Below are positions 1 to 64,000 of a DNA stretch of 64,000 nucleotides, one piece after another. The DNA lies in IMG/VR virus record IMGVR_UViG_3300030118_004474, positions 1 through 64,000 of that record; one strand, written 5' to 3'. Position numbers and translations under genes: made by a program. Positions within the stretch are counted from its first letter, which is position 1. Each line of letters begins with the position of its first letter. The notes under the pieces are model-generated. The model was not told the origin of the DNA. It did not search any database and saw only the letters and a program-made list of their open reading frames with translations. Source of the stretch: a virus.

Positions 1-3000
1 GGCAGAATAGATGTTAATGATAATGTAGCAGGAGAGACATTTTATGACGATGCTTTGGGACTTTATCTAGTAAATTCTAACGGTTTAACGCGAGGAGGAT
101 TTTTAAACCTAGTTAATTCGGTAAATAATTTAGCATCCGGGTCAACGCTTAGGCATTGTCCTGCTCCCTATAAAGAAATAATGGTAGATGACAGAGTTGG
201 TTCTGGTACTGTATCTGTGAACTATTCAATGAGATTTGGTTCACCTATTTTTAGACTAAATTATTTATCCCCTTCTGTTCTAAAAAGGCACAACACCTTC
301 AAAACGTATTCTTTGGCTAAAGGTTTTGTGGGTAAGTTGTATTATGATAATCCATCAGCATTTAGATTTTATGGGTCTGTATTTAGATTGATGGGAACAG
401 GTGTTGTAGATAAAGACTATTACGAGGGTAAATCAGAATCAACACTAGCGACAAATTTAAGAGAACTCCCAGTAGAGCAGAAGGGGTATTTACCTGCCTT
501 GGGAAGCACGGGCCACGACATTATTTACTACCCATTGGATTTTGATAATAAATTAGAACACATCGGACCTAGATTGTGGCCCGAAGGAACCGGCTTTTCT
601 AATCAATCTAAAAACTTCTTAGAACAATATGACCCAATAATTAACCATACGTTTTTATTTACTGCCGGGGATATTATGCCGGATTCAAAAAAACGTCCTG
701 ATAATCCCTTTAACGAAACAATTAGTAGAGATTTAACAAACTACTTTTTGATGGTTAAGTATAAGTCTCCCACCTCAAATGATTTTATAGGACACACCTC
801 CTATAATGGTGCAACCAACCTTTTAGGTTCTAGGGAATCCGATTATCAATTCTTTCCGATTGAAACAGCATCAGGAACATCCCCAAAAAGAATGAATCTT
901 CTAAGACTGAGAACAATGACCGTAGATTCGTTATTTAATGAGGTTGACTTTGAAAGTTATAAAACTAGGACAACTATATTTAAAACCGTAGAGGCCCCAA
1001 GTCCTGTAATTAACTCAATCCCTAATGGGGGGTTATCAGTTTATCCTTGTCATACTACTTCTGCTACTAGTTCCTCGTCCAAGACAATAGCAGTAGACAA
1101 TTCGGCGGGTCTTTGGCTTTATAGTGGAACTAGCGGTATTTATTACAATCGTTATATATTTACTAATCCTGCTGATGATTCAACGGGAAAGAGTAGGTTT
1201 TTAGGAACAATTGATACCAAAACTACTACTGCGTTAACCTTAGTTTCTAACTGTTTAATAGATGGATATTCGGGCGAAATATACATTACCGAACAGGATA
1301 TTAGAGTTCCATTTGATGGTTCAACGGAAAATATAGGAACCCCCCTTACATCAAACGTTGCTTTAACGGGAGAAGACTACATTTATCCAACCGCTAACGG
1401 TTCTGCTGGGAAACATAATCCCAATATTCAATCAATTGACACTAGCAATATAACGTTGAATAATAAAACTGTCTATACCGACGCACTATATGTTGAAAAC
1501 AGTTCTCTACCAACTGCCGCACAGAACTTTAGAGGAAGTTCGGGTGCTACCGGCTACACGAGTTCTGTTGGAGTAAGTTTTTCTGCGGTTGATAATAGCA
1601 CTCATAGTCCCTTATCCCAAATTACTTTAAACATAGAAACTTTATCTACGGGTAGTGTAGCACCGGATTTAACACATTACAGGGTAGGACAACGAATTGA
1701 AATAACAGACCATACAACATCGGCCTACAATATCAGATACACTATTGAGTCTGCGACTGCTACCTCTTTAACCATTAGAAGTGTTCCTAGTGCCACTCTT
1801 TCCAATGATGCAACAATAAGAACCGCCACTATAAGAAATATAGACTCTGAAAGGTATTTCACAATGGCCGCAGGTGGTAGTAGGCTTTTAACAGATAGAG
1901 AATCAATTGCCTCAATAGCACAACACGATGACATCTATGTGGGAATGGGGGTAGTTGTTGCTAAAAATGGGGGTTCTTCTACAACTTCTCAGGCAACTAG
2001 CGATAGAATTTTTCCTATGAAATTGAAAGATATAACCTCTCACAATAATTACGGAACAACTATTACAACAAGCGATAACACAGTTTTAACTACTTCGGAT
2101 AGATACTTTGGAGACACCACTTCCATTTCTGGTAGTTCAGCAAAAGATACCGGATTAGAAAGTGATGTTGCAGAGTTATTATTTACACCTATTATTGATT
2201 TGGCTAAATCAAATGTTAGCAAAGAGGCTAATTTGGATTCAACGGGTAGATATGATACTTACGGGTACATTTATATTGACTTTGACTATGATTGGATTAG
2301 GAATCTTTCTGGGCCTCTAAATGGTAGTAATCAACATTGGATTCACTACATTGGTAGTCTAGCAGGTAAATATTTAATCAACACTAGAACAAACAAACTA
2401 CACTACGTTGTTAATCACCAACTTTCTAAAAATGGAGCATCGGGTGTAATTCGGCACTATATTTCAATTGATAACTATGCTGATGGTGAAATAAACAATG
2501 ACGATAAATTTGAAGTTTTAACTGTCTGTACTAGAACAACCCTTTCTTCAAAAACAAACTATCCTCTCTATGAGTATAATTCTACAAACGTGATTAATCC
2601 TGAAACAGGTAGATTCTACGAAAAAACAGAAATGGAACGAGATTGGCTGGCTACTTCATTAGATGTAGATGAACTAACTTTTCTTTCTAACACACCTATG
2701 GTTAAGGGCATGTTTGTAGTGGCTGATATTGATGGGGCGGGTTCTAGTCATTTAGTTCACCGAACCGGAGATACCCCACCATTTACTATCGCTGAAGGAT
2801 ATACAGTTTGTTTAAGTGATGGTCAAACCGCAAAGAAACATTCAATGGATGTTTTAAGTGAATCAGTTTCTAGTTCTACTGCGGTAAAAGTTTTATCTTT
2901 TAATGACATTGAAAATTATAATGGTTCTGTTTCCATAGGAGAAATAGTCAATGTGAGTATAATTGGTAAAATTGACAGGGAAGTAGAATACGCAAAAATT

Positions 3001-3876
3001 GTTTTACCGTTTGAAGTCCTAACCGAGGCGGAGGACATAGCAGATGATATTTTATCTTCTATCGGTATTGATTATGTAAAAAGCAGCGATACTAGCAAGT
3101 ATTACATTGGCTCAAACTTTGATGGTCAAGACGCTTTTACAGCAGCAAATAGTGTATTGGATTACAAAGGTCTAAAAATTATTATTGATGGAGAATCAAT
3201 AAAAGTGACCTCAGATGAAGATGACAAAGATTATAGAAATATTTTATTTGATGAAGAAGTTAATGATTTTAACATAACGTCCTTTAAGAGAGATGTTAGT
3301 ATATATGATAAATTTAATTCAATAGTTATCATAGGGGACAACGTTAGAGGTATTGCTAAAAATCATACTGAAATTCAAAAAGACGGGGTAGAGCGTAAGA
3401 AGGAAATATATGATTTTTCTATCACATCACAAGTTCAAGCGGATGAGTTAGCACAAAAAACATTAGGGGCCTTTTCTACACTATCTAACGCCATAGAACT
3501 AGAGGTGGGTTCAGACATACCCCACATAAACCCCGGTCAAATTATTGAACTAAAGTTTGAAAGAGAGGGAGTATTTAGGGGAAATTTTGTAGTCATTGAA
3601 GTTCACCGACAGTCCGGCCTTCCTACAAAACTTTTATTAGGAGAGTATAACAAGGATTTAGCGGCGACAATATCGCTGTTATTGGGGGAGACTAGAAATC
3701 TACAAGGTAGGAATAAGAGGGTCTATAAGACATTCACGAGTCCGAACATAGTATTACAGAATACCAGAATTAAATTTGTTCAGGCAAAAATTACATCTAG
3801 GACGGCAGTTTCCGGCTCAACTACAATATTAGGATTTGGTAAAACAATAGGATTTACTTCGGAGATGGGACCATGA
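1..3876 (+). CDS. Large tail/baseplate-associated virion protein, 5'-truncated
   Basis: Frame is open from base 1; Ser/Thr/Gly-rich beta-strand composition; the C-terminal ~250 aa resemble tail hub/baseplate proteins (SIVIIGD...EIYDFSITSQVQADELAQ...PHINPGQII); directly upstream of tail-fibre genes. Confidence 0.6.
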   Translation, partial: GRIDVNDNVAGETFYDDALGLYLVNSNGLTRGGFLNLVNSVNNLASGSTLRHCPAPYKEIMVDDRVGSGTVSVNYSMRFGSPIFRLNYLSPSVLKRHNTFKTYSLAKGFVGKLYYDNPSAFRFYGSVFRLMGTGVVDKDYYEGKSESTLATNLRELPVEQKGYLPALGSTGHDIIYYPLDFDNKLEHIGPRLWPEGTGFSNQSKNFLEQYDPIINHTFLFTAGDIMPDSKKRPDNPFNETISRDLTNYFLMVKYKSPTSNDFIGHTSYNGATNLLGSRESDYQFFPIETASGTSPKRMNLLRLRTMTVDSLFNEVDFESYKTRTTIFKTVEAPSPVINSIPNGGLSVYPCHTTSATSSSSKTIAVDNSAGLWLYSGTSGIYYNRYIFTNPADDSTGKSRFLGTIDTKTTTALTLVSNCLIDGYSGEIYITEQDIRVPFDGSTENIGTPLTSNVALTGEDYIYPTANGSAGKHNPNIQSIDTSNITLNNKTVYTDALYVENSSLPTAAQNFRGSSGATGYTSSVGVSFSAVDNSTHSPLSQITLNIETLSTGSVAPDLTHYRVGQRIEITDHTTSAYNIRYTIESATATSLTIRSVPSATLSNDATIRTATIRNIDSERYFTMAAGGSRLLTDRESIASIAQHDDIYVGMGVVVAKNGGSSTTSQATSDRIFPMKLKDITSHNNYGTTITTSDNTVLTTSDRYFGDTTSISGSSAKDTGLESDVAELLFTPIIDLAKSNVSKEANLDSTGRYDTYGYIYIDFDYDWIRNLSGPLNGSNQHWIHYIGSLAGKYLINTRTNKLHYVVNHQLSKNGASGVIRHYISIDNYADGEINNDDKFEVLTVCTRTTLSSKTNYPLYEYNSTNVINPETGRFYEKTEMERDWLATSLDVDELTFLSNTPMVKGMFVVADIDGAGSSHLVHRTGDTPPFTIAEGYTVCLSDGQTAKKHSMDVLSESVSSSTAVKVLSFNDIENYNGSVSIGEIVNVSIIGKIDREVEYAKIVLPFEVLTEAEDIADDILSSIGIDYVKSSDTSKYYIGSNFDGQDAFTAANSVLDYKGLKIIIDGESIKVTSDEDDKDYRNILFDEEVNDFNITSFKRDVSIYDKFNSIVIIGDNVRGIAKNHTEIQKDGVERKKEIYDFSITSQVQADELAQKTLGAFSTLSNAIELEVGSDIPHINPGQIIELKFEREGVFRGNFVVIEVHRQSGLPTKLLLGEYNKDLAATISLLLGETRNLQGRNKRVYKTFTSPNIVLQNTRIKFVQAKITSRTAVSGSTTILGFGKTIGFTSEMGP

Positions 3877-4214
3877 TAACAAGGGACGGTAGAACAAAAA
3901 TGCGTGATTTACTTATTTCTAATTTTACTAAATACAAAGTAGGGGCAGGAGGAGATAGTACCAACCCTAACTCTTCCGATTTAGATTCTCCTTTGATTAG
4001 TTTAGCATCTATGAATACCCCGACAATAAGTGGTGAGACAAGCATTGATTTTACATTTACAGTTCTAGGTAGTTCTTTGGTTGGTCAAACGCTCAAAGAA
4101 GCCGGTGTTTTTACAGCATCGGGGGAATTATTGGTAAGAGTAAATTTTGACCCGATAGGACCCTTAACAGCAACAGATGAAATAGATTTTATTATTACAG
4201 TAGAGGTTGATTAA
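3873..4214 (+). CDS. Small tail-collar/baseplate fibre-attachment protein
   Basis: TLKEAGVFTASGELLVR motif resembles tail-collar fibre (DUF3751-like) domains; ATGA overlap with the upstream gene. Confidence 0.55.
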   Translation: MITRDGRTKMRDLLISNFTKYKVGAGGDSTNPNSSDLDSPLISLASMNTPTISGETSIDFTFTVLGSSLVGQTLKEAGVFTASGELLVRVNFDPIGPLTATDEIDFIITVEVD

Positions 4215-4215
4215 A

Positions 4216-5967
4216 ATGGTATCAAATCAAGGAAAAATTACAACGCTGGCGGCTGATGCGTCAATTAATAAGGGGCTTGAAGATGGAACAGACAAAGTGC
4301 ATTCGGGTATTTTCAAAGTATTGGAATCCCTTTCTCAAGGAAACGTTTGTATTAGTCATGCCGGATTTACGATTACAGACGGAGGAACCTACACTCAATA
4401 TAATTTAGCACAACCGATTAAGTTTTTTTCTAATGGTGATTTTACTAATCATACCGGAACATTGACTGTCGCTTATACTTCTAGTCCTGTTCAAGATACA
4501 ACCCATACAAGACACGATTGGGTTCTATTGAATCCTACTGGACCAGCATTAGTTATTGTTCAAGGAACTGCTGGTGCGACATCTAAGGTTTCTGATATTA
4601 CAGCAGGTTATATCCCTATTGCATTAGTAGAAATTACCGCAGGAACAGATGATGATAAGTCTGATTATTCATTTCAAACCTTTACCATGAGTAAAACTTC
4701 TAATTCTTTAAGTATAGGTCGTGATAATAGCGGATATACTGAAAGTGCTTCAATTAAAAGCAACGCCGGAGATGTTGAATTTGAGTCTTTAGAAACAGAC
4801 AAGGATATTATTTTTAAGGTAAAGGACGGCTCTAGCGTTATTGATAGATTAATTTTATATGGTGATAACGACCCATCGTTTCCAAACACAGAAGTTAAGA
4901 TTGAAGGTTCTTTATTAGTCACAGAAGATATTCAAGCGAATAAACTTGCCCTAGGATATGCAAACTCACCCACAAGTGGTTTAGCAGAAATACAAGCATA
5001 CTCTAGTTCAGAACCTATGGTTTTCAAAACTGGTGCGGCAGTAGAAAGAGTAAGAATAACAACTGATGGGAAAATAGGAATAGGAACAAATAACCCAACT
5101 GGTATTTTACATGTTAAAGGAACAAGTGCCTCTGATATTGATTTTTTAATTGAGGTTGCAGAAGATGGTGGTTCCGCTTCTCCCGATATTGTTTATTACC
5201 GTAATTCAGCAAGTCCAGCCGCAGGTGATGATTTAGCACACATCCGGTTTAGAGGTAAAGATTCAGCAGGAAGCACAGCAGATTATGTGGACATTTTTGC
5301 AGAAATCGTAGACCCCACCGATGGAAGCGAAGACGGAAGAATAACCTTTAGAACTTTAAAAAATGGTGCTATTACTTCAAGAATTGAATTGGATAGTGAT
5401 GAGACAGTTATCAATGATGCCGGAGCAGATATAAATTTCAGAGTAGAGGGCGACACAAATTCAAATTTAATCTTTGCTGATGCGGGAAACGATAGAGTGG
5501 GAATTAAAACTTCTTCCCCTTCTGTTGAATTAGATGTTGCAGGTGCTATTACTTCATCGGGAACTATTACTGGGGTAACTGGGGCTTTTACAACAGTTAA
5601 TGCAACAGATGTAAATACTGGTAATATTACTTCAACAGCGAATCAAAATCTTTCCTATGAAGTAATTACTGCGGCAACACCAATTTCAGGATTAAAAACG
5701 GTTGTCTATTCATCGGCAATTAATGGTAATACTGCGGCTTTACCCGCACCTGCTTCGGGAAATATTCTTACTGTTGTTAATTTAGATGCGGCAAATCCTA
5801 TAACCCTTACACCATCCGTAGGCTCAATTAATAATGGTGCTGTGGGCCACCCTAAACTTACAGCACCGAATATCATTACATTGGCACCATTTGAGCATAT
5901 AACTTTACAAGCAGTCGTAGATACTTTAGGTGTATTACAAACAGGACACATGATTATTAGTGATTGA
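4216..5967 (+). CDS. Tail fibre / receptor-binding protein
   Basis: Typical marine-virus fibre repeats (ERVRITTDGKIGIGTNNP; NFRVEGDTNSNLIFADAGNDRVGI); GAGGTTGA RBS before ATG 4216. Confidence 0.75.
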   Translation: MVSNQGKITTLAADASINKGLEDGTDKVHSGIFKVLESLSQGNVCISHAGFTITDGGTYTQYNLAQPIKFFSNGDFTNHTGTLTVAYTSSPVQDTTHTRHDWVLLNPTGPALVIVQGTAGATSKVSDITAGYIPIALVEITAGTDDDKSDYSFQTFTMSKTSNSLSIGRDNSGYTESASIKSNAGDVEFESLETDKDIIFKVKDGSSVIDRLILYGDNDPSFPNTEVKIEGSLLVTEDIQANKLALGYANSPTSGLAEIQAYSSSEPMVFKTGAAVERVRITTDGKIGIGTNNPTGILHVKGTSASDIDFLIEVAEDGGSASPDIVYYRNSASPAAGDDLAHIRFRGKDSAGSTADYVDIFAEIVDPTDGSEDGRITFRTLKNGAITSRIELDSDETVINDAGADINFRVEGDTNSNLIFADAGNDRVGIKTSSPSVELDVAGAITSSGTITGVTGAFTTVNATDVNTGNITSTANQNLSYEVITAATPISGLKTVVYSSAINGNTAALPAPASGNILTVVNLDAANPITLTPSVGSINNGAVGHPKLTAPNIITLAPFEHITLQAVVDTLGVLQTGHMIISD

Positions 5968-6014
5968 TGAAACATTTAAATAGTCATTCAGCGACTCAAT
6001 AAATAGGTAGCACC

Positions 6015-6230
6015 ATGTCGGCAAGCGATATTGATGAGGTCCTATCAAGGGACACCGAAGGAAAATTAAATTGGCTTGTTGGGGAAGTTACAGAAATTAA
6101 ACAGGATGTCCTCGTTATTAAAAATAATCATTTAACACACATTGAAAGCGATATGAGTTTAATCAAAAGAGTTCTTAGCGGGGTAGTGGTATTTTTGATA
6201 GCGGCATTTACAGGAATACAGGTGATGTAA
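6015..6230 (+). CDS. Small coiled-coil protein with a C-terminal TM helix (holin/XhlA-like)
   Basis: IKNNHLTHIE coiled coil followed by hydrophobic VLSGVVVFLIAAFTGI. Confidence 0.5.
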   Translation: MSASDIDEVLSRDTEGKLNWLVGEVTEIKQDVLVIKNNHLTHIESDMSLIKRVLSGVVVFLIAAFTGIQVM

Positions 6231-6231
6231 A

Positions 6232-6495
6232 ATGTGGTTCAATATTTTAAAAAACCATCTTATTCCCAACGCTAGAACAAGAAAAGAAATTGATAGATAC
6301 ATGGAAACAGTAGAGGGAAAAATTGGAGTTAGAGATGTTAGAAATGCAATTTTTAAGAAACTAGGGATGTTTGCTGACACAAGCGGGACTAGACTTAGTA
6401 ATTACCTAATGGGCTGGCATCACGAAAAAATGAAGGACTACAATGAAAATATAAAACACTACATGCAATATAGAGTAGGAACGGGGTTGGATTAG
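6232..6495 (+). CDS. Hypothetical protein with W-x-x-h-h-K leader
   Basis: Starts MWFNILKN; tightly packed in the operon. Confidence 0.6.
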   Translation: MWFNILKNHLIPNARTRKEIDRYMETVEGKIGVRDVRNAIFKKLGMFADTSGTRLSNYLMGWHHEKMKDYNENIKHYMQYRVGTGLD

Positions 6496-6915
6496 ATGGC
6501 TAAACAAGGAGATAAAGACAGCGTGAACGACAGGATGATTAAATGGACGGCTCTACCAGCAGTTTATTTGTGGCTGGCCGCTTCGGGTGCAGTAGTGGCT
6601 ATGGGTATCGCCAAGCCCGAAGTTGTTCTTGAAAATATTGAGGGCTTCATCGCTCTTATCGCAATCATTGGCGGAACTGCTCAACCTGCATTCGCAACCA
6701 TGCTTGAGTTGTGGAAGCAGGAGCAACAGACTGAAACGGAACTTCATCCATCTATTATGGAATCACAAACTCGTGTAATGGAACAAAGAGCCGCACTAGA
6801 AAGAGAAATGGCCCTTAATGCTCAAAAGCACAAGCACATGATGGATGCCGAAGAACGTAGAGCCAAGATTGACCTTGTAAAAAATGGCAAGGCAGTTTTT
6901 AAGAAAAAGGATTAA
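6496..6915 (+). CDS. Two-TM membrane protein, possible holin
   Basis: Two hydrophobic helices then a charged coiled-coil tail; last gene of the + strand block. Confidence 0.5.
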   Translation: MAKQGDKDSVNDRMIKWTALPAVYLWLAASGAVVAMGIAKPEVVLENIEGFIALIAIIGGTAQPAFATMLELWKQEQQTETELHPSIMESQTRVMEQRAALEREMALNAQKHKHMMDAEERRAKIDLVKNGKAVFKKKD

Positions 6916-6977
6916 ATGTTTTTATAAAAAACCAAAATAGCGTTATATTTAGTCATTTTGGTGCTGTAAAAATGCGT

Positions 6978-7014
6978 GAAAAAAGGGCCGAGGTCCATCA
7001 CAGACCCCGACCCA
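6978..7014. terminator. Imperfect GC hairpin between convergent operons
   Basis: AAAAAAGGGCCGAGGTC-CATCACA-GACCCCGACCC; pairs better, with a U-tract after it, on the - strand. Confidence 0.45.
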
Positions 7015-7020
7015 ATTAAT

Positions 7021-7617
7021 TCACCACTCAATATCTATCTTAATGAAAGTATTTTCATCTTCATTATAATACTCAATTTGTTTTTCAACACGACCTTTTT
7101 CCCACACATCGTATGAAATCTGAGAGTCTAGAATGCAGTATTTTACCACATCTTCATAACGACCCTCCGACCACCACTTAACAGCAGTTAAACCGTCTGC
7201 TGATTTTTTAGTTCCTAAATTACACTTTGCTAGATTATCTAACGATACATGAAACCCATTTGAATGTTTATTCATTATTCTACTAGTATCAATACATCTT
7301 GTTTCTCTATTGTCTATGAATTTTTTTGCTATAAAAATGTCCATAGAATCACGTAGAGCCGGTAGGTCAAAACTTATAATGTTATGTCCTAAAAGAATAC
7401 CGCCCTCATCAAAATGTTGGTCTAAATCATATTTTAAACTTCTAAGAGATTTGACCAACACACCATCAATATTCATAGGCTTATCTACATATGCTCTAGC
7501 CTCTTTACCATCCCATGTTGTTACGCAAGTAATATCCCACATGTGAGTATTATTCCATCCGCCTATATCTGCCGCACTATTCCCTGTTTCAATGTCAATT
7601 GCTAATACTTTATTCAT
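7021..7617 (-). CDS. DEDD 3'-5' exonuclease (RNase H-like/YprB type)
   Basis: LAIDIET, GHNIISFD and YCILD motifs; GGAGGT RBS before ATG 7617. Confidence 0.8.
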   Translation of the reverse strand: MNKVLAIDIETGNSAADIGGWNNTHMWDITCVTTWDGKEARAYVDKPMNIDGVLVKSLRSLKYDLDQHFDEGGILLGHNIISFDLPALRDSMDIFIAKKFIDNRETRCIDTSRIMNKHSNGFHVSLDNLAKCNLGTKKSADGLTAVKWWSEGRYEDVVKYCILDSQISYDVWEKGRVEKQIEYYNEDENTFIKIDIEW

Positions 7618-7795
7618 TTTTAAATACCTCCATATCTTTGATTTCTTCCAAAGAATATCCATTTAATATCAAATCAAGAAGACTACTTAAATGTTTTTCA
7701 CTTATAAAAGTAATCATAATATCTACTACATCTTCCTTAGTAATCCAATCACTATTAAAAAAGTCTCTAAGACCCCTAATTGTATTTTTATTCAT
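7610..7795 (-). CDS. Hypothetical protein
   Basis: 61-aa ORF overlapping both neighbours, GGAGG RBS. Confidence 0.55.
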   Translation of the reverse strand: MNKNTIRGLRDFFNSDWITKEDVVDIMITFISEKHLSSLLDLILNGYSLEEIKDMEVFKNE

Positions 7796-9347
7796 CTTTT
7801 GCCCTCCTAATATACACCTTACGATTAATTGTTTTTTCTTCAAATAAATGGTCTGTACTATTCCACAATCTGTAAAAAGTTGCTCTTGCCTTTTTTGTAG
7901 CCTCCATGTAAGACTTAATTAAAATAGTCTTAGAAATCCAACCTTCCTTGCTTACAGTTGAAGTAGCCTTTTTCAAACAAGCATCGTAAATAGTCGTGAT
8001 TTGACTTTCCTTGACTCCCTTCTTTAGACTGCCTTTTTGATTTTTCAATCTACCACTAAACCACTCGGTAATAGAATCATATGATTTTGTAGATAACAAC
8101 ATTCCTTGGTCTACATGTTTTGCCGTGACAACTGGCGACTTTTCAGCAATAGCACAAAGCGTTGAGGCGATAGTAATGTTGTTAATCAGATTCATTCTAA
8201 ACGAATCTAGTGCGTCCTTCATTACTCCTTGGAACCCATTAGTATAGGTTCTCATTCTTTTTACTTCAATTTTAATACGATTCCAAGCATCCTTTGATAG
8301 GGGACACACTTCAATTTTATTATTGTCCACTTCCTTTAATCTTTCTTGAACCCAAATATAAATATCGTAGAGTCTTTCAGCCATCTCGCTTGGTATTTTC
8401 TTTCTTGCGCTATCATCGTAGTTTCCATAAAGTCTTTCCAAATACATGTCTTCCATTCGGTCCTTCAACGAATCGGGGATGTCTCTAATGTAAAGCCACA
8501 TTCTTTGAAAAACACCCTTCGTTAGAATAACCAATTCAATACCTTGTGGGGGAAGAGTAGTAGCCCATAGAGAACGTTGACAATCTACTACAAAATCTTT
8601 CTCCCATTCAGTTAGTCGCTTTTTTATTAGGTGCGAATCAGATTCTAACTTATTCATAAATTTTTGAAACATCATTACAACATCTTGTTTGTGTTTAGTT
8701 TCCTTGAAAATACCCGAATGTTCAAATTCGTCAAAGGCGATAATCCCCGAACCGTGGAGAGCACCATATCTTTCAATATCAATTTCACGCGGTATGTCAT
8801 AGACTTCATTATTTTGTGCCGCAATTGCCGCATCAGCACTTCTATATGCAGGGTTCGGCTGATTTACTTTAATTGTTCCTAAAAGTGCTTGGTCTGTAAA
8901 AGCATCAGGGTTGTTAATAGTAAAGGCTCTATCTCCCTCTCTTCTTCCCTGCATTCTTCCCCAAATTCTTTCATATTCTGGGGATTGCGGAAATTTATTT
9001 ACTAGGTCAAATATAATGTTCCAAGTCGGTGAGAGAAAATCCCACATCGCCGTCTTACCACTTCTAGCCGTTTGAATCCAACAAAAGTGAATTCTTGGGT
9101 CTAAGGGAGCACCTGCCGCCCTAATTCTAATATCATTCTTTAAAATCTGCCCTAGAATAACAAAAAATGACATATGCGCTGGATATTCATTATACATTGA
9201 ATATTCCTTAACACTATTTGCCCAATCTAGAACAACTTTTGGTAAAGAAACGACTTCTCTCAGTTCTACTGCTTCAATTGCTTCCTTTGTTAATTCATTG
9301 ATGGCGTCATAATACGCCCATTCGTCTAATTTTTCTGTTTCTGTCAA
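7788..9347 (-). CDS. AAA+ ATPase, divergent MCM-like replicative helicase
   Basis: Walker A QTARSGKT, Walker B IAFDEFE, sensor WATT, FQR arginine finger, C-terminal wHTH-like region; in the replication cluster. Confidence 0.65.
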   Translation of the reverse strand: MTETEKLDEWAYYDAINELTKEAIEAVELREVVSLPKVVLDWANSVKEYSMYNEYPAHMSFFVILGQILKNDIRIRAAGAPLDPRIHFCWIQTARSGKTAMWDFLSPTWNIIFDLVNKFPQSPEYERIWGRMQGRREGDRAFTINNPDAFTDQALLGTIKVNQPNPAYRSADAAIAAQNNEVYDIPREIDIERYGALHGSGIIAFDEFEHSGIFKETKHKQDVVMMFQKFMNKLESDSHLIKKRLTEWEKDFVVDCQRSLWATTLPPQGIELVILTKGVFQRMWLYIRDIPDSLKDRMEDMYLERLYGNYDDSARKKIPSEMAERLYDIYIWVQERLKEVDNNKIEVCPLSKDAWNRIKIEVKRMRTYTNGFQGVMKDALDSFRMNLINNITIASTLCAIAEKSPVVTAKHVDQGMLLSTKSYDSITEWFSGRLKNQKGSLKKGVKESQITTIYDACLKKATSTVSKEGWISKTILIKSYMEATKKARATFYRLWNSTDHLFEEKTINRKVYIRRAKDE

Positions 9348-10009
9348 TACGATACCTCCCTGTATTCATTTAGTGCTTCTTTTATATTTGAAGCGGTTAT
9401 TTTTCCTATTTTTTCTATCTTTGTTAAAGATTTTATATCACTTGATGCTATTTTTGCTATTGACCCGTAGGTTTTAAGTAATATTTTTGCTTTTTCTTGT
9501 GTAATTCCTTTAATTTGTGTTAACATATCAATTCTAACGTCATCTGTTCTCTTTTTTCTTGGCAACATTTTAGTTAAATTAACTTCCCTGTCTTTATTAA
9601 AAAAACACGCCACTATAAACTCTGCCGCATCCTTTGTATTGGGAATCCAAACAACTTTTGTGTTAGTATTTAGTGTAATGGCTGACATAGCCCCCACCAT
9701 TCGTCTTTTCATCTTATCTATAATTAATTTATCAACATGTTTTAAGTGTGTTGCTAGTTCTGAAATTTTACCATGAATTAAAACGATAGTCTTACTATAA
9801 TTGTCCTCCATATTACTAATCTGATTAAACATTCTTTTTTCCTTTACAGAATAATAGAAGTCATTTACTGATTTAGCCTCAATACAAATTTCACTACCCA
9901 CATAGTCTCCGACTTCAATAAACATCCTTTCTATTGGGACTTTAGCCATTCCAGCAAAGTATTCTACATTAGAACAAAGAACAGAACTTTCTCTGCTATC
10001 AATTATCAT
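9344..10009 (-). CDS. ERCC4/XPF-family nuclease with C-terminal HhH motifs
   Basis: IIDSRE, GDY and IEAKS..DF motifs; IKGIT and IEKIG helix-hairpin-helix motifs. Confidence 0.85.
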   Translation of the reverse strand: MIIDSRESSVLCSNVEYFAGMAKVPIERMFIEVGDYVGSEICIEAKSVNDFYYSVKEKRMFNQISNMEDNYSKTIVLIHGKISELATHLKHVDKLIIDKMKRRMVGAMSAITLNTNTKVVWIPNTKDAAEFIVACFFNKDREVNLTKMLPRKKRTDDVRIDMLTQIKGITQEKAKILLKTYGSIAKIASSDIKSLTKIEKIGKITASNIKEALNEYREVSY

Positions 10010-11037
10010 TCACCGTACCTCCAACACTTACCTACACACATTCCTTTATCAATTAATGTTGCACACGAAGCCGACATAAATCGCTTATCTACGACATAAT
10101 TTACAAACTTTCTAGTGGTGGCTGGACTGTAATCAATCCAAACATCTTCTTTATTTGCTATTTGTTCAATCTCAGCACAGATAATATTTTTAATATCCGT
10201 TAAGACTTCGCCCTGTAAGTCTCTTGGATTTCCTTCAACACCCTGTTCAATCAAAACCATATCAGAAATAATTTCATTATACCATTGAACAAGTAAATAT
10301 CTAGCCTCATGTAAAGGATTTTGAACCAAGTTGGCTGAGGCCAAACACGGAATAACTGGTAGTGTGGCGGGTCTTTCTACGCCCTGTATTTCAATACCAA
10401 CAGATTCAATTTCTTTTACCTGCGGCCAAACTAATAGTTCTTTTCCGTAGTATTCGTTTTTACCACCTCTTGGTTTCTTGCTTAGATTTAATATAAACCC
10501 AAGGTCATTTTCTAAATCACTTTTTCTCAAAGGTATGGAAAATCTTTTAGCACCTAAATGATAAGTATTTTGAACTCTCCTTAGACGAGTTGTATTAATA
10601 ACCCTATGGTCTAATAATGGAGACTTTTTTATTACGTCATGACATATGTTAAAAAATGCCTTGACTCTTCTTAAGTCCGAAGTTCTTTTGCCATAAACGA
10701 ATATGTAAAACCCCCTACCACTAAAAGCCATTCTATGTTTTAAGTCTCTGCTTTCTAACCATGTATGGAGAGTTTTCAAATTTTCATATGCTTCCTCCAA
10801 AGAATCATTTCCATGTGCATCAATATCCAAGAAAATTCTATCAATGATTACCGAGTGCTCAAGACCACGACTACTAGAAAATTCATCGTAGTTATAAACA
10901 GAGGTATAAACATTCATTTTACCGTTGTAATCGCCAATAAATTCAAGGAACTCTTCTTTATCATGGACAACTTCTCTCTTGGGTTGCCTTGCATTTGTAA
11001 ATGGGCTACCTGCCCACATTTCTCTCGGAAAATACAT
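10006..11037 (-). CDS. Archaeo-eukaryotic primase with a PriL-like Cys-cluster C-terminus
   Basis: FLDID, FSGRGFY and RLRRV motifs; C-terminal PC...C...C...C. Confidence 0.8.
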   Translation of the reverse strand: MYFPREMWAGSPFTNARQPKREVVHDKEEFLEFIGDYNGKMNVYTSVYNYDEFSSSRGLEHSVIIDRIFLDIDAHGNDSLEEAYENLKTLHTWLESRDLKHRMAFSGRGFYIFVYGKRTSDLRRVKAFFNICHDVIKKSPLLDHRVINTTRLRRVQNTYHLGAKRFSIPLRKSDLENDLGFILNLSKKPRGGKNEYYGKELLVWPQVKEIESVGIEIQGVERPATLPVIPCLASANLVQNPLHEARYLLVQWYNEIISDMVLIEQGVEGNPRDLQGEVLTDIKNIICAEIEQIANKEDVWIDYSPATTRKFVNYVVDKRFMSASCATLIDKGMCVGKCWRYGE

Positions 11038-11046
11038 ATTTTCACC

Positions 11047-11406
11047 TCATATTTGTTTTGTGTCTTTCTTGATTTGCTCAAGCAGTTCGCCCTTGGAAGG
11101 AAGAACCCTTTCTTCTTTTTCTATTTTTTCTGGTAGGATTGCTGGTCGTATGCTCATTTCAATTCTAGCAGAATCTAAATCCTCAACAATAATTTCAGTT
11201 AGGGCAGTAATTGTATCAAGATAAAATGAAGACCTGACTTTTTCCTTTAACGTATCTTCAACGGTTGATACCATTTGTTCTATTGAATAGTTCTGTTTAT
11301 CAATAATACTCTCAAGGGTCTTTTCAATATTATAAATATTTTTAACGGTCCAATTAAAATTTGCTACTTCTGTAATTAGTTCATCCATTATGTTATCACC
11401 AGTCAT
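11047..11406 (-). CDS. Hypothetical protein
   Basis: ORF packed in the operon. Confidence 0.55.
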   Translation of the reverse strand: MTGDNIMDELITEVANFNWTVKNIYNIEKTLESIIDKQNYSIEQMVSTVEDTLKEKVRSSFYLDTITALTEIIVEDLDSARIEMSIRPAILPEKIEKEERVLPSKGELLEQIKKDTKQI

Positions 11407-12292
11407 AAGTTATTCCTCCTTCTCCTTTCTCACAAACAGAAAATAAACCACACTTCCTACACTTCTTATAGAAGTCATCAAAAGGAAACTCCTTAGTCAT
11501 GTAAGAATCCACCAGTTTTTGCATTGAATTTAACACGGACTGTTCCGTGCGAGCCTTAACAGGTTCTAGAAAAATGTAATTACTAGCAGGAAAAAACCAA
11601 CCCCAATATCCAAATTCCATGTTAGGGTCTAGACCTTCTGCAATTTTTTCTTCATCTGTTGCGTTATCAAAAAGCATCTTGTAAAAAGCCATTTCCTTCC
11701 TCATGTGAGTAGCCTTACTATCTTTCCAAACACCAGTTTTTAGTTCAAGTGGGACATAACTACCCTCATGTATAAACAATCTATCAATTATTCCCTGAAG
11801 GTGAACTTGAACCCCGTTCACGTCAAACTTAGCATTTAGCCTTACTTCATTACCGACTGGTTTAAAGAACTCAAGCGTTCCATCCTTTACACAATCAATG
11901 AATCTTTCAGCAGACCAAGAAGCCATTCCCTTGTAAAGCGATGAAGTAGTCTCATCATTTGTTTCGGGATATAAAGCCATGAACGACTTTACTAATTTAT
12001 TTGGGTCGTCTATGTGTTCCATCATTTCTTCTGTATCTACTAAATCCCAAAATGCCTCTTGTGCGTTGTGAACTTCTGTTCCTCGTAGCATCGCCTCCGT
12101 TGGCGGTCCTTTGATTTTACCATTACCGAAAGGGTCATAGTTCATTACATAAGAACCCCGACAAAAACCATAAGTCCCAAGTGAAGATTTTGTAATTTTT
12201 AACATAGGGCTTTTGCCGTCATCAGGGTTCCATTGATATGTAAAACCGTTATTTAAATCATTTTCTGTCCATGCTTCAACATACTCATTCAT
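11396..12292 (-). CDS. Cas4/RecB-like PD-(D/E)xK exonuclease
   Basis: FC near the N-terminus, GTEVH, GIIDRL, ELKTG, and C-terminal CRKC...C Fe-S ligands. Confidence 0.85.
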   Translation of the reverse strand: MNEYVEAWTENDLNNGFTYQWNPDDGKSPMLKITKSSLGTYGFCRGSYVMNYDPFGNGKIKGPPTEAMLRGTEVHNAQEAFWDLVDTEEMMEHIDDPNKLVKSFMALYPETNDETTSSLYKGMASWSAERFIDCVKDGTLEFFKPVGNEVRLNAKFDVNGVQVHLQGIIDRLFIHEGSYVPLELKTGVWKDSKATHMRKEMAFYKMLFDNATDEEKIAEGLDPNMEFGYWGWFFPASNYIFLEPVKARTEQSVLNSMQKLVDSYMTKEFPFDDFYKKCRKCGLFSVCEKGEGGITYDW

Positions 12293-12765
12293 TGACTCTC
12301 CTCCTTGAGAGTGTCAATAAGACTAGATGCCTGTTGTCTAGTAATTCCTTCAAATATTCTTGACTGGCCTCCTAATTTTGTAATATATTCAAGTTGTTTA
12401 TCTGTCGGTGGACCGTCAATATTTTTAACCGCTCTACTAGGAGACTCCATTACCTTCCTTCTGAGAGAGGCAGTAGTTTCATCATGACAAGCCTTACAGA
12501 CTTCTATTACATTACTTCTAGCATAGATTAGGTATTCTTTTCCAAGTTCTCTACATCTATGTTGAGAAATAATATGGTGCCATTCAGTCTTTTCAAATTT
12601 GTCTCCGCAGATAGTACAAATCTTCTGCTTGACCCAAAACTTCTTTTCCTTCTTATAGATTACAAGTAATTCTTGTTCTAGTTGTCCTATTTCTTGTTTC
12701 TTTTTATTAATTCTTTCATGTAATTTTCTCATACTTTTAACATATGTTCCATCTTTCTTTCCCAT
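12289..12765 (-). CDS. HNH endonuclease
   Basis: CTICG...HHII...NVIEVCKACH. Confidence 0.75.
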   Translation of the reverse strand: MGKKDGTYVKSMRKLHERINKKKQEIGQLEQELLVIYKKEKKFWVKQKICTICGDKFEKTEWHHIISQHRCRELGKEYLIYARSNVIEVCKACHDETTASLRRKVMESPSRAVKNIDGPPTDKQLEYITKLGGQSRIFEGITRQQASSLIDTLKEESQ

Positions 12766-12766
12766 T

Positions 12767-15217
12767 TTACCACCAATCCTCCAATGATGTTTGATTAACG
12801 TCTTTTTTATACAAGGTCAAAGGCCACCCCATACTCTCAAAGACAAGTGCAGATTTTTTAATAATTTCTGCCTCAGCAATAAACTCCCAATCGGGTTTGT
12901 ATGTTTCGCTAAGTTTCATTTGATTCACACTTCTAAACGCTAAGTATTCTGCTGTTTTAGATTCACCACTCCATATGTAGCATTTTTCGTCCAAATCACT
13001 ATTATTCATTTTGTAGTAGTAGTAAGAATCCCCTTTTACGATTTTACTACCCAAGTTTTGTTGATTATAATACAAGATACCTGCTGTCCCTCCTGCCACC
13101 ATCTTATAATCAGATAGTGGTTTTATTAAACGGCTTCGTTTTATTAAACGGCTAATGTCCACCTCACCTTGTACTATATCTTTATACCAACCATTACAGT
13201 AGGCTACTATTTCGTTCTTACATTCAAACAAGGAGACTTTCTTTAAAAGGTTTTCCTGAAACTCCTTCGCAACTGGTGTCTCATTACTCTTCTTCATCTC
13301 AAAACCCATCACGAAGAATTTGTCCTCGGATAAAAAGTCCCCGTCCTTCCACGAAAGCCAACCACAATATCGGTTCTTTTTCTTGGAGAGGAAAAACTTG
13401 GAGGCAAACTTCTCAAATTCTAACTCAACAGGCTCACGGAAAATCTTCTTTGAAATGTAATCGTTCAATTTCTCACGCAATTCTAGTGCATCATCAACAT
13501 CTTTAACCTTAATGAAAACAGAATCGGTGTGTCCGTAAATAACTTCGTAGCCCAGTCCTTGAGCATAGAAAGCCGTCATCCTCATAGCCCTACGAGCAGA
13601 AGCCGTGATTGATTTAGCCATGTCCATGTCTCCCCACCCGTAGCCGTCTTTTGCTAGAATACCGTAGAATGCGTTGACAACCCGCTTAGTAGCCATCTGT
13701 GCTGAATCCCACTTTTGATACTCTTCTTCCGTGGTTGCTTGAGAACGCAATTTCTTGTAAGAATCCCGCATCTCCATTAACTCCTTGACCGCTTGAGGCA
13801 ACACACCTTCACCCTCGTTGCTGAAATGGATGTTAGGTTTGCCGTCATAGGGCTTCAGATTCTTGGGAGTTTCCCACCAAACAGGATAACCGCTAGTGGT
13901 CTTAGTCTCCCACGAAATATTCATTGAAGCCATCATGGATGGATATAGGGATTTGAAGTCAAAAATAGCCACGTTTTCATGTTGTCCGTAAGTCTTTTCC
14001 TCATCAGGGTCCATCACGAAAGCCGCTTCAAACTTTTCCTTTGAACCTTTTAGTCCAGTAGGGGGAATCCAGCCAGCCTTCTTCATAAAATACACACCAG
14101 CCATTTGTGAATTGTGATATGTGTTTTCAAACGGACAACCGATTAGCCGTTGTAGGGCCAACTGATTCTCGCTAACATTTAATTTTTCATCAATATCCAC
14201 ACACAATTTTACATCTATTCTTGCGTATTCTAAATAAGTATTTGTGTCCTCAAGCCAAGCCCTTTCGTAAAACTCGTTGTCTTGAAACTTTGAAGAAACA
14301 ACCTTACCATCATTTTCTAGAACTAATTTAGAGCAATCATCTAGTTTTAAAGAGGGCAACGTTCCCATCTGCGAATCAGTCCAAAGGCGTTCAAATCTGT
14401 CCATTAAGCAAAACGTTAATCTTCCTTTAATTGGTTGTCCACTATTATAATAGTTTTCTACTTTTAAATCCCATCCTACTGGTTCTCCATTTCTACGACG
14501 ACGACTAACATTTTTAATTTCTCCATAAGGAGACATCAGCGTTGGATTAATATTCAATTCACACATACGAGAAATAACTTTCGGTATGTCAAAACCAAGC
14601 AAATACCAACCGATAATCATGTCGGGGTCTTGCTCTTGCATTAGACGAATAAAGGCGTAAAGCATATCAGTTTCATTGTCGTAAATTTCAAGCCATTCTT
14701 GGTGAAGAATACTGTTATCCGGCTCACCTGTTGGGAACCAAGTCATTACAGTAGGCTTTTGTGTGTAGTTATCGTAAATACTTAACACCGTAATTTTCCC
14801 ATGATGTTCTCCGCCTACTTGAGTTTCAATATCAAAATACCACTTACGAAGATTATATTCGGGAACGTCATAATCAGTATCAATGCACCACAAACGGGAA
14901 GCATCTACATCTCCCTGAAATGTTCTTTCTGTGCGATGTATTTCCTGTATAATATTATATCTGTCGTATGGGTTTTCATAATAATATTTTAAAAGAGGAA
15001 CTCCGTCTAGGTTTCTTAATTTAGTCTTCTCAATTTTAAAATTGATTTTTCTACCTTTTACTACAATACTACTACCAATCTTTGTATTGATAGATAAATA
15101 AAAATAAGGTTGACATTCAAAGGTTTCTTCTTTTCTCTCATCATCACTATTACGATAGCGAAGTTTAATCTTGTGCTGATTGTTCTCTTGAATCGTATTT
15201 ATCATCATTTTTATCAC
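12767..15217 (-). CDS. polB: Family B DNA polymerase
   Basis: Exo I FDIET, DFKSLYPS, KRVVNAFYG, YGHTDS, KKNRY; C-terminal PIP-box QTSLEDWW. Confidence 0.97.
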   Translation of the reverse strand: MIKMMINTIQENNQHKIKLRYRNSDDERKEETFECQPYFYLSINTKIGSSIVVKGRKINFKIEKTKLRNLDGVPLLKYYYENPYDRYNIIQEIHRTERTFQGDVDASRLWCIDTDYDVPEYNLRKWYFDIETQVGGEHHGKITVLSIYDNYTQKPTVMTWFPTGEPDNSILHQEWLEIYDNETDMLYAFIRLMQEQDPDMIIGWYLLGFDIPKVISRMCELNINPTLMSPYGEIKNVSRRRRNGEPVGWDLKVENYYNSGQPIKGRLTFCLMDRFERLWTDSQMGTLPSLKLDDCSKLVLENDGKVVSSKFQDNEFYERAWLEDTNTYLEYARIDVKLCVDIDEKLNVSENQLALQRLIGCPFENTYHNSQMAGVYFMKKAGWIPPTGLKGSKEKFEAAFVMDPDEEKTYGQHENVAIFDFKSLYPSMMASMNISWETKTTSGYPVWWETPKNLKPYDGKPNIHFSNEGEGVLPQAVKELMEMRDSYKKLRSQATTEEEYQKWDSAQMATKRVVNAFYGILAKDGYGWGDMDMAKSITASARRAMRMTAFYAQGLGYEVIYGHTDSVFIKVKDVDDALELREKLNDYISKKIFREPVELEFEKFASKFFLSKKKNRYCGWLSWKDGDFLSEDKFFVMGFEMKKSNETPVAKEFQENLLKKVSLFECKNEIVAYCNGWYKDIVQGEVDISRLIKRSRLIKPLSDYKMVAGGTAGILYYNQQNLGSKIVKGDSYYYYKMNNSDLDEKCYIWSGESKTAEYLAFRSVNQMKLSETYKPDWEFIAEAEIIKKSALVFESMGWPLTLYKKDVNQTSLEDWW

Positions 15218-15377
15218 TCAGTATTTCTATTTCAATATCATTTTCTCTTAATTCATACTGCATTTGGTTTTGTATGTAGTGAACTAAATGTTGTTTTAGT
15301 TCTTTGGCTGAGGTATCTTTCCAATACCAACCGCCTTTTACTAGTAGGTTTAATTTAAATTTAGGGCCTTCACCCAT
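15165..15377 (-). CDS. Hypothetical protein
   Basis: ORF in the operon. Confidence 0.5.
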   Translation of the reverse strand: MGEGPKFKLNLLVKGGWYWKDTSAKELKQHLVHYIQNQMQYELRENDIEIEILSDKNDDKYDSREQSAQD

Positions 15378-15615
15378 TCAAATCCCTCATCATTTGTGCA
15401 AAGTCTCTTCCGTATTTCATGGTAAGTTCAATATCCTTAAACTCCTCCATAAGTCGCTCAACATATACGGCGGCATCCATCAATTCTTCTTGTAGGTGAA
15501 CAAGCCATTCGTGAACGGAAAGGTCTGTTCTTTCCATCGTAGTTCCGTATTTCTTTTTGCCGACTCCTGCTCGTTGTTGAATTTTCTTACACACTTCGTC
15601 TTCGTGTTTGCTCAC
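15370..15615 (-). CDS. Small all-alpha (MazG-like) protein
   Basis: KKYG...WLVHLQEELMDAAVY (EExxD) motif common in phages. Confidence 0.55.
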   Translation of the reverse strand: MSKHEDEVCKKIQQRAGVGKKKYGTTMERTDLSVHEWLVHLQEELMDAAVYVERLMEEFKDIELTMKYGRDFAQMMRDLNG

Positions 15616-15827
15616 TCTTCTTCCTCCATGTTCATGTTTAGAATCGTGTCAAGTAGTCTCACTTGACCAATCAAATAGAGGATAACCCCACTATTGCTTT
15701 CCCCATACATTTTTAGAAACTGCTCTAGTGTTGTGTTTCTTTCATTTAAGTTGTGCATTAGCGTATCGTGAAGTTGTGTTCTCATCGTTGCTATAATTGT
15801 TAGTAGTATTTCTTTTTCCATACTCAT
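15612..15827 (-). CDS. Hypothetical protein
   Basis: ORF with ATGA/RBS coupling. Confidence 0.5.
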   Translation of the reverse strand: MSMEKEILLTIIATMRTQLHDTLMHNLNERNTTLEQFLKMYGESNSGVILYLIGQVRLLDTILNMNMEEEE

Positions 15828-16597
15828 TCCGTCCTTGGTGCTCGCATTAGAATCATATCGGTAGTGCGAAAGATAATAGGCATTTCATCATCATAGAAAA
15901 TCGCTACCTCGTCATCATTTGTATATTCTAAAGCCTTAGAAATAGGCAAAGAAAAACTAGCGATTGCGTCCCTACTAATTGGGGAAATAGGTTCTAGATT
16001 AGTAGTAATAGACTCTGTAAGTTTATCAGAAGTAATAGATAGAGTATTACCTTTACTATTTGCGTTGAAGGTATAAATACTGCTACCAACTCTCTCCGCC
16101 ATATTTATAGCACTTATCAATTCGTTCTTCATTAAACAAACCTTTGTTTTTAGAACTAGTTTTTCAGTAGCCGCATATGTCTCTTCATCTTCGTAGTCCT
16201 CTTGCATAGAGTCAGAAAATTTACCTATAATGTGAGCATAATCATGTCTCTCTATAACAGGTATTTCCACGACAGAATTTCCAGATATTATCTTTATTAT
16301 ATTATCTAAAAAACTGATAGTAGAATCTTCATCTACTAAATACTTAGTTAAAATATCAGCATTGACAAAACCATACTGTTTATTCATCAGAGGGTTTGTG
16401 TCTCTAACTCGGTTATATACCCGAACGTATGTAGAAGCATCCCCGTTTTCTACGGATATTTTGTTGCCACTACAACTAATTTTAACACAATTACCCAACT
16501 GTCCCTTTGTGTTGCTGAGTCCTTGGTTGTATTTGCCCTTAAGCAAACACAAGTTTATCATTTCTTTCAATCTTTTTCCATTCATTGTAAATTTCAT
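15824..16597 (-). CDS. pcn: Sliding clamp (PCNA)
   Basis: ~257 aa; C-terminal MPIIF...MRAPR typical of PCNA; near polB and RFC; GGTGGTGA RBS. Confidence 0.75.
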   Translation of the reverse strand: MKFTMNGKRLKEMINLCLLKGKYNQGLSNTKGQLGNCVKISCSGNKISVENGDASTYVRVYNRVRDTNPLMNKQYGFVNADILTKYLVDEDSTISFLDNIIKIISGNSVVEIPVIERHDYAHIIGKFSDSMQEDYEDEETYAATEKLVLKTKVCLMKNELISAINMAERVGSSIYTFNANSKGNTLSITSDKLTESITTNLEPISPISRDAIASFSLPISKALEYTNDDEVAIFYDDEMPIIFRTTDMILMRAPRTE

Positions 16598-16660
16598 GTG
16601 TTTCACCACCTTTTTCATAAATTCAATACATAATACCACACTACACACTCAGAGTTAAAC

Positions 16661-17575
16661 TCAAAGTGTATTATCCTTTATTGCTTCAAGACCGTTCCAA
16701 GAGACTTTGCCCTTTACGTTCTCAAATAACAAAAAGGATTGACCTTCATTTTCTGCATTTGTTTTTGATTTGGTAACCTTCGCATAAAGGCTAGTTTTAC
16801 CATTTCTTTCCTCACGGGAAGTAATGACATGCTGATACAATTTAGCAGTCGTTGATTTTTCCCAGTCGGGTTTCTGTCCCACCACTTCAAAACCGTCATG
16901 AACTTCCTTCATGTGTGTAATGAAAAACTTGTGGCATTCTAGTTGACAAGCCGCTTTAAACAAACGCTGGTATTCTTGGGTTCTAGCAAACCATTGTGTA
17001 GGGACCATTTTTACCTTATCTGCCTGTCGTGGGTCATTTCCCTTGATGTGATTTAACCTAGCAATCATATTTGTTGTGTCAAGCCAAGTATCTAGTCCGT
17101 CAAAAACAATCGCTTTAACAGCCTTAACTTCAATTTCTTCTTCATCATCAAAAGAAATCTTATTTGTTTCAATCGCCTCTTTGACCATTCCAATAAAGAA
17201 ACGTGCCATGTCAGCAGTAGCCATATAATCAATTGTCATGTCGTCCTTATACACATGAGGATTATAGATAAACACCTTATCATCGGAAGACCAATGTTGC
17301 CTCCATGTTGGTTCTGCTCCCTCATCAAAGTCAAGAACAAAAACCCAATGTGTTTCTCTTTCTTCATCTGTCCTACAATCCAAAGCAAGACCAGTTTTAC
17401 CCGTGCCGGGGTCCCCAGAAATACCACATATCATATATGCTGATTCTTGGGCCAAGAGGTTTCTTCGTTGTTGAAACGCTCTTGCTTTCGCCTTCGCAAA
17501 GGCTCCCAGTTGGTCTTCTTCTTTCACTTGCTTCAGTAGTCTATTACTTGCTTTTCCTGTTTTCTTCAAACTCAT
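16661..17575 (-). CDS. RecA-superfamily ATPase (RadA/Sak4-like recombinase)
   Basis: GDPGTGKT, VLDFDEG, IVFDGLD, FITH. Confidence 0.75.
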   Translation of the reverse strand: MSLKKTGKASNRLLKQVKEEDQLGAFAKAKARAFQQRRNLLAQESAYMICGISGDPGTGKTGLALDCRTDEERETHWVFVLDFDEGAEPTWRQHWSSDDKVFIYNPHVYKDDMTIDYMATADMARFFIGMVKEAIETNKISFDDEEEIEVKAVKAIVFDGLDTWLDTTNMIARLNHIKGNDPRQADKVKMVPTQWFARTQEYQRLFKAACQLECHKFFITHMKEVHDGFEVVGQKPDWEKSTTAKLYQHVITSREERNGKTSLYAKVTKSKTNAENEGQSFLLFENVKGKVSWNGLEAIKDNTL

Positions 17576-17763
17576 TCTTCTTCATCTCCTTTAAATTGTG
17601 CTTTTAATTGTTGTAGTTGGTTTTCATGAACAATTCTAGTGAACATTTTACCACTACTTTTCATATGGAACCTCACACTAAAAGTTCCATCATCTTGTTT
17701 TCTCCACTCAATACTTTCTACCTCGTCCATATCAAGTAGAATTTCATTCATTCTAATAATCAT
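17572..17763 (-). CDS. Hypothetical protein
   Basis: GGAGG RBS, coupled to the downstream gene. Confidence 0.55.
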   Translation of the reverse strand: MIIRMNEILLDMDEVESIEWRKQDDGTFSVRFHMKSSGKMFTRIVHENQLQQLKAQFKGDEEE

Positions 17764-17780
17764 CTTTTTTCCTCCAATAG

Positions 17781-17938
17781 GTATAGGCCTTGCACCTATC
17801 CGTAAGTCATTCTATCGCCACTTATACACGACAACTCGTAGGCCGTTCTTGTATCTCTATGAAAACGACCTAAGCGAGAATTACATTTCGTCTAGCCTTT
17901 CGGAGAGGAGCAAGAGGGCAGAAGCCCAAAGCCCCACA
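17781..17938 (-). ncRNA. Candidate structured RNA in the RPA-downstream intergenic region
   Basis: Nested helices on the - strand: CUUGC/GCAAG with UCCG/CGGA, 11-bp UAGGUCGUUUU/AGAACGGCCUA with G-U pairs, GGGC-UUCU-GCCC, UACGA-GUUG-UCGUG. Confidence 0.45.
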
Positions 17939-18035
17939 AAAATACCCAACTGTTGGTCAAAGTAATAAATACCAATGCTTCCAACAATTGAAACTAGACT
18001 ACTATAAAATCCTAACTTTTTGTAGTTCATTTAAA

Positions 18036-19274
18036 TCACCAATAACTTAGCGAATCCCCATCATCAGTTGAGACTTCTTCTTCAAGACCAGTTCCTAGAC
18101 GGACACGAAGACCGTAAAGGTTGATAGAAACGGGGTTATATTCACCATCAATTGGCATTCCCGATTCGTCTTTCCTTTGCGTTTGATTGGTTCGTCCAAT
18201 GACCACAATATCAGAACCAACACCAAAGTTCAAATCAACATGCGAAGGAACCCAAACAGGTGTTGAGTCGGGCATGTCTTCATCATCAAACCCATAATTA
18301 GCATCCAAAGGTTCAACCCAAATAACACGGTTTCCGGTTTTTGGATTGGCCTTAAGATTCATGCTAGTAACGATACCGTCCGTGACAACTACCTTCAATC
18401 CTTGTTGTGTCTGAATTTCTTGGTGATAATCCTCCAAGTCATACAAATCCGTGACATATTCAGCCATGTTTTCAACAAGTGCTTCCTCGTAATCGTAAGA
18501 AGACGTATCAAACCAAAGTGGGTTATTATCGTCCAACGAGTCAATGTATTGGCTAAATTCTGTTTTATTACGGATTCCGTAGATAGCATTCCTATCCTCG
18601 TTAACTAGACCGTAGAAGGTTATCATTCGGAAACAGTCTGCTTTGAAATTTTTAGCCATTTCATTCTTGAGTTGAACAGTCCATAGTTGAGTTTCCCCTC
18701 CTTCTTTCTGTCCGATGAAATGCGCTCGCACTTGATGTTGTTCCTTTGGCAAAGGCTTGCCGTAGTTTTTGTTGGTGTCTCCCGACTGCCAAGTTTTAAC
18801 AGCGTCAATGGGAACAATCCAAGTAGTTTCGCTAATTTCAATTGCCATATCAGGAACCGATGGAATGGTCTTTGTTTCCCATTCACCATTTCTTACCTGA
18901 GTTTTAAGGTAGTTTCCATCCTCAAGAGTAATCTCAGCAACCAATTCATCGGTAAGAGTCTGACTAGAATCGCTGTTGTAGCGAGACAAAACAGATTTTC
19001 TCTTGTATTCCATTATATCACGAACTGGTTCAACAGCCGCAAAGAACCCTGTAATGTGTTCTCCAAATGTTTGGCTATTGTTTGAACGATTGGAGGAAAG
19101 ACGACTTCTCACATATTGGCGAGTCATGGACATAGCCATGAGTTGTTGTCGTTCATCATCCAAATCTAGTCCACTACTACCGGCTAGTTCAGTATATTTT
19201 TCAGTCATTTCTTCTACTTCAATGTTAAGTCTTTTAGCAAGACCATTCAATTCTTTCTCTATTCTTTCTAACAT
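18036..19274 (-). CDS. ssDNA-binding protein (RPA-like, OB folds)
   Basis: OB-fold-like C-terminus (VVTDGIVTS...FGVGSDIVVIGRT...INLYGL) and acidic tail; between RFC and the recombinase. Confidence 0.65.
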   Translation of the reverse strand: MLERIEKELNGLAKRLNIEVEEMTEKYTELAGSSGLDLDDERQQLMAMSMTRQYVRSRLSSNRSNNSQTFGEHITGFFAAVEPVRDIMEYKRKSVLSRYNSDSSQTLTDELVAEITLEDGNYLKTQVRNGEWETKTIPSVPDMAIEISETTWIVPIDAVKTWQSGDTNKNYGKPLPKEQHQVRAHFIGQKEGGETQLWTVQLKNEMAKNFKADCFRMITFYGLVNEDRNAIYGIRNKTEFSQYIDSLDDNNPLWFDTSSYDYEEALVENMAEYVTDLYDLEDYHQEIQTQQGLKVVVTDGIVTSMNLKANPKTGNRVIWVEPLDANYGFDDEDMPDSTPVWVPSHVDLNFGVGSDIVVIGRTNQTQRKDESGMPIDGEYNPVSINLYGLRVRLGTGLEEEVSTDDGDSLSYW

Positions 19275-19279
19275 TTTTT

Positions 19280-20209
19280 TCACTTCCTTTCGTGTTTCAT
19301 AATTTGTGAACAGAACCAAGCAATCAATACCTTCGGTGATACACTTCGGCTCCTCCACTCCATTTCTCCTATCGTTGCTATGCACATAAACTTTGTGCTA
19401 GTATTCAAATCCATATTCATAACAGATTGTAGGAGTTTATTACATATATCCTTTACACTTTGTCCCTTTCTGATTAGACCGTCTAAATAAGTCATTCCCT
19501 CAGAATTACCAGCCAATAGGCTAGCAAGTGAACTTTCATAATGCTTAGTAGTAGCATTGATAAAATCCTCTACTTTTGCACCAGAAAAAATACAGGCCTG
19601 TACCTCGTTAATGGCACGACGAAAATCACCATTACAATTTTCAACAATTTTACTCAATATTTCTTCGGGCGAATCGTGGCCTGAATCGTAGCCCTTTTCA
19701 TAAATAATTTTTAGTAGTCTCTCAACTTGAACAGATGTTGGTAGGGCCTCAAACACATAATTTGCACAACGGGACTTGAGCGCATCTTCCACACCATAAG
19801 CATCATTACAGGTGATAATAAATACCGTATTTGTTGCTCTTTCCATAGTTCTTTTTAGTGCTCGTTGGGCATCTCTAGTCATACCTTCTATTTCGTCCAA
19901 CAGAACGAACTTTAGTTTCTGACCACTTACTGACCTAGTTGTTAGAAAATTATATATGGTTTCTCTAACAGTTTCTAGTTTCCTATCTTGACTAGCATTG
20001 ATTTCAAGAAAATTAGTTGCGAGGTCGTCTTGTAAAAACTCTCTAGCCATAACATAGGCGGCTGTCGTTTTACCTGTCCCCGGAATACCATAAAGTAATA
20101 GGTTAGGCATCTTGCCTCTCCTAACCCAATTTTCTGCATCTTCTTTAAATTTATGTTGCCCTATAATTTCACTAATTTTTGTCGGTCTAAATTCTTCTGT
20201 CCAATTCAT
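19280..20209 (-). CDS. rfcS: Replication factor C small subunit (clamp loader)
   Basis: WTEEFRP, GIPGTGKTT, EINASQDR, LDEIEGM, ALKSRC, GDFRRAIN. Confidence 0.95.
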   Translation of the reverse strand: MNWTEEFRPTKISEIIGQHKFKEDAENWVRRGKMPNLLLYGIPGTGKTTAAYVMAREFLQDDLATNFLEINASQDRKLETVRETIYNFLTTRSVSGQKLKFVLLDEIEGMTRDAQRALKRTMERATNTVFIITCNDAYGVEDALKSRCANYVFEALPTSVQVERLLKIIYEKGYDSGHDSPEEILSKIVENCNGDFRRAINEVQACIFSGAKVEDFINATTKHYESSLASLLAGNSEGMTYLDGLIRKGQSVKDICNKLLQSVMNMDLNTSTKFMCIATIGEMEWRSRSVSPKVLIAWFCSQIMKHERK

Positions 20210-21758
20210 GTCGTTCCCTCATAATCAATCTTTTAGCCGTTAACACATAACCCGCTACGGACACGGCACTTCGTAGCGAGGAACACACAACCCCTGCGGG
20301 GTCAATTACCCTGTATTCGGGGGCATGTAAATACCATTCGTCTTGGATTCCATCGTAGGCATATTCTTGAGAAAGGTTGTGCATTACATTCTCAATAGTG
20401 GTTTCTTCCCCCACACAATTCTTATACAGGGTATTAAAAACTGCAAACAAGGCATTCCTGAATCCAATACGAATATCTAATTCAACATGGGGGTTATTGT
20501 CAATATCATAGTATTTTAACAAAGACAAACCCGAACCCCATGTGTAGCCTGTTTGAATAGCCGAGCGAACTGCATTTAGCGAATCATCTAGTCTATCCTT
20601 TTTGTTGTGGATTTCCTGTTCTGATTCTCCGTGAATTTTGATAATCCCTGCCATTCCATTTAACTTACCCATTCTAGCCAAGTTCTTTTTCTTATGAAAT
20701 TCTGTTTCGGCCATATGAGCATCCTCAACAATTTGTTCGCATCTTTTAGCAACTCTTTTAGCATCAGACGGCTCTCCAATAAATAGTGTATTAGAAGCAT
20801 TAATAACAATTGATTCACATTCACCCAAATGTTCAAGTCGGGCGTGGCGAATATCTTCGTCCAAAGCATTAATGAAATAATGACAATCAAGGAATGTAGC
20901 CAAGTCTCCTAACTTAAGACCAGTCCAAACAGAAATATCCTCGGCCCTAGCAATAGAAGCATCAATAGAACCATTCATGCTATTCACTACAAATTGATTC
21001 AACGCAATAGGACTAATAGATTTAAGCACTAGTAGTAGTGGGCGTTTATTTTCTTTTGCTATTTCTAAAACAGGTAAAATCTCTTCAAAGTCTTTCACCT
21101 CTTGGTCGCTAACCAACACAAGTGGATTTTCCATTCGCATTTCTTTTCCATTAACTTTTTCCAAAACACTATGAATATATCCAGACGTTGTTTCAAAGCC
21201 CTTTACAATTTCCATTTCGTCCTTTCCCGTGTGAGAGGGTTCAACGGTAATTACACCATCCATCCCAATAGAACGAATAATTTGACTAATGCGTAGAGCC
21301 ATCTCTTCGTCGTTGTTTGCACTAATTAGTGCAACAGCATAAATGTTATCAAGTGTAATTTCCGACGCATTAAACGAAATCTCGGATTCTAGAGTTTGCA
21401 TTAACTTCGTGAACTCGCTTCTAATTAGCGTTGGGTTATATCCCTGTTCAATTAGTTTCATTCCTTCCTTAATCAAAGCATTAGCCAACACCGATGCAGA
21501 AGTAGTTCCATCACCGGACTTTTCCTGCGCTCGCTTACAGACTTCAATAAGAAGTTTTGCACCAACCATCTCTTCTTTTGTCAATGAAATGTTTTTAGCG
21601 ATTGTTACACCATCGTTGATAATTAATGGTGGTAAATCATCGGGTCTGTCAATAATAACAGAGTTTCTTGCTGGTCCCAATGTCACGCCGACTACATCGG
21701 CTACTGCTTCTATTCCTTTTACTAGTGTTTCGTTAGTTTCTTCTTCATTATAAATCAT
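20187..21758 (-). CDS. groEL: Group I chaperonin (GroEL-like)
   Basis: VTLGP, INDGVTIAK, GDGTTSA, ISANND, GMDGVITVE and VIDP motifs; GroEL-type apical domain. Confidence 0.9.
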   Translation of the reverse strand: MIYNEEETNETLVKGIEAVADVVGVTLGPARNSVIIDRPDDLPPLIINDGVTIAKNISLTKEEMVGAKLLIEVCKRAQEKSGDGTTSASVLANALIKEGMKLIEQGYNPTLIRSEFTKLMQTLESEISFNASEITLDNIYAVALISANNDEEMALRISQIIRSIGMDGVITVEPSHTGKDEMEIVKGFETTSGYIHSVLEKVNGKEMRMENPLVLVSDQEVKDFEEILPVLEIAKENKRPLLLVLKSISPIALNQFVVNSMNGSIDASIARAEDISVWTGLKLGDLATFLDCHYFINALDEDIRHARLEHLGECESIVINASNTLFIGEPSDAKRVAKRCEQIVEDAHMAETEFHKKKNLARMGKLNGMAGIIKIHGESEQEIHNKKDRLDDSLNAVRSAIQTGYTWGSGLSLLKYYDIDNNPHVELDIRIGFRNALFAVFNTLYKNCVGEETTIENVMHNLSQEYAYDGIQDEWYLHAPEYRVIDPAGVVCSSLRSAVSVAGYVLTAKRLIMRERHELDRRI

Positions 21759-21967
21759 TCTTCTTCCTCTCCTTCGCTACACCCACACCCTATTGTAGTG
21801 CATTCCTTTTCCAATAAATAAAAACGTCCACTTCCTGCATGTCGTATTCTACCAAAATAACCCAGATGCTTAGGATTATTAGGTCTTATTGAAATTCCAC
21901 GAATCATGCTATTAAGTTCAAGCCACGCTATATATTCTAAAAGTTCGGGTGTGGGTATTTGGGTCAT
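21755..21967 (-). CDS. Hypothetical protein
   Basis: GGAGG RBS before MTQIPTP; coupled to groEL. Confidence 0.45.
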   Translation of the reverse strand: MTQIPTPELLEYIAWLELNSMIRGISIRPNNPKHLGYFGRIRHAGSGRFYLLEKECTTIGCGCSEGEEEE

Positions 21968-22076
21968 TCTGTTGCCTCCCATTTCATTGTTAGGTCGCAA
22001 CAAGTCATAATATTTACAATTGGTTGTCGGTTTCGTGGGAAAATCTTTTCACAGCGTTTGCATTTAGCGACCCACA

Positions 22077-22307
22077 TTATTCTTCCTCCCCTACTACGGC
22101 TACAATATCATTTGGTGATACTGCTTCAAATTCTTCACCGTTGAAAGTGAAAAGAAAACTTGACTTATACACTATCAAGTCTCCGACTTCCGTTTGACTG
22201 TTCTTTTCAACCACAACGCCAATATTTTTAGGTTGTCCCCTAACGATACCGCTTTCCGATTGCATTTTTCTTTTCTGTATTATAATATAATCATTTTTTG
22301 TCTTCAT
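22077..22307 (-). CDS. groES: Co-chaperonin GroES-like
   Basis: NDYIII...ESGIV...GVVV...VGDLIVY...DIVAVV pattern; 76 aa; upstream of groEL. Confidence 0.8.
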   Translation of the reverse strand: MKTKNDYIIIQKRKMQSESGIVRGQPKNIGVVVEKNSQTEVGDLIVYKSSFLFTFNGEEFEAVSPNDIVAVVGEEE

Positions 22308-22713
22308 TCTTCTTCCTCCTGTTTTTTTATACATTTTCTACAATATCCCCATTTTGATAGTGTTTCGGGTGGGTCTTGATAACAATTACCACAATATTTA
22401 GGATATTTTCTCATAGCATCACCGCCGCAAACAGCATGAGTGTAATTATATTAACAATCATCACCCCGGTTGCTATCTTATTCATAGCGTGTATATCATC
22501 CTTCATTTTAACTATTTCTTGAAAAATCATATCACCCAATTTAATTAGAGTTTCCATATCTTTTTTCATTATAGTGTTCCTCCGTTTCTTTTAAAGTTAA
22601 GTTATTTAAATAGCCCTCAGATAAAACTGATAGTGGTATTTCCTTTATCAAGTCTCTTACGCCTAATGGAGAACCATTCAGCCATGAAGAAAAGGGCATA
22701 CCTTTTGATTTTC

Positions 22714-23547
22714 TCATGTATAGTCCTCCAATTTATTTAGTGGTCTAACCTTCGGTTTCTCCCTACGTTTCTTTTTAATGCCCAGCAACTTACATTCGTT
22801 ATCAGATAACTTGGTAGCCACATATTCTGCGTATGCTTGGTTGCTTATCAACTTTTTCAAGACATATGTTTCATCAGCCTTGAATCCCAATTTCAAACAT
22901 ATGGACTGGTAGGGATTGTCCTCCTTTCTTTTGGGAGGCACTAATTTACGATAGCCGCCAGCCCATGAATATGCAAATAAAGCATAGAAATAATTCTTGT
23001 TTAAACGATTCATCATTGACGAGACTACCATAAGTTTTTCATTTTCAGGAAATGTCGCAATAGCCCACGATAATAATTGCATAGGCGGCGGTGAAAAATG
23101 CACCAAATCACGATACAATCTATCCCGGTCCTTTGTTTTAATATATACTCCCATCATGTTCCAAATATTATCATCAAATGAAACATATTTTTCGTTGTTT
23201 TTACAAGTTAATATCAAGGACGCTTGGTAGTGATTTTTTGCCCCACACATCTTTACGTCGCAGGCGTTTAGTATTAGTTTTGGGACCGACTTCTTATTAT
23301 GCGAAGTTAGAACTAAGTCAACCCCCGCATGAATTAAGTCCAATATTTTGTCAGTCTGTGGTTTGTAGTTCACTTCCTCAATAATAACCGTGTAGTCCTT
23401 TGGTATAGAGTACGGGTCATCAATCTTAATATCGCTAGCGTAGTAAAAAAGATTAATACCACCCCCCGCTTCAATCGTTGCTTTAGTTGTTTTTCCTGTT
23501 CCCCATTTTCCTACAAATATTTTAGGTCTTTTCCTCATCTTCATCAA
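22714..23547 (-). CDS. Divergent RFC large-subunit-like ATPase
   Basis: GKWGTGKTT, YYASD, IIEEV; basic C-terminus ending in a PIP-like KLEDY. Confidence 0.6.
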   Translation of the reverse strand: MMKMRKRPKIFVGKWGTGKTTKATIEAGGGINLFYYASDIKIDDPYSIPKDYTVIIEEVNYKPQTDKILDLIHAGVDLVLTSHNKKSVPKLILNACDVKMCGAKNHYQASLILTCKNNEKYVSFDDNIWNMMGVYIKTKDRDRLYRDLVHFSPPPMQLLSWAIATFPENEKLMVVSSMMNRLNKNYFYALFAYSWAGGYRKLVPPKRKEDNPYQSICLKLGFKADETYVLKKLISNQAYAEYVATKLSDNECKLLGIKKKRREKPKVRPLNKLEDYT

Positions 23548-23923
23548 TCTTCACCTTAAATGTATATTTACTGTCTTCTTCTAAATGTATTTTTTCTTCA
23601 ACCATTTTCATTAGGTCTTTAAATTTCATCCACCCTTTGTTTTTAGAAGGCACAAAGGATGGAAATATTTCACAAATGCGAAAAATGCTGTGCCTTCTTC
23701 TAATTAGTATCGTATCGGACCTTCGGCCCCGCTCACGAATTATACTATAACTAATGTCCTCGTTGTCAAGCGTTGAACAAATTGCCTCTATCATTTTTTG
23801 AGGAGGTCTTATGTAGACATAAAACCTAGGTTCCCAGCCTCTAGTGCTCCTAACATTAACTATGTGAAACTTACAAGAAGCCGTGGTCAACAAAATGCCA
23901 CTCAATTGTTCTGTTGAATACAT
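23522..23923 (-). CDS. Degenerate LAGLIDADG-fold DNA-binding protein
   Basis: QLSGILLTTASC helix, then PRFYVYI...; overall pattern of single-motif LAGLIDADG proteins but lacking the catalytic DG. Confidence 0.45.
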   Translation of the reverse strand: MYSTEQLSGILLTTASCKFHIVNVRSTRGWEPRFYVYIRPPQKMIEAICSTLDNEDISYSIIRERGRRSDTILIRRRHSIFRICEIFPSFVPSKNKGWMKFKDLMKMVEEKIHLEEDSKYTFKVKIDEDEEKT

Positions 23924-24141
23924 TATACCCCGCCCATATCATCTATGTCAATAGTCCACAAATGAAACTTCTTATGTCCAAATATGAATAAACCCGCTTG
24001 GTCTTTTGGTCCTATGAATGTCTCTCCACATATTAAACAATGAACTCTAACAATTTCATTATATAACCTAATGGATGAGTCGTCTATGATGTCTAGCACA
24101 TTTCCCTCTTGTAGGGGCGAAGATTCCTCAGTTTCCCACAT
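23923..24141 (-). CDS. C2H2-like zinc-finger protein
   Basis: CLICG...HKKFH. Confidence 0.5.
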   Translation of the reverse strand: MWETEESSPLQEGNVLDIIDDSSIRLYNEIVRVHCLICGETFIGPKDQAGLFIFGHKKFHLWTIDIDDMGGV

Positions 24142-24460
24142 ACGTTCTCATGTAATCCCTAAGTGTGGGATTCTTAATAACTTTTGCCATCTTTGGTTGA
24201 ATATTTCTTATAGTTTGTTCAATAGTCTTATTAGTTCCTGACTCCAACTCCTTTTTTAGTTTTTTAGCCGCTTTTTGATAGCGTTTTTGGGCTGGTTCTT
24301 TCCACGCATAAAATGTAGAATAAGGACTAGCCATAAATAGTCCGTGGTCTTCATCTAAAAACTCCCAAATAATTGCCTCAATTAATCGTGTGCGGCACTC
24401 GTCCGCAGTTTTGGGTTCCTCATCGCTATCGTAGGTGGTGTCTAAATATGCTGTCGTCAT
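24128..24460 (-). CDS. Hypothetical protein
   Basis: ORF in the operon. Confidence 0.55.
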   Translation of the reverse strand: MTTAYLDTTYDSDEEPKTADECRTRLIEAIIWEFLDEDHGLFMASPYSTFYAWKEPAQKRYQKAAKKLKKELESGTNKTIEQTIRNIQPKMAKVIKNPTLRDYMRTYVGN

Positions 24461-24702
24461 GCAGACTTCTCCTTATACCTCGGATGATTCTTAGGCAAGC
24501 GATGTAGGCGGCGTTCACTCATATTTTGCATATACTGAGCAACACTAGCAACACTACTAGCCCAACGCTTTTCCGCCACTTCATCATTTTCGGGAACCAT
24601 TTGATACTTTAAGTCAACTAAGGCATTGGCGATTAAATCGCTATCTAACAACACTTGAAGAATTTCATACTCACCGTGAGTGACTGTTCTAATCCTCGTC
24701 AT
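24457..24702 (-). CDS. Hypothetical protein
   Basis: ORF in the operon; start uncertain. Confidence 0.5.
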   Translation of the reverse strand: MTRIRTVTHGEYEILQVLLDSDLIANALVDLKYQMVPENDEVAEKRWASSVASVAQYMQNMSERRLHRLPKNHPRYKEKSA

Positions 24703-24852
24703 CACAACCACAATCCCCGTTTAAATCATCCATAGCCATAATATATCCTGCTAAGGTAAAACATGCCTTTTCAAGTTCAAAACTAAATGTTTTGTTGAAC
24801 TTCTTTGCCTCCTCAGTTAGACGAATGAATTCATCGTAAATTTTTTCTAAAT

Positions 24853-25077
24853 TCATTCTTTCACCTCGTCCTGCATTTTCAAATATCCCAAGCGAACATC
24901 AGCGAGACTAATCCTAGTTGTCGGACCATTTCTTTCTCCTGAAGCAACACCAGTATAACGAACTAGTTGTTTGAGTATTTGCTCACATCTAACTTGTAGT
25001 TCCTCAACTGCTTCCGCCTTGATTCCTCTTCCAGTTTCTTCTTTTACAATTCTTCTAATTTCTCTTACACTAACCAT
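24853..25077 (-). CDS. Histone-fold protein (archaeal HMf-like)
   Basis: 74 aa; IRRIVK-(loop)-IKAEAVEEL long helix-(loop)-TRISLADV parallels HMf IGRIIK..VSDDA...KTIKAEDI. Confidence 0.7.
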   Translation of the reverse strand: MVSVREIRRIVKEETGRGIKAEAVEELQVRCEQILKQLVRYTGVASGERNGPTTRISLADVRLGYLKMQDEVKE

Positions 25078-25490
25078 TTTTTAAACTCTCCTTTGTTATA
25101 AAAAGTTTGGATGCCTGAACTGGTTAAGTTCCAAGCAACCCATAATTGTCCTGTGCCGTAGGATATTTCCATACAAGCCCAGTCCTTCTTTACAGTTCCT
25201 AAATTCTTTACATCTACCATATTTCCATATATCATTCTATACAACATACTAACATGATTAACGTTATCATGTAAATATTGTATTACTAAATGTTCTTGAA
25301 CATTTACCCATTCCTCTTCTGAGTAATATTCTCCCGTCCCCTTACAGATTTTACATTTATTCCCATCACAAATGGGACAAACATACCTTCTATCATAGAC
25401 GGGAAACCTTACTACCTTTTTTAATTCAGCGGGAATTTGTCTGTCTCTACGATTTTCGTCATCACTTCTCTTCCCTGTTTTTTCTCCCAT
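25065..25490 (-). CDS. Protein with a DnaJ-type CxxCxGxG Zn finger
   Basis: CPICDGNKCKICKGTG. Confidence 0.55.
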   Translation of the reverse strand: MGEKTGKRSDDENRRDRQIPAELKKVVRFPVYDRRYVCPICDGNKCKICKGTGEYYSEEEWVNVQEHLVIQYLHDNVNHVSMLYRMIYGNMVDVKNLGTVKKDWACMEISYGTGQLWVAWNLTSSGIQTFYNKGEFKKWLV

Positions 25491-25963
25491 ATCAACCTCT
25501 CCTCTCCACCTAGAACAATTGCTTGGTTTAGAATAGGTCGCCATGTTCTCAACGTTCTCCTATCGGTTCCCGACCAAAAGGCAACTCCAAACGGGTGGGT
25601 ATGAATCCAAGACTTTAGGGGAAGTTTCATTCCTGAAACCATAACTCCTCCGTAGTCAACCAGTCCGGGCGAACCGGAATTCATAAACAGTCTATCATTA
25701 GCGTCAACAATAACGCTTACTTCTAAACCACCTAACACTTCTACCGAGGCCTCCCAAATTTTATCTAAGAATAAAGGGCTTCCTGCGTCAGGCATTCCAC
25801 TAAAAAGCAGATGCCGCCAAGCATCATGTATAGGTTTCTGCCAAACATCGGCAGGAACATCAGTCCATCGTTCATTCAAATTACCTACGGGTTCCTTGAT
25901 ATTATTTCCAAGGAAAAACCCGTGGTAGTCGTTCTCAATTTTTTCTTCCATTTTTTCATTCAT
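25421..25963 (-). CDS. JAB/MPN+ metallopeptidase
   Basis: Upstream E (LEVS) plus WIHTHP...WSGTD (HxH...SxxD JAMM motif). Confidence 0.85.
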   Translation of the reverse strand: MNEKMEEKIENDYHGFFLGNNIKEPVGNLNERWTDVPADVWQKPIHDAWRHLLFSGMPDAGSPLFLDKIWEASVEVLGGLEVSVIVDANDRLFMNSGSPGLVDYGGVMVSGMKLPLKSWIHTHPFGVAFWSGTDRRTLRTWRPILNQAIVLGGEERLIWEKKQGREVMTKIVETDKFPLN

Positions 25964-26151
25964 TCTATCACTTCCATTTCTAATAGTCTTTTTGTTAAGT
26001 ATTGACAATGTTCCGGCAAGGCGTGAACCTGTCCACTTACTCCATATCCGGCAACATAAATAGCGGGTTCTCCCTCAATTATAGTCTGAAAACATAATCG
26101 GCAATAAGTCCGACCTGTTCCCATTTTAACACCAAATGCAACCGCCATCAA
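25960..26151 (-). CDS. Small Zn-finger protein
   Basis: CRLC...H...C (PARP-type spacing). Confidence 0.45.
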   Translation of the reverse strand: MMAVAFGVKMGTGRTYCRLCFQTIIEGEPAIYVAGYGVSGQVHALPEHCQYLTKRLLEMEVIE

Positions 26152-26304
26152 ACAGTCCTCCTGTTCATTCCTCTTCCCCCAAAATTTTTTCTTCTACTTC
26201 CTTTTGTGTTTTCAAATCATTTAGAAGAAACTTGATTTTTCCCTTCCAAGTCTTTCTTTCTTCTTCTGCCATTTCTTCAATGTATTTCCCTTTCTTCATT
26301 TTTC

Positions 26305-26541
26305 TCACTCCAATGGATGGTCAATGTCTTTATCTCCAAGCACCCAACGAAGAGCCTTAACCACGCCCTCCAATGCTTTGTAGTTCCTCATGTGGTACAT
26401 CCGTTTCTTCTTCGGCCCGTCCAACATGGACATGTAGTGTGAGTTCTGTTTGCGCTCGGCCTTATCCAGCATGGTTTCAATATCATGCCAAGTTTTATCA
26501 TAAGCGAAGTGTTCGCTGTCTTGGTGGTCGCTCATTGTCAT
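26305..26541 (-). CDS. Hypothetical protein
   Basis: GGAGG RBS; ALEGVVKALRWVLG helix. Confidence 0.6.
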   Translation of the reverse strand: MTMSDHQDSEHFAYDKTWHDIETMLDKAERKQNSHYMSMLDGPKKKRMYHMRNYKALEGVVKALRWVLGDKDIDHPLE

Positions 26542-26623
26542 TCTTCTTCCTCCTTTAAAATGGATGGGTATTCATCGGTATATATCAACCTATCAGCAAT
26601 CCATTGTATGATTTGTTTCCTGT

Positions 26624-26782
26624 TCATGCGCTCCACCCATTTACAATCTCGGCGTGTTCTTCGCAACAAGCAAAACCTTCGGGGATTTCAATACCGTGAG
26701 TCATGCAGGATGGTTCACCACACACATCACAGGTGATATAGTAGGGAGACTCAAGTTCAATTTTACAGGTCTTACACTTCAT
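26624..26782 (-). CDS. 52-aa AN1/B-box-like zinc-finger protein (not in the ORF track)
   Basis: Manual translation MKCKTCKIELESPYYITCDVCGEPSCMTHGIEIPEGFACCEEHAEIVNGWSA; purine-rich RBS upstream. Confidence 0.6.
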   Translation of the reverse strand: MKCKTCKIELESPYYITCDVCGEPSCMTHGIEIPEGFACCEEHAEIVNGWSA

Positions 26783-27011
26783 TCTTCTTCCCCCGAATAA
26801 TCTTTTAATACCCTATGTATAATCTCGGACATAAGCCCTATAAACACAATCATAACCGTTAGTGTAATTACAGGGTTCATTCTTCTTCACCTAATCCTCT
26901 GAATCGTCGCCATAGTGCATATAGATACCTCCCTGCAACTGCTAGCACTAATAAGTCTAAAAGGATTCCTACTGTAATAAATATCATCATTTCTGTTTCC
27001 ATGTCTTCACC

Positions 27012-27563
27012 TCAAATACTCAACTGAATATGTTTCTTGACATCTTCACCAGCAAACCAACGCTGAATCCATTGTGCTCCCATACCAGCAATAGCAACGT
27101 GGGTAAAGTGAATATCCCCTGCGGAACCATCCCAACTATCACCTTGGCAACTAAACGAACCATCAGGTCCAACATTCAACATAGAAAGAATGTTTGGGTC
27201 TTCTTCGTAAGAAACCAATAACCCGTTTCTTCCCTGTGCTCTTAGGTCAAGCCAAGACATGCCCGTTTTGTAAAGCATCTGTCGCACAGCCAAATTATCT
27301 GCACAACAAACCACTAGGTCGTAGTTTGAAATTTGATTCTGCGTTAGCACCTTGTAAGGTTGTGGGATAACATAGGGCCAACCTGCAAAGCAAGAAACCT
27401 TGTGTTTATCCAGCATACTGTCAGTAAAATTTTGATAGGTCAAATTCTTTTGTTCTACGGTGTCCGGGTCAAAGACCGTTAACTCATAGATACCAGTTCT
27501 AGCCAAACAAGGAATCAAATGTGAACCTATTCCTCCTGCTCCAATTATCAATACTTTTCTCAT
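27012..27563 (-). CDS. ThiF/E1-like Ubl-activating enzyme
   Basis: IIGAGGIGS, DPDTVEQKNLTYQ, CADN...R, and candidate catalytic Cys in SFSCQ. Confidence 0.9.
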   Translation of the reverse strand: MRKVLIIGAGGIGSHLIPCLARTGIYELTVFDPDTVEQKNLTYQNFTDSMLDKHKVSCFAGWPYVIPQPYKVLTQNQISNYDLVVCCADNLAVRQMLYKTGMSWLDLRAQGRNGLLVSYEEDPNILSMLNVGPDGSFSCQGDSWDGSAGDIHFTHVAIAGMGAQWIQRWFAGEDVKKHIQLSI

Positions 27564-28204
27564 ATTATTTCCTCCAATTTTTTATTATATTTTAGCACGG
27601 TTTGTCTGCTAATATAGAAAGCCCGTGCAACTTTCCTTAGCGATAAATTCGTCGTCCTATAAACACAAGCAGACAATATATTCATGTTTATGTCAATTTT
27701 TTTAGATAACGCCCCTACAAAACTACCTATTGTTTTACATTCTTCTTCATCTAAATTAAGCGGTAGATTTCTTAGTAAGGCTTCCCATTCAGGCGGCCTA
27801 TAAATTTCTGTTTCTTTTAGTCTCCCAAGTAGCGTCTTTACTGTTTTAGGGCGGACGCCCATATATGCACAATAATGTTTTAGTCTAGATACTTGGTTAG
27901 TATTACCCATGTATATGTGTAGGGATAAAACCGCTAGTGTATTTGAAGTATATCTGCTACTTCTGTATAGATTGATATAACTACTTCGGTATATTCTTTT
28001 TACCGCCTCTATGTCTTCTACTCCGTATTCTCTACAAAGTATAACCAAGTCAACCATTTCTCTATCTACGGGTTTCTCACTTAAGGAAACCGAATATATT
28101 CTTGGAACCACGAACGAACCACACTCACGACATTTTATTGCCTGAGAGCCAGTCAATAACATTTTTTGTGGACGGTTTGAAGTTCTGCAAACTAAGCACT
28201 CCAT
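27560..28204 (-). CDS. tfb: Transcription factor B (TFIIB)-like protein
   Basis: N-terminal CxxC...CxxC Zn ribbon and two cyclin-like repeats ending in an HTH (LSACVY..SLRKVARAFYISRQTV); GAGGAGG RBS. Confidence 0.7.
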   Translation of the reverse strand: MECLVCRTSNRPQKMLLTGSQAIKCRECGSFVVPRIYSVSLSEKPVDREMVDLVILCREYGVEDIEAVKRIYRSSYINLYRSSRYTSNTLAVLSLHIYMGNTNQVSRLKHYCAYMGVRPKTVKTLLGRLKETEIYRPPEWEALLRNLPLNLDEEECKTIGSFVGALSKKIDINMNILSACVYRTTNLSLRKVARAFYISRQTVLKYNKKLEEII

Positions 28205-29489
28205 CTTTGAAATCCTCCTCAAATCTTTTTTTACCAAAGTATTTATCATAACCTCTTAGGGTAGAAACACTATCAATGTTCTTTTTATCATTTATTAGAA
28301 CCATCACCCTAGAGGCTATTTGGTCGCCAACACTAACCCGTGATTCGGTTTGGTCAATACAGATACTACCTAGACTACGATATAGGTTTTTACCGTCCGA
28401 ATAAATTTGTGATGAAAAGTAATCTTCGGTATTATTGATTTGAATTCTATAAGTCTTAGACAACAACTTTTGCCAACTTTCAAACGATTCCTTATCCCCA
28501 TGTTTTGCGAATACCTTTAACGCTGTTAGCATCTTTTCGTCATCTTTAGGAATGATGTGTTCTAAGCATATAGTCTGAACATCTTGTCTTCCAGTCACAA
28601 CATGTTTTCCTTTTTCATGTCTAGTTATCACCATCCAACATGCTCCCGGTCCACGAACATAAAGACCGTGAGAAGCACCGGGACGACCAGTATTGACTGT
28701 TAATTCGTGAACGTTAGGAAACGACTTGTGAAGTTTTTCTACAAGTTCCATGCTTCTTTTCGTCACTAAATTAGTAGACTTATTTTGAATCATAAATGCT
28801 TCAATTATCTTTTCTTGAGAATCAGTTAAAAATTTACCCGTTGATTGATGATATAGGTTCTGAAAAGGTATTGCCGTGTATTTGTTGTGAGAACCCTGAC
28901 ATGCTCTTATGAACATAACTGCTTGTTTAAAGGGCATTTCAAACCATATATCGGTATAGAGTTGAATCGCTACTGAATCTGGCCCAGTTCTCTCTAAATC
29001 CAACAGAGTCTCTACTCGCTCCTTTTTTGATGTAAAAAAGGTATATTTAATTTTATTAACCATCGCAGAAGTAATTTCCGTAGGGGTTTCCATAAAATTA
29101 CACACATCGTCATCAATTTCTTCGCTATCTTTATACTTGGGCATCTTGTAAATGATAATTTGTAGTAGTCTTACCAAGTTTTTTAGAGAAATCTTATCCC
29201 CGTTAATAAAATATGAACGGCCCTTTTTTGCTATCCTAACATTTTTTGTTGATTCTAAATCACCCATAACACAAAAAGCAAGTTCACCGTGTAGGAATCC
29301 CTTGATTGTTCTAGTGAAACTTTTGTCGTCTAATGCTGAGGTATCAAAATTATTTCGTCTATATCTATATCTATATCCCCTACTAGGGTTTGGGTTAACC
29401 CAACCATTTTTATTAGTAAATACTATTGGGTTTCCTACTCTTTGGCCTCTTCTTCCCCTAAAATGTATTGTAGTTTTTATTGGTGTCAT
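28125..29489 (-). CDS. Large protein with a C-terminal E2/UBC-like catalytic motif
   Basis: LGSICIDQ...SVGDQIASRVMVLIND resembles the E2 active site (GSICLD...L..LL.D); two genes upstream of E1. Confidence 0.45.
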   Translation of the reverse strand: MTPIKTTIHFRGRRGQRVGNPIVFTNKNGWVNPNPSRGYRYRYRRNNFDTSALDDKSFTRTIKGFLHGELAFCVMGDLESTKNVRIAKKGRSYFINGDKISLKNLVRLLQIIIYKMPKYKDSEEIDDDVCNFMETPTEITSAMVNKIKYTFFTSKKERVETLLDLERTGPDSVAIQLYTDIWFEMPFKQAVMFIRACQGSHNKYTAIPFQNLYHQSTGKFLTDSQEKIIEAFMIQNKSTNLVTKRSMELVEKLHKSFPNVHELTVNTGRPGASHGLYVRGPGACWMVITRHEKGKHVVTGRQDVQTICLEHIIPKDDEKMLTALKVFAKHGDKESFESWQKLLSKTYRIQINNTEDYFSSQIYSDGKNLYRSLGSICIDQTESRVSVGDQIASRVMVLINDKKNIDSVSTLRGYDKYFGKKRFEEDFKDGVLSLQNFKPSTKNVIDWLSGNKMS

Positions 29490-29731
29490 TCATCCACCTC
29501 CGAGTAGTAGATTTGTTCAGAAAGGTAACCATCGCAAATCTGAGTAAGTTTCTCTTGAATCTGTTTAGCAATAGCAGGTATAGTATTCCTGTGTAGGGCC
29601 AACCAAATTCTCTCTGTTTCATTCATTATGATTGTAATGCCGGTGCTACCCTTTTTAGTAATCACCATTGGTGGCATATCATTATCACGAACTATTTTAT
29701 ATTCAATAGTTTTTTCTGTCATTTCTTTCAC
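29486..29731 (-). CDS. Hypothetical protein
   Basis: ORF in the operon. Confidence 0.5.
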   Translation of the reverse strand: MKEMTEKTIEYKIVRDNDMPPMVITKKGSTGITIIMNETERIWLALHRNTIPAIAKQIQEKLTQICDGYLSEQIYYSEVDE

Positions 29732-29918
29732 CTAGTTTTTTCATATATTCTAGCGGGCTTTCCTTGAGGGTCTGCCTACTCACCGTTACGTGAGGAAATT
29801 GCTCAAACAAATGCGGCAATACCTCAAATAGTTTATCTTCTATTTCATAATTTTTAGTCCACACAGAGCCATTGGCTTTAAAGACCGTCACTCTATATAA
29901 GATGTTTTCATTTTCCAT
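29703..29918 (-). CDS. Hypothetical protein
   Basis: ORF in the operon. Confidence 0.5.
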   Translation of the reverse strand: MENENILYRVTVFKANGSVWTKNYEIEDKLFEVLPHLFEQFPHVTVSRQTLKESPLEYMKKLGERNDRKNY

Positions 29919-30142
29919 AATATCATTCCTCCTTTTTCTATTTTTTCATATTTTTTTTCTGTTTTAATTAAGCATCGGATTTGCATGGTGGTAGGAACGT
30001 TTGTTCTTTTACCTCCTCTATCCGAGCGATATTGTTCAAATTTTTCTCTGATGTTTTCTGCTGTTCGCTCCTTGCCATCAGCCATAATTCTGTCAATCAC
30101 CCAAAAGACCTGCTTTCGGTGTCTTTTTCTTCTAGTGGTCAT
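29888..30142 (-). CDS. Small basic winged-helix-like protein
   Basis: Basic; helix-TAENIRE-helix-wing ending in W. Confidence 0.5.
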   Translation of the reverse strand: MTTRRKRHRKQVFWVIDRIMADGKERTAENIREKFEQYRSDRGGKRTNVPTTMQIRCLIKTEKKYEKIEKGGMILWKMKTSYIE

Positions 30143-32016
30143 AGTTCACAAGCCCCACCAGCACAAGCCAATTCTCCTGTTAAGTCGGTATTGTCCTCAC
30201 TCTCAAAGACTTGAGACAAATCAATATCCGATAGACATTGCTTCAATTCATTGTAGTGTTCCTCGTCAATTGTTTCAAATGGAGCCTGTTTGTAGGTTCC
30301 TCCATCGTAGGGCAGAACAGATAAACCGTTGTAAGCATGTCGGTTATCCCACATCCATTGGCCCACTTCTTCCCACTCTTCTTCTTTCAAAGAAACCGTG
30401 GCAGAAACATTGTGTGTGTTAATTCCATCATTGTGTCCTTCCTTAACCCAAGTCTTGCTAACCAAGGCAATACGATTTAACATTGACAAAGCAGACTCTC
30501 CACGAATAGTTGCTCCTTCGGGTGCGGCTTGAGGCACGGAAAGAATGGCTGTATCGTGTGGTCGGAAATAACAATCCTCAACCAATTCAGGCAAGTTATT
30601 CAGCAGGTAAGGATAAATTGCTTCGTCCTTTCCAACCCGTAGGCGGCGAATGTAATACTTATCGTGCCACGAATGAATACCACTAGAAGTTCCCAGCACT
30701 AGGGAAGTAGTCCCAGCAGGTTTCACACAGGTTAACCTAGCCGCCTTATTTATTTTGAAATTACCAGCCCAATAAGCATTAACTTTACGCACAATATCTG
30801 CGGCCTTTCTCAAGTTAATATCCGACAGAATTTTGTGTCCTTTTTCATCAGTAGGATTGCTTGCTATTCCAGTCATACTAACCCCCAGTAAAGCATCCCT
30901 TTCGGTATTGCGTTTCCAAACCTCTCTTAGATAGTGAAAATCTGTATAGGTGGCCTGCAAGGTAGCAAGGAAAGTAGCCAAAGAGACACGCTCAAAAAAG
31001 TCTGCCGTATCAACTAGATTACTAGCATTAATCTCTACCAAATTACAGAACTGATACGGACGAAGTGCAATTTCACAGCATGGATTTGTCCCCCAGTCTT
31101 TGTCGTTGCTAAAGTAAATGCCCGGTTCGCCGCTTCCACTAGCCTTAATACGTTCCCACAACGCATTGAAGAATTGTTGGTCTGCTCGGCTACGAATCAA
31201 AACTGCTGAGTTATTTGCTCGTCCTCTTTCGGGATGAGTTTCCCACCAATTACCCGACTTACAGGAAATCATGTCGTTGTCATCTGCACTAAAAAGACTA
31301 ATCAAAGCCGCACGACGAATTCCACCAGCCAAAACCGCATCAGCAATAATACACATAATATCGTGAACTTGGATAGGTTTTAGTTGAGTATTTGTTTCGT
31401 GTTCTTTGAGGATATTTTCAACCTTTACTAAACATTCTCGTAGGGGAGCAGGACCCGGAGCCTTTCCACCGGAGGTGATTAGCGGGGTTCCTTTCTTACG
31501 AATATCTGAATAGTCAAAAATGGGTGTGCTTTTTGTTACACCAAAATAACTCTTCATCAGAACCTTAACTGCGTCAGCCCAACCTTCTATTGAATCGCCA
31601 ATAAGATACCTGCGAGTTCGGTTAGGGTTTGGGTGCTGAACTTCCGGAAGCATTTCAATATGGTGTCGCTGAACTGAATATCCAACACCAGTTCCACCCA
31701 ACAAAAGAAACATTGATTCACTAAATGCGTCAATGTGCTCAATTGGTAGATAAGCGCAGTTGTAGATTCGGTTAGGACTAGTTTCAATTGGCTTTCCGGC
31801 AAATTGCATTGACCTCATAGATGGTAAGATTTTCTTACTCCTTACCATTTCGTAGACATCTCTAATAGTCTCCTCCCATTTAGGGAACTTTTTGATGTGC
31901 ATTTGCATGTTTCGCTCGCACAATTCTTCCCATGTTTCTCTTCTCATTTCGTCTATTTTATACTTAGCATACTTCATATGCACAGTAATGTTGCTTAAAA
32001 TCTCTTTTTCATTCAT
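30139..32016 (-). CDS. nrdJ: Class II (B12-dependent) ribonucleotide reductase
   Basis: YNC, GGTGVG, GGIRRAA, TNPCCEI, KPAGTTS, C-terminal CAGGAC. Confidence 0.95.
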   Translation of the reverse strand: MNEKEILSNITVHMKYAKYKIDEMRRETWEELCERNMQMHIKKFPKWEETIRDVYEMVRSKKILPSMRSMQFAGKPIETSPNRIYNCAYLPIEHIDAFSESMFLLLGGTGVGYSVQRHHIEMLPEVQHPNPNRTRRYLIGDSIEGWADAVKVLMKSYFGVTKSTPIFDYSDIRKKGTPLITSGGKAPGPAPLRECLVKVENILKEHETNTQLKPIQVHDIMCIIADAVLAGGIRRAALISLFSADDNDMISCKSGNWWETHPERGRANNSAVLIRSRADQQFFNALWERIKASGSGEPGIYFSNDKDWGTNPCCEIALRPYQFCNLVEINASNLVDTADFFERVSLATFLATLQATYTDFHYLREVWKRNTERDALLGVSMTGIASNPTDEKGHKILSDINLRKAADIVRKVNAYWAGNFKINKAARLTCVKPAGTTSLVLGTSSGIHSWHDKYYIRRLRVGKDEAIYPYLLNNLPELVEDCYFRPHDTAILSVPQAAPEGATIRGESALSMLNRIALVSKTWVKEGHNDGINTHNVSATVSLKEEEWEEVGQWMWDNRHAYNGLSVLPYDGGTYKQAPFETIDEEHYNELKQCLSDIDLSQVFESEDNTDLTGELACAGGACEL

Positions 32017-32067
32017 TCATTTTCCCCTCCTTGGGTAGTTGGAAGTAGTAAATAGATTGTTTATAAA

Positions 32068-32364
32068 TCATTCTACTAGCCTCCAAGTTGTTTCTTTTTT
32101 GTTCTTTCCGTCTTCGGTAAAATACCTTTCTTCTATTTTTTCAAAACTTTCGTGGTAGCCCAGAACATTTGCTAACGCTCCGGATGTAATACCATACCGA
32201 GTGTTGGAGTTTAACCAGTCTCTAATCTGAAGAAAAGATGCCTCGTTATCTTCACAACTCTTTAGATATTTTTTAATCCACCTTATGTTATTGAAATGTT
32301 TATTATTTCCGACCCTTGGGGGTCCTCTGTTTTCAAATTTTATACTTTGATTATGTGTTCCCAT
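32068..32364 (-). CDS. Winged-helix DNA-binding protein (DUF3860-like)
   Basis: QIRDWLN..TRYGITSGALANVL...F...W. Confidence 0.5.
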   Translation of the reverse strand: MGTHNQSIKFENRGPPRVGNNKHFNNIRWIKKYLKSCEDNEASFLQIRDWLNSNTRYGITSGALANVLGYHESFEKIEERYFTEDGKNKKETTWRLVE

Positions 32365-32394
32365 ATTTATCACTTCTTTTTATTATTGAGTAGG

Positions 32395-32478
32395 TGCTGG
32401 GGGCAGGATTTGAACCTGCGAACCTTTGAGGACAGGAGTTTAAGCCCTGCGCTTTTAACCATACTCAGCCACCCCAGC
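32395..32478 (-). tRNA. tRNA-Leu(UAA)
   Basis: GCTGGGG/CCCCAGC acceptor stem, CAGGG-CTTAAAC-TCCTG anticodon arm, long variable arm, GGTTCAAATCC T-loop. Confidence 0.92.
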
Positions 32479-32484
32479 GTTTAA

Positions 32485-32556
32485 CGGGCGTAGGAGGAAT
32501 TGAACCCCCATCTCCGGCTTAGAAGGCCGGAATGCTATCCTTTACACCATACGCCC
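32485..32556 (-). tRNA. tRNA-Arg(UCU)
   Basis: GGGCGTA/TACGCCC acceptor stem, CCGGC-CTTCTAA-GCCGG anticodon arm, GGTTCAATTCC T-loop. Confidence 0.93.
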
Positions 32557-32563
32557 TTAGAAT

Positions 32564-32806
32564 TTAATGTCCCTTACAATTGGGACAACAATCATTGTCA
32601 TCTACTATTTTTTGTGGCGGTTTGCCTACAAATAGTCTCCAACATCCAAAGTCCATTCGTTGAAAGTTTTTACAACCTCCTCCGTTTTCGCATTGGTATC
32701 TAAAAAATGGAGCATCAGGCTTGCTACATGCACACAATTGGCGTTCGCACGAAGCCCAAGGTTCCATTAATATTAATTCTTCTTCATTACTAAATCTTCT
32801 TTTCAT
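32564..32806 (-). CDS. Cys-rich hypothetical protein
   Basis: Multiple Cys residues; GGAGG RBS before MKRRF. Confidence 0.45.
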   Translation of the reverse strand: MKRRFSNEEELILMEPWASCERQLCACSKPDAPFFRYQCENGGGCKNFQRMDFGCWRLFVGKPPQKIVDDNDCCPNCKGH

Positions 32807-33006
32807 TATTCTTCCTCCAACATATCTATCCATTCGTCTTTTATTTTCCATTTTACATAACTTACTTTATCTATTTTTATTCTATCTAAGTGGGCGTCAA
32901 CCTCTATGTTTCCACACCCACAAATTGTGAAATATTTATACTTGTTTTTTACAAGCACATTTTTTTCGCATATTTTACAATGCAATAATACGTCAATTTT
33001 AGGCAT
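32806..33006 (-). CDS. Small Zn-ribbon protein
   Basis: CKIC...CGCG. Confidence 0.5.
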   Translation of the reverse strand: MPKIDVLLHCKICEKNVLVKNKYKYFTICGCGNIEVDAHLDRIKIDKVSYVKWKIKDEWIDMLEEE

Positions 33007-33352
33007 TTTCCCACTCTTCCCAAGTTTGAGACGAATTATCAATCTCCGCCGTATCTGAAAGCCCTGCTTCATCGTCTTGATATTTTTCGTCGGGTTTCAT
33101 ACTTATCCAACCTCTATCTAGGGCCATTGTTATCAACTTTTCCGGTATTTCTTTACCATTATTGCTGAGAAAATCACACAACACTAACCATTCTTCTGCC
33201 GATGCAGAGTATATTTCGTCGTGTAAATAAAACCCTTCAATTATACCATCTACTTTGATGGTCTTTTTTATTTTCTTTTGGTTATAGTAGTCCCTACGGT
33301 ATTCTAATATTGCTCTGGGTGTTTCAATTAACATCTTTAGTAGCCACAGCAT
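32999..33352 (-). CDS. Hypothetical protein
   Basis: ORF in the operon. Confidence 0.5.
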   Translation of the reverse strand: MLWLLKMLIETPRAILEYRRDYYNQKKIKKTIKVDGIIEGFYLHDEIYSASAEEWLVLCDFLSNNGKEIPEKLITMALDRGWISMKPDEKYQDDEAGLSDTAEIDNSSQTWEEWENA

Positions 33353-33644
33353 TTTTAGAAGCCTCCGCCTTTAATTTATTATAGTTCTTTAAATTTTGAT
33401 TATATTTGAATTCAAAATAATTTACTGTTCCGTTCAAGTGACTTCTAATTGTTGCTAAGTCTCTTTTACCTAGAGTATTAAACAGTTGTTTATCTAATTT
33501 ATGATAACCGCTTTTGTTATGAAGCGACCAAATATAGGTAATAACAGTACCTTTAGGTCTGTTCTTTCTATTTGGTTCCCTGTAAGTTAGATATATTTCT
33601 TCTTCTAACATATATTCCGAAATTTGTTTTTTTGTCCATCTCAT
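33324..33644 (-). CDS. Hypothetical basic protein
   Basis: GGTGA RBS before MRWTKK. Confidence 0.5.
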   Translation of the reverse strand: MRWTKKQISEYMLEEEIYLTYREPNRKNRPKGTVITYIWSLHNKSGYHKLDKQLFNTLGKRDLATIRSHLNGTVNYFEFKYNQNLKNYNKLKAEASKNAVATKDVN

Positions 33645-33734
33645 AATATCACCTTTTGGGGTTTTTACAGAACCCCTTAACTGGCACTTCTTTTTCTTCT
33701 TAGTGCGAGAATAGAACAACGAACTGATTAGTCC

Positions 33735-33941
33735 TCAGTTCTGGCCTCCCACAATCGCTTGTGTCAGGATAACAGTTTCAATGCTTTCTAGTGGAATATT
33801 AGCCACATCAGCATGAGCAACCATTTCGCCATTGATGTAAGCCCAATGGGTTGGGTGATTGTAAATCTGTTCTACTGCTTCTTCTGCGGACAAAACCAAT
33901 TCGGTGTGTCCTGTGTCATTCAAAATCGTTACGTCTACCAT
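33735..33941 (-). CDS. Ubiquitin-like (beta-grasp; ThiS/MoaD/SAMP-like) protein ending GG-QN
   Basis: 68 aa; AYINGEMV and VILTQAIVGG are hallmark ThiS/SAMP features; GAGGAGG RBS. Confidence 0.8.
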   Translation of the reverse strand: MVDVTILNDTGHTELVLSAEEAVEQIYNHPTHWAYINGEMVAHADVANIPLESIETVILTQAIVGGQN

Positions 33942-33943
33942 TT

Positions 33944-34222
33944 TTATTCCTCCTCATTTATTTCGTTGTTCTTAATTTGTGCCAAACATGCCTTTCGGAG
34001 TTTGGACTTTCCTCGCTGGATTTGTCCCTCGGTAAAAATACCCAAGGTCAACAAATCGTCTAGCATACGGCTCTTTTCGGAAACCATATATTCAAGTTCT
34101 TCTTTCTGTTCTGGGGTGAGATATTTCCCACCAGTCATTTTATCCATGAACTTTCTGACTTCTAGTTCAGTCATCAGTCCACTTCGCATCATGCTATTCA
34201 TCTGTTCCAACAATTCATTCAT
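33944..34222 (-). CDS. Hypothetical protein
   Basis: GGAGGTGA RBS. Confidence 0.55.
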   Translation of the reverse strand: MNELLEQMNSMMRSGLMTELEVRKFMDKMTGGKYLTPEQKEELEYMVSEKSRMLDDLLTLGIFTEGQIQRGKSKLRKACLAQIKNNEINEEE

Positions 34223-34442
34223 GTTTTTTCACCTCCCACACGGCAACGGAATAACTTCCATTTTGTCCTGTGAGTATTACTGTATTAACCTTTCTAAAAT
34301 GCTGTGAAGCATGTAGTTTGGTTCCTACTGATTTTATGCTACCTATGTAGTATTTGTCTTTCAAATTGTATTGTATTTCATGGGTTGATGACGGTCCCTT
34401 TTTTTCAAGAAATCTAGTCACAGCCTTTTCAAATCTATTCAT
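34215..34442 (-). CDS. Small winged-helix protein
   Basis: FLEKKGPSSTHEI...VGTKL...F...VW. Confidence 0.55.
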   Translation of the reverse strand: MNRFEKAVTRFLEKKGPSSTHEIQYNLKDKYYIGSIKSVGTKLHASQHFRKVNTVILTGQNGSYSVAVWEVKKHE

Positions 34443-34747
34443 TTTTTCACCTCATTACAAAATTTAGACCTTTCCATGCCTCGTAGCACGAGTCGTGGTA
34501 TTTTTGTTTGATTTCTTCTGGGTGCATTAGTGGTCCTCCGCATATTTCACATTTATGTTCCATTAAATCACCTCAAATATCACCAAAAATTTCTCCACAA
34601 ATCGGTTCAATTTTTACGACCCAAATTGAGTCTTCGTTCCAAGTTTCAGGGGCAACTACCTCTCTACTAACAATTACTACCCTTTGTTTCATTCTCCTGT
34701 CTTTTATTTTCACCTTCATTTCTTATCACCTATCTGGGTTTTACCCA

Positions 34748-34936
34748 TCATTCAGTCCTCCAAAAAATAATTTCAATAACACTAGTTGTCTCCAATGCTG
34801 ATGGTTGTATTATTTCAAGAGTGAACCAACTCATTGTTTCGGTTTTGACATATTTACCAGTAGGGTAATCTTTGCCTAATCTAGTGTATTCCTTCTCATT
34901 AACATATACGTTATGTGTTGTTTTCCCATGCTTCAT
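34748..34936 (-). CDS. Hypothetical protein
   Basis: GGAGG RBS; ATGA coupling. Confidence 0.45.
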   Translation of the reverse strand: MKHGKTTHNVYVNEKEYTRLGKDYPTGKYVKTETMSWFTLEIIQPSALETTSVIEIIFWRTE

Positions 34937-35421
34937 AGATATTCCTCCAACCATTGAGGGGCGGTCCCTTTTGTGTATTTAGCAAAACGAGCCTTTTCAT
35001 TTATGTAATAATTCCGATATGCTTCTATTGGGTCTTTACATTTATACTCGTCAGGCATACATTGAGGTGGAGGGTAAAACTCCCCACCTTTAACGGGACT
35101 TTCTTTCAATAGTTCTAGTAATTCACTAGAAGCATGGACTTTATTATACCTTCGGCTATACTCGTTTAACATAGCAACCAAAAGGTCGTAGTGCCATAAG
35201 TAGTTCCCTTCTGTTTGCATAGTCCAAACAGTTGAAGGATGACCAACATGCACGGGTTTGTAAATATTCTTTAAAACATTCTTTGACTCTTTAAATGAGG
35301 TTTTTGACCACCAAGCAGTAGACAGCATTTGTGCTGATTCCAAGGGCATTTTTACAATGTGCTTATCACACAGTTGTTTTGCTATTTCTGTTGGGTCTTT
35401 TGATAGATAAAATATATTCAT
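34933..35421 (-). CDS. Pyrimidine-dimer DNA glycosylase (T4 DenV-like)
   Basis: MNIFYL...CDKHIVKMPLESAQML, HPSTVW, PQCMP, AYRNYY. Confidence 0.8.
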   Translation of the reverse strand: MNIFYLSKDPTEIAKQLCDKHIVKMPLESAQMLSTAWWSKTSFKESKNVLKNIYKPVHVGHPSTVWTMQTEGNYLWHYDLLVAMLNEYSRRYNKVHASSELLELLKESPVKGGEFYPPPQCMPDEYKCKDPIEAYRNYYINEKARFAKYTKGTAPQWLEEYL

Positions 35422-35454
35422 TCTTCCACATTCCATTTATTGTTTTTCTATTTT

Positions 35455-35730
35455 ATAGAACATTTCTCACTACATAATGAGAGAGAATCCATATCTCCTA
35501 CATTTTGTCAGCGAGAATGCCCGTTTCTCGTCATTTCTCATTTCTCATGAGTCTCATGGGGGTGTGCATCTACACACACCACCACCACCACCACCAACTT
35601 ACAATAATATATGATAATAATGAGAATATAAGAAATATAATAGATAATTGAAATATCCTAAACATTTTGTCATACTTAGTGTCTCACGAACTTTCTCATG
35701 TGAGAACATACGACAATTTGTAGGATTTAT
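35455..35730. repeat. Origin-like repeat region at the strand switch
   Basis: Many TTCTCA/TGAGAA-type hexamers in both orientations; ACATTTTGTC twice plus an inverted GACAATTTGTAGGA; (CA)n(CCA)n tract; AT-rich core. Confidence 0.55.
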
Positions 35731-35971
35731 ATAAAAACAAAAGAATATAACGCTCAAGAAAACATAAAGTGAATTTTAGATTTGGTGAAATGTCAAGAAT
35801 AGGAGATAACTTGGACACCAATGTTTTCAAGAGCATTACTGGTCATGGGTCTGAGTATATAAGGTGGTTCAGACCCCTTATAAAGGACCGGAACGGTTAT
35901 ATACCCCTATATAGGTCTATATAGATTACATATATTTTTATACCAACTAAAGATTCTTTCCCTCTTTTCCT

Positions 35972-35998
35972 ACCATATGGTAGCAACGTAATTTGTAT
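35972..35998. repeat. Palindrome 1 (ACCATATGGT) plus left arm of module 1 (CGTAATTTGTAT)
   Basis: 35972-35981 and 35987-35998. Confidence 0.9.
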
Positions 35999-36003
35999 TT
36001 GCA

Positions 36004-36016
36004 CCCCATATACTAA
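36004..36016 (+). promoter_or_regulatory. TATA-like promoter element of module 1
   Basis: CCCCATATACTAA; similar elements at 37048 (CCTTATATACCCA) and 37621 (CCCCATATTCTAA), each just inside a module's left arm. Confidence 0.45.
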
Positions 36017-36055
36017 CCCTCCGTCATGTATTGCCTAAAAAGGCAGGAGATAACA

Positions 36056-36670
36056 ATGGCAAAAGAACAAGAAATGATAACTGACGAAAAATGGACTGCG
36101 TGGACAAACGCAATCATTGAATGGGGAGAGAACTTTGATTCTCACCTTCAAACATTGGTTGATGCCCCCGAAGGTCAATTTGAAATTGATGATGAAGAAA
36201 TGGAAGCGAACTGGGCAACCATTCAAAACAAAATCAACCGTGGAAACAAGCGACCGGCCCGAAGGAACGACTTGAAAAAGCAAATTCAAGAAGAAGGACG
36301 AAAAATGCCCAACTGGCCCCATTCTCGTGGAGCCGGTTCATCTTTGACCCCAGAACAACAAGCGGCAAGAGACAAGTTCGCCGCAATTGCTCGTTTGGCG
36401 GCAATTGCTGAATATCAAGTCTTTGTTGAAAACGACGCAACCCACCTTTTGGTTCAGCGAGCATCCAAAGCGAATCAAACAGAAGGTGAAGAGTTCCCTT
36501 CGCAGGAAGCGTTTGTTGAATACCGGGAGAAAGCGGCCAAGGCAACTGCAACCGGCTACCTTTCAGGAAAAACGGCATTTTGGGGTGCAAAGGATGAAGA
36601 AGACAATGTTCTTCCCTTTGACTTCCAACAGAAGATTGTACGACCCATCCCTGTTGATAAGGAGGAGTAA
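36056..36670 (+). CDS. Hypothetical 204-aa protein (module 1)
   Basis: AGGAG RBS; GC-richer codon usage than the flanks. Confidence 0.75.
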   Translation: MAKEQEMITDEKWTAWTNAIIEWGENFDSHLQTLVDAPEGQFEIDDEEMEANWATIQNKINRGNKRPARRNDLKKQIQEEGRKMPNWPHSRGAGSSLTPEQQAARDKFAAIARLAAIAEYQVFVENDATHLLVQRASKANQTEGEEFPSQEAFVEYREKAAKATATGYLSGKTAFWGAKDEEDNVLPFDFQQKIVRPIPVDKEE

Positions 36671-36672
36671 GG

Positions 36673-36708
36673 TTGTTCAACCGCTTCTTTGATGATGACG
36701 ACGATTGA
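36673..36708 (+). CDS. Micro-ORF MFNRFFDDDDD
   Basis: GGAGGAG RBS, TTG start, in-frame Asp run, TGA. Confidence 0.35.
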   Translation: MFNRFFDDDDD

Positions 36709-36880
36709 TTTCGTTTGAGTCAAACAACCAATGATAGAAAGTGCGAAGAGAACTCACTTTCTTGAGGTAATGACATTCTCACCAATGCAGGTTTTGTGTC
36801 CTGCCCTTTTCCGGTTTCTCGTGCGGGGTGCTTCGCCGGAAAAAAATCAAAAAACACAACTTTTTTTTGTGGTTGGCCGC

Positions 36881-36912
36881 ATACAAATTACGCTCTCCTC
36901 CAACCATATGGT
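36881..36912. repeat. Right arm of module 1 (ATACAAATTACG) plus palindrome 2
   Basis: 36881-36892 is the exact reverse complement of 35987-35998; ACCATATGGT at 36903-36912. Confidence 0.9.
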
Positions 36913-36949
36913 CATGCGAAAGCATATTATGACCGCAGGAGGTGAACGG

Positions 36950-36973
36950 GTGTTTGACGACGACGATGAGTGA
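36950..36973 (+). CDS. Micro-ORF MFDDDDE
   Basis: Strong SD AGGAGGTGA (36937-36945), GTG start; lies in the 86-bp spacer between palindromes 2 and 3. Confidence 0.35.
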   Translation: MFDDDDE

Positions 36974-36998
36974 TGTCTTGTTTTAACACTTTTCCGTT

Positions 36999-37031
36999 AC
37001 CATATGGTTGGGAGCAAGGCGAAAATTTGTG
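36999..37031. repeat. Palindrome 3 plus left arm of module 2 (GCGAAAATTTGTG)
   Basis: 36999-37008 and 37019-37031. Confidence 0.9.
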
Positions 37032-37100
37032 TAGTATAACGCTAACACCTTATATACCCAAGAAATACCAATGTAGTGCTGAAAAGCAGGAGGAAACAAC

Positions 37101-37463
37101 ATGAAACAAAAAACAGACCCCCACCAGCGACTCCTCGCAAGGGCTAACGCCTTTGTGATGGATGACACAAAAGAAGAAGAAGAGGTTGCTGATTGCAAAG
37201 TTCTCATTGGCCGCTTTACGGAAGCCATTGAGGCTCAAAATGATGCTCGGATTGCCCGATACTCCGAGCGACTTGCCGTTCACATCAAAGGAACAAAGGT
37301 CAGCATTTCCTTGTCCGAGGATGAAGTGGCCGAAGCCACAAGAACAGCCGAGGCCTTCAAAACCTTCTTTGACACATACCCAACTCTTTCCGTCCCAAGG
37401 GAACACACCCTTGAAAAATTCACGGCGGCTTTCATCTCAGCGATGAAGGAGGCCAAAAAGTGA
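37101..37463 (+). CDS. Hypothetical 120-aa protein (module 2)
   Basis: AGGAGG RBS; GC-richer codons. Confidence 0.75.
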   Translation: MKQKTDPHQRLLARANAFVMDDTKEEEEVADCKVLIGRFTEAIEAQNDARIARYSERLAVHIKGTKVSISLSEDEVAEATRTAEAFKTFFDTYPTLSVPREHTLEKFTAAFISAMKEAKK

Positions 37464-37486
37464 TTCGTCGGGATGACGACGAGTGA
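37460..37486 (+). CDS. Micro-ORF MIRRDDDE
   Basis: AAGGAGG RBS; GTG overlaps the upstream TGA. Confidence 0.3.
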   Translation: MIRRDDDE

Positions 37487-37560
37487 GGTTTAGGCCTCGC
37501 CCCCCGGACTCTCTCCTAAATCGGGCATGAGGGGAGGGTCCACTTGGGGTTTATTCGCTT

Positions 37561-37619
37561 CACAAATTTTCGCTCTGCATTAAAATGCTACCATATGGTA
37601 GGGGATAATTTGTAGGCAC
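37561..37619. repeat. Right arm of module 2, palindrome 4, left arm of module 3
   Basis: CACAAATTTTCGC 37561-37573 (reverse complement of 37019-37031); ACCATATGGT 37590-37599; ATAATTTGTAGGCAC 37605-37619. Confidence 0.9.
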
Positions 37620-37649
37620 ACCCCATATTCTAAACGTGATTCATGGAGT

Positions 37650-37826
37650 ATGTTTTGGAGCAAGAAGCCGACATTTACCATTAAAGTGAAACAAAACCGA
37701 TACGAAAGATTCATCATTGATGAGTTGCGAATTACTAATATCAGCGAGGAAAATCTTGCTGATACTTTGATGCGAGCAATTGCAGAGATTGAACAAAAAC
37801 TTAGCGTATTGAACGGAGAGGATTAA
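37650..37826 (+). CDS. Hypothetical 58-aa protein (module 3)
   Basis: Manual translation MFWSKKPTF...LNGED. Confidence 0.55.
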   Translation: MFWSKKPTFTIKVKQNRYERFIIDELRITNISEENLADTLMRAIAEIEQKLSVLNGED

Positions 37827-37952
37827 ATGAGCAGAGATGAATTGATAGAACTTTTGCAGTTCGTCATTAAAGCGTTAGAGGCGATGGAAGATGACTGTAA
37901 AATTGACCAATACCAACAAACACTTGATACCTTGCGAGGTGAGGATGAATGA
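37827..37952 (+). CDS. Hypothetical 41-aa protein (module 3)
   Basis: MSRDELIELL...RGEDE; GAGG RBS. Confidence 0.5.
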   Translation: MSRDELIELLQFVIKALEAMEDDCKIDQYQQTLDTLRGEDE

Positions 37953-38179
37953 AAGCATACCAATGCCCTGACTGTGGAAAAACCGACTACATGAAATCCG
38001 TGGAAGAAGAGGTTCACTACTACGACATTCACCCCAATGAAGAGGGCGAAAAAACCTACACGGGACATTCTAATATTGTTGATGGTCGCATTGATTTTAT
38101 TTTGTGCCTGAACTGTGGTAGAGATTTTCAAGAATCCCAGTTGAAAGAAATGGTCGTTGATGCGGAGGAAGATGAATGA
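37949..38179 (+). CDS. Zn-ribbon protein (module 3)
   Basis: CPDCG...CLNCG. Confidence 0.65.
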   Translation: MKAYQCPDCGKTDYMKSVEEEVHYYDIHPNEEGEKTYTGHSNIVDGRIDFILCLNCGRDFQESQLKEMVVDAEEDE

Positions 38180-38361
38180 TTCAAAAGTTGTGTTTCGTTT
38201 GCAAAATACCCATATCAAATCAACTATCAAATACTCATACCTGTAAAAAATTAACCTGTCAGGCTGAGTATCAATACCAACACTATGAGTGGAGACAGGA
38301 ACAAATGGATTACCTATACGGTATTTCATATAAACCAGAAGAAGAGGAGGAAGACGAATGA
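38176..38361 (+). CDS. Small Cys-containing acidic protein (module 3)
   Basis: CFVC...C...C; ATGA coupling. Confidence 0.55.
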   Translation: MIQKLCFVCKIPISNQLSNTHTCKKLTCQAEYQYQHYEWRQEQMDYLYGISYKPEEEEEDE

Positions 38362-38576
38362 TTTCCCACGACGCATTTATGGGCATGACCGATGAACATT
38401 GGTCAATGCAAGACCAACTAATATTTCTTGCTGAAAATGAAGATTGGTGCGACCTATTTTTCAGGGTGATTAAAAAAGAATGGGAAGCCATTGCCGATAC
38501 GATGGAAATTTCTTGTCTTCAAGCATTCGCTAAAAGCAGAGGTTTGAAACTGACATTGTTTGAAGACCCGGAGTGA
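38358..38576 (+). CDS. Hypothetical protein (module 3)
   Basis: GGAGG RBS; ATGA coupling. Confidence 0.55.
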   Translation: MISHDAFMGMTDEHWSMQDQLIFLAENEDWCDLFFRVIKKEWEAIADTMEISCLQAFAKSRGLKLTLFEDPE

Positions 38577-38719
38577 TTTGATGAAATATAATCTATACTA
38601 CGGAATAAGACTTCATTCTTCACATGAAACATTGAGGGATGCAAAAAATGAAAAAAAGCGATTAAACTCACCAAAGGCGGTTGTGATTTTTTATCATGGT
38701 CGTCGTGTGGGATGATTGG

Positions 38720-39050
38720 GCGGAGGGTGGCAAAAAGCGTGATTGCTTGACAATCTGGCTCTGTGCAAAAGGGCTGGTTATTCTCACGTTGTTCAAGGAG
38801 CAAAAGAAGATAACTAATAGTAAATGGTAGGTAGAAACCATATCTGAGTATTGCACGAAAAGATAGAACTATCTACCCCTACATCGTTAGTAATGCGGGG
38901 GCGCAATTTGCGTATCGTTAATTACCGTAAGGGTGAGATGCCCCCATTAGTTTCCTTAATGGAATGTGGTTTGTTAGGATTAAAAAAGGAAAAAGTTTGC
39001 TAATCCGGCTAACATGGGGGTTTTCGGTGCCTCCTTTCCTTTCCACATTC
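38720..39050 (+). ncRNA. Candidate ~330-nt multi-helix non-coding RNA
   Basis: No credible ORF; many helices with G-U pairs on the + strand (see findings). Confidence 0.5.
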
Positions 39051-39079
39051 TATTATTTGATTATTTTTTTTATTTTGGG

Positions 39080-39107
39080 GTGCCTACAAATTATACAACC
39101 ATATGGT
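39080..39107. repeat. Right arm of module 3 (GTGCCTACAAATTAT) plus palindrome 5
   Basis: 39080-39094 is the exact reverse complement of 37605-37619; ACCATATGGT at 39098-39107. Confidence 0.9.
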
Positions 39108-39310
39108 AACTTTGGTAGCCAAAAAAAACATAAAAATAAATGAATGTTTTCAGAATTTTCCAAAAATATTTAAATAACATAACCCACGAGTCATATTTAG
39201 AGCCTCCCAACATGAAATATTCTACCAAACCAATACAAAACTGAAAAAAATAAACAAAAACGCCCCCTAAAATGAAAAAAACCGGCCAAAACGCCCCCGG
39301 AAGTGAAAAA

Positions 39311-40228
39311 ATGTGGTTCAATGTGCTAAAAAACACAGAAAGGAGAGCCGCCTACCGTCAATTTCGCAATACTTTTTTCCCAAAGGGCGAGTTTTACTAC
39401 GATATGTCCACAGTTGAAAAAATTAAAGATACTGAAAAAAGATATAATAAGGGGACGGCCCTTACCGTTATAGTAATAAAGCCAGCAAATGGTCTTTTTA
39501 GGCTTTATTTTAATCCTCTTTATAACAGAATAGTATTGGAAAGCGATGTCGCCAGTATTGCGCCCTATGTTGGATTCATTGCTGGTATGTTTGAGGAAGA
39601 ATATCCGGAATCTTACCAATCCATCAGAGAGGAATTGACTTCTGTTTATAATAATCTGGCACACCCCGATGAAATCGCAGGGAGGGCGGAGCCTGTTCTC
39701 CCTATACCGAAAAGGGTCTTCAGAAAAATGAGGATTATTTTTCAAGAAATTTCAGACACCTTGCAAGAAAGAATAACTACAACTGTTTCAGCCGATTCTA
39801 ATAGAGCAGGTGGCTTATATCCGAGGTACGCACCACGTCCCTTTGACCCACGCCGACTAGTTGACACAATACGTATAATGTTTGATTATAGGCCCCCCAT
39901 GAAAAAAATAATACAAAAATTTGATATGCCTTCAAACGAAAACGATATTCCCAAGGCTATATTACATTCAGTTTATACCCCTTTTATTTCAAATGCTAAA
40001 AGGGAATATCCGGATTTTGTTTGGGGACATATTGTTAATTTTTATGTTGCTTTCGGAGATTTACTGTCAAAACAAATAAAAGGCGATACAAGACTAGAAA
40101 TATTTGATTCAATTATACAATATGACGAAGAGGAAGTAGCGGCATATATATTTCAAATTTGGCAAAGAGAAGACCGTTATAGAAATTTATTACTAGAAAA
40201 TTTACCATATGAAGAATATAATGATTAA
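39311..40228 (+). CDS. Hypothetical protein with leader MWFNVLK
   Basis: Leader nearly identical to that of the gene at 6232. Confidence 0.7.
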   Translation: MWFNVLKNTERRAAYRQFRNTFFPKGEFYYDMSTVEKIKDTEKRYNKGTALTVIVIKPANGLFRLYFNPLYNRIVLESDVASIAPYVGFIAGMFEEEYPESYQSIREELTSVYNNLAHPDEIAGRAEPVLPIPKRVFRKMRIIFQEISDTLQERITTTVSADSNRAGGLYPRYAPRPFDPRRLVDTIRIMFDYRPPMKKIIQKFDMPSNENDIPKAILHSVYTPFISNAKREYPDFVWGHIVNFYVAFGDLLSKQIKGDTRLEIFDSIIQYDEEEVAAYIFQIWQREDRYRNLLLENLPYEEYND

Positions 40229-40319
40229 ATTTACTGTGGGAATAAAAATAAAAAAGAAAAAAAAATTTCGCAAGTGGCAAAAAAATTCCGGGGCAATTTT
40301 TGAAAAAGGGGGTGCAATT

Positions 40320-41465
40320 ATGGGTTGGGAGAATGTAATAAAAAACGCCCAAGACGAAAGGATTCAAGAGATACAAGACCTTGTTAGCGAAATAAAAGAA
40401 AATGAGTTTTATGATGAAGCGGTGCGAATAAGTGGACCGTACACTTTTAGGAGTCACATTATCACAAATAATATATTAGATGATAAGGTTGGGATTAAAG
40501 AAGCCCTCTACAATAATATTACTAAAGCAAAGCCCCAACTTGAGGGTATTGATTATGAAGACATACCCGAACCACTTTTAAACAGGAGTTTTAGGGAAAT
40601 TCGGGATATGCTTAGTAGTTTAAATAAGGCGTTAAAAAATTACCCAACACGCTTAAACAAAATGCAAGCGGCGTATGAAAGACTTATATCCCACCCCGAA
40701 TGGGACGAAAAATATCTAGACAATTCGGAAGCCAGCAAACTTAAAGTAGGGAGTTTCCATGAGGGAGTCGCAAAAATATTTAGGGGCTTGAATCAAGGGG
40801 AAATAAATGAAAAAACGCCTGTGAAAGATTTTGTTGATTTTTATGTGGATGGACCAAAGCGGCGAGATATTATTAGAATTGAAAACGCAATTATAGCGGC
40901 AACCCGTGACTTTTCTACAATTTATTCTAGGTTGAGTTTAAGTAGAAGTATGGGTTTCTTTGAAGATATGGGAAAAACTATGGGCGTTGAGATTAAGCAA
41001 GACCAAAGAGGAAACCCATCCTTTGACCACGGCGGTTTAACTTTTTCATTTGAAGGTAAAACCAGTTTAGTAATAAATGGTGGTCCAACCCGTGTGTCAG
41101 TTTGTGTGGTGTCAAGGAATAAGTCCCTACCCATAGGGGACTATTATGCCCAATTACTTGGAATGGTTGTTGCTAGACCCACGGAACTAGATGTAGTGGA
41201 TTTCGGTATTCAACTCGCTAATATTTTCAAAAAATATGAGAACTATTGGGGTCAATTTACAAGGGCAAAGAGTGGGATTATTATTTATACACCGTTTAGT
41301 AGGGATAATACGGAAAATGTTACATTTATGGGTTTAATAGATTTTTTATATGTATTGACACAGGGTAACATTTATGAAGCCGACCCCGAAATTGCAAAAG
41401 AATTACTACAAGAAATAGAGGGTGCTTTGATGGATTCTTTCGGTTCTACTAGGGGGTTCTTATGA
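40320..41465 (+). CDS. Hypothetical protein with leader MGWENVIK and a CV...PIGD motif
   Basis: GGGGGTG RBS; long ORF. Confidence 0.7.
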   Translation: MGWENVIKNAQDERIQEIQDLVSEIKENEFYDEAVRISGPYTFRSHIITNNILDDKVGIKEALYNNITKAKPQLEGIDYEDIPEPLLNRSFREIRDMLSSLNKALKNYPTRLNKMQAAYERLISHPEWDEKYLDNSEASKLKVGSFHEGVAKIFRGLNQGEINEKTPVKDFVDFYVDGPKRRDIIRIENAIIAATRDFSTIYSRLSLSRSMGFFEDMGKTMGVEIKQDQRGNPSFDHGGLTFSFEGKTSLVINGGPTRVSVCVVSRNKSLPIGDYYAQLLGMVVARPTELDVVDFGIQLANIFKKYENYWGQFTRAKSGIIIYTPFSRDNTENVTFMGLIDFLYVLTQGNIYEADPEIAKELLQEIEGALMDSFGSTRGFL

Positions 41466-42976
41466 TGTGGAAAGATATAATTAAAAAGAATGTAGAAACT
41501 TATATTAAAAGATTTACGGATGTAATAACGTCAAAATATAGAGAACAGGTGGCTTTGCCCTACGCATCAAAGTCGGTGGAAGAAGTAGAAATTGAAAAAA
41601 CTAGGTTTGCAGAACTTATGGAAATTTTAGAAGAGTTTTTAAGAGAATCATACCCAAAGTTAAAAATAAAAAATAGGGAATGGAGTTCTATTAGATATAA
41701 TTTTACTCTTTTACATGATAATCATGCTGGTACTGAATATCGGTCAAGCCAATTTTTTTCAATGCGGGCCGGTAGGTCATTTGTTACAGGATTACTGGCG
41801 ACGGGTATTCACCCAGCATCAATTAGTAATCCAGCATTTTGGGAGGAATCAATACGACAATTTCTTGCTTCAATAAGGGCTTTGGATTTGTTTTGTAGTT
41901 CGGTTCCTTATGAATACATAAGAAGTTATGGTGGTGTAGGAAATGAAATGCACTTTGATATTGGCAACGCAACTATTAAAGTTGATTTAGACGATACATG
42001 TAATAATGCCGGAGAAGTTGCAGGATATGAATTTAGTATGTGTATAGCACCTTCAAGGGAATACGTAGAAACCCCACCTGCTGATAGGTGGTTAACTTAT
42101 TATATGACTTATAGTAATTTAGAAAACATGGAAATTCGTGATATACAATCAATGGAAACAATGGGCCTACCTAATATTATTGGTTCGGTAGCCGCCGGTG
42201 AAGTAACCATTTCGTGTACTTATTGTGATTATTCTGAGATGTTTTCTATAAATAATTTAGGCTATGAAGAAGACTATTGCGATTCTTGCGGAGCCTTACG
42301 CCGTTTGCGAGACATAGAAGATATGACCGCAGAAGAAGATGTGGGCGTTAAGGGAAATTTGGACCCCTCCTACATTGAGTGTCCTTTTGGTCATAATGTA
42401 GAATATTATAGTGGTCAGTTTATATGTGAGGAACACGGAGTCAATATTATAAGTGAAAGAGATTCTTCTTTTGAATATGAAGGTGATATAATAGGTGATT
42501 ATAGAATTTATGACGGTAGGGTTCTTTCCATGCCTGATTTGTATGGACGAGAGACAGTTGATGTACCGTTGACTAATGAAACTCTCAAAAGATATTTTGA
42601 ACTAGAAGAATTATTAGATGAATTCGGTGAGATAAGAGAAATGGCTCTTGAAGCGTGGGGCTTTGAGCAAATGGAAGAAAGAGAAGATTTTTATTATTCC
42701 GAAGAAGAAGGGCTTTATTTAAACACATATGATGATTCGGTATCTGATGAAGCACCATCATTTACAGATGATAGATTTAATAAAATGCGGGGATATATAA
42801 TTGCCTCCGGTATAGATGTTGAAATTAATGACGAAGTTTCCTTTGAAGAGGCCTTAGAGGAAGCCATAGAAAAGGTTGAAGAAATAATTGAATTTACAGA
42901 AATAGATAGTGGGGAAGAATCCGATGCTGTGAAGAACGCAAAAAACCTCCTATCGGCATTACAATCTATGAGATGA
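41462..42976 (+). CDS. Acidic protein with leader MWKDIIK, a CI...PPAD motif and Zn ribbons
   Basis: CTYC...CDSC and CPFGH...CEEH. Confidence 0.7.
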   Translation: MMWKDIIKKNVETYIKRFTDVITSKYREQVALPYASKSVEEVEIEKTRFAELMEILEEFLRESYPKLKIKNREWSSIRYNFTLLHDNHAGTEYRSSQFFSMRAGRSFVTGLLATGIHPASISNPAFWEESIRQFLASIRALDLFCSSVPYEYIRSYGGVGNEMHFDIGNATIKVDLDDTCNNAGEVAGYEFSMCIAPSREYVETPPADRWLTYYMTYSNLENMEIRDIQSMETMGLPNIIGSVAAGEVTISCTYCDYSEMFSINNLGYEEDYCDSCGALRRLRDIEDMTAEEDVGVKGNLDPSYIECPFGHNVEYYSGQFICEEHGVNIISERDSSFEYEGDIIGDYRIYDGRVLSMPDLYGRETVDVPLTNETLKRYFELEELLDEFGEIREMALEAWGFEQMEEREDFYYSEEEGLYLNTYDDSVSDEAPSFTDDRFNKMRGYIIASGIDVEINDEVSFEEALEEAIEKVEEIIEFTEIDSGEESDAVKNAKNLLSALQSMR

Positions 42977-43015
42977 ACAAAAGAATATAAATAGTAATAG
43001 TGGGGATGGTGTATC

Positions 43016-43231
43016 ATGAAGTGGATGGAATTTTTAAAGAAGTCCGATACTACAAGAGAGGATTGGAACTCCGCCATTAAGTCTTTTATTGATGAGGGTA
43101 AAAGATTAGGTGTCCCATTAGATATTATTTCCCTACTTAAAGAAGCGGGGGCCATGACTACATCTTCTTCGGATGCCCACGCTGTAATTAACCCCACTTT
43201 TGGAGATGATGAAGATGACGAAGACGAGTGA
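43016..43231 (+). CDS. Small protein with leader MKWMEFLKKS
   Basis: TATAAATAG upstream; GGTG RBS. Confidence 0.6.
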   Translation: MKWMEFLKKSDTTREDWNSAIKSFIDEGKRLGVPLDIISLLKEAGAMTTSSSDAHAVINPTFGDDEDDEDE

Positions 43232-45014
43232 ATTTTCTTGGAGACAGGAGGAAGCCCGTGCCTTAATGAATAAGTTTAGAGATTTTTGGTCCCAAAATCC
43301 CGGCCAATATGGAATCACCGGAGGAACTGATGCGGGAAGTGGCGAAAGAAACGCAAGAAATCTTTACAATGCTATGGTAAATCATGGCTCCGTTAGTAGA
43401 AAAACAGAAGGCGTTACTAACTTATTTTTTGGAGCAGGTGCAGTTTGGGAAGACTTAGAGGATTTAGTAGAAGATAACTTAATTCTTGAGGATGAGGTAA
43501 AAGATTTTGACCGCCTACAAAAAAGATTAGACAGAATAGAAAACAGCGATAGGGACCCTAGAAATATTATTTTTAACACAGTTATCTCTTACGACAAAGA
43601 AAGCGGCGAGGCAGAACGTGGTAAAGTAAGAGGTCATTTTCTTACACAAGCCTACTGGGATTTTCGTCAAGCAAAAGCAAAAGATACTGGTAATCCTTAC
43701 AACGTAGATAGACCCGACCCCGAATGGACCAATAAAGATAAGAATAAAGCAAAGCCTCCTCTTTGGAGAATTATTTTCGGTAGAAAAAATAGTTTAAGAA
43801 CTCTAATTGATGATATTAAAAAACTCACGGGACCAACCCCGCCTCCGATTGCTCACTTGGATGTAAAAATCAATAGGGGAAAAATTGGTCAACTTGCTAA
43901 TATAACAGAAGTCCAAGAGGCTGTCAGAAGTGTATTGCAAATGCCTTCTATTTACCCAGCAGGTAAAAGTCGCGCCCCTATCAAATCAAAACTTAATGAT
44001 GCTATGGCAGAACAAGTTATTTCCACTAATCCTGAAATTATGAGATTGGTTGGTCCCGACGCAACCGTGCTAGTAGAAAACGAAGGAAGAATCATCAGAA
44101 GAGGTCTAGATGAGTTTCCTGATTATGAAAAAATTAATTCTATCACTTTAAATTTTCCAAGAAATAATATCATTCTAAACAGATTAATTCGTGAAGTTTT
44201 AGGTGATGATATTAAAGAATTTGAACGACCTAACCGAGTAGAGGATGGTCCAATAGGTTTAGTTCTAAAAGCCGACGAAGAGGAATTAATTCGTGAGGCA
44301 AGTTCTATTCTAAAAAACGTTAAATTTAATCTAAGGGATAGCGATAGAGCGGACGATAACTTTCCCAGTAATGACCCTGATATATTCGGATATACTCGTG
44401 AGGATGGAGAGGAAAAGATTAGAGTTAACTTAGATAATATTTTAATATCCTCTATTAGAGAAGAAACGTTAGAGGATTTTAATATGTTTCTTAGACTCGT
44501 AAGAGGACAAGCACAACCCGGAGAGGCAAAACGTTTTGCAGATAATGTGGACGAAAGAGCCTACAATCAACTAATATCAACCCTTAAACATGAATCTATT
44601 CACTTAGCCCAAATTTACGGAGAGCGAAATGAAGAAACAAAAGTGCGCCAACCTTACATAGACTTAGTACAAGCAGTATTAATACAACCCCTAACGGACG
44701 ATATAGAGGAGGAGGATATTACTCATCTATTAATGGAATACTTTAAAGGGTATGCTTACAATTTTATTTATATGGAATTACCCGCTTATTGGGCCGAGGG
44801 AGATAAAACTTGGGGCGAGGCAAAAGAACACATCAAGTATGTTTTCACCCTTGAAGAAAAGTTTATGGAAACATTAAACAGATTAAATAATCTATACGCT
44901 GAAGAATATAATGCTCCTAGATTTACACCGGACTTTTTAGATTCTCTTAAAGCAAGATTTGATATTCTCTTCTCGGAAATAGTTGACTCTTTGGGGGATA
45001 GTAATGCGTCGTAA
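43215..45014 (+). CDS. Two-part protein with a C-terminal zincin (HExxH) metallopeptidase-like domain
   Basis: LKHESIHLAQ...MELPAY. Confidence 0.6.
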   Translation: MTKTSEFSWRQEEARALMNKFRDFWSQNPGQYGITGGTDAGSGERNARNLYNAMVNHGSVSRKTEGVTNLFFGAGAVWEDLEDLVEDNLILEDEVKDFDRLQKRLDRIENSDRDPRNIIFNTVISYDKESGEAERGKVRGHFLTQAYWDFRQAKAKDTGNPYNVDRPDPEWTNKDKNKAKPPLWRIIFGRKNSLRTLIDDIKKLTGPTPPPIAHLDVKINRGKIGQLANITEVQEAVRSVLQMPSIYPAGKSRAPIKSKLNDAMAEQVISTNPEIMRLVGPDATVLVENEGRIIRRGLDEFPDYEKINSITLNFPRNNIILNRLIREVLGDDIKEFERPNRVEDGPIGLVLKADEEELIREASSILKNVKFNLRDSDRADDNFPSNDPDIFGYTREDGEEKIRVNLDNILISSIREETLEDFNMFLRLVRGQAQPGEAKRFADNVDERAYNQLISTLKHESIHLAQIYGERNEETKVRQPYIDLVQAVLIQPLTDDIEEEDITHLLMEYFKGYAYNFIYMELPAYWAEGDKTWGEAKEHIKYVFTLEEKFMETLNRLNNLYAEEYNAPRFTPDFLDSLKARFDILFSEIVDSLGDSNAS

Positions 45015-45669
45015 AGTTTTAAAAACCTGTCCTTTGTGTAGCCACCCTCAAAGAGATGAATTAGAAAAGGATATTTTGGATGGAACAATTACCGCAGGGG
45101 AACTTGACCGTGAAGAAGATTGGAAAGCCGGGACTACTCGTAGGCATATGCAAGAACACTTGGGGGATTATTTAGATAATTCAAACGACTCTTGTACCTT
45201 TTGTGTGGCTCCGAACAGAAAAGACTTGGAGGCGGCTATCTTTGCAGGTTCAATGAAACCTAGCGAAGTTGCTGAATATTTGGGTAGCGGTGTTGACACA
45301 GTTAATTTACATATGAAAAAACACCTAAAACCACTAGTGCAAAAAGCGGCCTCTTTAGAATTGGCTAAAGTTGAAATTGATGAAATTAATATGCTAAGTA
45401 GTAATATTCAAATGCTTCAAGGAAAAGTTCAAGAATTTATTTTTGACAATGATGATTTAGACCATCGCACAATTGACTCGTTGGTTAAATTAAGTAAAGA
45501 AATCCGAGAGTCACTAAAATACGCATTAGAGTTCAAAGGACAATTAGTTCACAAGCGGGAGGAAACTGTCGTCGTGCAACAAATTGAAGTTATCCAAAAG
45601 GTTTTAATAGAACGTTATCCACAGGTATGGAATGAGATACGAGATTCAATAGCGGAGAAATTAGCATGA
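45004..45669 (+). CDS. Tandem Zn-finger/HTH protein, possible terminase small subunit
   Basis: Two CxxC...HxxxH repeats followed by coiled-coil helices. Confidence 0.45.
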   Translation: MRRKVLKTCPLCSHPQRDELEKDILDGTITAGELDREEDWKAGTTRRHMQEHLGDYLDNSNDSCTFCVAPNRKDLEAAIFAGSMKPSEVAEYLGSGVDTVNLHMKKHLKPLVQKAASLELAKVEIDEINMLSSNIQMLQGKVQEFIFDNDDLDHRTIDSLVKLSKEIRESLKYALEFKGQLVHKREETVVVQQIEVIQKVLIERYPQVWNEIRDSIAEKLA

Positions 45670-45851
45670 AATGGAAAGAAGAAATTAAAAAACAAGACGC
45701 TAAGTTGGCTTTAGAAAGTTTATTGCGTGAAATAAATAGAGATATGCAAGCATTAGAACCGATTCCCGAAAAACAATTTACGGCAGACATTATGAGAGTT
45801 AAAACTTCAAGTTATAAAGAACAAGTGGAAAGAATTTTACAAATGATGTGA
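45666..45851 (+). CDS. Small protein with leader MKWKEEIKK
   Basis: ATGA coupling. Confidence 0.6.
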   Translation: MKWKEEIKKQDAKLALESLLREINRDMQALEPIPEKQFTADIMRVKTSSYKEQVERILQMM

Positions 45852-45865
45852 TAGGTAAGATTAGC

Positions 45866-46081
45866 ATGAGTTGGGAAACAATTCTAAAAATTGACTGGCG
45901 AGAAATTGTTGACGAGTTAATGCAACCGGACAATGTTCTTTTTGACTCACTATACATGGAACTCGCTCAAAGGTTAGGGTTTAAGGCTCCCTCTAAGGAC
46001 GAGGTAATTGATTACCTAGAGGATAACTACTCAAGGCATAAAATTTGGAATAATTTATATAGTATTAGTGAGGATGAATAA
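45866..46081 (+). CDS. Small protein with leader MSWETILK
   Basis: ATG at 45866. Confidence 0.6.
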   Translation: MSWETILKIDWREIVDELMQPDNVLFDSLYMELAQRLGFKAPSKDEVIDYLEDNYSRHKIWNNLYSISEDE

Positions 46082-46188
46082 TTAATGACGAGATGTGTTC
46101 TTTTGGACCAATGGTTTGATGCTGAGTCGGAAAAAATTGATGAGAAAGAATCTAAAACAAAGAAATGTTTTGTAACGGGGGAAAGTAA

Positions 46189-46440
46189 ATGACGTGGGAA
46201 GATATTGTTAAGAAAAGAGACATGACCGGAGGCATGAACTCTATCGTTGACTTTATCGCTAGGTTAAAAGAAATTGCCACCGAAATGGAAGAAATTGCCA
46301 AGGAATCATTTTCAGAAGATGCGCCGATAGTTTCATTTAATATACCGGATGCAAAGGACCTATTAGATGACTACAAAAAATTCTCAAAAAGCGTAGAAGT
46401 ATTGTTCCAAAAAATGATAGAGCAGGGGGAGAGAGCATGA
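46189..46440 (+). CDS. Small protein with leader MTWEDIVKK
   Basis: GGGGG RBS. Confidence 0.6.
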   Translation: MTWEDIVKKRDMTGGMNSIVDFIARLKEIATEMEEIAKESFSEDAPIVSFNIPDAKDLLDDYKKFSKSVEVLFQKMIEQGERA

Positions 46441-46793
46441 CAAGATGGTGGGACGTTGTTAAACTTCGCATGGGTCATTTAGAATATCTTATAAGGCAAT
46501 TTACCTCCTTTCACAATACTTCATTAGCGAGAAATTATATTTCTAAAAAAGACAAGTCTCTAGCAGAACAACTTTTTCAAAAAATAATCAACATGTTAAA
46601 TGACCCTAATTTATTTGATAAACTAGATGGTCGGGGAAACCCATTAGCAGACCCCATGAATTCTTATTACTCTTTACTAGTCGCTTCACCACAAATGCAC
46701 CATAAGGACTTCGGGCATCTATATGAAGCCATTTTTGACCAATTAGAAGAAATGCGCCGCCTACAATTAGAAGGGGGCGGCGTAAGTGTTTAA
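46437..46793 (+). CDS. Protein with leader MTRWWDVVK
   Basis: ATGA coupling. Confidence 0.6.
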   Translation: MTRWWDVVKLRMGHLEYLIRQFTSFHNTSLARNYISKKDKSLAEQLFQKIINMLNDPNLFDKLDGRGNPLADPMNSYYSLLVASPQMHHKDFGHLYEAIFDQLEEMRRLQLEGGGVSV

Positions 46794-47553
46794 TTGGTTT
46801 GATGTTCTAAAAATTAAAACCCCCGAAGGGGAAATGATGGTTGTTAACAGCATTACTGAATACCATAATAAACTTAGAGAAGAACTTAGACCAATTGTTC
46901 TTGAGGAACTACGTTTAACTAGCGAAAGAGATACAGAAAAAACGAAAATTAATATCAAACCATATCGTATAGTAGACGGTGTTCGTTATAATGCTTCTTG
47001 GAGAGATAAAAATAGTGAAAATACCCACTCAATAGATATTAGGTATAGGGGTAGCGGAAATGAAAATGAACCCCATGAAATCATATCTATTACTTCGGAT
47101 AATTTGGGTCCTGCCCTACAAATGGGGACAAACTATGAAGCCACCAATTCTTACGATTTACTTTTAGAAGTTACAGATAAAATAGAAGATTTTTATGAAC
47201 AGAAATTTAGAACAGAAACTCTTGGTGTTCCTTCTGTTGAAGAGGATGAGGATAGAGTTTCAACAGAAGAATTTAATAGAAAATTAGAGGAGGCTAATCC
47301 CGGCTTTAAATTTATTGAAGGAAAACTAAGGGACTTAGGGGATATGGGAAGGCTTGCCAATATGAAGGGAATTACTCTTGATGCTTTACTAAGTAGATAT
47401 AATCTAACACCTAGAGACTTTTTAGATAATATGACCGCTAGAGAAATTCCTCCACAAAATCAACCAACTAGAAGAGAAAATTTAAATGTTAGACCTCCGA
47501 TGAGGAGAGCACCTCCAATTAGAGGAAGAAGAGGAAGAAGAGAAGAACAATAA
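46786..47553 (+). CDS. Protein with leader MFNWFDVLK and an Arg-rich tail
   Basis: GTG start; C-terminal RGRRGRR. Confidence 0.65.
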   Translation: MFNWFDVLKIKTPEGEMMVVNSITEYHNKLREELRPIVLEELRLTSERDTEKTKINIKPYRIVDGVRYNASWRDKNSENTHSIDIRYRGSGNENEPHEIISITSDNLGPALQMGTNYEATNSYDLLLEVTDKIEDFYEQKFRTETLGVPSVEEDEDRVSTEEFNRKLEEANPGFKFIEGKLRDLGDMGRLANMKGITLDALLSRYNLTPRDFLDNMTAREIPPQNQPTRRENLNVRPPMRRAPPIRGRRGRREEQ

Positions 47554-47600
47554 AAAGTATTATATACGAGATTCCTCTTAGCACCCAATAAGGTGATTTT

Positions 47601-47777
47601 ATGTCTATTGAAAATAAAATTGAAAGTGTCGCAGAAGAAGCAGAAGATTTGGTGGAACTTGCGGAAGACTTGGGTTTAATTAGTGAAGAAGATGAAGCAA
47701 AATATAAAGCAATTCTAAAGAAGGCTCTACCAGCCCTATTAGTGGTAGTTCCACTATTCGTTGTTCTTCTTCAATGA
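47601..47777 (+). CDS. 58-aa acidic protein with a C-terminal TM helix (not in the ORF track)
   Basis: AGGTGA RBS; ...ALPALLVVVPLFVVLLQ. Confidence 0.55.
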   Translation: MSIENKIESVAEEAEDLVELAEDLGLISEEDEAKYKAILKKALPALLVVVPLFVVLLQ

Positions 47778-49288
47778 TTAACATGTCTGTTAGGAGAGCC
47801 ATACGCAGGGCGTTAAATAATGCCAATAGGCGTAGAGATTATTCTATTGAATTTAGTGAAATAACACCATCCATAATGGAGGAACTATCCTCAATTGTTT
47901 CGGGAGGTAGGGAAAATTTATTATCTTATGCTGATGATTTTTTAGAAAGACTAAGAGAATCTGATAGAGCCGGAGTAGTTGATAACATACTTACACAACT
48001 CAAAAAAATATTAGATAATGCCTTAGTGATACAACTTGGTAATTTAGGTGTTGAGGGACCAACAAATAACCCCACTAAAAGAATGAAGGATATTTACACA
48101 ATGGGTGAACAACCTATCAATGATTGGTTCTCTACCAATAAACAAGACCTTTACGATAAATTCATTAATGGTGATTTTAGACCACTATACAACACATACA
48201 CATTTTTTAAAAATCAAGGTTTATCACAAGACTACCAAAATATCATATCAGAGGTGCAAACTAACGCTAAAGTTGATGAAACCTTACCGCTACTAAACGA
48301 AACCGACAGAATGAATATAGCCCCTACAAGTTCTGACCCCGAAATTATAACAATTTTTAAAGAAATTGAGACATCAAGATTAAAGGAATTAGCAGACATT
48401 TTGGGTTTTATTCCTGAATCTAAGACCCCTCTTCCTATTATTGAAATGAATGCTTTTGAAATTAGAAGTGGTATCGTATCGCAAGAGGACAATTTAAAAA
48501 ATCTGTTAACTTTGTTTTTTTCCGCCAATAAACAAACAAATTCAACTAGTAATTTTTTCACCCAATTAGAAAATGTTTCGTTGCTAGCCTTTACTTCTTT
48601 CATCAGAAGATTATTCACTAATACTATAAGGGACGGTATCACCTTTTTAAATCTTTACGCTAATTTAGTTTCACGCCGAGGTGATGTAGATTTCCCAGCA
48701 TCAGAAAAATTTAGGCTAGGAACCGGAGATTTAATTTCGGAAACAAAAATGTATAGGGACTTATATGACTACTTAAAGCCCGAACTACCTTATGAAGAAT
48801 GGGTTAGAGGAAAAGATACGGTAGCCTTTGGCAATCAATTAGAGGCCTTTATGAAAAGAAGAACAGAAAGCCCCCGTATTAAAAGGGTTAGGAGAAGCGT
48901 AGGGAATTTGGAACTTCTGTCATATTATGGAGGCAGTAGTAGAAGAAATACTCCCCTACAAGGAAACTTTGAGGTTGGAATTTTACCCGAAGATATTATG
49001 TCGTCTCTATTAGGTTTTATTCAGATATTTGATAATGGGTATAACTTCAATGATATACCGCCCTTTAGGAGAATAGAGTCAGCAAACTACGAAGCGGTAG
49101 AACAAACATTAAATCAAAAATTAACCGAAGCAATCAAAATAGTTCGTAGGGGTATATTACAAGAGTTTAATTCAATGTTAGAAATTATAGTGAGTAGAAG
49201 AGAACTTTCCTTCAAGTCAATAAAGGGAGTGTCAGCACTAAGATTTTTAGATAATTTAGATTTATTGGAGGACGAGTTAGATGTATGA
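47774..49288 (+). CDS. Hypothetical protein
   Basis: 504-aa ORF. Confidence 0.75.
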   Translation: MINMSVRRAIRRALNNANRRRDYSIEFSEITPSIMEELSSIVSGGRENLLSYADDFLERLRESDRAGVVDNILTQLKKILDNALVIQLGNLGVEGPTNNPTKRMKDIYTMGEQPINDWFSTNKQDLYDKFINGDFRPLYNTYTFFKNQGLSQDYQNIISEVQTNAKVDETLPLLNETDRMNIAPTSSDPEIITIFKEIETSRLKELADILGFIPESKTPLPIIEMNAFEIRSGIVSQEDNLKNLLTLFFSANKQTNSTSNFFTQLENVSLLAFTSFIRRLFTNTIRDGITFLNLYANLVSRRGDVDFPASEKFRLGTGDLISETKMYRDLYDYLKPELPYEEWVRGKDTVAFGNQLEAFMKRRTESPRIKRVRRSVGNLELLSYYGGSSRRNTPLQGNFEVGILPEDIMSSLLGFIQIFDNGYNFNDIPPFRRIESANYEAVEQTLNQKLTEAIKIVRRGILQEFNSMLEIIVSRRELSFKSIKGVSALRFLDNLDLLEDELDV

Positions 49289-51734
49289 AGAATATCCCAG
49301 CGAAGAAGAAAGTAGATTAATTAACTATGGTGAAGGAGACACAGAACAACTTGACGGAGATGATTTAAGGATAGAAGTCAATAACTTAAATAATAATTTA
49401 ATAGAAATTGATGAAGAGGGTCCTTTTAACACAGTTGCTTATTATAATTTTGTAGGTAATCTATTACATGGTATAGAATTCGTAGAACTGCCTAATTTTC
49501 CACGAAGGGCCTCTCTTGATAATTTTTATGAAAGAGGACAAATGATTCATAACCTAGCGTATTCTTCCCATGAAATAAATGAAATGAGAGCAGACTTTAC
49601 CATCAATAGAGAACTTGCCGAAGAACTTTCATCAGTTAATGAGGCGGTAGCGGCCCTTATACAAAACGTAATGGCTTACATCGGGGATGATGAAGACGAG
49701 CAAATAACTGAAAGAAGCGAATTTAGAAAATTAGCAGAAGCCATTACGATAAGAGATATTCAATCCCTACGGGGTAAGAACGAAATTTACGACTACTGGC
49801 AAAACTATTATGATAAATTTCAAGCAATCATGGGGTTAAGCCTACCAGTTGTTTTAACACCTAGTCAGGCTAAAGACTTTGAAAGTGCTTTTGAGAGAAT
49901 AAAAATTCCGTGCATTGTATTACAGCATACTGATGCTGAGTTTGAACAAGCGTCGGGAAGATTCGGCCTACTACAAATGGCTAATGAAATTTTGTTTAAT
50001 AGGCTGGGAATGGTTCCTAGCAAAGAATATGAGGAAGTTTTTGGTTCTTCTGTTGAATTTACACAAAGGATTCAAAGGGACGATTTTGGACAAGAAACCG
50101 GAAGGGTCGGTGAAATGGAAGTAAGTGAAAAAGAAAACGCTGATAATATAGAAATGGTAAAAAATTCCTTAGACCCATTGACTTATCTTAACTTATTAGA
50201 GAAAAAAATTCTTTTCTTACCACAGGATAGCGAAACCACTACCGAGTTAAAAAATAAAATTAATCAATATTTACCCGAAGAACTTAGCGGTTTAAATCCT
50301 AGAGCCATTGGGTATTTATCCGATGTCGTATCTGAAGCAGTAGATGATTATGTCTCACTAGTTGATAAGAGAGATAGATATTACCTACCAATGTTAGATA
50401 GCCACACTTCGGAAATGTCTTCGGTTCCAATTACTAAAGGTTTTACTATTGCTTATTATACGGTACAACTAAAAAGCACCTCTAATGAAACAGAAAATAT
50501 ACGAGATGAACCTATTACAATGGACCCAAACGTTAGAGAAGCGTTATATGGTGAAACTCCTGTTGAAGAAATTGAAAATCCAACTCATACAATATCTTTA
50601 AAGTTGGAACAAAATCCAATCGGTGGGACATATAGTGCGCTTATGGACTATCTAAACGAAGAAATAATAAAAATGTTTTCTGCCATAAATAGTGTTATGG
50701 TGGAGGGCAAAAAGACTAAATTTGTGTCAAATATAGGTGAAAGAACAGGAAAGCCGATGACTGGTAGTGGGCAGTCCGCCGCTATCGGAGCAAAATATCC
50801 TAGTATTGCGGGTTCTTTAGCAACGCTTTCAACAAATAATTTTGCTCCTCTATTAGATTTTATTTATTCTCAATACATCAGCGATATAGATTATAGGTAT
50901 TTATTTAATAGAGATTATCCCGAATATTTTAGAAGCGGTGTGTTTGTTTCATTTAAATCGGCCTATGACGCATCAAGAAAAAAGAAAGGAACCGCTATTT
51001 CTCAACAGGTAGCAAAGTTCCCGACTACTGCTATTGATGAAGAAGATTTAAAACAGTTAGAGCGTTTAGTAACGCTTTTAAGAAGAGGTGCAACTTCTAC
51101 CATTACAAGTCTTATTGAGGCGGCTGAAAATACCGTACAGATATTTTTAATGTTAAATCTTTCTGTCGGACAGAGTAGGGCCGATAGAACAAAAATTCAA
51201 AGAGAAATTACTAATTCTTTAGGTAGAGTAATTTTTGAGTATGCTTCAAGGAGAAACGAAGAAAGACTTTCAAATAATGTATTTGCTGGCAAACAAATAC
51301 AAGAATATGCTGGTATGGAAGTTAATGCTAAATACCTAAATATTATTGATGAGTTAGAAAGTGCAGACTTTATGGAAACACTATCCCCCGATGAAAGAAG
51401 TATCGTTGGAAGAGTAAAGCAAAAACTTACAGGTAATTTTTGGAGAGAAATTTTAGGTGATGAAGATTCTGATATTGAGAATTCATTACTAAAAGCAGTA
51501 GACATAATGAGAGGAAATAATGGTTTATTTGTATATAAGGCATTTATGGACATGACAAACGTTGAAGAAGTTTCAATAGTTTCTGATTTAATTAGAAAAG
51601 AGGATAGGGTAGATTTGTATGCTCAAGACATGGAGACTATTCTAAAATCACCCAATAAGACATTTGCCGAATTGTCTGTTCAATTAGGAGTCAGTAGAGA
51701 AGTTATTTACAAGATTAGGGGGCTATTTCGTTGA
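49281..51734 (+). CDS. Large acidic hypothetical protein with a C-terminal HTH-like segment
   Basis: 817-aa ORF; ends TFAELSVQLGVSREVIYKIRG. Confidence 0.75.
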   Translation: MYEEYPSEEESRLINYGEGDTEQLDGDDLRIEVNNLNNNLIEIDEEGPFNTVAYYNFVGNLLHGIEFVELPNFPRRASLDNFYERGQMIHNLAYSSHEINEMRADFTINRELAEELSSVNEAVAALIQNVMAYIGDDEDEQITERSEFRKLAEAITIRDIQSLRGKNEIYDYWQNYYDKFQAIMGLSLPVVLTPSQAKDFESAFERIKIPCIVLQHTDAEFEQASGRFGLLQMANEILFNRLGMVPSKEYEEVFGSSVEFTQRIQRDDFGQETGRVGEMEVSEKENADNIEMVKNSLDPLTYLNLLEKKILFLPQDSETTTELKNKINQYLPEELSGLNPRAIGYLSDVVSEAVDDYVSLVDKRDRYYLPMLDSHTSEMSSVPITKGFTIAYYTVQLKSTSNETENIRDEPITMDPNVREALYGETPVEEIENPTHTISLKLEQNPIGGTYSALMDYLNEEIIKMFSAINSVMVEGKKTKFVSNIGERTGKPMTGSGQSAAIGAKYPSIAGSLATLSTNNFAPLLDFIYSQYISDIDYRYLFNRDYPEYFRSGVFVSFKSAYDASRKKKGTAISQQVAKFPTTAIDEEDLKQLERLVTLLRRGATSTITSLIEAAENTVQIFLMLNLSVGQSRADRTKIQREITNSLGRVIFEYASRRNEERLSNNVFAGKQIQEYAGMEVNAKYLNIIDELESADFMETLSPDERSIVGRVKQKLTGNFWREILGDEDSDIENSLLKAVDIMRGNNGLFVYKAFMDMTNVEEVSIVSDLIRKEDRVDLYAQDMETILKSPNKTFAELSVQLGVSREVIYKIRGLFR

Positions 51735-53068
51735 AGAAGGATTTGGGGTATGGAGCACCGGGAACTTATCTTCCTATCATAACTGATGAGGAAGGAAAAC
51801 CAGCCAATACTCCGGATGTATATATTGATGATAAAATCTATTCTGAAAAAGAAATGGTTGCTTTATTTAGAAAAGTTAACCCATATCGTAAAACTAGAGA
51901 AGAGATGGATTTTTTTCCTCCCCTAACGAGACAAAATGCTGATGGTTATTTTATTGCCTTTGACCGTGTAAATACCTTGGGTGGTTCACCCCTACCTGTT
52001 GGACGTGCTGGGTGGAAATATCTTGATGAGCATAAATTATTCCTCACTACGGGAATAAAAACAATTGACATGTATAGGGGTCTAGGTGTGGCTAAAATGC
52101 TGTGGGCAAAAAGGGATAGTGCTATATTTGGTACTAATCCAGCAATCGGTATGGCTAGTAATTTTTCTTCGGGCTGGCTCAATTATATTAAATCACAAGG
52201 TTGGACCGTTGACCCTCCGGTGGAGTCCTTACCGGCAAGTATTCAAGACGAGGTTATAAATACACTACAAGGGGACAAACCTCGCCGGTTAATTAGTAAG
52301 AATATTGATATGGCTATGAAAAAGGCTTGGGAAATTTTAAAGGTTGATACTCGTCCCGACATTCGTAATGAAGCGCAATACAATGCGGCTTCCTTAGATG
52401 AAAGAAGGCGTTGGCATAACCGACAAAGAGAGGCATATAATACAAGGTTAAAAGCCCTTAGAACTCAACACACAGTAGATTTAACCGATACAGAAAACCC
52501 AGTTTATCAAGAAATGAAATATTATCAAGATATGAGAAACTTTCACGGTAGGCAACAAAGAAGAATAGCAAGGTGTCTTGGGTTAGGAAAAACAGAATGT
52601 AATGACTATTATTCCCTAGAGTTAGAAGGAGAAAATAGACGAACGCAAAAATATAAAACTACTCCTACGGGTAAATTAGACCCTTATGTTGAAATATCAT
52701 TGGAAGCCTATAATAATCTAACAGATAAGCAAAAAATAAATTATCATATGGGTATGATGAGGCAGGGAATAGATAAAACATTTCACAATAGAATGTTTCA
52801 TAGGATTCAACGCAAGTATAAACCACCAACATTCCCTTCTCCTAAATACGGCGGCGAATCTAGTGAGGGTTTAGAATACACAAAGGAAGAATACGATAAT
52901 ATGGATGATAAAAACAAAAGGGAATATCATGGTCGTATGGCATCAAGAGCAAAAAGAGATAATAATGACGAACTACGCCGATTTCATGATAGAATGCGTT
53001 ATAGACTTAGAATGAATATACCCCTCCCTAATTATTATTCACCCGAAGACGAACAGGAGGAAGAATAA
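51731..53068 (+). CDS. GNAT acetyltransferase fused to a His-pair repeat domain
   Basis: Motif A YRGLGVAKML; internal KKAWEILK; three Y...H...FHxR repeats. Confidence 0.65.
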   Translation: MKKDLGYGAPGTYLPIITDEEGKPANTPDVYIDDKIYSEKEMVALFRKVNPYRKTREEMDFFPPLTRQNADGYFIAFDRVNTLGGSPLPVGRAGWKYLDEHKLFLTTGIKTIDMYRGLGVAKMLWAKRDSAIFGTNPAIGMASNFSSGWLNYIKSQGWTVDPPVESLPASIQDEVINTLQGDKPRRLISKNIDMAMKKAWEILKVDTRPDIRNEAQYNAASLDERRRWHNRQREAYNTRLKALRTQHTVDLTDTENPVYQEMKYYQDMRNFHGRQQRRIARCLGLGKTECNDYYSLELEGENRRTQKYKTTPTGKLDPYVEISLEAYNNLTDKQKINYHMGMMRQGIDKTFHNRMFHRIQRKYKPPTFPSPKYGGESSEGLEYTKEEYDNMDDKNKREYHGRMASRAKRDNNDELRRFHDRMRYRLRMNIPLPNYYSPEDEQEEE

Positions 53069-54486
53069 TGGACCTACTCACGGAAATGGACATGAAAGCC
53101 TCTAAGGGCAATTTTGAATATTTCTTCACTAAGGTTCTAGGTTTTGAGATGGCCCCCTTCCACAGGGAATGGCTTGAGCGTGTCCAATCTACACAACGTA
53201 CCGTTACGATTTGTTCACGGGACCACGGCAAATCAGTTTTTTTTCACTCGTGGTGCATCTACCAGTTATGTTTCCAAGAACCCCCATACGAAATTATTTA
53301 CATTTCCTCTAACCAAAAGCAAACAATGGTTCACATGAAAGATATTGATAGAATGTTTTCTACTATTCCCGCCTTGAAGAAGTTCAAACCTAAACAGGGT
53401 TGGGCTGTTGGCCGAATGGAATTGACCAACGGAAACCGTATCGTTGAAAGGTCGGTTGGTTCTCAAATCCGTGGACTCCACCCCGACGAAATTATCATTG
53501 ACGACCCAATGAAGGAGTTCTCTATGACCGCCATTCAGCGAGTCTCGGATTGGTTTTGGGGTGATATGATTCCTACCCTTCACCACACCTCCTCTTTGAG
53601 AATGATTGGAACGCCTTTCACCTACACGGATATATTCGCTGAGTTGGAGGAAAACACCGAGTATGATGTAAAACGTTATCCAGCCATTAACCAAGCAGGA
53701 GAAGCACTTTGGCCTTCCCGTTGGGATATTGACTCGCTAGACCGTCGCCGTAGGGAAATAGGTTCTGCTAAATTTACAAGAGAATATCTTTGTATTCCCA
53801 TTTCTTCCAATACAATGTTATTTGGAAAAGAACATGTGGATAAATCAAAAGATAGAACCTCGTCTTTACAATACTATGGAAACAACGAAGCATTCAAATA
53901 CTACATAGGCTACGACCCATCAATGAGCATCAATGGCGACTACACCGTGATGATTGTTTTAGAGGTTGATGAAGAATTAAATAAAAAAGTTGTTCATATG
54001 GTTCGTGAAAAAAATATGGACTTTCGTTCACATATCACCCGCATTACTGACCTATGCCAAAGATTCTCACCAGAAATCGTAATGATTGAAACAAACACCT
54101 TCGCTAAATCTTTCGCTATGGAACTACGAGACATTTCTGACTTCCCCGTTAAGGAGTTCACTATGAGTAGAAAGAAAAAAGAAGAAATTATTCTTAACCT
54201 ACAAATGAACTTTGAAAACAATAAAATTCTTTTACCGTATCAAAAAGACGAGGACAAAAAAGTTTCTAATGTAATCGTTCAAGAATTAGAGGCTTTTGGT
54301 ATTGGTAATAGTGGAAGAATAGAGGGCCTTGGAGCGCATGATGACACCGTTATTGCTTTGGCCTTAGCGAACTATGCAACCAAGACCTTTACAGACACAT
54401 TTATTGAAATTGAGGACGCTGGTATTTTTGCTACTAGTGGTCCAACGCTAAACTTAGGAGGTGGTATTTTTGGAATTAATTATTAG
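53068..54486 (+). CDS. terL: Terminase large subunit
   Basis: SRDHGKS Walker A, IIIDDP Walker B, IGTP, IGYDP and HDDTVIALALA nuclease motifs. Confidence 0.95.
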   Translation: MDLLTEMDMKASKGNFEYFFTKVLGFEMAPFHREWLERVQSTQRTVTICSRDHGKSVFFHSWCIYQLCFQEPPYEIIYISSNQKQTMVHMKDIDRMFSTIPALKKFKPKQGWAVGRMELTNGNRIVERSVGSQIRGLHPDEIIIDDPMKEFSMTAIQRVSDWFWGDMIPTLHHTSSLRMIGTPFTYTDIFAELEENTEYDVKRYPAINQAGEALWPSRWDIDSLDRRRREIGSAKFTREYLCIPISSNTMLFGKEHVDKSKDRTSSLQYYGNNEAFKYYIGYDPSMSINGDYTVMIVLEVDEELNKKVVHMVREKNMDFRSHITRITDLCQRFSPEIVMIETNTFAKSFAMELRDISDFPVKEFTMSRKKKEEIILNLQMNFENNKILLPYQKDEDKKVSNVIVQELEAFGIGNSGRIEGLGAHDDTVIALALANYATKTFTDTFIEIEDAGIFATSGPTLNLGGGIFGINY

Positions 54487-55855
54487 TAAAGATGAAATAA
54501 ACACAGAAGAATTGAGAAGAAAATTAGAGGAACTTGAAGAGGCTAAAAGAATCAAGGACGAAAAAGAAGAAAGTCTCCGTGCCGTAGCCAATAAAGACCC
54601 AAATGAAGTTATGATGTCATGGCTCCAATATCAATGTCATGACGAAATGCAAGTAATAAAAGATATTTCTAATAACTTAAAAATCAATTTTACAGACGCC
54701 AAGCAATATATTTCTAAAATGCCCGAAGAACTTATGATTGAGGAAAAAACAATACCGGATGTTGTAAAAGAATTGAGATACATGCGTAGGACTCTCAAGG
54801 GTAAAACAAGAGAAAAAATGGCCTCCACCATTAATCATTTAATTAAGGCATATTCTGAACACTTAGATAATTCATTAGATTCTATCTATTGGTTGAGGCC
54901 GTTTAAAAAATCTGTTAGGATGCTTACTCCTGATATTAAAATGATGAAAAAATTTCACCACATCAAGGACGGAGAAACTAGACAGGTAATTATTGATAAT
55001 CTAGTTAAAATGTGGGAGGCTAATTTACAAAAATCATCCCTTGAATATGGGGAAGAATATAATACAGCCATAATAAAATTTAAATCTTCTAAAAAGAATA
55101 TTAAGAGTATTTTGAAAGAAATCTCTCATCAGTCAATTAGAAAACCAAGACAAGAGGTATTGGAAGATATGTTAGTCAAGACAATATGTGATAATCCCGG
55201 TATTACTAGCAATACGATTCATTCTCTTTTACCGTCCTCCTACCATCGCTCCACCACTCCCCAAACGATTTCTAAAATGCTAAAAAGAGTTCAAGCAATA
55301 AATGTCGGGGGAGAGTATTATATTCTAAGTGATGCTATCAGAAAAGACTTGTATTCTTACGTTGCAGGGTTTATTGATTCTGATGGATATATTACTATGG
55401 ATTCTAAATATGCACCGAGGGTTGGTATGATTGCTACTGGGGACCGAGGAAAGGCTTTTTTCAAGGAGATGGAAAATCAATTGAAAATTGGACGCTTACA
55501 CTTGGACCAAAAGGTAGGGGAAAATAATAGAAGCCAACACAGATTAAATTTTTATAGTCAGGGTGATATATCTAAACTACTGGATAAGACAATACCTCAC
55601 CTAAGAATGAAAAAGGAACAGGGCAAACTGATTCAAGAAGCCATCATGATTAAACAAAATTTTTCTAAAGAAGATTGGGCCAAGCCCCGCTTAGAAGAAA
55701 TTTTTAAACTTATCAAGTGGGAGAACTGGAAGGATGCCGCTAATAAAGTAGAATTACAAAAGTATAATATACAAGAAGAGGATATTATAAAATATAGAGA
55801 GAACTCCCGGTGGGCCTACATGAACGCCGTGGACACGATTTCAAAGGAGGAATGA
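54461..55855 (+). CDS. Protein with a C-terminal LAGLIDADG endonuclease domain
   Basis: YVAGFIDSDGYI; preceded by a wHTH-like segment and a long helical N-terminus; true start possibly TTG 54470. Confidence 0.8.
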   Translation: MVFLELIISKDEINTEELRRKLEELEEAKRIKDEKEESLRAVANKDPNEVMMSWLQYQCHDEMQVIKDISNNLKINFTDAKQYISKMPEELMIEEKTIPDVVKELRYMRRTLKGKTREKMASTINHLIKAYSEHLDNSLDSIYWLRPFKKSVRMLTPDIKMMKKFHHIKDGETRQVIIDNLVKMWEANLQKSSLEYGEEYNTAIIKFKSSKKNIKSILKEISHQSIRKPRQEVLEDMLVKTICDNPGITSNTIHSLLPSSYHRSTTPQTISKMLKRVQAINVGGEYYILSDAIRKDLYSYVAGFIDSDGYITMDSKYAPRVGMIATGDRGKAFFKEMENQLKIGRLHLDQKVGENNRSQHRLNFYSQGDISKLLDKTIPHLRMKKEQGKLIQEAIMIKQNFSKEDWAKPRLEEIFKLIKWENWKDAANKVELQKYNIQEEDIIKYRENSRWAYMNAVDTISKEE

Positions 55856-57486
55856 ATATGGGTCTAAGGGATAGTCTAAGAAACCTCATTAGGAGAAGAA
55901 CACCAACTCCTGTAAATGATGAAGTATATAACATGGGTATTCAAGAACGAAGACTACCACAACATTATGCTGGCAAATATCTATATTCTATGGCTCAAAA
56001 TTCAACCGTGGTCCGGACTTGTCTAGTTCAACTTAAAACTGAAATTTTTCGCAGGGGTTATGAATGGGTAAAGGCCTTTGATTTAAAGTGTAGTGATTGT
56101 GGATATGAACATCACAAAGAGGTGGACGCTTGTTCTAGTTGTGGTTCTACAAATCTAAGAAGACCCGACCTTCAACAGAAACTATACGCTTTTGACTTTT
56201 TTGAAGGATATGTAAATTCATCACATCAATTGTTTATTGATGTTCTAAAGGAATTGGAAACTGATATGAATATCATTGATGATGCTTACCTAATATTAGT
56301 AAAAGACTACTACTTAGATAAAAACGGCGAAATAATAATGTCCAAAATAAACGAGATTTATAGGGGCGACCCAACAACGATTTACATAGAGGTTGATGAA
56401 GATGGTGATAGAGGTCATTCTCGTTATACATGTATAACACATAGAGATTTTGTTAGTGAAGATAAATATGATAAATGTGCAGTTTGTGGTTCCTCCCTAC
56501 ATCCGATAGAATTTGTAAATAAATCTAGAGGTGAAGACCAAAATTATATTATGGGAGAAGTTGTTCATTTTAGTAAATATTCACCTTCAAGATTATATGG
56601 ACATCCGCCAGTTCTAACACTATTTAATCACATTTTTACCCTAACCGCTATGGAAAGTTATATCAGCACATTATATACCAAGGCTAGAACCCCAAGAGGT
56701 ATTCTCGCTGTCCAAACAAACAATATGGAGTCGTTGGTAAAGTATTGGAAGGGAGTAAAGGAGAAGTTAGAAAGGGACCCCCACTACACACCCATTATGG
56801 GAATTGAAACAGAAGGAGGTTCAAGAGGTTCTGTTGAATGGGTTCCATTCACTAACACAATTAAAGAAATGGACTATATCAACGTAAAGGATGATTTGAG
56901 AACAAGAGTTTCGTCTTTTTATGGTGTTAGTAATATTTTTACCGGAGACACTACTACTGGCGGCGGTCTTAATAACGAAGGTATGCAAATTTTGGTCACA
57001 AATAGAGCAGTTGAAAAGGCACAGAACGTTTATAATAAATACATGTTTCCTTTCTTAATGAAACAATTTGGCATTACCGATTGGAAAGTTCAACTTCTAA
57101 GAAGTGAAGAGGAAGATGAAATCGCTAATATCCGTAGGCGGGAGATGGAACTACAACTAGCAATACAAATGAAAAATCTTGGATTTGAAGTTGATATGAA
57201 TGAGGATGGAGACTTTGTTTTCAAAAAATACCCCGCTAAAGAACTTATTGATGTTGATGTTGAATCCGATGAAAAACCACTAGAAACAGACCCCTATGCG
57301 GGAACAAACATTGACCGTTCGCAATTAGGACAACTACAAGAACAGGCTTTGATGAGTGGCAATACGAAGGCGCAAGTAGCGGGAGAAACTAGTATGGAAA
57401 AAGGCCCACCGAAAAGATTTAGTGGTCTACCAAAGGAGGCAGGAAATAATAACGTGGATAGTAGGACCGAAAGGAGGATTCCTTGA
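55852..57486 (+). CDS. Portal protein
   Basis: Downstream of terL; EVVHF..YSPSRLYGHPP, PRGIL, RVSSFYGVS motifs; Zn-ribbon inserts. Confidence 0.85.
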   Translation: MNMGLRDSLRNLIRRRTPTPVNDEVYNMGIQERRLPQHYAGKYLYSMAQNSTVVRTCLVQLKTEIFRRGYEWVKAFDLKCSDCGYEHHKEVDACSSCGSTNLRRPDLQQKLYAFDFFEGYVNSSHQLFIDVLKELETDMNIIDDAYLILVKDYYLDKNGEIIMSKINEIYRGDPTTIYIEVDEDGDRGHSRYTCITHRDFVSEDKYDKCAVCGSSLHPIEFVNKSRGEDQNYIMGEVVHFSKYSPSRLYGHPPVLTLFNHIFTLTAMESYISTLYTKARTPRGILAVQTNNMESLVKYWKGVKEKLERDPHYTPIMGIETEGGSRGSVEWVPFTNTIKEMDYINVKDDLRTRVSSFYGVSNIFTGDTTTGGGLNNEGMQILVTNRAVEKAQNVYNKYMFPFLMKQFGITDWKVQLLRSEEEDEIANIRRREMELQLAIQMKNLGFEVDMNEDGDFVFKKYPAKELIDVDVESDEKPLETDPYAGTNIDRSQLGQLQEQALMSGNTKAQVAGETSMEKGPPKRFSGLPKEAGNNNVDSRTERRIP

Positions 57487-60400
57487 TGTTTAAGAAAAGT
57501 GCAGGTTTAATGTCTGAAGAGGAGGGACAGGCCCTAATAAATAAGTTTGATATTTATTTATTGCCGTTTGAGACAGATGTTAAGAATATTATTAGAAGTC
57601 AAGAAAGTTATGCGGCTGATTTTCCTTTTTTACGAACAAAACTTAAGATAGGGGGTGGTTCACATTTAGATATTTTAAATTATACTATTGACCCAAGAGA
57701 CTACAATATGTTAATGAGTATAAAGTCACGTGTAAAAACTAGATTATTTGTTAAATTAATGGGGGTCAACGAATTTAATTTAGAGTTATTTTACCACGAA
57801 GAAAAAATAATTTTTCCTATTCCTCTATTAAAAAAACTGGGATATAATACCAAATCTTCGCATGGAAGCGGAAGCATACTAAGAGAAGTTAATTTGCAAT
57901 ATGCTAACGAAGGACCTTCGGGTGCGGAAAAAGAAATAATATTAGAAAATATAGTTAATCACTTTGATTCTTCATTAGTTGACATATTTTCCGATGAAAG
58001 ATTTGAGGACCAAGTTCCTGTTGAAAAGAGACATTTTTCCTTTGAATTTGAAATAATTCGTGATAAATTTAATGTTCAGATTTCATACAACTATCGTGTG
58101 GTAACAGATAGTTTGACTAAATTGGTTAATGTTGATATTCCTAACGATTTTTACGAAGGATTGGAAAGGTATTTTACGCCTAAATCAATGAAATATTTAA
58201 GTAAAAAAATTCGCTCATTAATTAATAGAAGGGGAGATAGAAAAAGCGTAGAGGATTATATTAGGTCGGGTAATACCCCTGCCCGTTTATATTTTACAGA
58301 TAGTAATTCCCGTGTTACGATTAATGAAGACGTGCCGTATATTAACGATGCAATTTCCGTATATTTATTTCAAATTAAGGATATTATATTAGACTATTAT
58401 AAGGCCAAAGAAACTTTAAGTCCACCTAACCTCCCCGATAATTACTTTAGTAAGGTAAAAGAAAATTTTATACGTTCTCTAGATGTTTATTTTCAAACTA
58501 AAGGTTTTAGCCGCCCACTTACTATCGGTAGGCTAAAAAGTAACGTCATATCTAGGGAAATATCAACTATGTTAAATACTGTTATTTCTTCTAGTTTGCC
58601 GGGATTTTACACAAGTAGCGGAACCCAAAGGGGTTTTGACTTTATGAAAGCAGTACCCGAAGATATAAAATTCATGGAAAATATAATTCAAGATACAGAA
58701 AATAGTATAAAATTATCTGAACGTTATTTAGAATATACCATTCCTCCCGACGCACAACTAAGTCGTAGTGTTATATACGCATTACAAAATATTGGTCAGC
58801 CAATCATTAAGTCTAGCGGGACATCTAGAAAATTAGTAATTGAGCGAATACCACGCATATTTCATTTAACAGGCCCCGTTACAATGAGTGAAATTCTTTC
58901 ATATAAAGAACTTGAACAAATAGAAGGAAAAACACCGAGAGAATTAATGGAAGAATTAGTAAAAATAGTTATCCCTCTAGACAAAGTTTCAACTTTTTTT
59001 GAGGCTTTTGAAAGAGAAATTAAAGAAGTGGTAATGAAAGAAGGAGGAGCAAGTTTAAATGATGTTAACGAACCCCCCCTACAAGAATACCAAATTAATT
59101 TTTCAATAGATGAAGGATATGATTCTTATATTATAACCATGCGTATTAAGTCGCAAATAATCATTAGATTTCATTTTTCATATGACACCGTTAACAGCGA
59201 TGCTGGCCCCCCTCGGCCCAGAATTTTTCCTTATGTTTCAAATTTAACACTTGAAAAGGTTAGTGGGAGTTATATAAGATTAAAAACCCGTTCTAGAGAT
59301 TTTGAAATTGATATTAATGCTTCTTCTGATTTTTATTTAGAAGCAAGTAAGGCCGTACGAAGAATTTTAATACCTCAAAACTTTTTAATACAGCAAGAGA
59401 TTTTAGGCACAGACCGCAATCCCGCCGAAAGGTCTATTTCTTTCTTAAGAAATATTATTAAAGGTCTTGTGGGAAAGGCTGGTTCTCAATTTATAGAAGT
59501 AAAGCCATTTATTTATGATGCCTTAACTGGTGCAAGAAGGGGTCTTTACTTTGCTATTTCTGAATCTAGTCCCATTCATATTTATATTAGTGTAGATGAT
59601 AGAAAATCCGGAGCCGCCCGTGTATCGGGGGCCTATCCCAAAATAAAGGGTTCTGCATGTGTAGGAACATTTATGGTAGTTGATTCAAGAACAGACTATC
59701 TAGGCGCAGAGAAAATCAATTTAGATTTTAAAGGTAGAACTTATAATTTTTACATGACTAATTCCAGTTGTGTTAACTTAGACTTCCAATTAGGCATTGA
59801 CAGTATTGAAGGGGGAGAAAATTTAGATGCTTTAGGGACAATGATTCTTGCTGGTTCACAAACGGGAACAAGGTTTGGAGAAAAGATACCCGAAAATATA
59901 GCCGCATTTAGTAGACAAGCATATATTCCTTATAATGAACTTAAACCAACTTTTTCCGAGACACTCAGAACTGGTGGTAGTACTAAACTGGGTCTTAGTT
60001 TTAGTTTTGTGATTAAATTTTCTGATGAATCGTTATACCTTGTAGGTCCGGGCAGATACGATTTGGACTCACCCATCGGAACAATGAAGGGAATAAAAAA
60101 TTATATCATAGAAAATTATATTGAGGATTCAGATAAAAGGCAAAAACAATTTAATAAAGCGGGGCCTAGCAAAATATCAGAAATAAGTTCTTTTATTGAT
60201 TTGGATGATTTAGAAAGTATTTATGAGGACCTATCTGCTCAGTCTGAGGAACTCAGCCTAGAAAAATTCAAAGAACATATAGCCGATATGTTTTTATATA
60301 ATATTGAAAGAAATATGATGGAAAGTAAAATGTCTGACGCGTTTTCAGTTGTTCCCGAATCATCTATTGTGAGTTATAATGAGATGAAACAATTTGTTAA

Positions 60401-60560
60401 TATACACAAAGACGCAATCTATGATTTCCATTTAACTAAAACTGTGGGGTCCGATTACAGGACAGGTGATTTTGTACCTAGAGAACCAATGAGAGAAGGA
60501 TTGTTTAGTATGATAGAGAGAAGGAGAAGAAACCAAAGGAGAAGTGAACAAGATGAATGA
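57483..60560 (+). CDS. Large hypothetical protein in the head module
   Basis: 1025-aa ORF coupled to portal. Confidence 0.75.
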   Translation: MMFKKSAGLMSEEEGQALINKFDIYLLPFETDVKNIIRSQESYAADFPFLRTKLKIGGGSHLDILNYTIDPRDYNMLMSIKSRVKTRLFVKLMGVNEFNLELFYHEEKIIFPIPLLKKLGYNTKSSHGSGSILREVNLQYANEGPSGAEKEIILENIVNHFDSSLVDIFSDERFEDQVPVEKRHFSFEFEIIRDKFNVQISYNYRVVTDSLTKLVNVDIPNDFYEGLERYFTPKSMKYLSKKIRSLINRRGDRKSVEDYIRSGNTPARLYFTDSNSRVTINEDVPYINDAISVYLFQIKDIILDYYKAKETLSPPNLPDNYFSKVKENFIRSLDVYFQTKGFSRPLTIGRLKSNVISREISTMLNTVISSSLPGFYTSSGTQRGFDFMKAVPEDIKFMENIIQDTENSIKLSERYLEYTIPPDAQLSRSVIYALQNIGQPIIKSSGTSRKLVIERIPRIFHLTGPVTMSEILSYKELEQIEGKTPRELMEELVKIVIPLDKVSTFFEAFEREIKEVVMKEGGASLNDVNEPPLQEYQINFSIDEGYDSYIITMRIKSQIIIRFHFSYDTVNSDAGPPRPRIFPYVSNLTLEKVSGSYIRLKTRSRDFEIDINASSDFYLEASKAVRRILIPQNFLIQQEILGTDRNPAERSISFLRNIIKGLVGKAGSQFIEVKPFIYDALTGARRGLYFAISESSPIHIYISVDDRKSGAARVSGAYPKIKGSACVGTFMVVDSRTDYLGAEKINLDFKGRTYNFYMTNSSCVNLDFQLGIDSIEGGENLDALGTMILAGSQTGTRFGEKIPENIAAFSRQAYIPYNELKPTFSETLRTGGSTKLGLSFSFVIKFSDESLYLVGPGRYDLDSPIGTMKGIKNYIIENYIEDSDKRQKQFNKAGPSKISEISSFIDLDDLESIYEDLSAQSEELSLEKFKEHIADMFLYNIERNMMESKMSDAFSVVPESSIVSYNEMKQFVNIHKDAIYDFHLTKTVGSDYRTGDFVPREPMREGLFSMIERRRRNQRRSEQDE

Positions 60561-60729
60561 AAAAATTAAAGAAAAATTAGACGCTAAAAAACAACAGATT
60601 AAGAAAAAGGCCAAGGACCTATCAATGAACGTCCCTGAAGTTCCCCCCGATAACTGGGAAAAAACACCTAGTATTCCCGGTTTCATAGAGGGTGGTCCCA
60701 AAATGAGTAAAAAGTGGAAACAAGTTTGA
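60553..60729 (+). CDS. Small basic protein
   Basis: ORF in the operon. Confidence 0.5.
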   Translation: MNEKIKEKLDAKKQQIKKKAKDLSMNVPEVPPDNWEKTPSIPGFIEGGPKMSKKWKQV

Positions 60730-60738
60730 GGTGAAACT

Positions 60739-62490
60739 ATGAGTTTTATGAATCCGATATATGGTTTAAAAAGATTTATCTATGAAAAAAGACCACAAAC
60801 TACCGCTAAAGAAATGAATATGATAGTAGCGGAGGCTCAAAAATTTCAAAGAAAGGAATCATATCGTGGAGACATTTTAACACCCGATATAAGAAGATTT
60901 ATCACAAGACTACCCGAACCAATTAAAACTGTTAGTGTGGACTCATTGGTTGATAGATTACTACCTTATACTCAAGTTCAATCAACTAATCAGCGATATA
61001 ACTACAATACAGATGATGGTCCGAGAACTGATAATACAAGAAGACTTGATACGAGAATAGGAACTTCTACCAAGTATGTTTCATTCATACCCGATTTTGC
61101 TTTACAGGGAACTAATCAAGAAAAACCCGATGCCCACGCTACCTTAAGAGAGTTAGATGGTATTTATACAGACAAGGGAAATATTGTCATTGTTTCTATA
61201 TCAAGATTAGAAGAGGCTCTAAGAGCAGATATATTTAATAAAAAACTACAAGCGTTATATTCTAACGTAATAGAATCTTTACCAATTATTATAAATTTAA
61301 CCAGCACAAGAGATAAGAAAAATTTTCTAAGAAAATTAAATAATTTAAGTTCTGATGCTATGGAAATGAGAGAAAACTTTTCTTTAGAACCAACAACAGA
61401 AGAAGGACAAATGGAAAAGTTTAAGAAAAATTGGAATACTATAAAACAAAGAATAAGAGGTTTAATCCCAATAGGTAGGGTCCCCAATAGAGAAATTCTT
61501 AGTTCAATAGCAAGGTATCTTCGTAATGACTATAAATTATCACTATTGGCGGCTCCTCTTTTTACAGTAGGTAGTGCATTAGAAGAAGATTTAGAAGAAA
61601 GAGTTTCGGAGAGAGCCAGTAGTTTAACTTTCGGTGATTATATTTTTAAGGCTATTTTACAAGCCGAGGGAGTAAAGGCGTTTCAGAATATTTCATTAGA
61701 TAGTGATTATTCTCTTGAAGAAAGGGAGGATAGTTTCTTTGACAGAAAACCCGAAATAGCCGATAATAGACAACGGATTGAGCAACTCGCACTTCCGAAA
61801 TTTAATGGTAAAAGATTTGTATTTAGGAGTCCAAACGGGGACGATATTATTTACTATTCTAGTGGGGTTATTACTCCTGAACAAGTCAAAAGGAGACTAC
61901 CCGAAAGTTATGAATTGGACCGTGAGGAAATTATTGATAATGTGATGGAGTATCAAGACAAACAAAGAGCAGACGCCAAAAGAGAAGAAAGACTCAAAAG
62001 AAAACTATCCACTTCTGATGTTGGTATTAGTGAATTTTATGATAACTTAGATGCTTATGCCGAACAACTTAGAAGAAGAGAATCTAGAGGCGAGTATTTA
62101 AGTGATAGGGATAGTGAAGGTAGAGCAGTTTCACCCTCAATACAAAGGTTCATGCCATCAAAGTTTTACTTTCATCCGTTTGACTCTGATGTTGAACTTG
62201 ACCCGGAATTGTTCAAAATGAAAATTTCTGAACTTCCGGAGGATGAACGACGCAGAATTAAAACGTTCTTACAGGATGCAGAGCCGACAGAATATTTTGG
62301 TGAGGAATACCTTAAACTAACAAAACTTATAAATACATTGGCTGATGTAGTGGATTCAACGGAAGAGGAAGAGTTAGAGGATATGGATGTAGAAAATCTT
62401 AAACTCATTAAAAAGTTAGCCCACCTACGCAAAAGATATGAGAATCTTTATCAAGAAATTTACGGAATGGTATATGGGGAGGAAGAATAA
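60739..62490 (+). CDS. Hypothetical head-module protein
   Basis: GAGGTGA RBS; 583-aa ORF. Confidence 0.75.
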   Translation: MSFMNPIYGLKRFIYEKRPQTTAKEMNMIVAEAQKFQRKESYRGDILTPDIRRFITRLPEPIKTVSVDSLVDRLLPYTQVQSTNQRYNYNTDDGPRTDNTRRLDTRIGTSTKYVSFIPDFALQGTNQEKPDAHATLRELDGIYTDKGNIVIVSISRLEEALRADIFNKKLQALYSNVIESLPIIINLTSTRDKKNFLRKLNNLSSDAMEMRENFSLEPTTEEGQMEKFKKNWNTIKQRIRGLIPIGRVPNREILSSIARYLRNDYKLSLLAAPLFTVGSALEEDLEERVSERASSLTFGDYIFKAILQAEGVKAFQNISLDSDYSLEEREDSFFDRKPEIADNRQRIEQLALPKFNGKRFVFRSPNGDDIIYYSSGVITPEQVKRRLPESYELDREEIIDNVMEYQDKQRADAKREERLKRKLSTSDVGISEFYDNLDAYAEQLRRRESRGEYLSDRDSEGRAVSPSIQRFMPSKFYFHPFDSDVELDPELFKMKISELPEDERRRIKTFLQDAEPTEYFGEEYLKLTKLINTLADVVDSTEEEELEDMDVENLKLIKKLAHLRKRYENLYQEIYGMVYGEEE

Positions 62491-62714
62491 TGGAAGAAGT
62501 AGTAGAAATTATTAAGATGTTAATAACAAGAATTGAAAATTTAGAAACACAAGTAAAGGAAGCGAATATGAATTTGATGAAATCGGGTATTGTAGTTCAC
62601 ACTCCCCGACCATCAATGACAGTTTCAAACCCCGTCCCATCGGGAGACACAATCGCTAAAATGGATTGGGACGAACTAAACGAATTAGTAGGAAAATTGG
62701 AGGGTACAATATGA
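62490..62714 (+). CDS. Small coiled-coil protein
   Basis: GGAGG RBS; contains LMKS and IAKM motifs. Confidence 0.6.
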   Translation: MEEVVEIIKMLITRIENLETQVKEANMNLMKSGIVVHTPRPSMTVSNPVPSGDTIAKMDWDELNELVGKLEGTI

Positions 62715-63142
62715 GCATGATAGAAGAAAAACCAACAGATGATTTGAGAGATAGCCGAATGCTTTTAACAAGGCTTATTGAATTAGAAACTCATATCACA
62801 AACGCTCTTGGTCTTATGGCTGAAACTGGGGAGGAACGTCCATATAAAAAAGTAAAGCCCCAACTTAAGGATGTTATGGCTATGGCCGCAAAAGCAAAGC
62901 CCGGAACTATTTCCGAGGTTAAGAAAAGCCGTCAACACAAACTTTTGCCGGAATACATGGTCTATAAAAGCAAAGAAGAGGAGAGGGGCGAACCCCGTAG
63001 GGAAGATTCAGAACTACCGGAAGACTCCCAAGATAAGGATTTAGTAGCGGCCCTTGAAACAGCATTAGAAAAACTACGCAGGGCTAAACACACTTTGCGA
63101 GTTTCCGAAGAATCTGCATTTGTTCCCTCCGATGAAGCATAG
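62711..63142 (+). CDS. Hypothetical protein
   Basis: GGAGG RBS; ATGA coupling. Confidence 0.6.
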   Translation: MSMIEEKPTDDLRDSRMLLTRLIELETHITNALGLMAETGEERPYKKVKPQLKDVMAMAAKAKPGTISEVKKSRQHKLLPEYMVYKSKEEERGEPRREDSELPEDSQDKDLVAALETALEKLRRAKHTLRVSEESAFVPSDEA

Positions 63143-63152
63143 GGGGATAAAA

Positions 63153-64000
63153 ATGACAGTTGATTTTTTTTCAATCGCTAAGAATAAAGTTTCCTTGACT
63201 AATAAAATAAGGGCTACATATTTATCTGCCTTGGAGAATCCCAAGGCTTATGATTACGAATGGGAACAACTTGTAGTTGAATTAAGAAATCTTTTAAAAG
63301 ACCCAACATATCAAGAGATGTTTCCTAATTTAGAGACAGAAATTTTATATTCTGATAAAACCCTTGATGTTAAAGAGAAGAGAGCGAGACAAGTATATGA
63401 ATCTTGTATGAATAAACCTATGCTTGTAAAAGAAGACGAGGAAATGAAATCTTTTATTGAACCTAATAAACCAATGTATAGGATTTTTTCAATTGATGAT
63501 ATGAGAGAAATTAAGGGACTTACTGGTGAATATATTATTCAAGAAAAGTATGATGGGTTGCGTGTTCAAGTTCACAAGAAGGGTGATAAAATAACCATAT
63601 ATTCCTTTAGTGGAAGAGACATTACATCCAAGTTTCCCAAGTGCGTTAAATATTTAAAGGAAAAAGATACCAATAATTTTATACTTGATGGCGAAGCAGT
63701 TCTTTATAAAGACAACGAACCTTTAGTAAGGGCCGATACATTAGCCCATATAAATAAAAAGGTTGATTCAGAAGAGGATATTAAAATACATGTCTTTGAT
63801 ATTATGCACTACAAAGACAGTTCCGTTGCTATGGAAAAATTTGAAGATAGAATAAAAATTCTAATTGGAGAATTTAGTGGCCTTACAAATGAAGTAGTTC
63901 TTTTTCCCACGAAACAAAATACCCGTGAGGCAGACTCATATGATGAAATAGAAGAATATGCTATGGAAATTATGAAAAACCCAACCTCCGAAGGAGTCGT
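63153..64000 (+). CDS. lig: ATP-dependent DNA ligase, 3'-truncated (not in the ORF track)
   Basis: Manual translation: QEKYDGLRVQVHK (motif I), FILDGEAV (III), HVFDIM (IIIa), SEGV (start of IV). Confidence 0.88.
   Translation, partial: MTVDFFSIAKNKVSLTNKIRATYLSALENPKAYDYEWEQLVVELRNLLKDPTYQEMFPNLETEILYSDKTLDVKEKRARQVYESCMNKPMLVKEDEEMKSFIEPNKPMYRIFSIDDMREIKGLTGEYIIQEKYDGLRVQVHKKGDKITIYSFSGRDITSKFPKCVKYLKEKDTNNFILDGEAVLYKDNEPLVRADTLAHINKKVDSEEDIKIHVFDIMHYKDSSVAMEKFEDRIKILIGEFSGLTNEVVLFPTKQNTREADSYDEIEEYAMEIMKNPTSEGV

Follow-up and report, generated by a model that had tools for sequence, protein, structure and literature searches.

The window, a stretch of 64,000 nucleotides from an 88,181-bp IMG/VR virus record (IMGVR_UViG_3300030118_004474), belongs to a magrovirus-like tailed virus that infects marine archaea. 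At the junction of its leftward replication block with its rightward late block lie five exact copies of the invariant 10-letter palindrome ACCATATGGT (P1 to P5), which bound three gene modules (M1 to M3) and an 86-bp micro-ORF cassette (Table 1).

Table 1. Features of the palindrome array and a candidate enzyme gene, as predicted from the DNA sequence
Feature	Position	Strand	Basis
P1, palindrome joint, left border of array	35972–35981	none	sequence count
M1 left arm CGTAATTTGTAT, contains family box TAATTTGTA	35987–35998	+	sequence reading, arm-word comparison
M1 TATA-like box CCCATATACTAA	36005–36016	+	sequence reading
M1 5' hairpin, 3' of TATA-like box	36031–36046	+	folding
Gene 1, 204-aa orphan	36056–36670	+	ORF list; protein-cluster, Pfam and PHROGs searches
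SD-led acid-tailed micro-ORF (..FFDDDDD), 3' of gene 1	36674–36709	+	read from sequence
T8 run, likely archaeal terminator of M1	36861–36868	+	sequence; putative termination role
M1 right arm, box inverted	36881–36892	-	sequence reading, arm-word comparison
P2, palindrome joint	36903–36912	none	sequence count
Micro-ORF cassette, family F0, 86 bp	36913–36998	+	C(GNNA)G hairpin, GGAGGTG, ORF
P3, palindrome joint	36999–37008	none	sequence count
M2 left arm GCGAAAATTTGTG	37019–37031	+	sequence reading, arm-word comparison
M2 TATA-like box CCTTATATACCC	37048–37059	+	sequence reading
M2 5' hairpin	37077–37088	+	folding
Gene 2, 120-aa orphan	37101–37463	+	ORF list, protein-cluster search
Acid-tailed micro-ORF overlapping end of gene 2	37460–37486	+	read from sequence
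M2 right arm	37561–37573	-	sequence reading, arm-word comparison
P4, palindrome joint	37590–37599	none	sequence count
M3 left arm ATAATTTGTAGGCAC	37605–37619	+	sequence reading, arm-word comparison
M3 TATA-like box CCCCATATTC	37621–37630	+	ends 19 nt before ATG
M3 gene block	37650–38715	+	ORF list, domain search
M3 first gene, 58-aa MFW.. protein	37650–37826	+	kept in all AATTTGT-box arrays
M3 small ORFs	37827–37952, 37949–38179 (zinc ribbon), 38176–38361, 38358–38576, 38560–38715	+	
M3 3' part, few ORFs	38716–39062	+	sequence reading
T8-A-T4 run, likely M3 terminator	39064–39076	+	sequence reading
M3 right arm	39080–39094	-	sequence reading, arm-word comparison
P5, palindrome joint, right border of array	39098–39107	none	sequence count; flank beyond syntenic with relatives' array flanks
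LAGLIDADG-like protein, 464 aa, one motif (VAGFIDSDGYI)	54461–55855	+	candidate enzyme only

Genes 1 and 2 had no match in Pfam or PHROGs, and a search of 5.8 billion proteins placed them with four and two protein clusters, respectively, none with a Pfam assignment. The 58-aa protein that opens M3 is not recognisable as a DNA binder (AF2 pLDDT 85; best PDB match Pur-alpha, E 0.2). The ORF of the F0 cassette (36950–36973) encodes MFDDDDE, and relatives carry the same kind of acid-tailed micro-ORF as that behind gene 1 after an F4-family gene. An RNA-library contig begins at 36033, the start of the gene 1 hairpin, which is a weak hint only; RNA-library coverage by a contig also spans 38667–38935, and a G-rich motif at 38709–38731 in the 3' region of M3 does not fold significantly (z -1.2). 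Compared with the two closest relatives (L129 and L130), the most conserved stretch is 36901–37050, around the F0 cassette (92–98% identity, against about 50–70% for genes 1 and 2); by this measure the non-coding joints are the most conserved DNA. An earlier, sequence-only reading of this DNA had described the five palindromes, the orphan genes, a higher G+C content in M1 and M2 (45% at 36–38 kb, 35–37% to either side) and three exactly matching pairs of inverted arms, all of which we confirm. The small hairpins that it placed just before the SD in M1 and M2 are present (-6.5 kcal/mol for gene 1, -3.8 for gene 2, and about -7 for the micro-ORF), but are only marginally more stable than shuffled sequences (z -1.6, -1.7 and -0.5, respectively).

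Dinucleotide shuffles predict 0.08 copies of ACCATATGGT in the window, and none of 100 shuffles reached the five observed. Allowing one mismatch adds only two sites, both distant (10601 and 46959). The entire 88,181-bp record contains no exact copy outside the array, and the first reading had noticed none in the window; the same word read backwards, used as a control, is absent from the record. In nine arrays we counted 74 exact and eight one-mismatch copies, every mismatch being at the outermost base. The invariant part of each joint is the core (A)CCATATGG(T), and the 10-mer is unchanged among viruses whose PolB proteins share only 35–65% identity.

The arms inside the palindromes are copies of a family-wide box, TAATTTGTA in the window's clade and RCTTTGY in remoter relatives, located 3–17 nt from the palindrome on the gene-module side. 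At 5' ends a TATA-like CCTTATAT comes after the box, and at 3' ends a T-run precedes the inverted box; oligo-T is a known termination signal in archaea. RCTTTGY occupies the same place in the remoter arrays, before CCTTATA at 5' ends and after a hairpin and T-run at 3' ends. Among gene modules of at least 300 nt from 11 sources, some of them closely related, 24 of 36 have the box at both ends and 32 have it at one end at least. In four of five distinct homologous promoters of the conserved 57–59-aa gene, the TATA-like box ends 19–21 nt before the ATG (19 nt in M3 of the window, 20–21 nt in three of the four others and 29 nt in G002), and this distance has been kept while the spacers diverged. 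The palindrome also bounds mini-cassettes of 80–180 bp that have no recognisable promoter or box; therefore, "promoter element" does not describe its whole function.

Both flanks of the array are syntenic with the array flanks in relatives. Each of the records G001–G011 contains a single cluster of 5–13 palindromes (control, 0), and the searched relatives with complete or near-complete genomes all show one, with 6–13 copies within 3–5 kb. Clusters of the 8-mer core also exist in G012, G013, G015, G016, G020 and G021, with 11 core copies in 5 kb of G013 despite a PolB only 35% identical. The comparison of relatives proposed in the sequence-only reading comes out in favour of cassettes: which units are present, how they are ordered and which way they point all vary, and the breakpoints lie at the palindrome. 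Compared with G004 and G006, G001 has exactly one additional palindrome and 125-bp unit; a 136-bp unit is at another joint and inverted between G004 and G006; and unit families F0, F6 and F7 occupy differing joints, in differing orientations, in four arrays with the same flanks. The F6 units of G004 and L135 are identical at 19 of 20 and 20 of 20 positions just inside the palindromes and at 6 of 20 and 5 of 20 just outside, which places the exchange breaks within the 10-bp palindrome in these alignments. The window's own clade (the window, L129 and L130) has an identical layout, with no shuffling of these modules. Inversions or deletions at the palindrome, which the earlier reading had suggested seeking in reads, were not found: assembled contigs of four runs (depth 2–8) contained no palindrome-to-palindrome joint, and the one structural variant in these runs skips 37941–38167, not at a palindrome.

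We suggest, with a probability of roughly 55%, that small accessory genes at the border of the replication and late blocks form a hyperplastic island, that the five palindromes are its joints, and that composite promoter–terminator units are shuffled at the palindrome. Each joint would be a composite boundary element made of the core and the nearby box, and each module an autonomous promoter–gene(s)–terminator unit. The inverted arms would then exist because two inward-facing copies of one element bracket each module, and not through base pairing. At the 5' end the box leads into a TATA-like box ending about 19–21 nt before a leaderless ATG or, in the alternative layout, lying about 20–25 nt before a short 5' hairpin and SD; at the 3' end, the inverted box comes after an oligo-T run. 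The palindrome and box may be recognised by a dimeric, sequence-specific protein of the virus or its host that sets or insulates transcription of the island. Since all joints share one symmetric 10-mer, breakage–rejoining or template switching at the palindrome would repeatedly have inserted, deleted, moved and inverted whole units over the evolution of the group.

Shuffling might instead be programmed rather than a by-product, the palindrome being the target of a viral enzyme, for example a homodimer of the 54461–55855 protein, whose breaks at the self-complementary ATAT centre would be rejoined either way by viral ligases or repair. Single-motif LAGLIDADG enzymes are homodimers that cut (pseudo)palindromes, leaving 4-nt 3' overhangs. 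Exchange points inside the palindrome at both sides of moved units, the occurrence of units in both orientations and the invariance of the 10-mer despite PolB divergence fit such an enzyme, and the approximately 10 bp shared at joints, short for ordinary homologous recombination, favour one. The sequence-only reading had recognised no recombinase in the window; this is correct for tyrosine and serine recombinases and Y1 transposases (Phage_integrase, Resolvase and Y1_Tnp gave no match in the whole record), but a LAGLIDADG-like nuclease gene is present. Its 464-aa product was found in 9 of 11 and 3 of 10 array-related records searched, including all five rated complete (those with no match are all fragments rated 23–71% complete), and the single motif is invariant in eight of nine aligned homologues. 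It is, however, a core gene, so that co-occurrence does not discriminate, and nothing connects the protein with the palindrome. It scores 12.1 bits against Pfam LAGLIDADG_3, below the cut-off of 22.5, its best PDB sequence match has an E of 0.15, and AF2 confidence is 35–55 in the LAGLIDADG-like domain. Its gene is 15 kb distant from the array and has the genes for the terminase large subunit and portal on either side, a setting in which homing or packaging would be an equally likely role. Moreover, self-cutting of the viral genome at 5–13 sites needs explaining, and palindrome joints were not seen at the population level in the four runs. Magroviruses are reported to encode LAGLIDADG nucleases and ATP-dependent ligases (Philosof et al. 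2017). We consider programmed cutting rather unlikely, and this protein as the array-acting enzyme a speculative candidate.

A role in DNA metabolism is more doubtful still. On this view the palindromes would serve as iterons or ORB-like boxes for an initiator, as partition or packaging sites, or as stops in stepwise ejection: each genome has a single cluster, placed where cumulative GC skew reaches its minimum and the gene blocks diverge, a stretch that reads as AT-rich lies directly left of P1, and the strict conservation of a dyad implies that its binder is dimeric. However, the skew switch coincides with the coding-strand switch and is not independent evidence, and the copies extend over 3–5 kb among genes, each at a set place with respect to TATA-like boxes, SD-led ORFs and T-runs. 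The array varies freely in copy number and unit content, as origins usually do not, and the terminase large subunit gene is 14 kb away. For the proposed analogy with the T5 first-step-transfer region we found no evidence, the array being approximately 14–18 kb from the end in the single relative that has direct terminal repeats.

The arms had further been read as covarying, and hence as pairing physically. Exact words common to the two arms reach 12, 13 and 15 nt in M1, M2 and M3 (7–9 nt across modules), the M2 arms extending to 21 nt at 86% and those of M3 to 18 nt at 94%; own partners agree at 8, 9 and 11 of 16 flank positions, against 1–7 for cross pairs. The corresponding words are 8, 12 and 8 nt in L129, whose M2 arms thus also match well, and 11, 7 and 10 nt in L130, the changes being uncompensated. 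Over nine sources, a module's two arms resemble each other no more than they resemble arms of other modules (permutation p 0.24, rising to 0.80 when the window and to 0.99 when its clade is left out), and module-specific matching is peculiar to the window's clade. The box, kept at both module ends, is conserved as sequence and not as complementarity. The palindrome–arm spacers are unequal within pairs (5 and 10, 10 and 17, and 5 and 3 nt), none of the six arms folds locally better than shuffles, and, being upstream of the TATA-like box or downstream of the T-run, the arms fall outside the predicted transcripts. Because the matching is confined to one clade, decays with no compensation and gives p 0.99 elsewhere, selected pairing of arms and palindromes as ssDNA or RNA, looping out each module as in attC or a processing stem, is highly improbable. 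The extra arm identity in the window may reflect local homogenisation, by gene conversion or common origin, that decays in sister genomes.

Bacterial REP and BIME elements are extragenic palindromes with RAYT (Y1) transposases. They too are short palindromes punctuating intergenic regions; in contrast, the magrovirus palindrome is exact, stands at unit joints in a single cluster rather than dispersed, and is accompanied by no Y1 transposase in G000, G001 or G004. In integrons (attC/IntI), arrays of small accessory-gene units likewise gain, lose and reorder members at a repeated site of imperfect symmetry, whereas here unit orientation is not fixed and the repeated sequence is a perfect palindrome of 10 bp with no significant local folding, attC being folded and 57–141 nt long. 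Of the integron- or shufflon-like cassette system suggested at first, the palindrome joints and the insertion, movement and inversion of units in relatives stand; membership of either class does not, because no recombinase was found, tyrosine recombinases included, units carry their own predicted promoters and terminators, and entire modules lie between the repeats. The closest known systems are the HGTV-1 motif and the PeSL cassettes of T4-type phages. HGTV-1, a haloarchaeal virus, is likewise tailed; most of its left-arm ORFs are preceded by copies of a conserved intergenic motif, a TATA-like box together with an inverted repeat, which its authors likened to PeSLs for regulation and shuffling (Sencilo et al. 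2013, via PMC3950731). That virus belongs to another group and host, and the description there gives no evidence of an invariant palindrome joint, motifs at both unit ends, moves or inversions. PeSLs (promoter-early stem-loops) are composite promoter/terminator motifs that separate small ORFans and are concentrated upstream of them in hyperplastic regions between conserved blocks, where indels and replacements between related viruses break at the motif (Arbiol et al. 2010, PMC2839356; Comeau et al. 2014, PMC4122927). They differ in having longer, sigma-70 promoters and a variable G/C stem-loop, compared with the TATA-type promoter, invariant palindrome and 7–9-bp box of this archaeal virus; magroviruses have one cluster per genome, their units also occur inverted, exchange points fall within 10 bp, and many units are gene-less or have only a micro-ORF. 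As a counterpoint to our preferred explanation, the sequence shared at joints is approximately 10 bp, unlike the longer PeSL motifs. Related magroviruses have gained, lost, moved and flipped units exactly at the palindrome, much as T4-type phages have done at repeated promoter/terminator motifs.

The 10-mer palindrome ACCATATGGT occurs five times in the window, as had been reported from the sequence, with its copies interspersed among genes across 3 kb. Archaeal replication origins have ORB boxes inverted about an AT-rich unwinding element, beside an orc1/cdc6 initiator gene. Shuffled sequence is expected to contain 0.08 copies, and none of 100 shuffles reached five. A search allowing one mismatch added just two sites in the window, both distant, and the remainder of the 88-kb record contains no further copy. 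Relatives whose arrays carry the 10-mer as well came to light in a pattern scan of viral contigs: there are 12, 11, 12, 11, 5 and 9 copies in six related records (G001-G006, in that order) and 13, 7, 7, 6 and 6 in five others (G007-G011), the backwards-read control giving zero. In each record searchable whole, all copies lie within a single 3-5 kb cluster. Scanning for two palindromes 70-100 nt apart yielded 37 stretches on 36 viral contigs, and 20 of the 33 new viral loci have at least four copies. The 8-mer core is clustered in two further records, G012 (9 copies) and G013 (11 copies in 5 kb), although the family-B DNA polymerase (PolB) of the latter is only 35% identical to that of the window. 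Nine arrays together contain 74 exact palindromes versus eight with one mismatch, always at the outermost base. The window's array is syntenic, both of its flanks matching array flanks in relatives. By these comparisons, the palindrome is a family feature and not peculiar to the window.

The two-palindrome pattern was also recognized in 38 stretches of bacterial genome contigs (L171-L208), 17 of which have at least three copies, mostly at regular spacing as in tandem repeats. The MFW gene (a small gene of module 3, the third of the window's palindrome-bounded modules) is in none of them, and the bacterial stretches were taken to have no connection with the arrays of the viruses. To this set, two bacterial metagenome-assembled genomes supply two contigs each. 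No Poseidoniales record matched in the same scan of genomes. Among the literature matches listed for the 10-mer, the titles were unrelated, and the occurrences were taken as primer sequence.

The parent record of the window (IMG/VR, 88,181 bp) is rated 88% complete and has no end repeats. In addition to the genes in the table below, the window encodes a thermosome-type chaperonin, ribonucleotide reductase and a DenV-like glycosylase, and this gene set fits the magroviruses as described in the cited passages of Philosof et al. (2017). The virus is archaeal and has the PolB, the chaperonin and, in the array, TATA-like boxes. Leftward genes occupy about 7-35.5 kb, and rightward genes begin at 36 kb; the minimum of the cumulative GC skew falls at 35-36 kb, and the palindrome array lies exactly where the gene blocks diverge. 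A first-step-transfer or injection-stop region like that of T5 would keep a fixed place close to whichever genome end enters first; in G010, a relative with direct terminal repeats, the array is located at 77.9-82.0 kb in a record of 95.6 kb. For the first five proteins of the late block, neither PHROGs nor Pfam suggested a function. A pair of adjacent tRNA genes lies on the minus strand of the window. In the remoter relative G007, the PolB match (G007:C1:60517-63370; L248 and L249) is in three pieces, one of them with an in-frame TAA, which suggests that the polymerase gene is split or interrupted. In the surface ocean, magroviruses rank among the most abundant viruses. To our knowledge, their gene regulation and genome plasticity have not been described, and a full-text find in three magrovirus papers returned none of the words palindrome, promoter and inverted repeat.

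Positions of the array elements and of selected genes in the window
Feature	Position	Strand	Remark
Family-B DNA polymerase (PolB)	12767-15217	minus	
tRNA pair	32393-32556	minus	Leu (TAA) and Arg (TCT)
Palindrome ACCATATGGT, five copies	35972, 36903, 36999, 37590, 39098		joints of modules 1-3
Acid-tailed micro-ORF ..FFDDDDD	36674-36709		SD-led, after gene 1
86-bp unit	36913-36998		micro-ORF family F0
Acid-tailed micro-ORF MFDDDDE	36950-36973		SD-led, fills 86-bp unit
Acid-tailed micro-ORF ..RRDDDE	37460-37486		SD-led, after gene 2
MFW gene	37650-37826		58 aa, in module 3
G-rich motif GGGTGG-N3-GAGGGTGGG	38709-38731		
Terminase large subunit	53068-54486		
464-aa protein	54461-55855		between terminase and portal
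Portal protein	55810-57486		

Every palindrome flank was oriented outward and then compared across arrays. The AATTTGT core of the inverted arms just inside the palindromes corresponds to a conserved box at a distance of 3-17 nt from the palindrome; its sequence is TAATTTGTA in this clade, and remoter arrays have RCTTTGY. Where a gene module begins, a TATA-like box of the CCTTATAT type comes 5-8 nt after the conserved box; where it ends, the same box stands inverted behind an oligo-T run, which in remoter arrays is a hairpin and T-run. Of 36 modules of at least 300 nt (from 11 sources, some closely related), 24 have the box at both ends. Thus, inverted arms are the rule, and each module lies between two copies, facing inward, of a single boundary element. 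For the MFW gene (57-59 aa in the various arrays), the distance from the end of the TATA-like box to the ATG is 19-21 nt in four of five distinct homologous promoters and 29 nt in G002; the spacing is kept though the spacer sequences have diverged, and it is characteristic of leaderless archaeal promoters. The G+C content is higher in modules 1 and 2 (45%) than in their flanks (about 36%), in agreement with the sequence-only reading. The small hairpins that it placed upstream of the SD are present, and they fold barely better than shuffles. A search of Rfam with 35000-40000 gave only one chance match (E 0.4).

Arrays were cut at the palindromes and the pieces were clustered into families of inter-palindrome units (F-numbers). 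Four arrays with the same flanks have differing units between them, as listed below.

Order of inter-palindrome units in four related arrays
Array	Units
G004	F3, F7<, F11, F4, F5, F0, F0, F12, F6<, u
G006	F3, F11, F4, F5, F7>, F12, F6<, F14
L135	F3, F6<, F11, u, u, F4, F5, F0, F12, F14
G001	F3, F15, F6>, F0, F0, F16, F4, F7>, F5, F17, F0

In comparison with G004 and G006, G001 has an extra segment of exactly one palindrome plus 125 bp, and alignment between relatives places a 136-bp unit at a different joint, inverted. Identity in unit F6 is 19/20 and 20/20 just inside the two palindromes and drops to 6/20 and 5/20 just outside them, which locates the exchange points within the palindrome. The order of the larger gene modules is kept across arrays. 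Module 3 of the window is the homologue of F5, and the clade of the window has modules 1 and 2 where other arrays hold different modules. The prediction that related contigs would reveal a cassette array with breakpoints at the palindrome is therefore borne out, units having been inserted, moved and inverted. The reading with the best support is a boundary element similar to the promoter-early stem-loop (PeSL) cassettes of T4-type phages: a composite of promoter and terminator that would double as a modular exchange point.

The genes carried by the array were described from the sequence as orphans, and they remain so: gene 1 belongs with four protein clusters and gene 2 with two, neither of them with any family. 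The only gene common to all arrays with the AATTTGT box is the MFW gene. Its product is predicted by AF2 (pLDDT 85) to form a beta-hairpin and one long helix, a fold that is not RHH, so that an RHH regulator was rejected; Foldseek found no PDB structure at E <= 0.001, the best match being Pur-alpha (E 0.2). The arrays of relatives also include acidic micro-ORFs (MFNDEDE, MFFDDDE, MSIFFDDDE and others), in one to three copies. Nowhere in the region is the DNA better conserved than in the joints and the 86-bp unit (92-98% identity to the closest relatives, L129 and L130, versus 50-70% for genes 1 and 2), and conservation of this unit thus extends beyond the peptide. A conserved RNA structure of the micro-ORF cassette was rejected: apart from the trivial helix between the palindromes, RNAalifold on 10 cassettes recovered no more than a tetraloop stem of 2 bp and a single covarying pair. 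Identity to L129 and L130 is 42-76% in the ORF-poor 3' part of module 3; a structured RNA at 38716-39062 was likewise rejected, its folding (z -1.2) being not above shuffles. Units of 125-180 bp that hold no gene (in G001, G002 and G004) also have the G-rich motif, at 20-50 nt from a palindrome, and its form in G002 has four GGG tracts and is G-quadruplex-like.

Assembled contigs of four runs, at a depth of 2-8 and not as raw reads, contained no rearranged joints at palindromes, a comparison of low power. Two short contigs come from an RNA (metatranscriptome) library: one has its start at 36033, together with the 5' hairpin predicted for gene 1, and the other covers 38667-38935 in the ORF-poor part of module 3; these weak hints of expression could also be DNA carry-over. 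A strain about 95% identical, from another marine metagenome, is without 37941-38167 (227 bp), a deletion that removes a 76-aa zinc-ribbon gene and is not at a palindrome.

Profile searches agree with the initial impression that no recombinase is recognizable. Phage_integrase (PF00589) had no match in the window's record (G000) or in G001-G004 and matched 14 of 14 control genomes; Resolvase (PF00239) had none in G000, and Y1_Tnp none in G000, G001 and G004. The Rad51 profile (PF08423) had no match either, so that the RadA-like ATPase reported for magroviruses in the cited passages of Philosof et al. (2017) was not recovered. The 464-aa protein encoded between terminase and portal has a wHTH-like middle and a single LAGLIDADG motif, VAGFIDSDGYI, with the conserved acidic residue. 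LAGLIDADG enzymes with a single motif cleave palindromic sites as homodimers, producing overhangs of 4 nt. We consider it unlikely that this protein recognizes and cuts the palindrome, with cut joints religated either way by viral ATP-dependent ligases. The self-complementary ATAT centre of the palindrome would permit any two cut joints to religate in either orientation, and an exchange point of only about 10 bp is short for ordinary homologous recombination, which keeps a dedicated enzyme in play. The protein is 36-88% identical in the related records searched and keeps the motif down to 36-53% identity; GFIDSDG is present in three of four remoter homologues scanned, and an alignment of nine sequences has F, I, D, S, D and G without variation. 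Against this, profile and structural support for the domain is weak: LAGLIDADG_1 gave no match, LAGLIDADG_3 scored 12.1 bits (cut-off 22.5), the best PDB sequence match was an I-MsoI variant at E 0.15, and the AF2 model, whose topology fits alpha-beta-beta-alpha-beta-beta-alpha, has a pLDDT of 35-55 in that domain. Each of the five searched records with a rating of complete has the gene; since it is a core gene, its presence there says little, and its co-occurrence with the array, which is also in every complete record, was discarded as uninformative. Group C of the magroviruses of Philosof et al. is said to be without a LAGLIDADG gene. G014 (71% complete) has neither the array nor the gene, the expected position being off the contig. 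If such cutting does occur, it would be a natural restriction-and-ligation 'plug-and-play' exchange without a classical recombinase, by which abundant archaeal viruses of the ocean would trade accessory genes that bring their own promoters, as well as micro-ORFs and units of small RNA.

Pairing of the arms, as single-stranded DNA or RNA, fares worse. The sequence-only reading had noted inverted arms specific to each module and had taken their covariation as a sign of physical pairing. The first observation stands: the arms of modules 1, 2 and 3 match their partners exactly over 12, 13 and 15 nt, versus 7-9 nt between different modules, and own arms share 8, 9 and 11 of 16 core-flanking positions, cross pairs 1-7. 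The two closest relatives have the same five-palindrome layout and an MFW protein 93% (L129) and 86% (L130) identical to that of the window. Their exact arm words are 8, 12 and 8 nt (L129) and 11, 7 and 10 nt (L130), with one arm alone changed and no compensation in the other. When own and cross arms were permuted within genomes, no preference for the own partner was found among nine sources (p 0.24); p was 0.80 without the window and 0.99 without its clade. The permutation left out G003 (near-duplicate of G001), G005 (partial) and two X7 loci (no module boxed at both ends), and module 2 of L130 is missing from it as its right arm has GGG instead of GTG. In local folding, none of six window arms was better than shuffles, and one of six from remoter arrays reached z -2.1. 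Palindrome-to-arm spacers differ between left and right, and the arms lie outside predicted transcripts. Pairing as a selected feature was rejected on these grounds. The right arm of module 3 resembles the left arm in the window and in L130 and is different in L129 and the outgroups; the extra arm identity of the window is tentatively read as homogenization of two inverted copies. The earlier interpretation is thus partly supported, in its cassette array and not in its pairing of arms.

An integron or shufflon proper, to which the array was first likened, is not supported: integrons require the tyrosine recombinase IntI and have promoterless cassettes with a folded attC in one orientation behind Pc, unlike units with their own TATA-like box, both orientations and arms that fold no better than shuffles, and shufflon-type switches require a serine or tyrosine invertase and inversion within one population, no resolvase match (in G000), no integrase match (in G000-G004) and no palindrome joint in the four low-depth contig runs having been found. 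The known system that the array resembles is that of the PeSLs, which are described, in the cited passages of PMC2839356 and PMC4122927, as repeats combining a promoter with a stem-loop, placed upstream of ORFans where T4-type phage genomes are hyperplastic, at which indels and mini-circles arise; a TATA-plus-inverted-repeat motif of the haloarchaeal virus HGTV-1 has been likened to PeSLs in the cited part of PMC3950731. The arrays share with PeSLs their concentration in a hyperplastic region of small ORFans, putative promoter and terminator or stem-loop motifs in intergenic repeats, and indels or replacements between relatives that break at the motif. Where T4-type bacteriophages have a sigma-70 early promoter, this archaeal virus has TATA-like boxes, and the array is an analogue of PeSLs, not a member. 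It differs further in its strictly invariant, perfect 10-bp palindrome, in forming a single cluster per genome, in having elements at both ends of units that occur in either orientation, and in its exchange point of about 10 bp. A strictly conserved joint that marks every accessory unit offers a ready landmark by which small RNAs and early or accessory genes of these uncultured viruses could be annotated, and a concrete DNA target with which to look for the protein that recognizes it; a dedicated enzyme, if one exists, would represent a new kind of cassette-exchange system. With an invariant palindrome at its joints, the array is an analogue, in an archaeal virus, of the PeSL cassettes, and as a counterpart of PeSL-mediated shuffling its exchange point is unusually short, symmetric and orientation-free.
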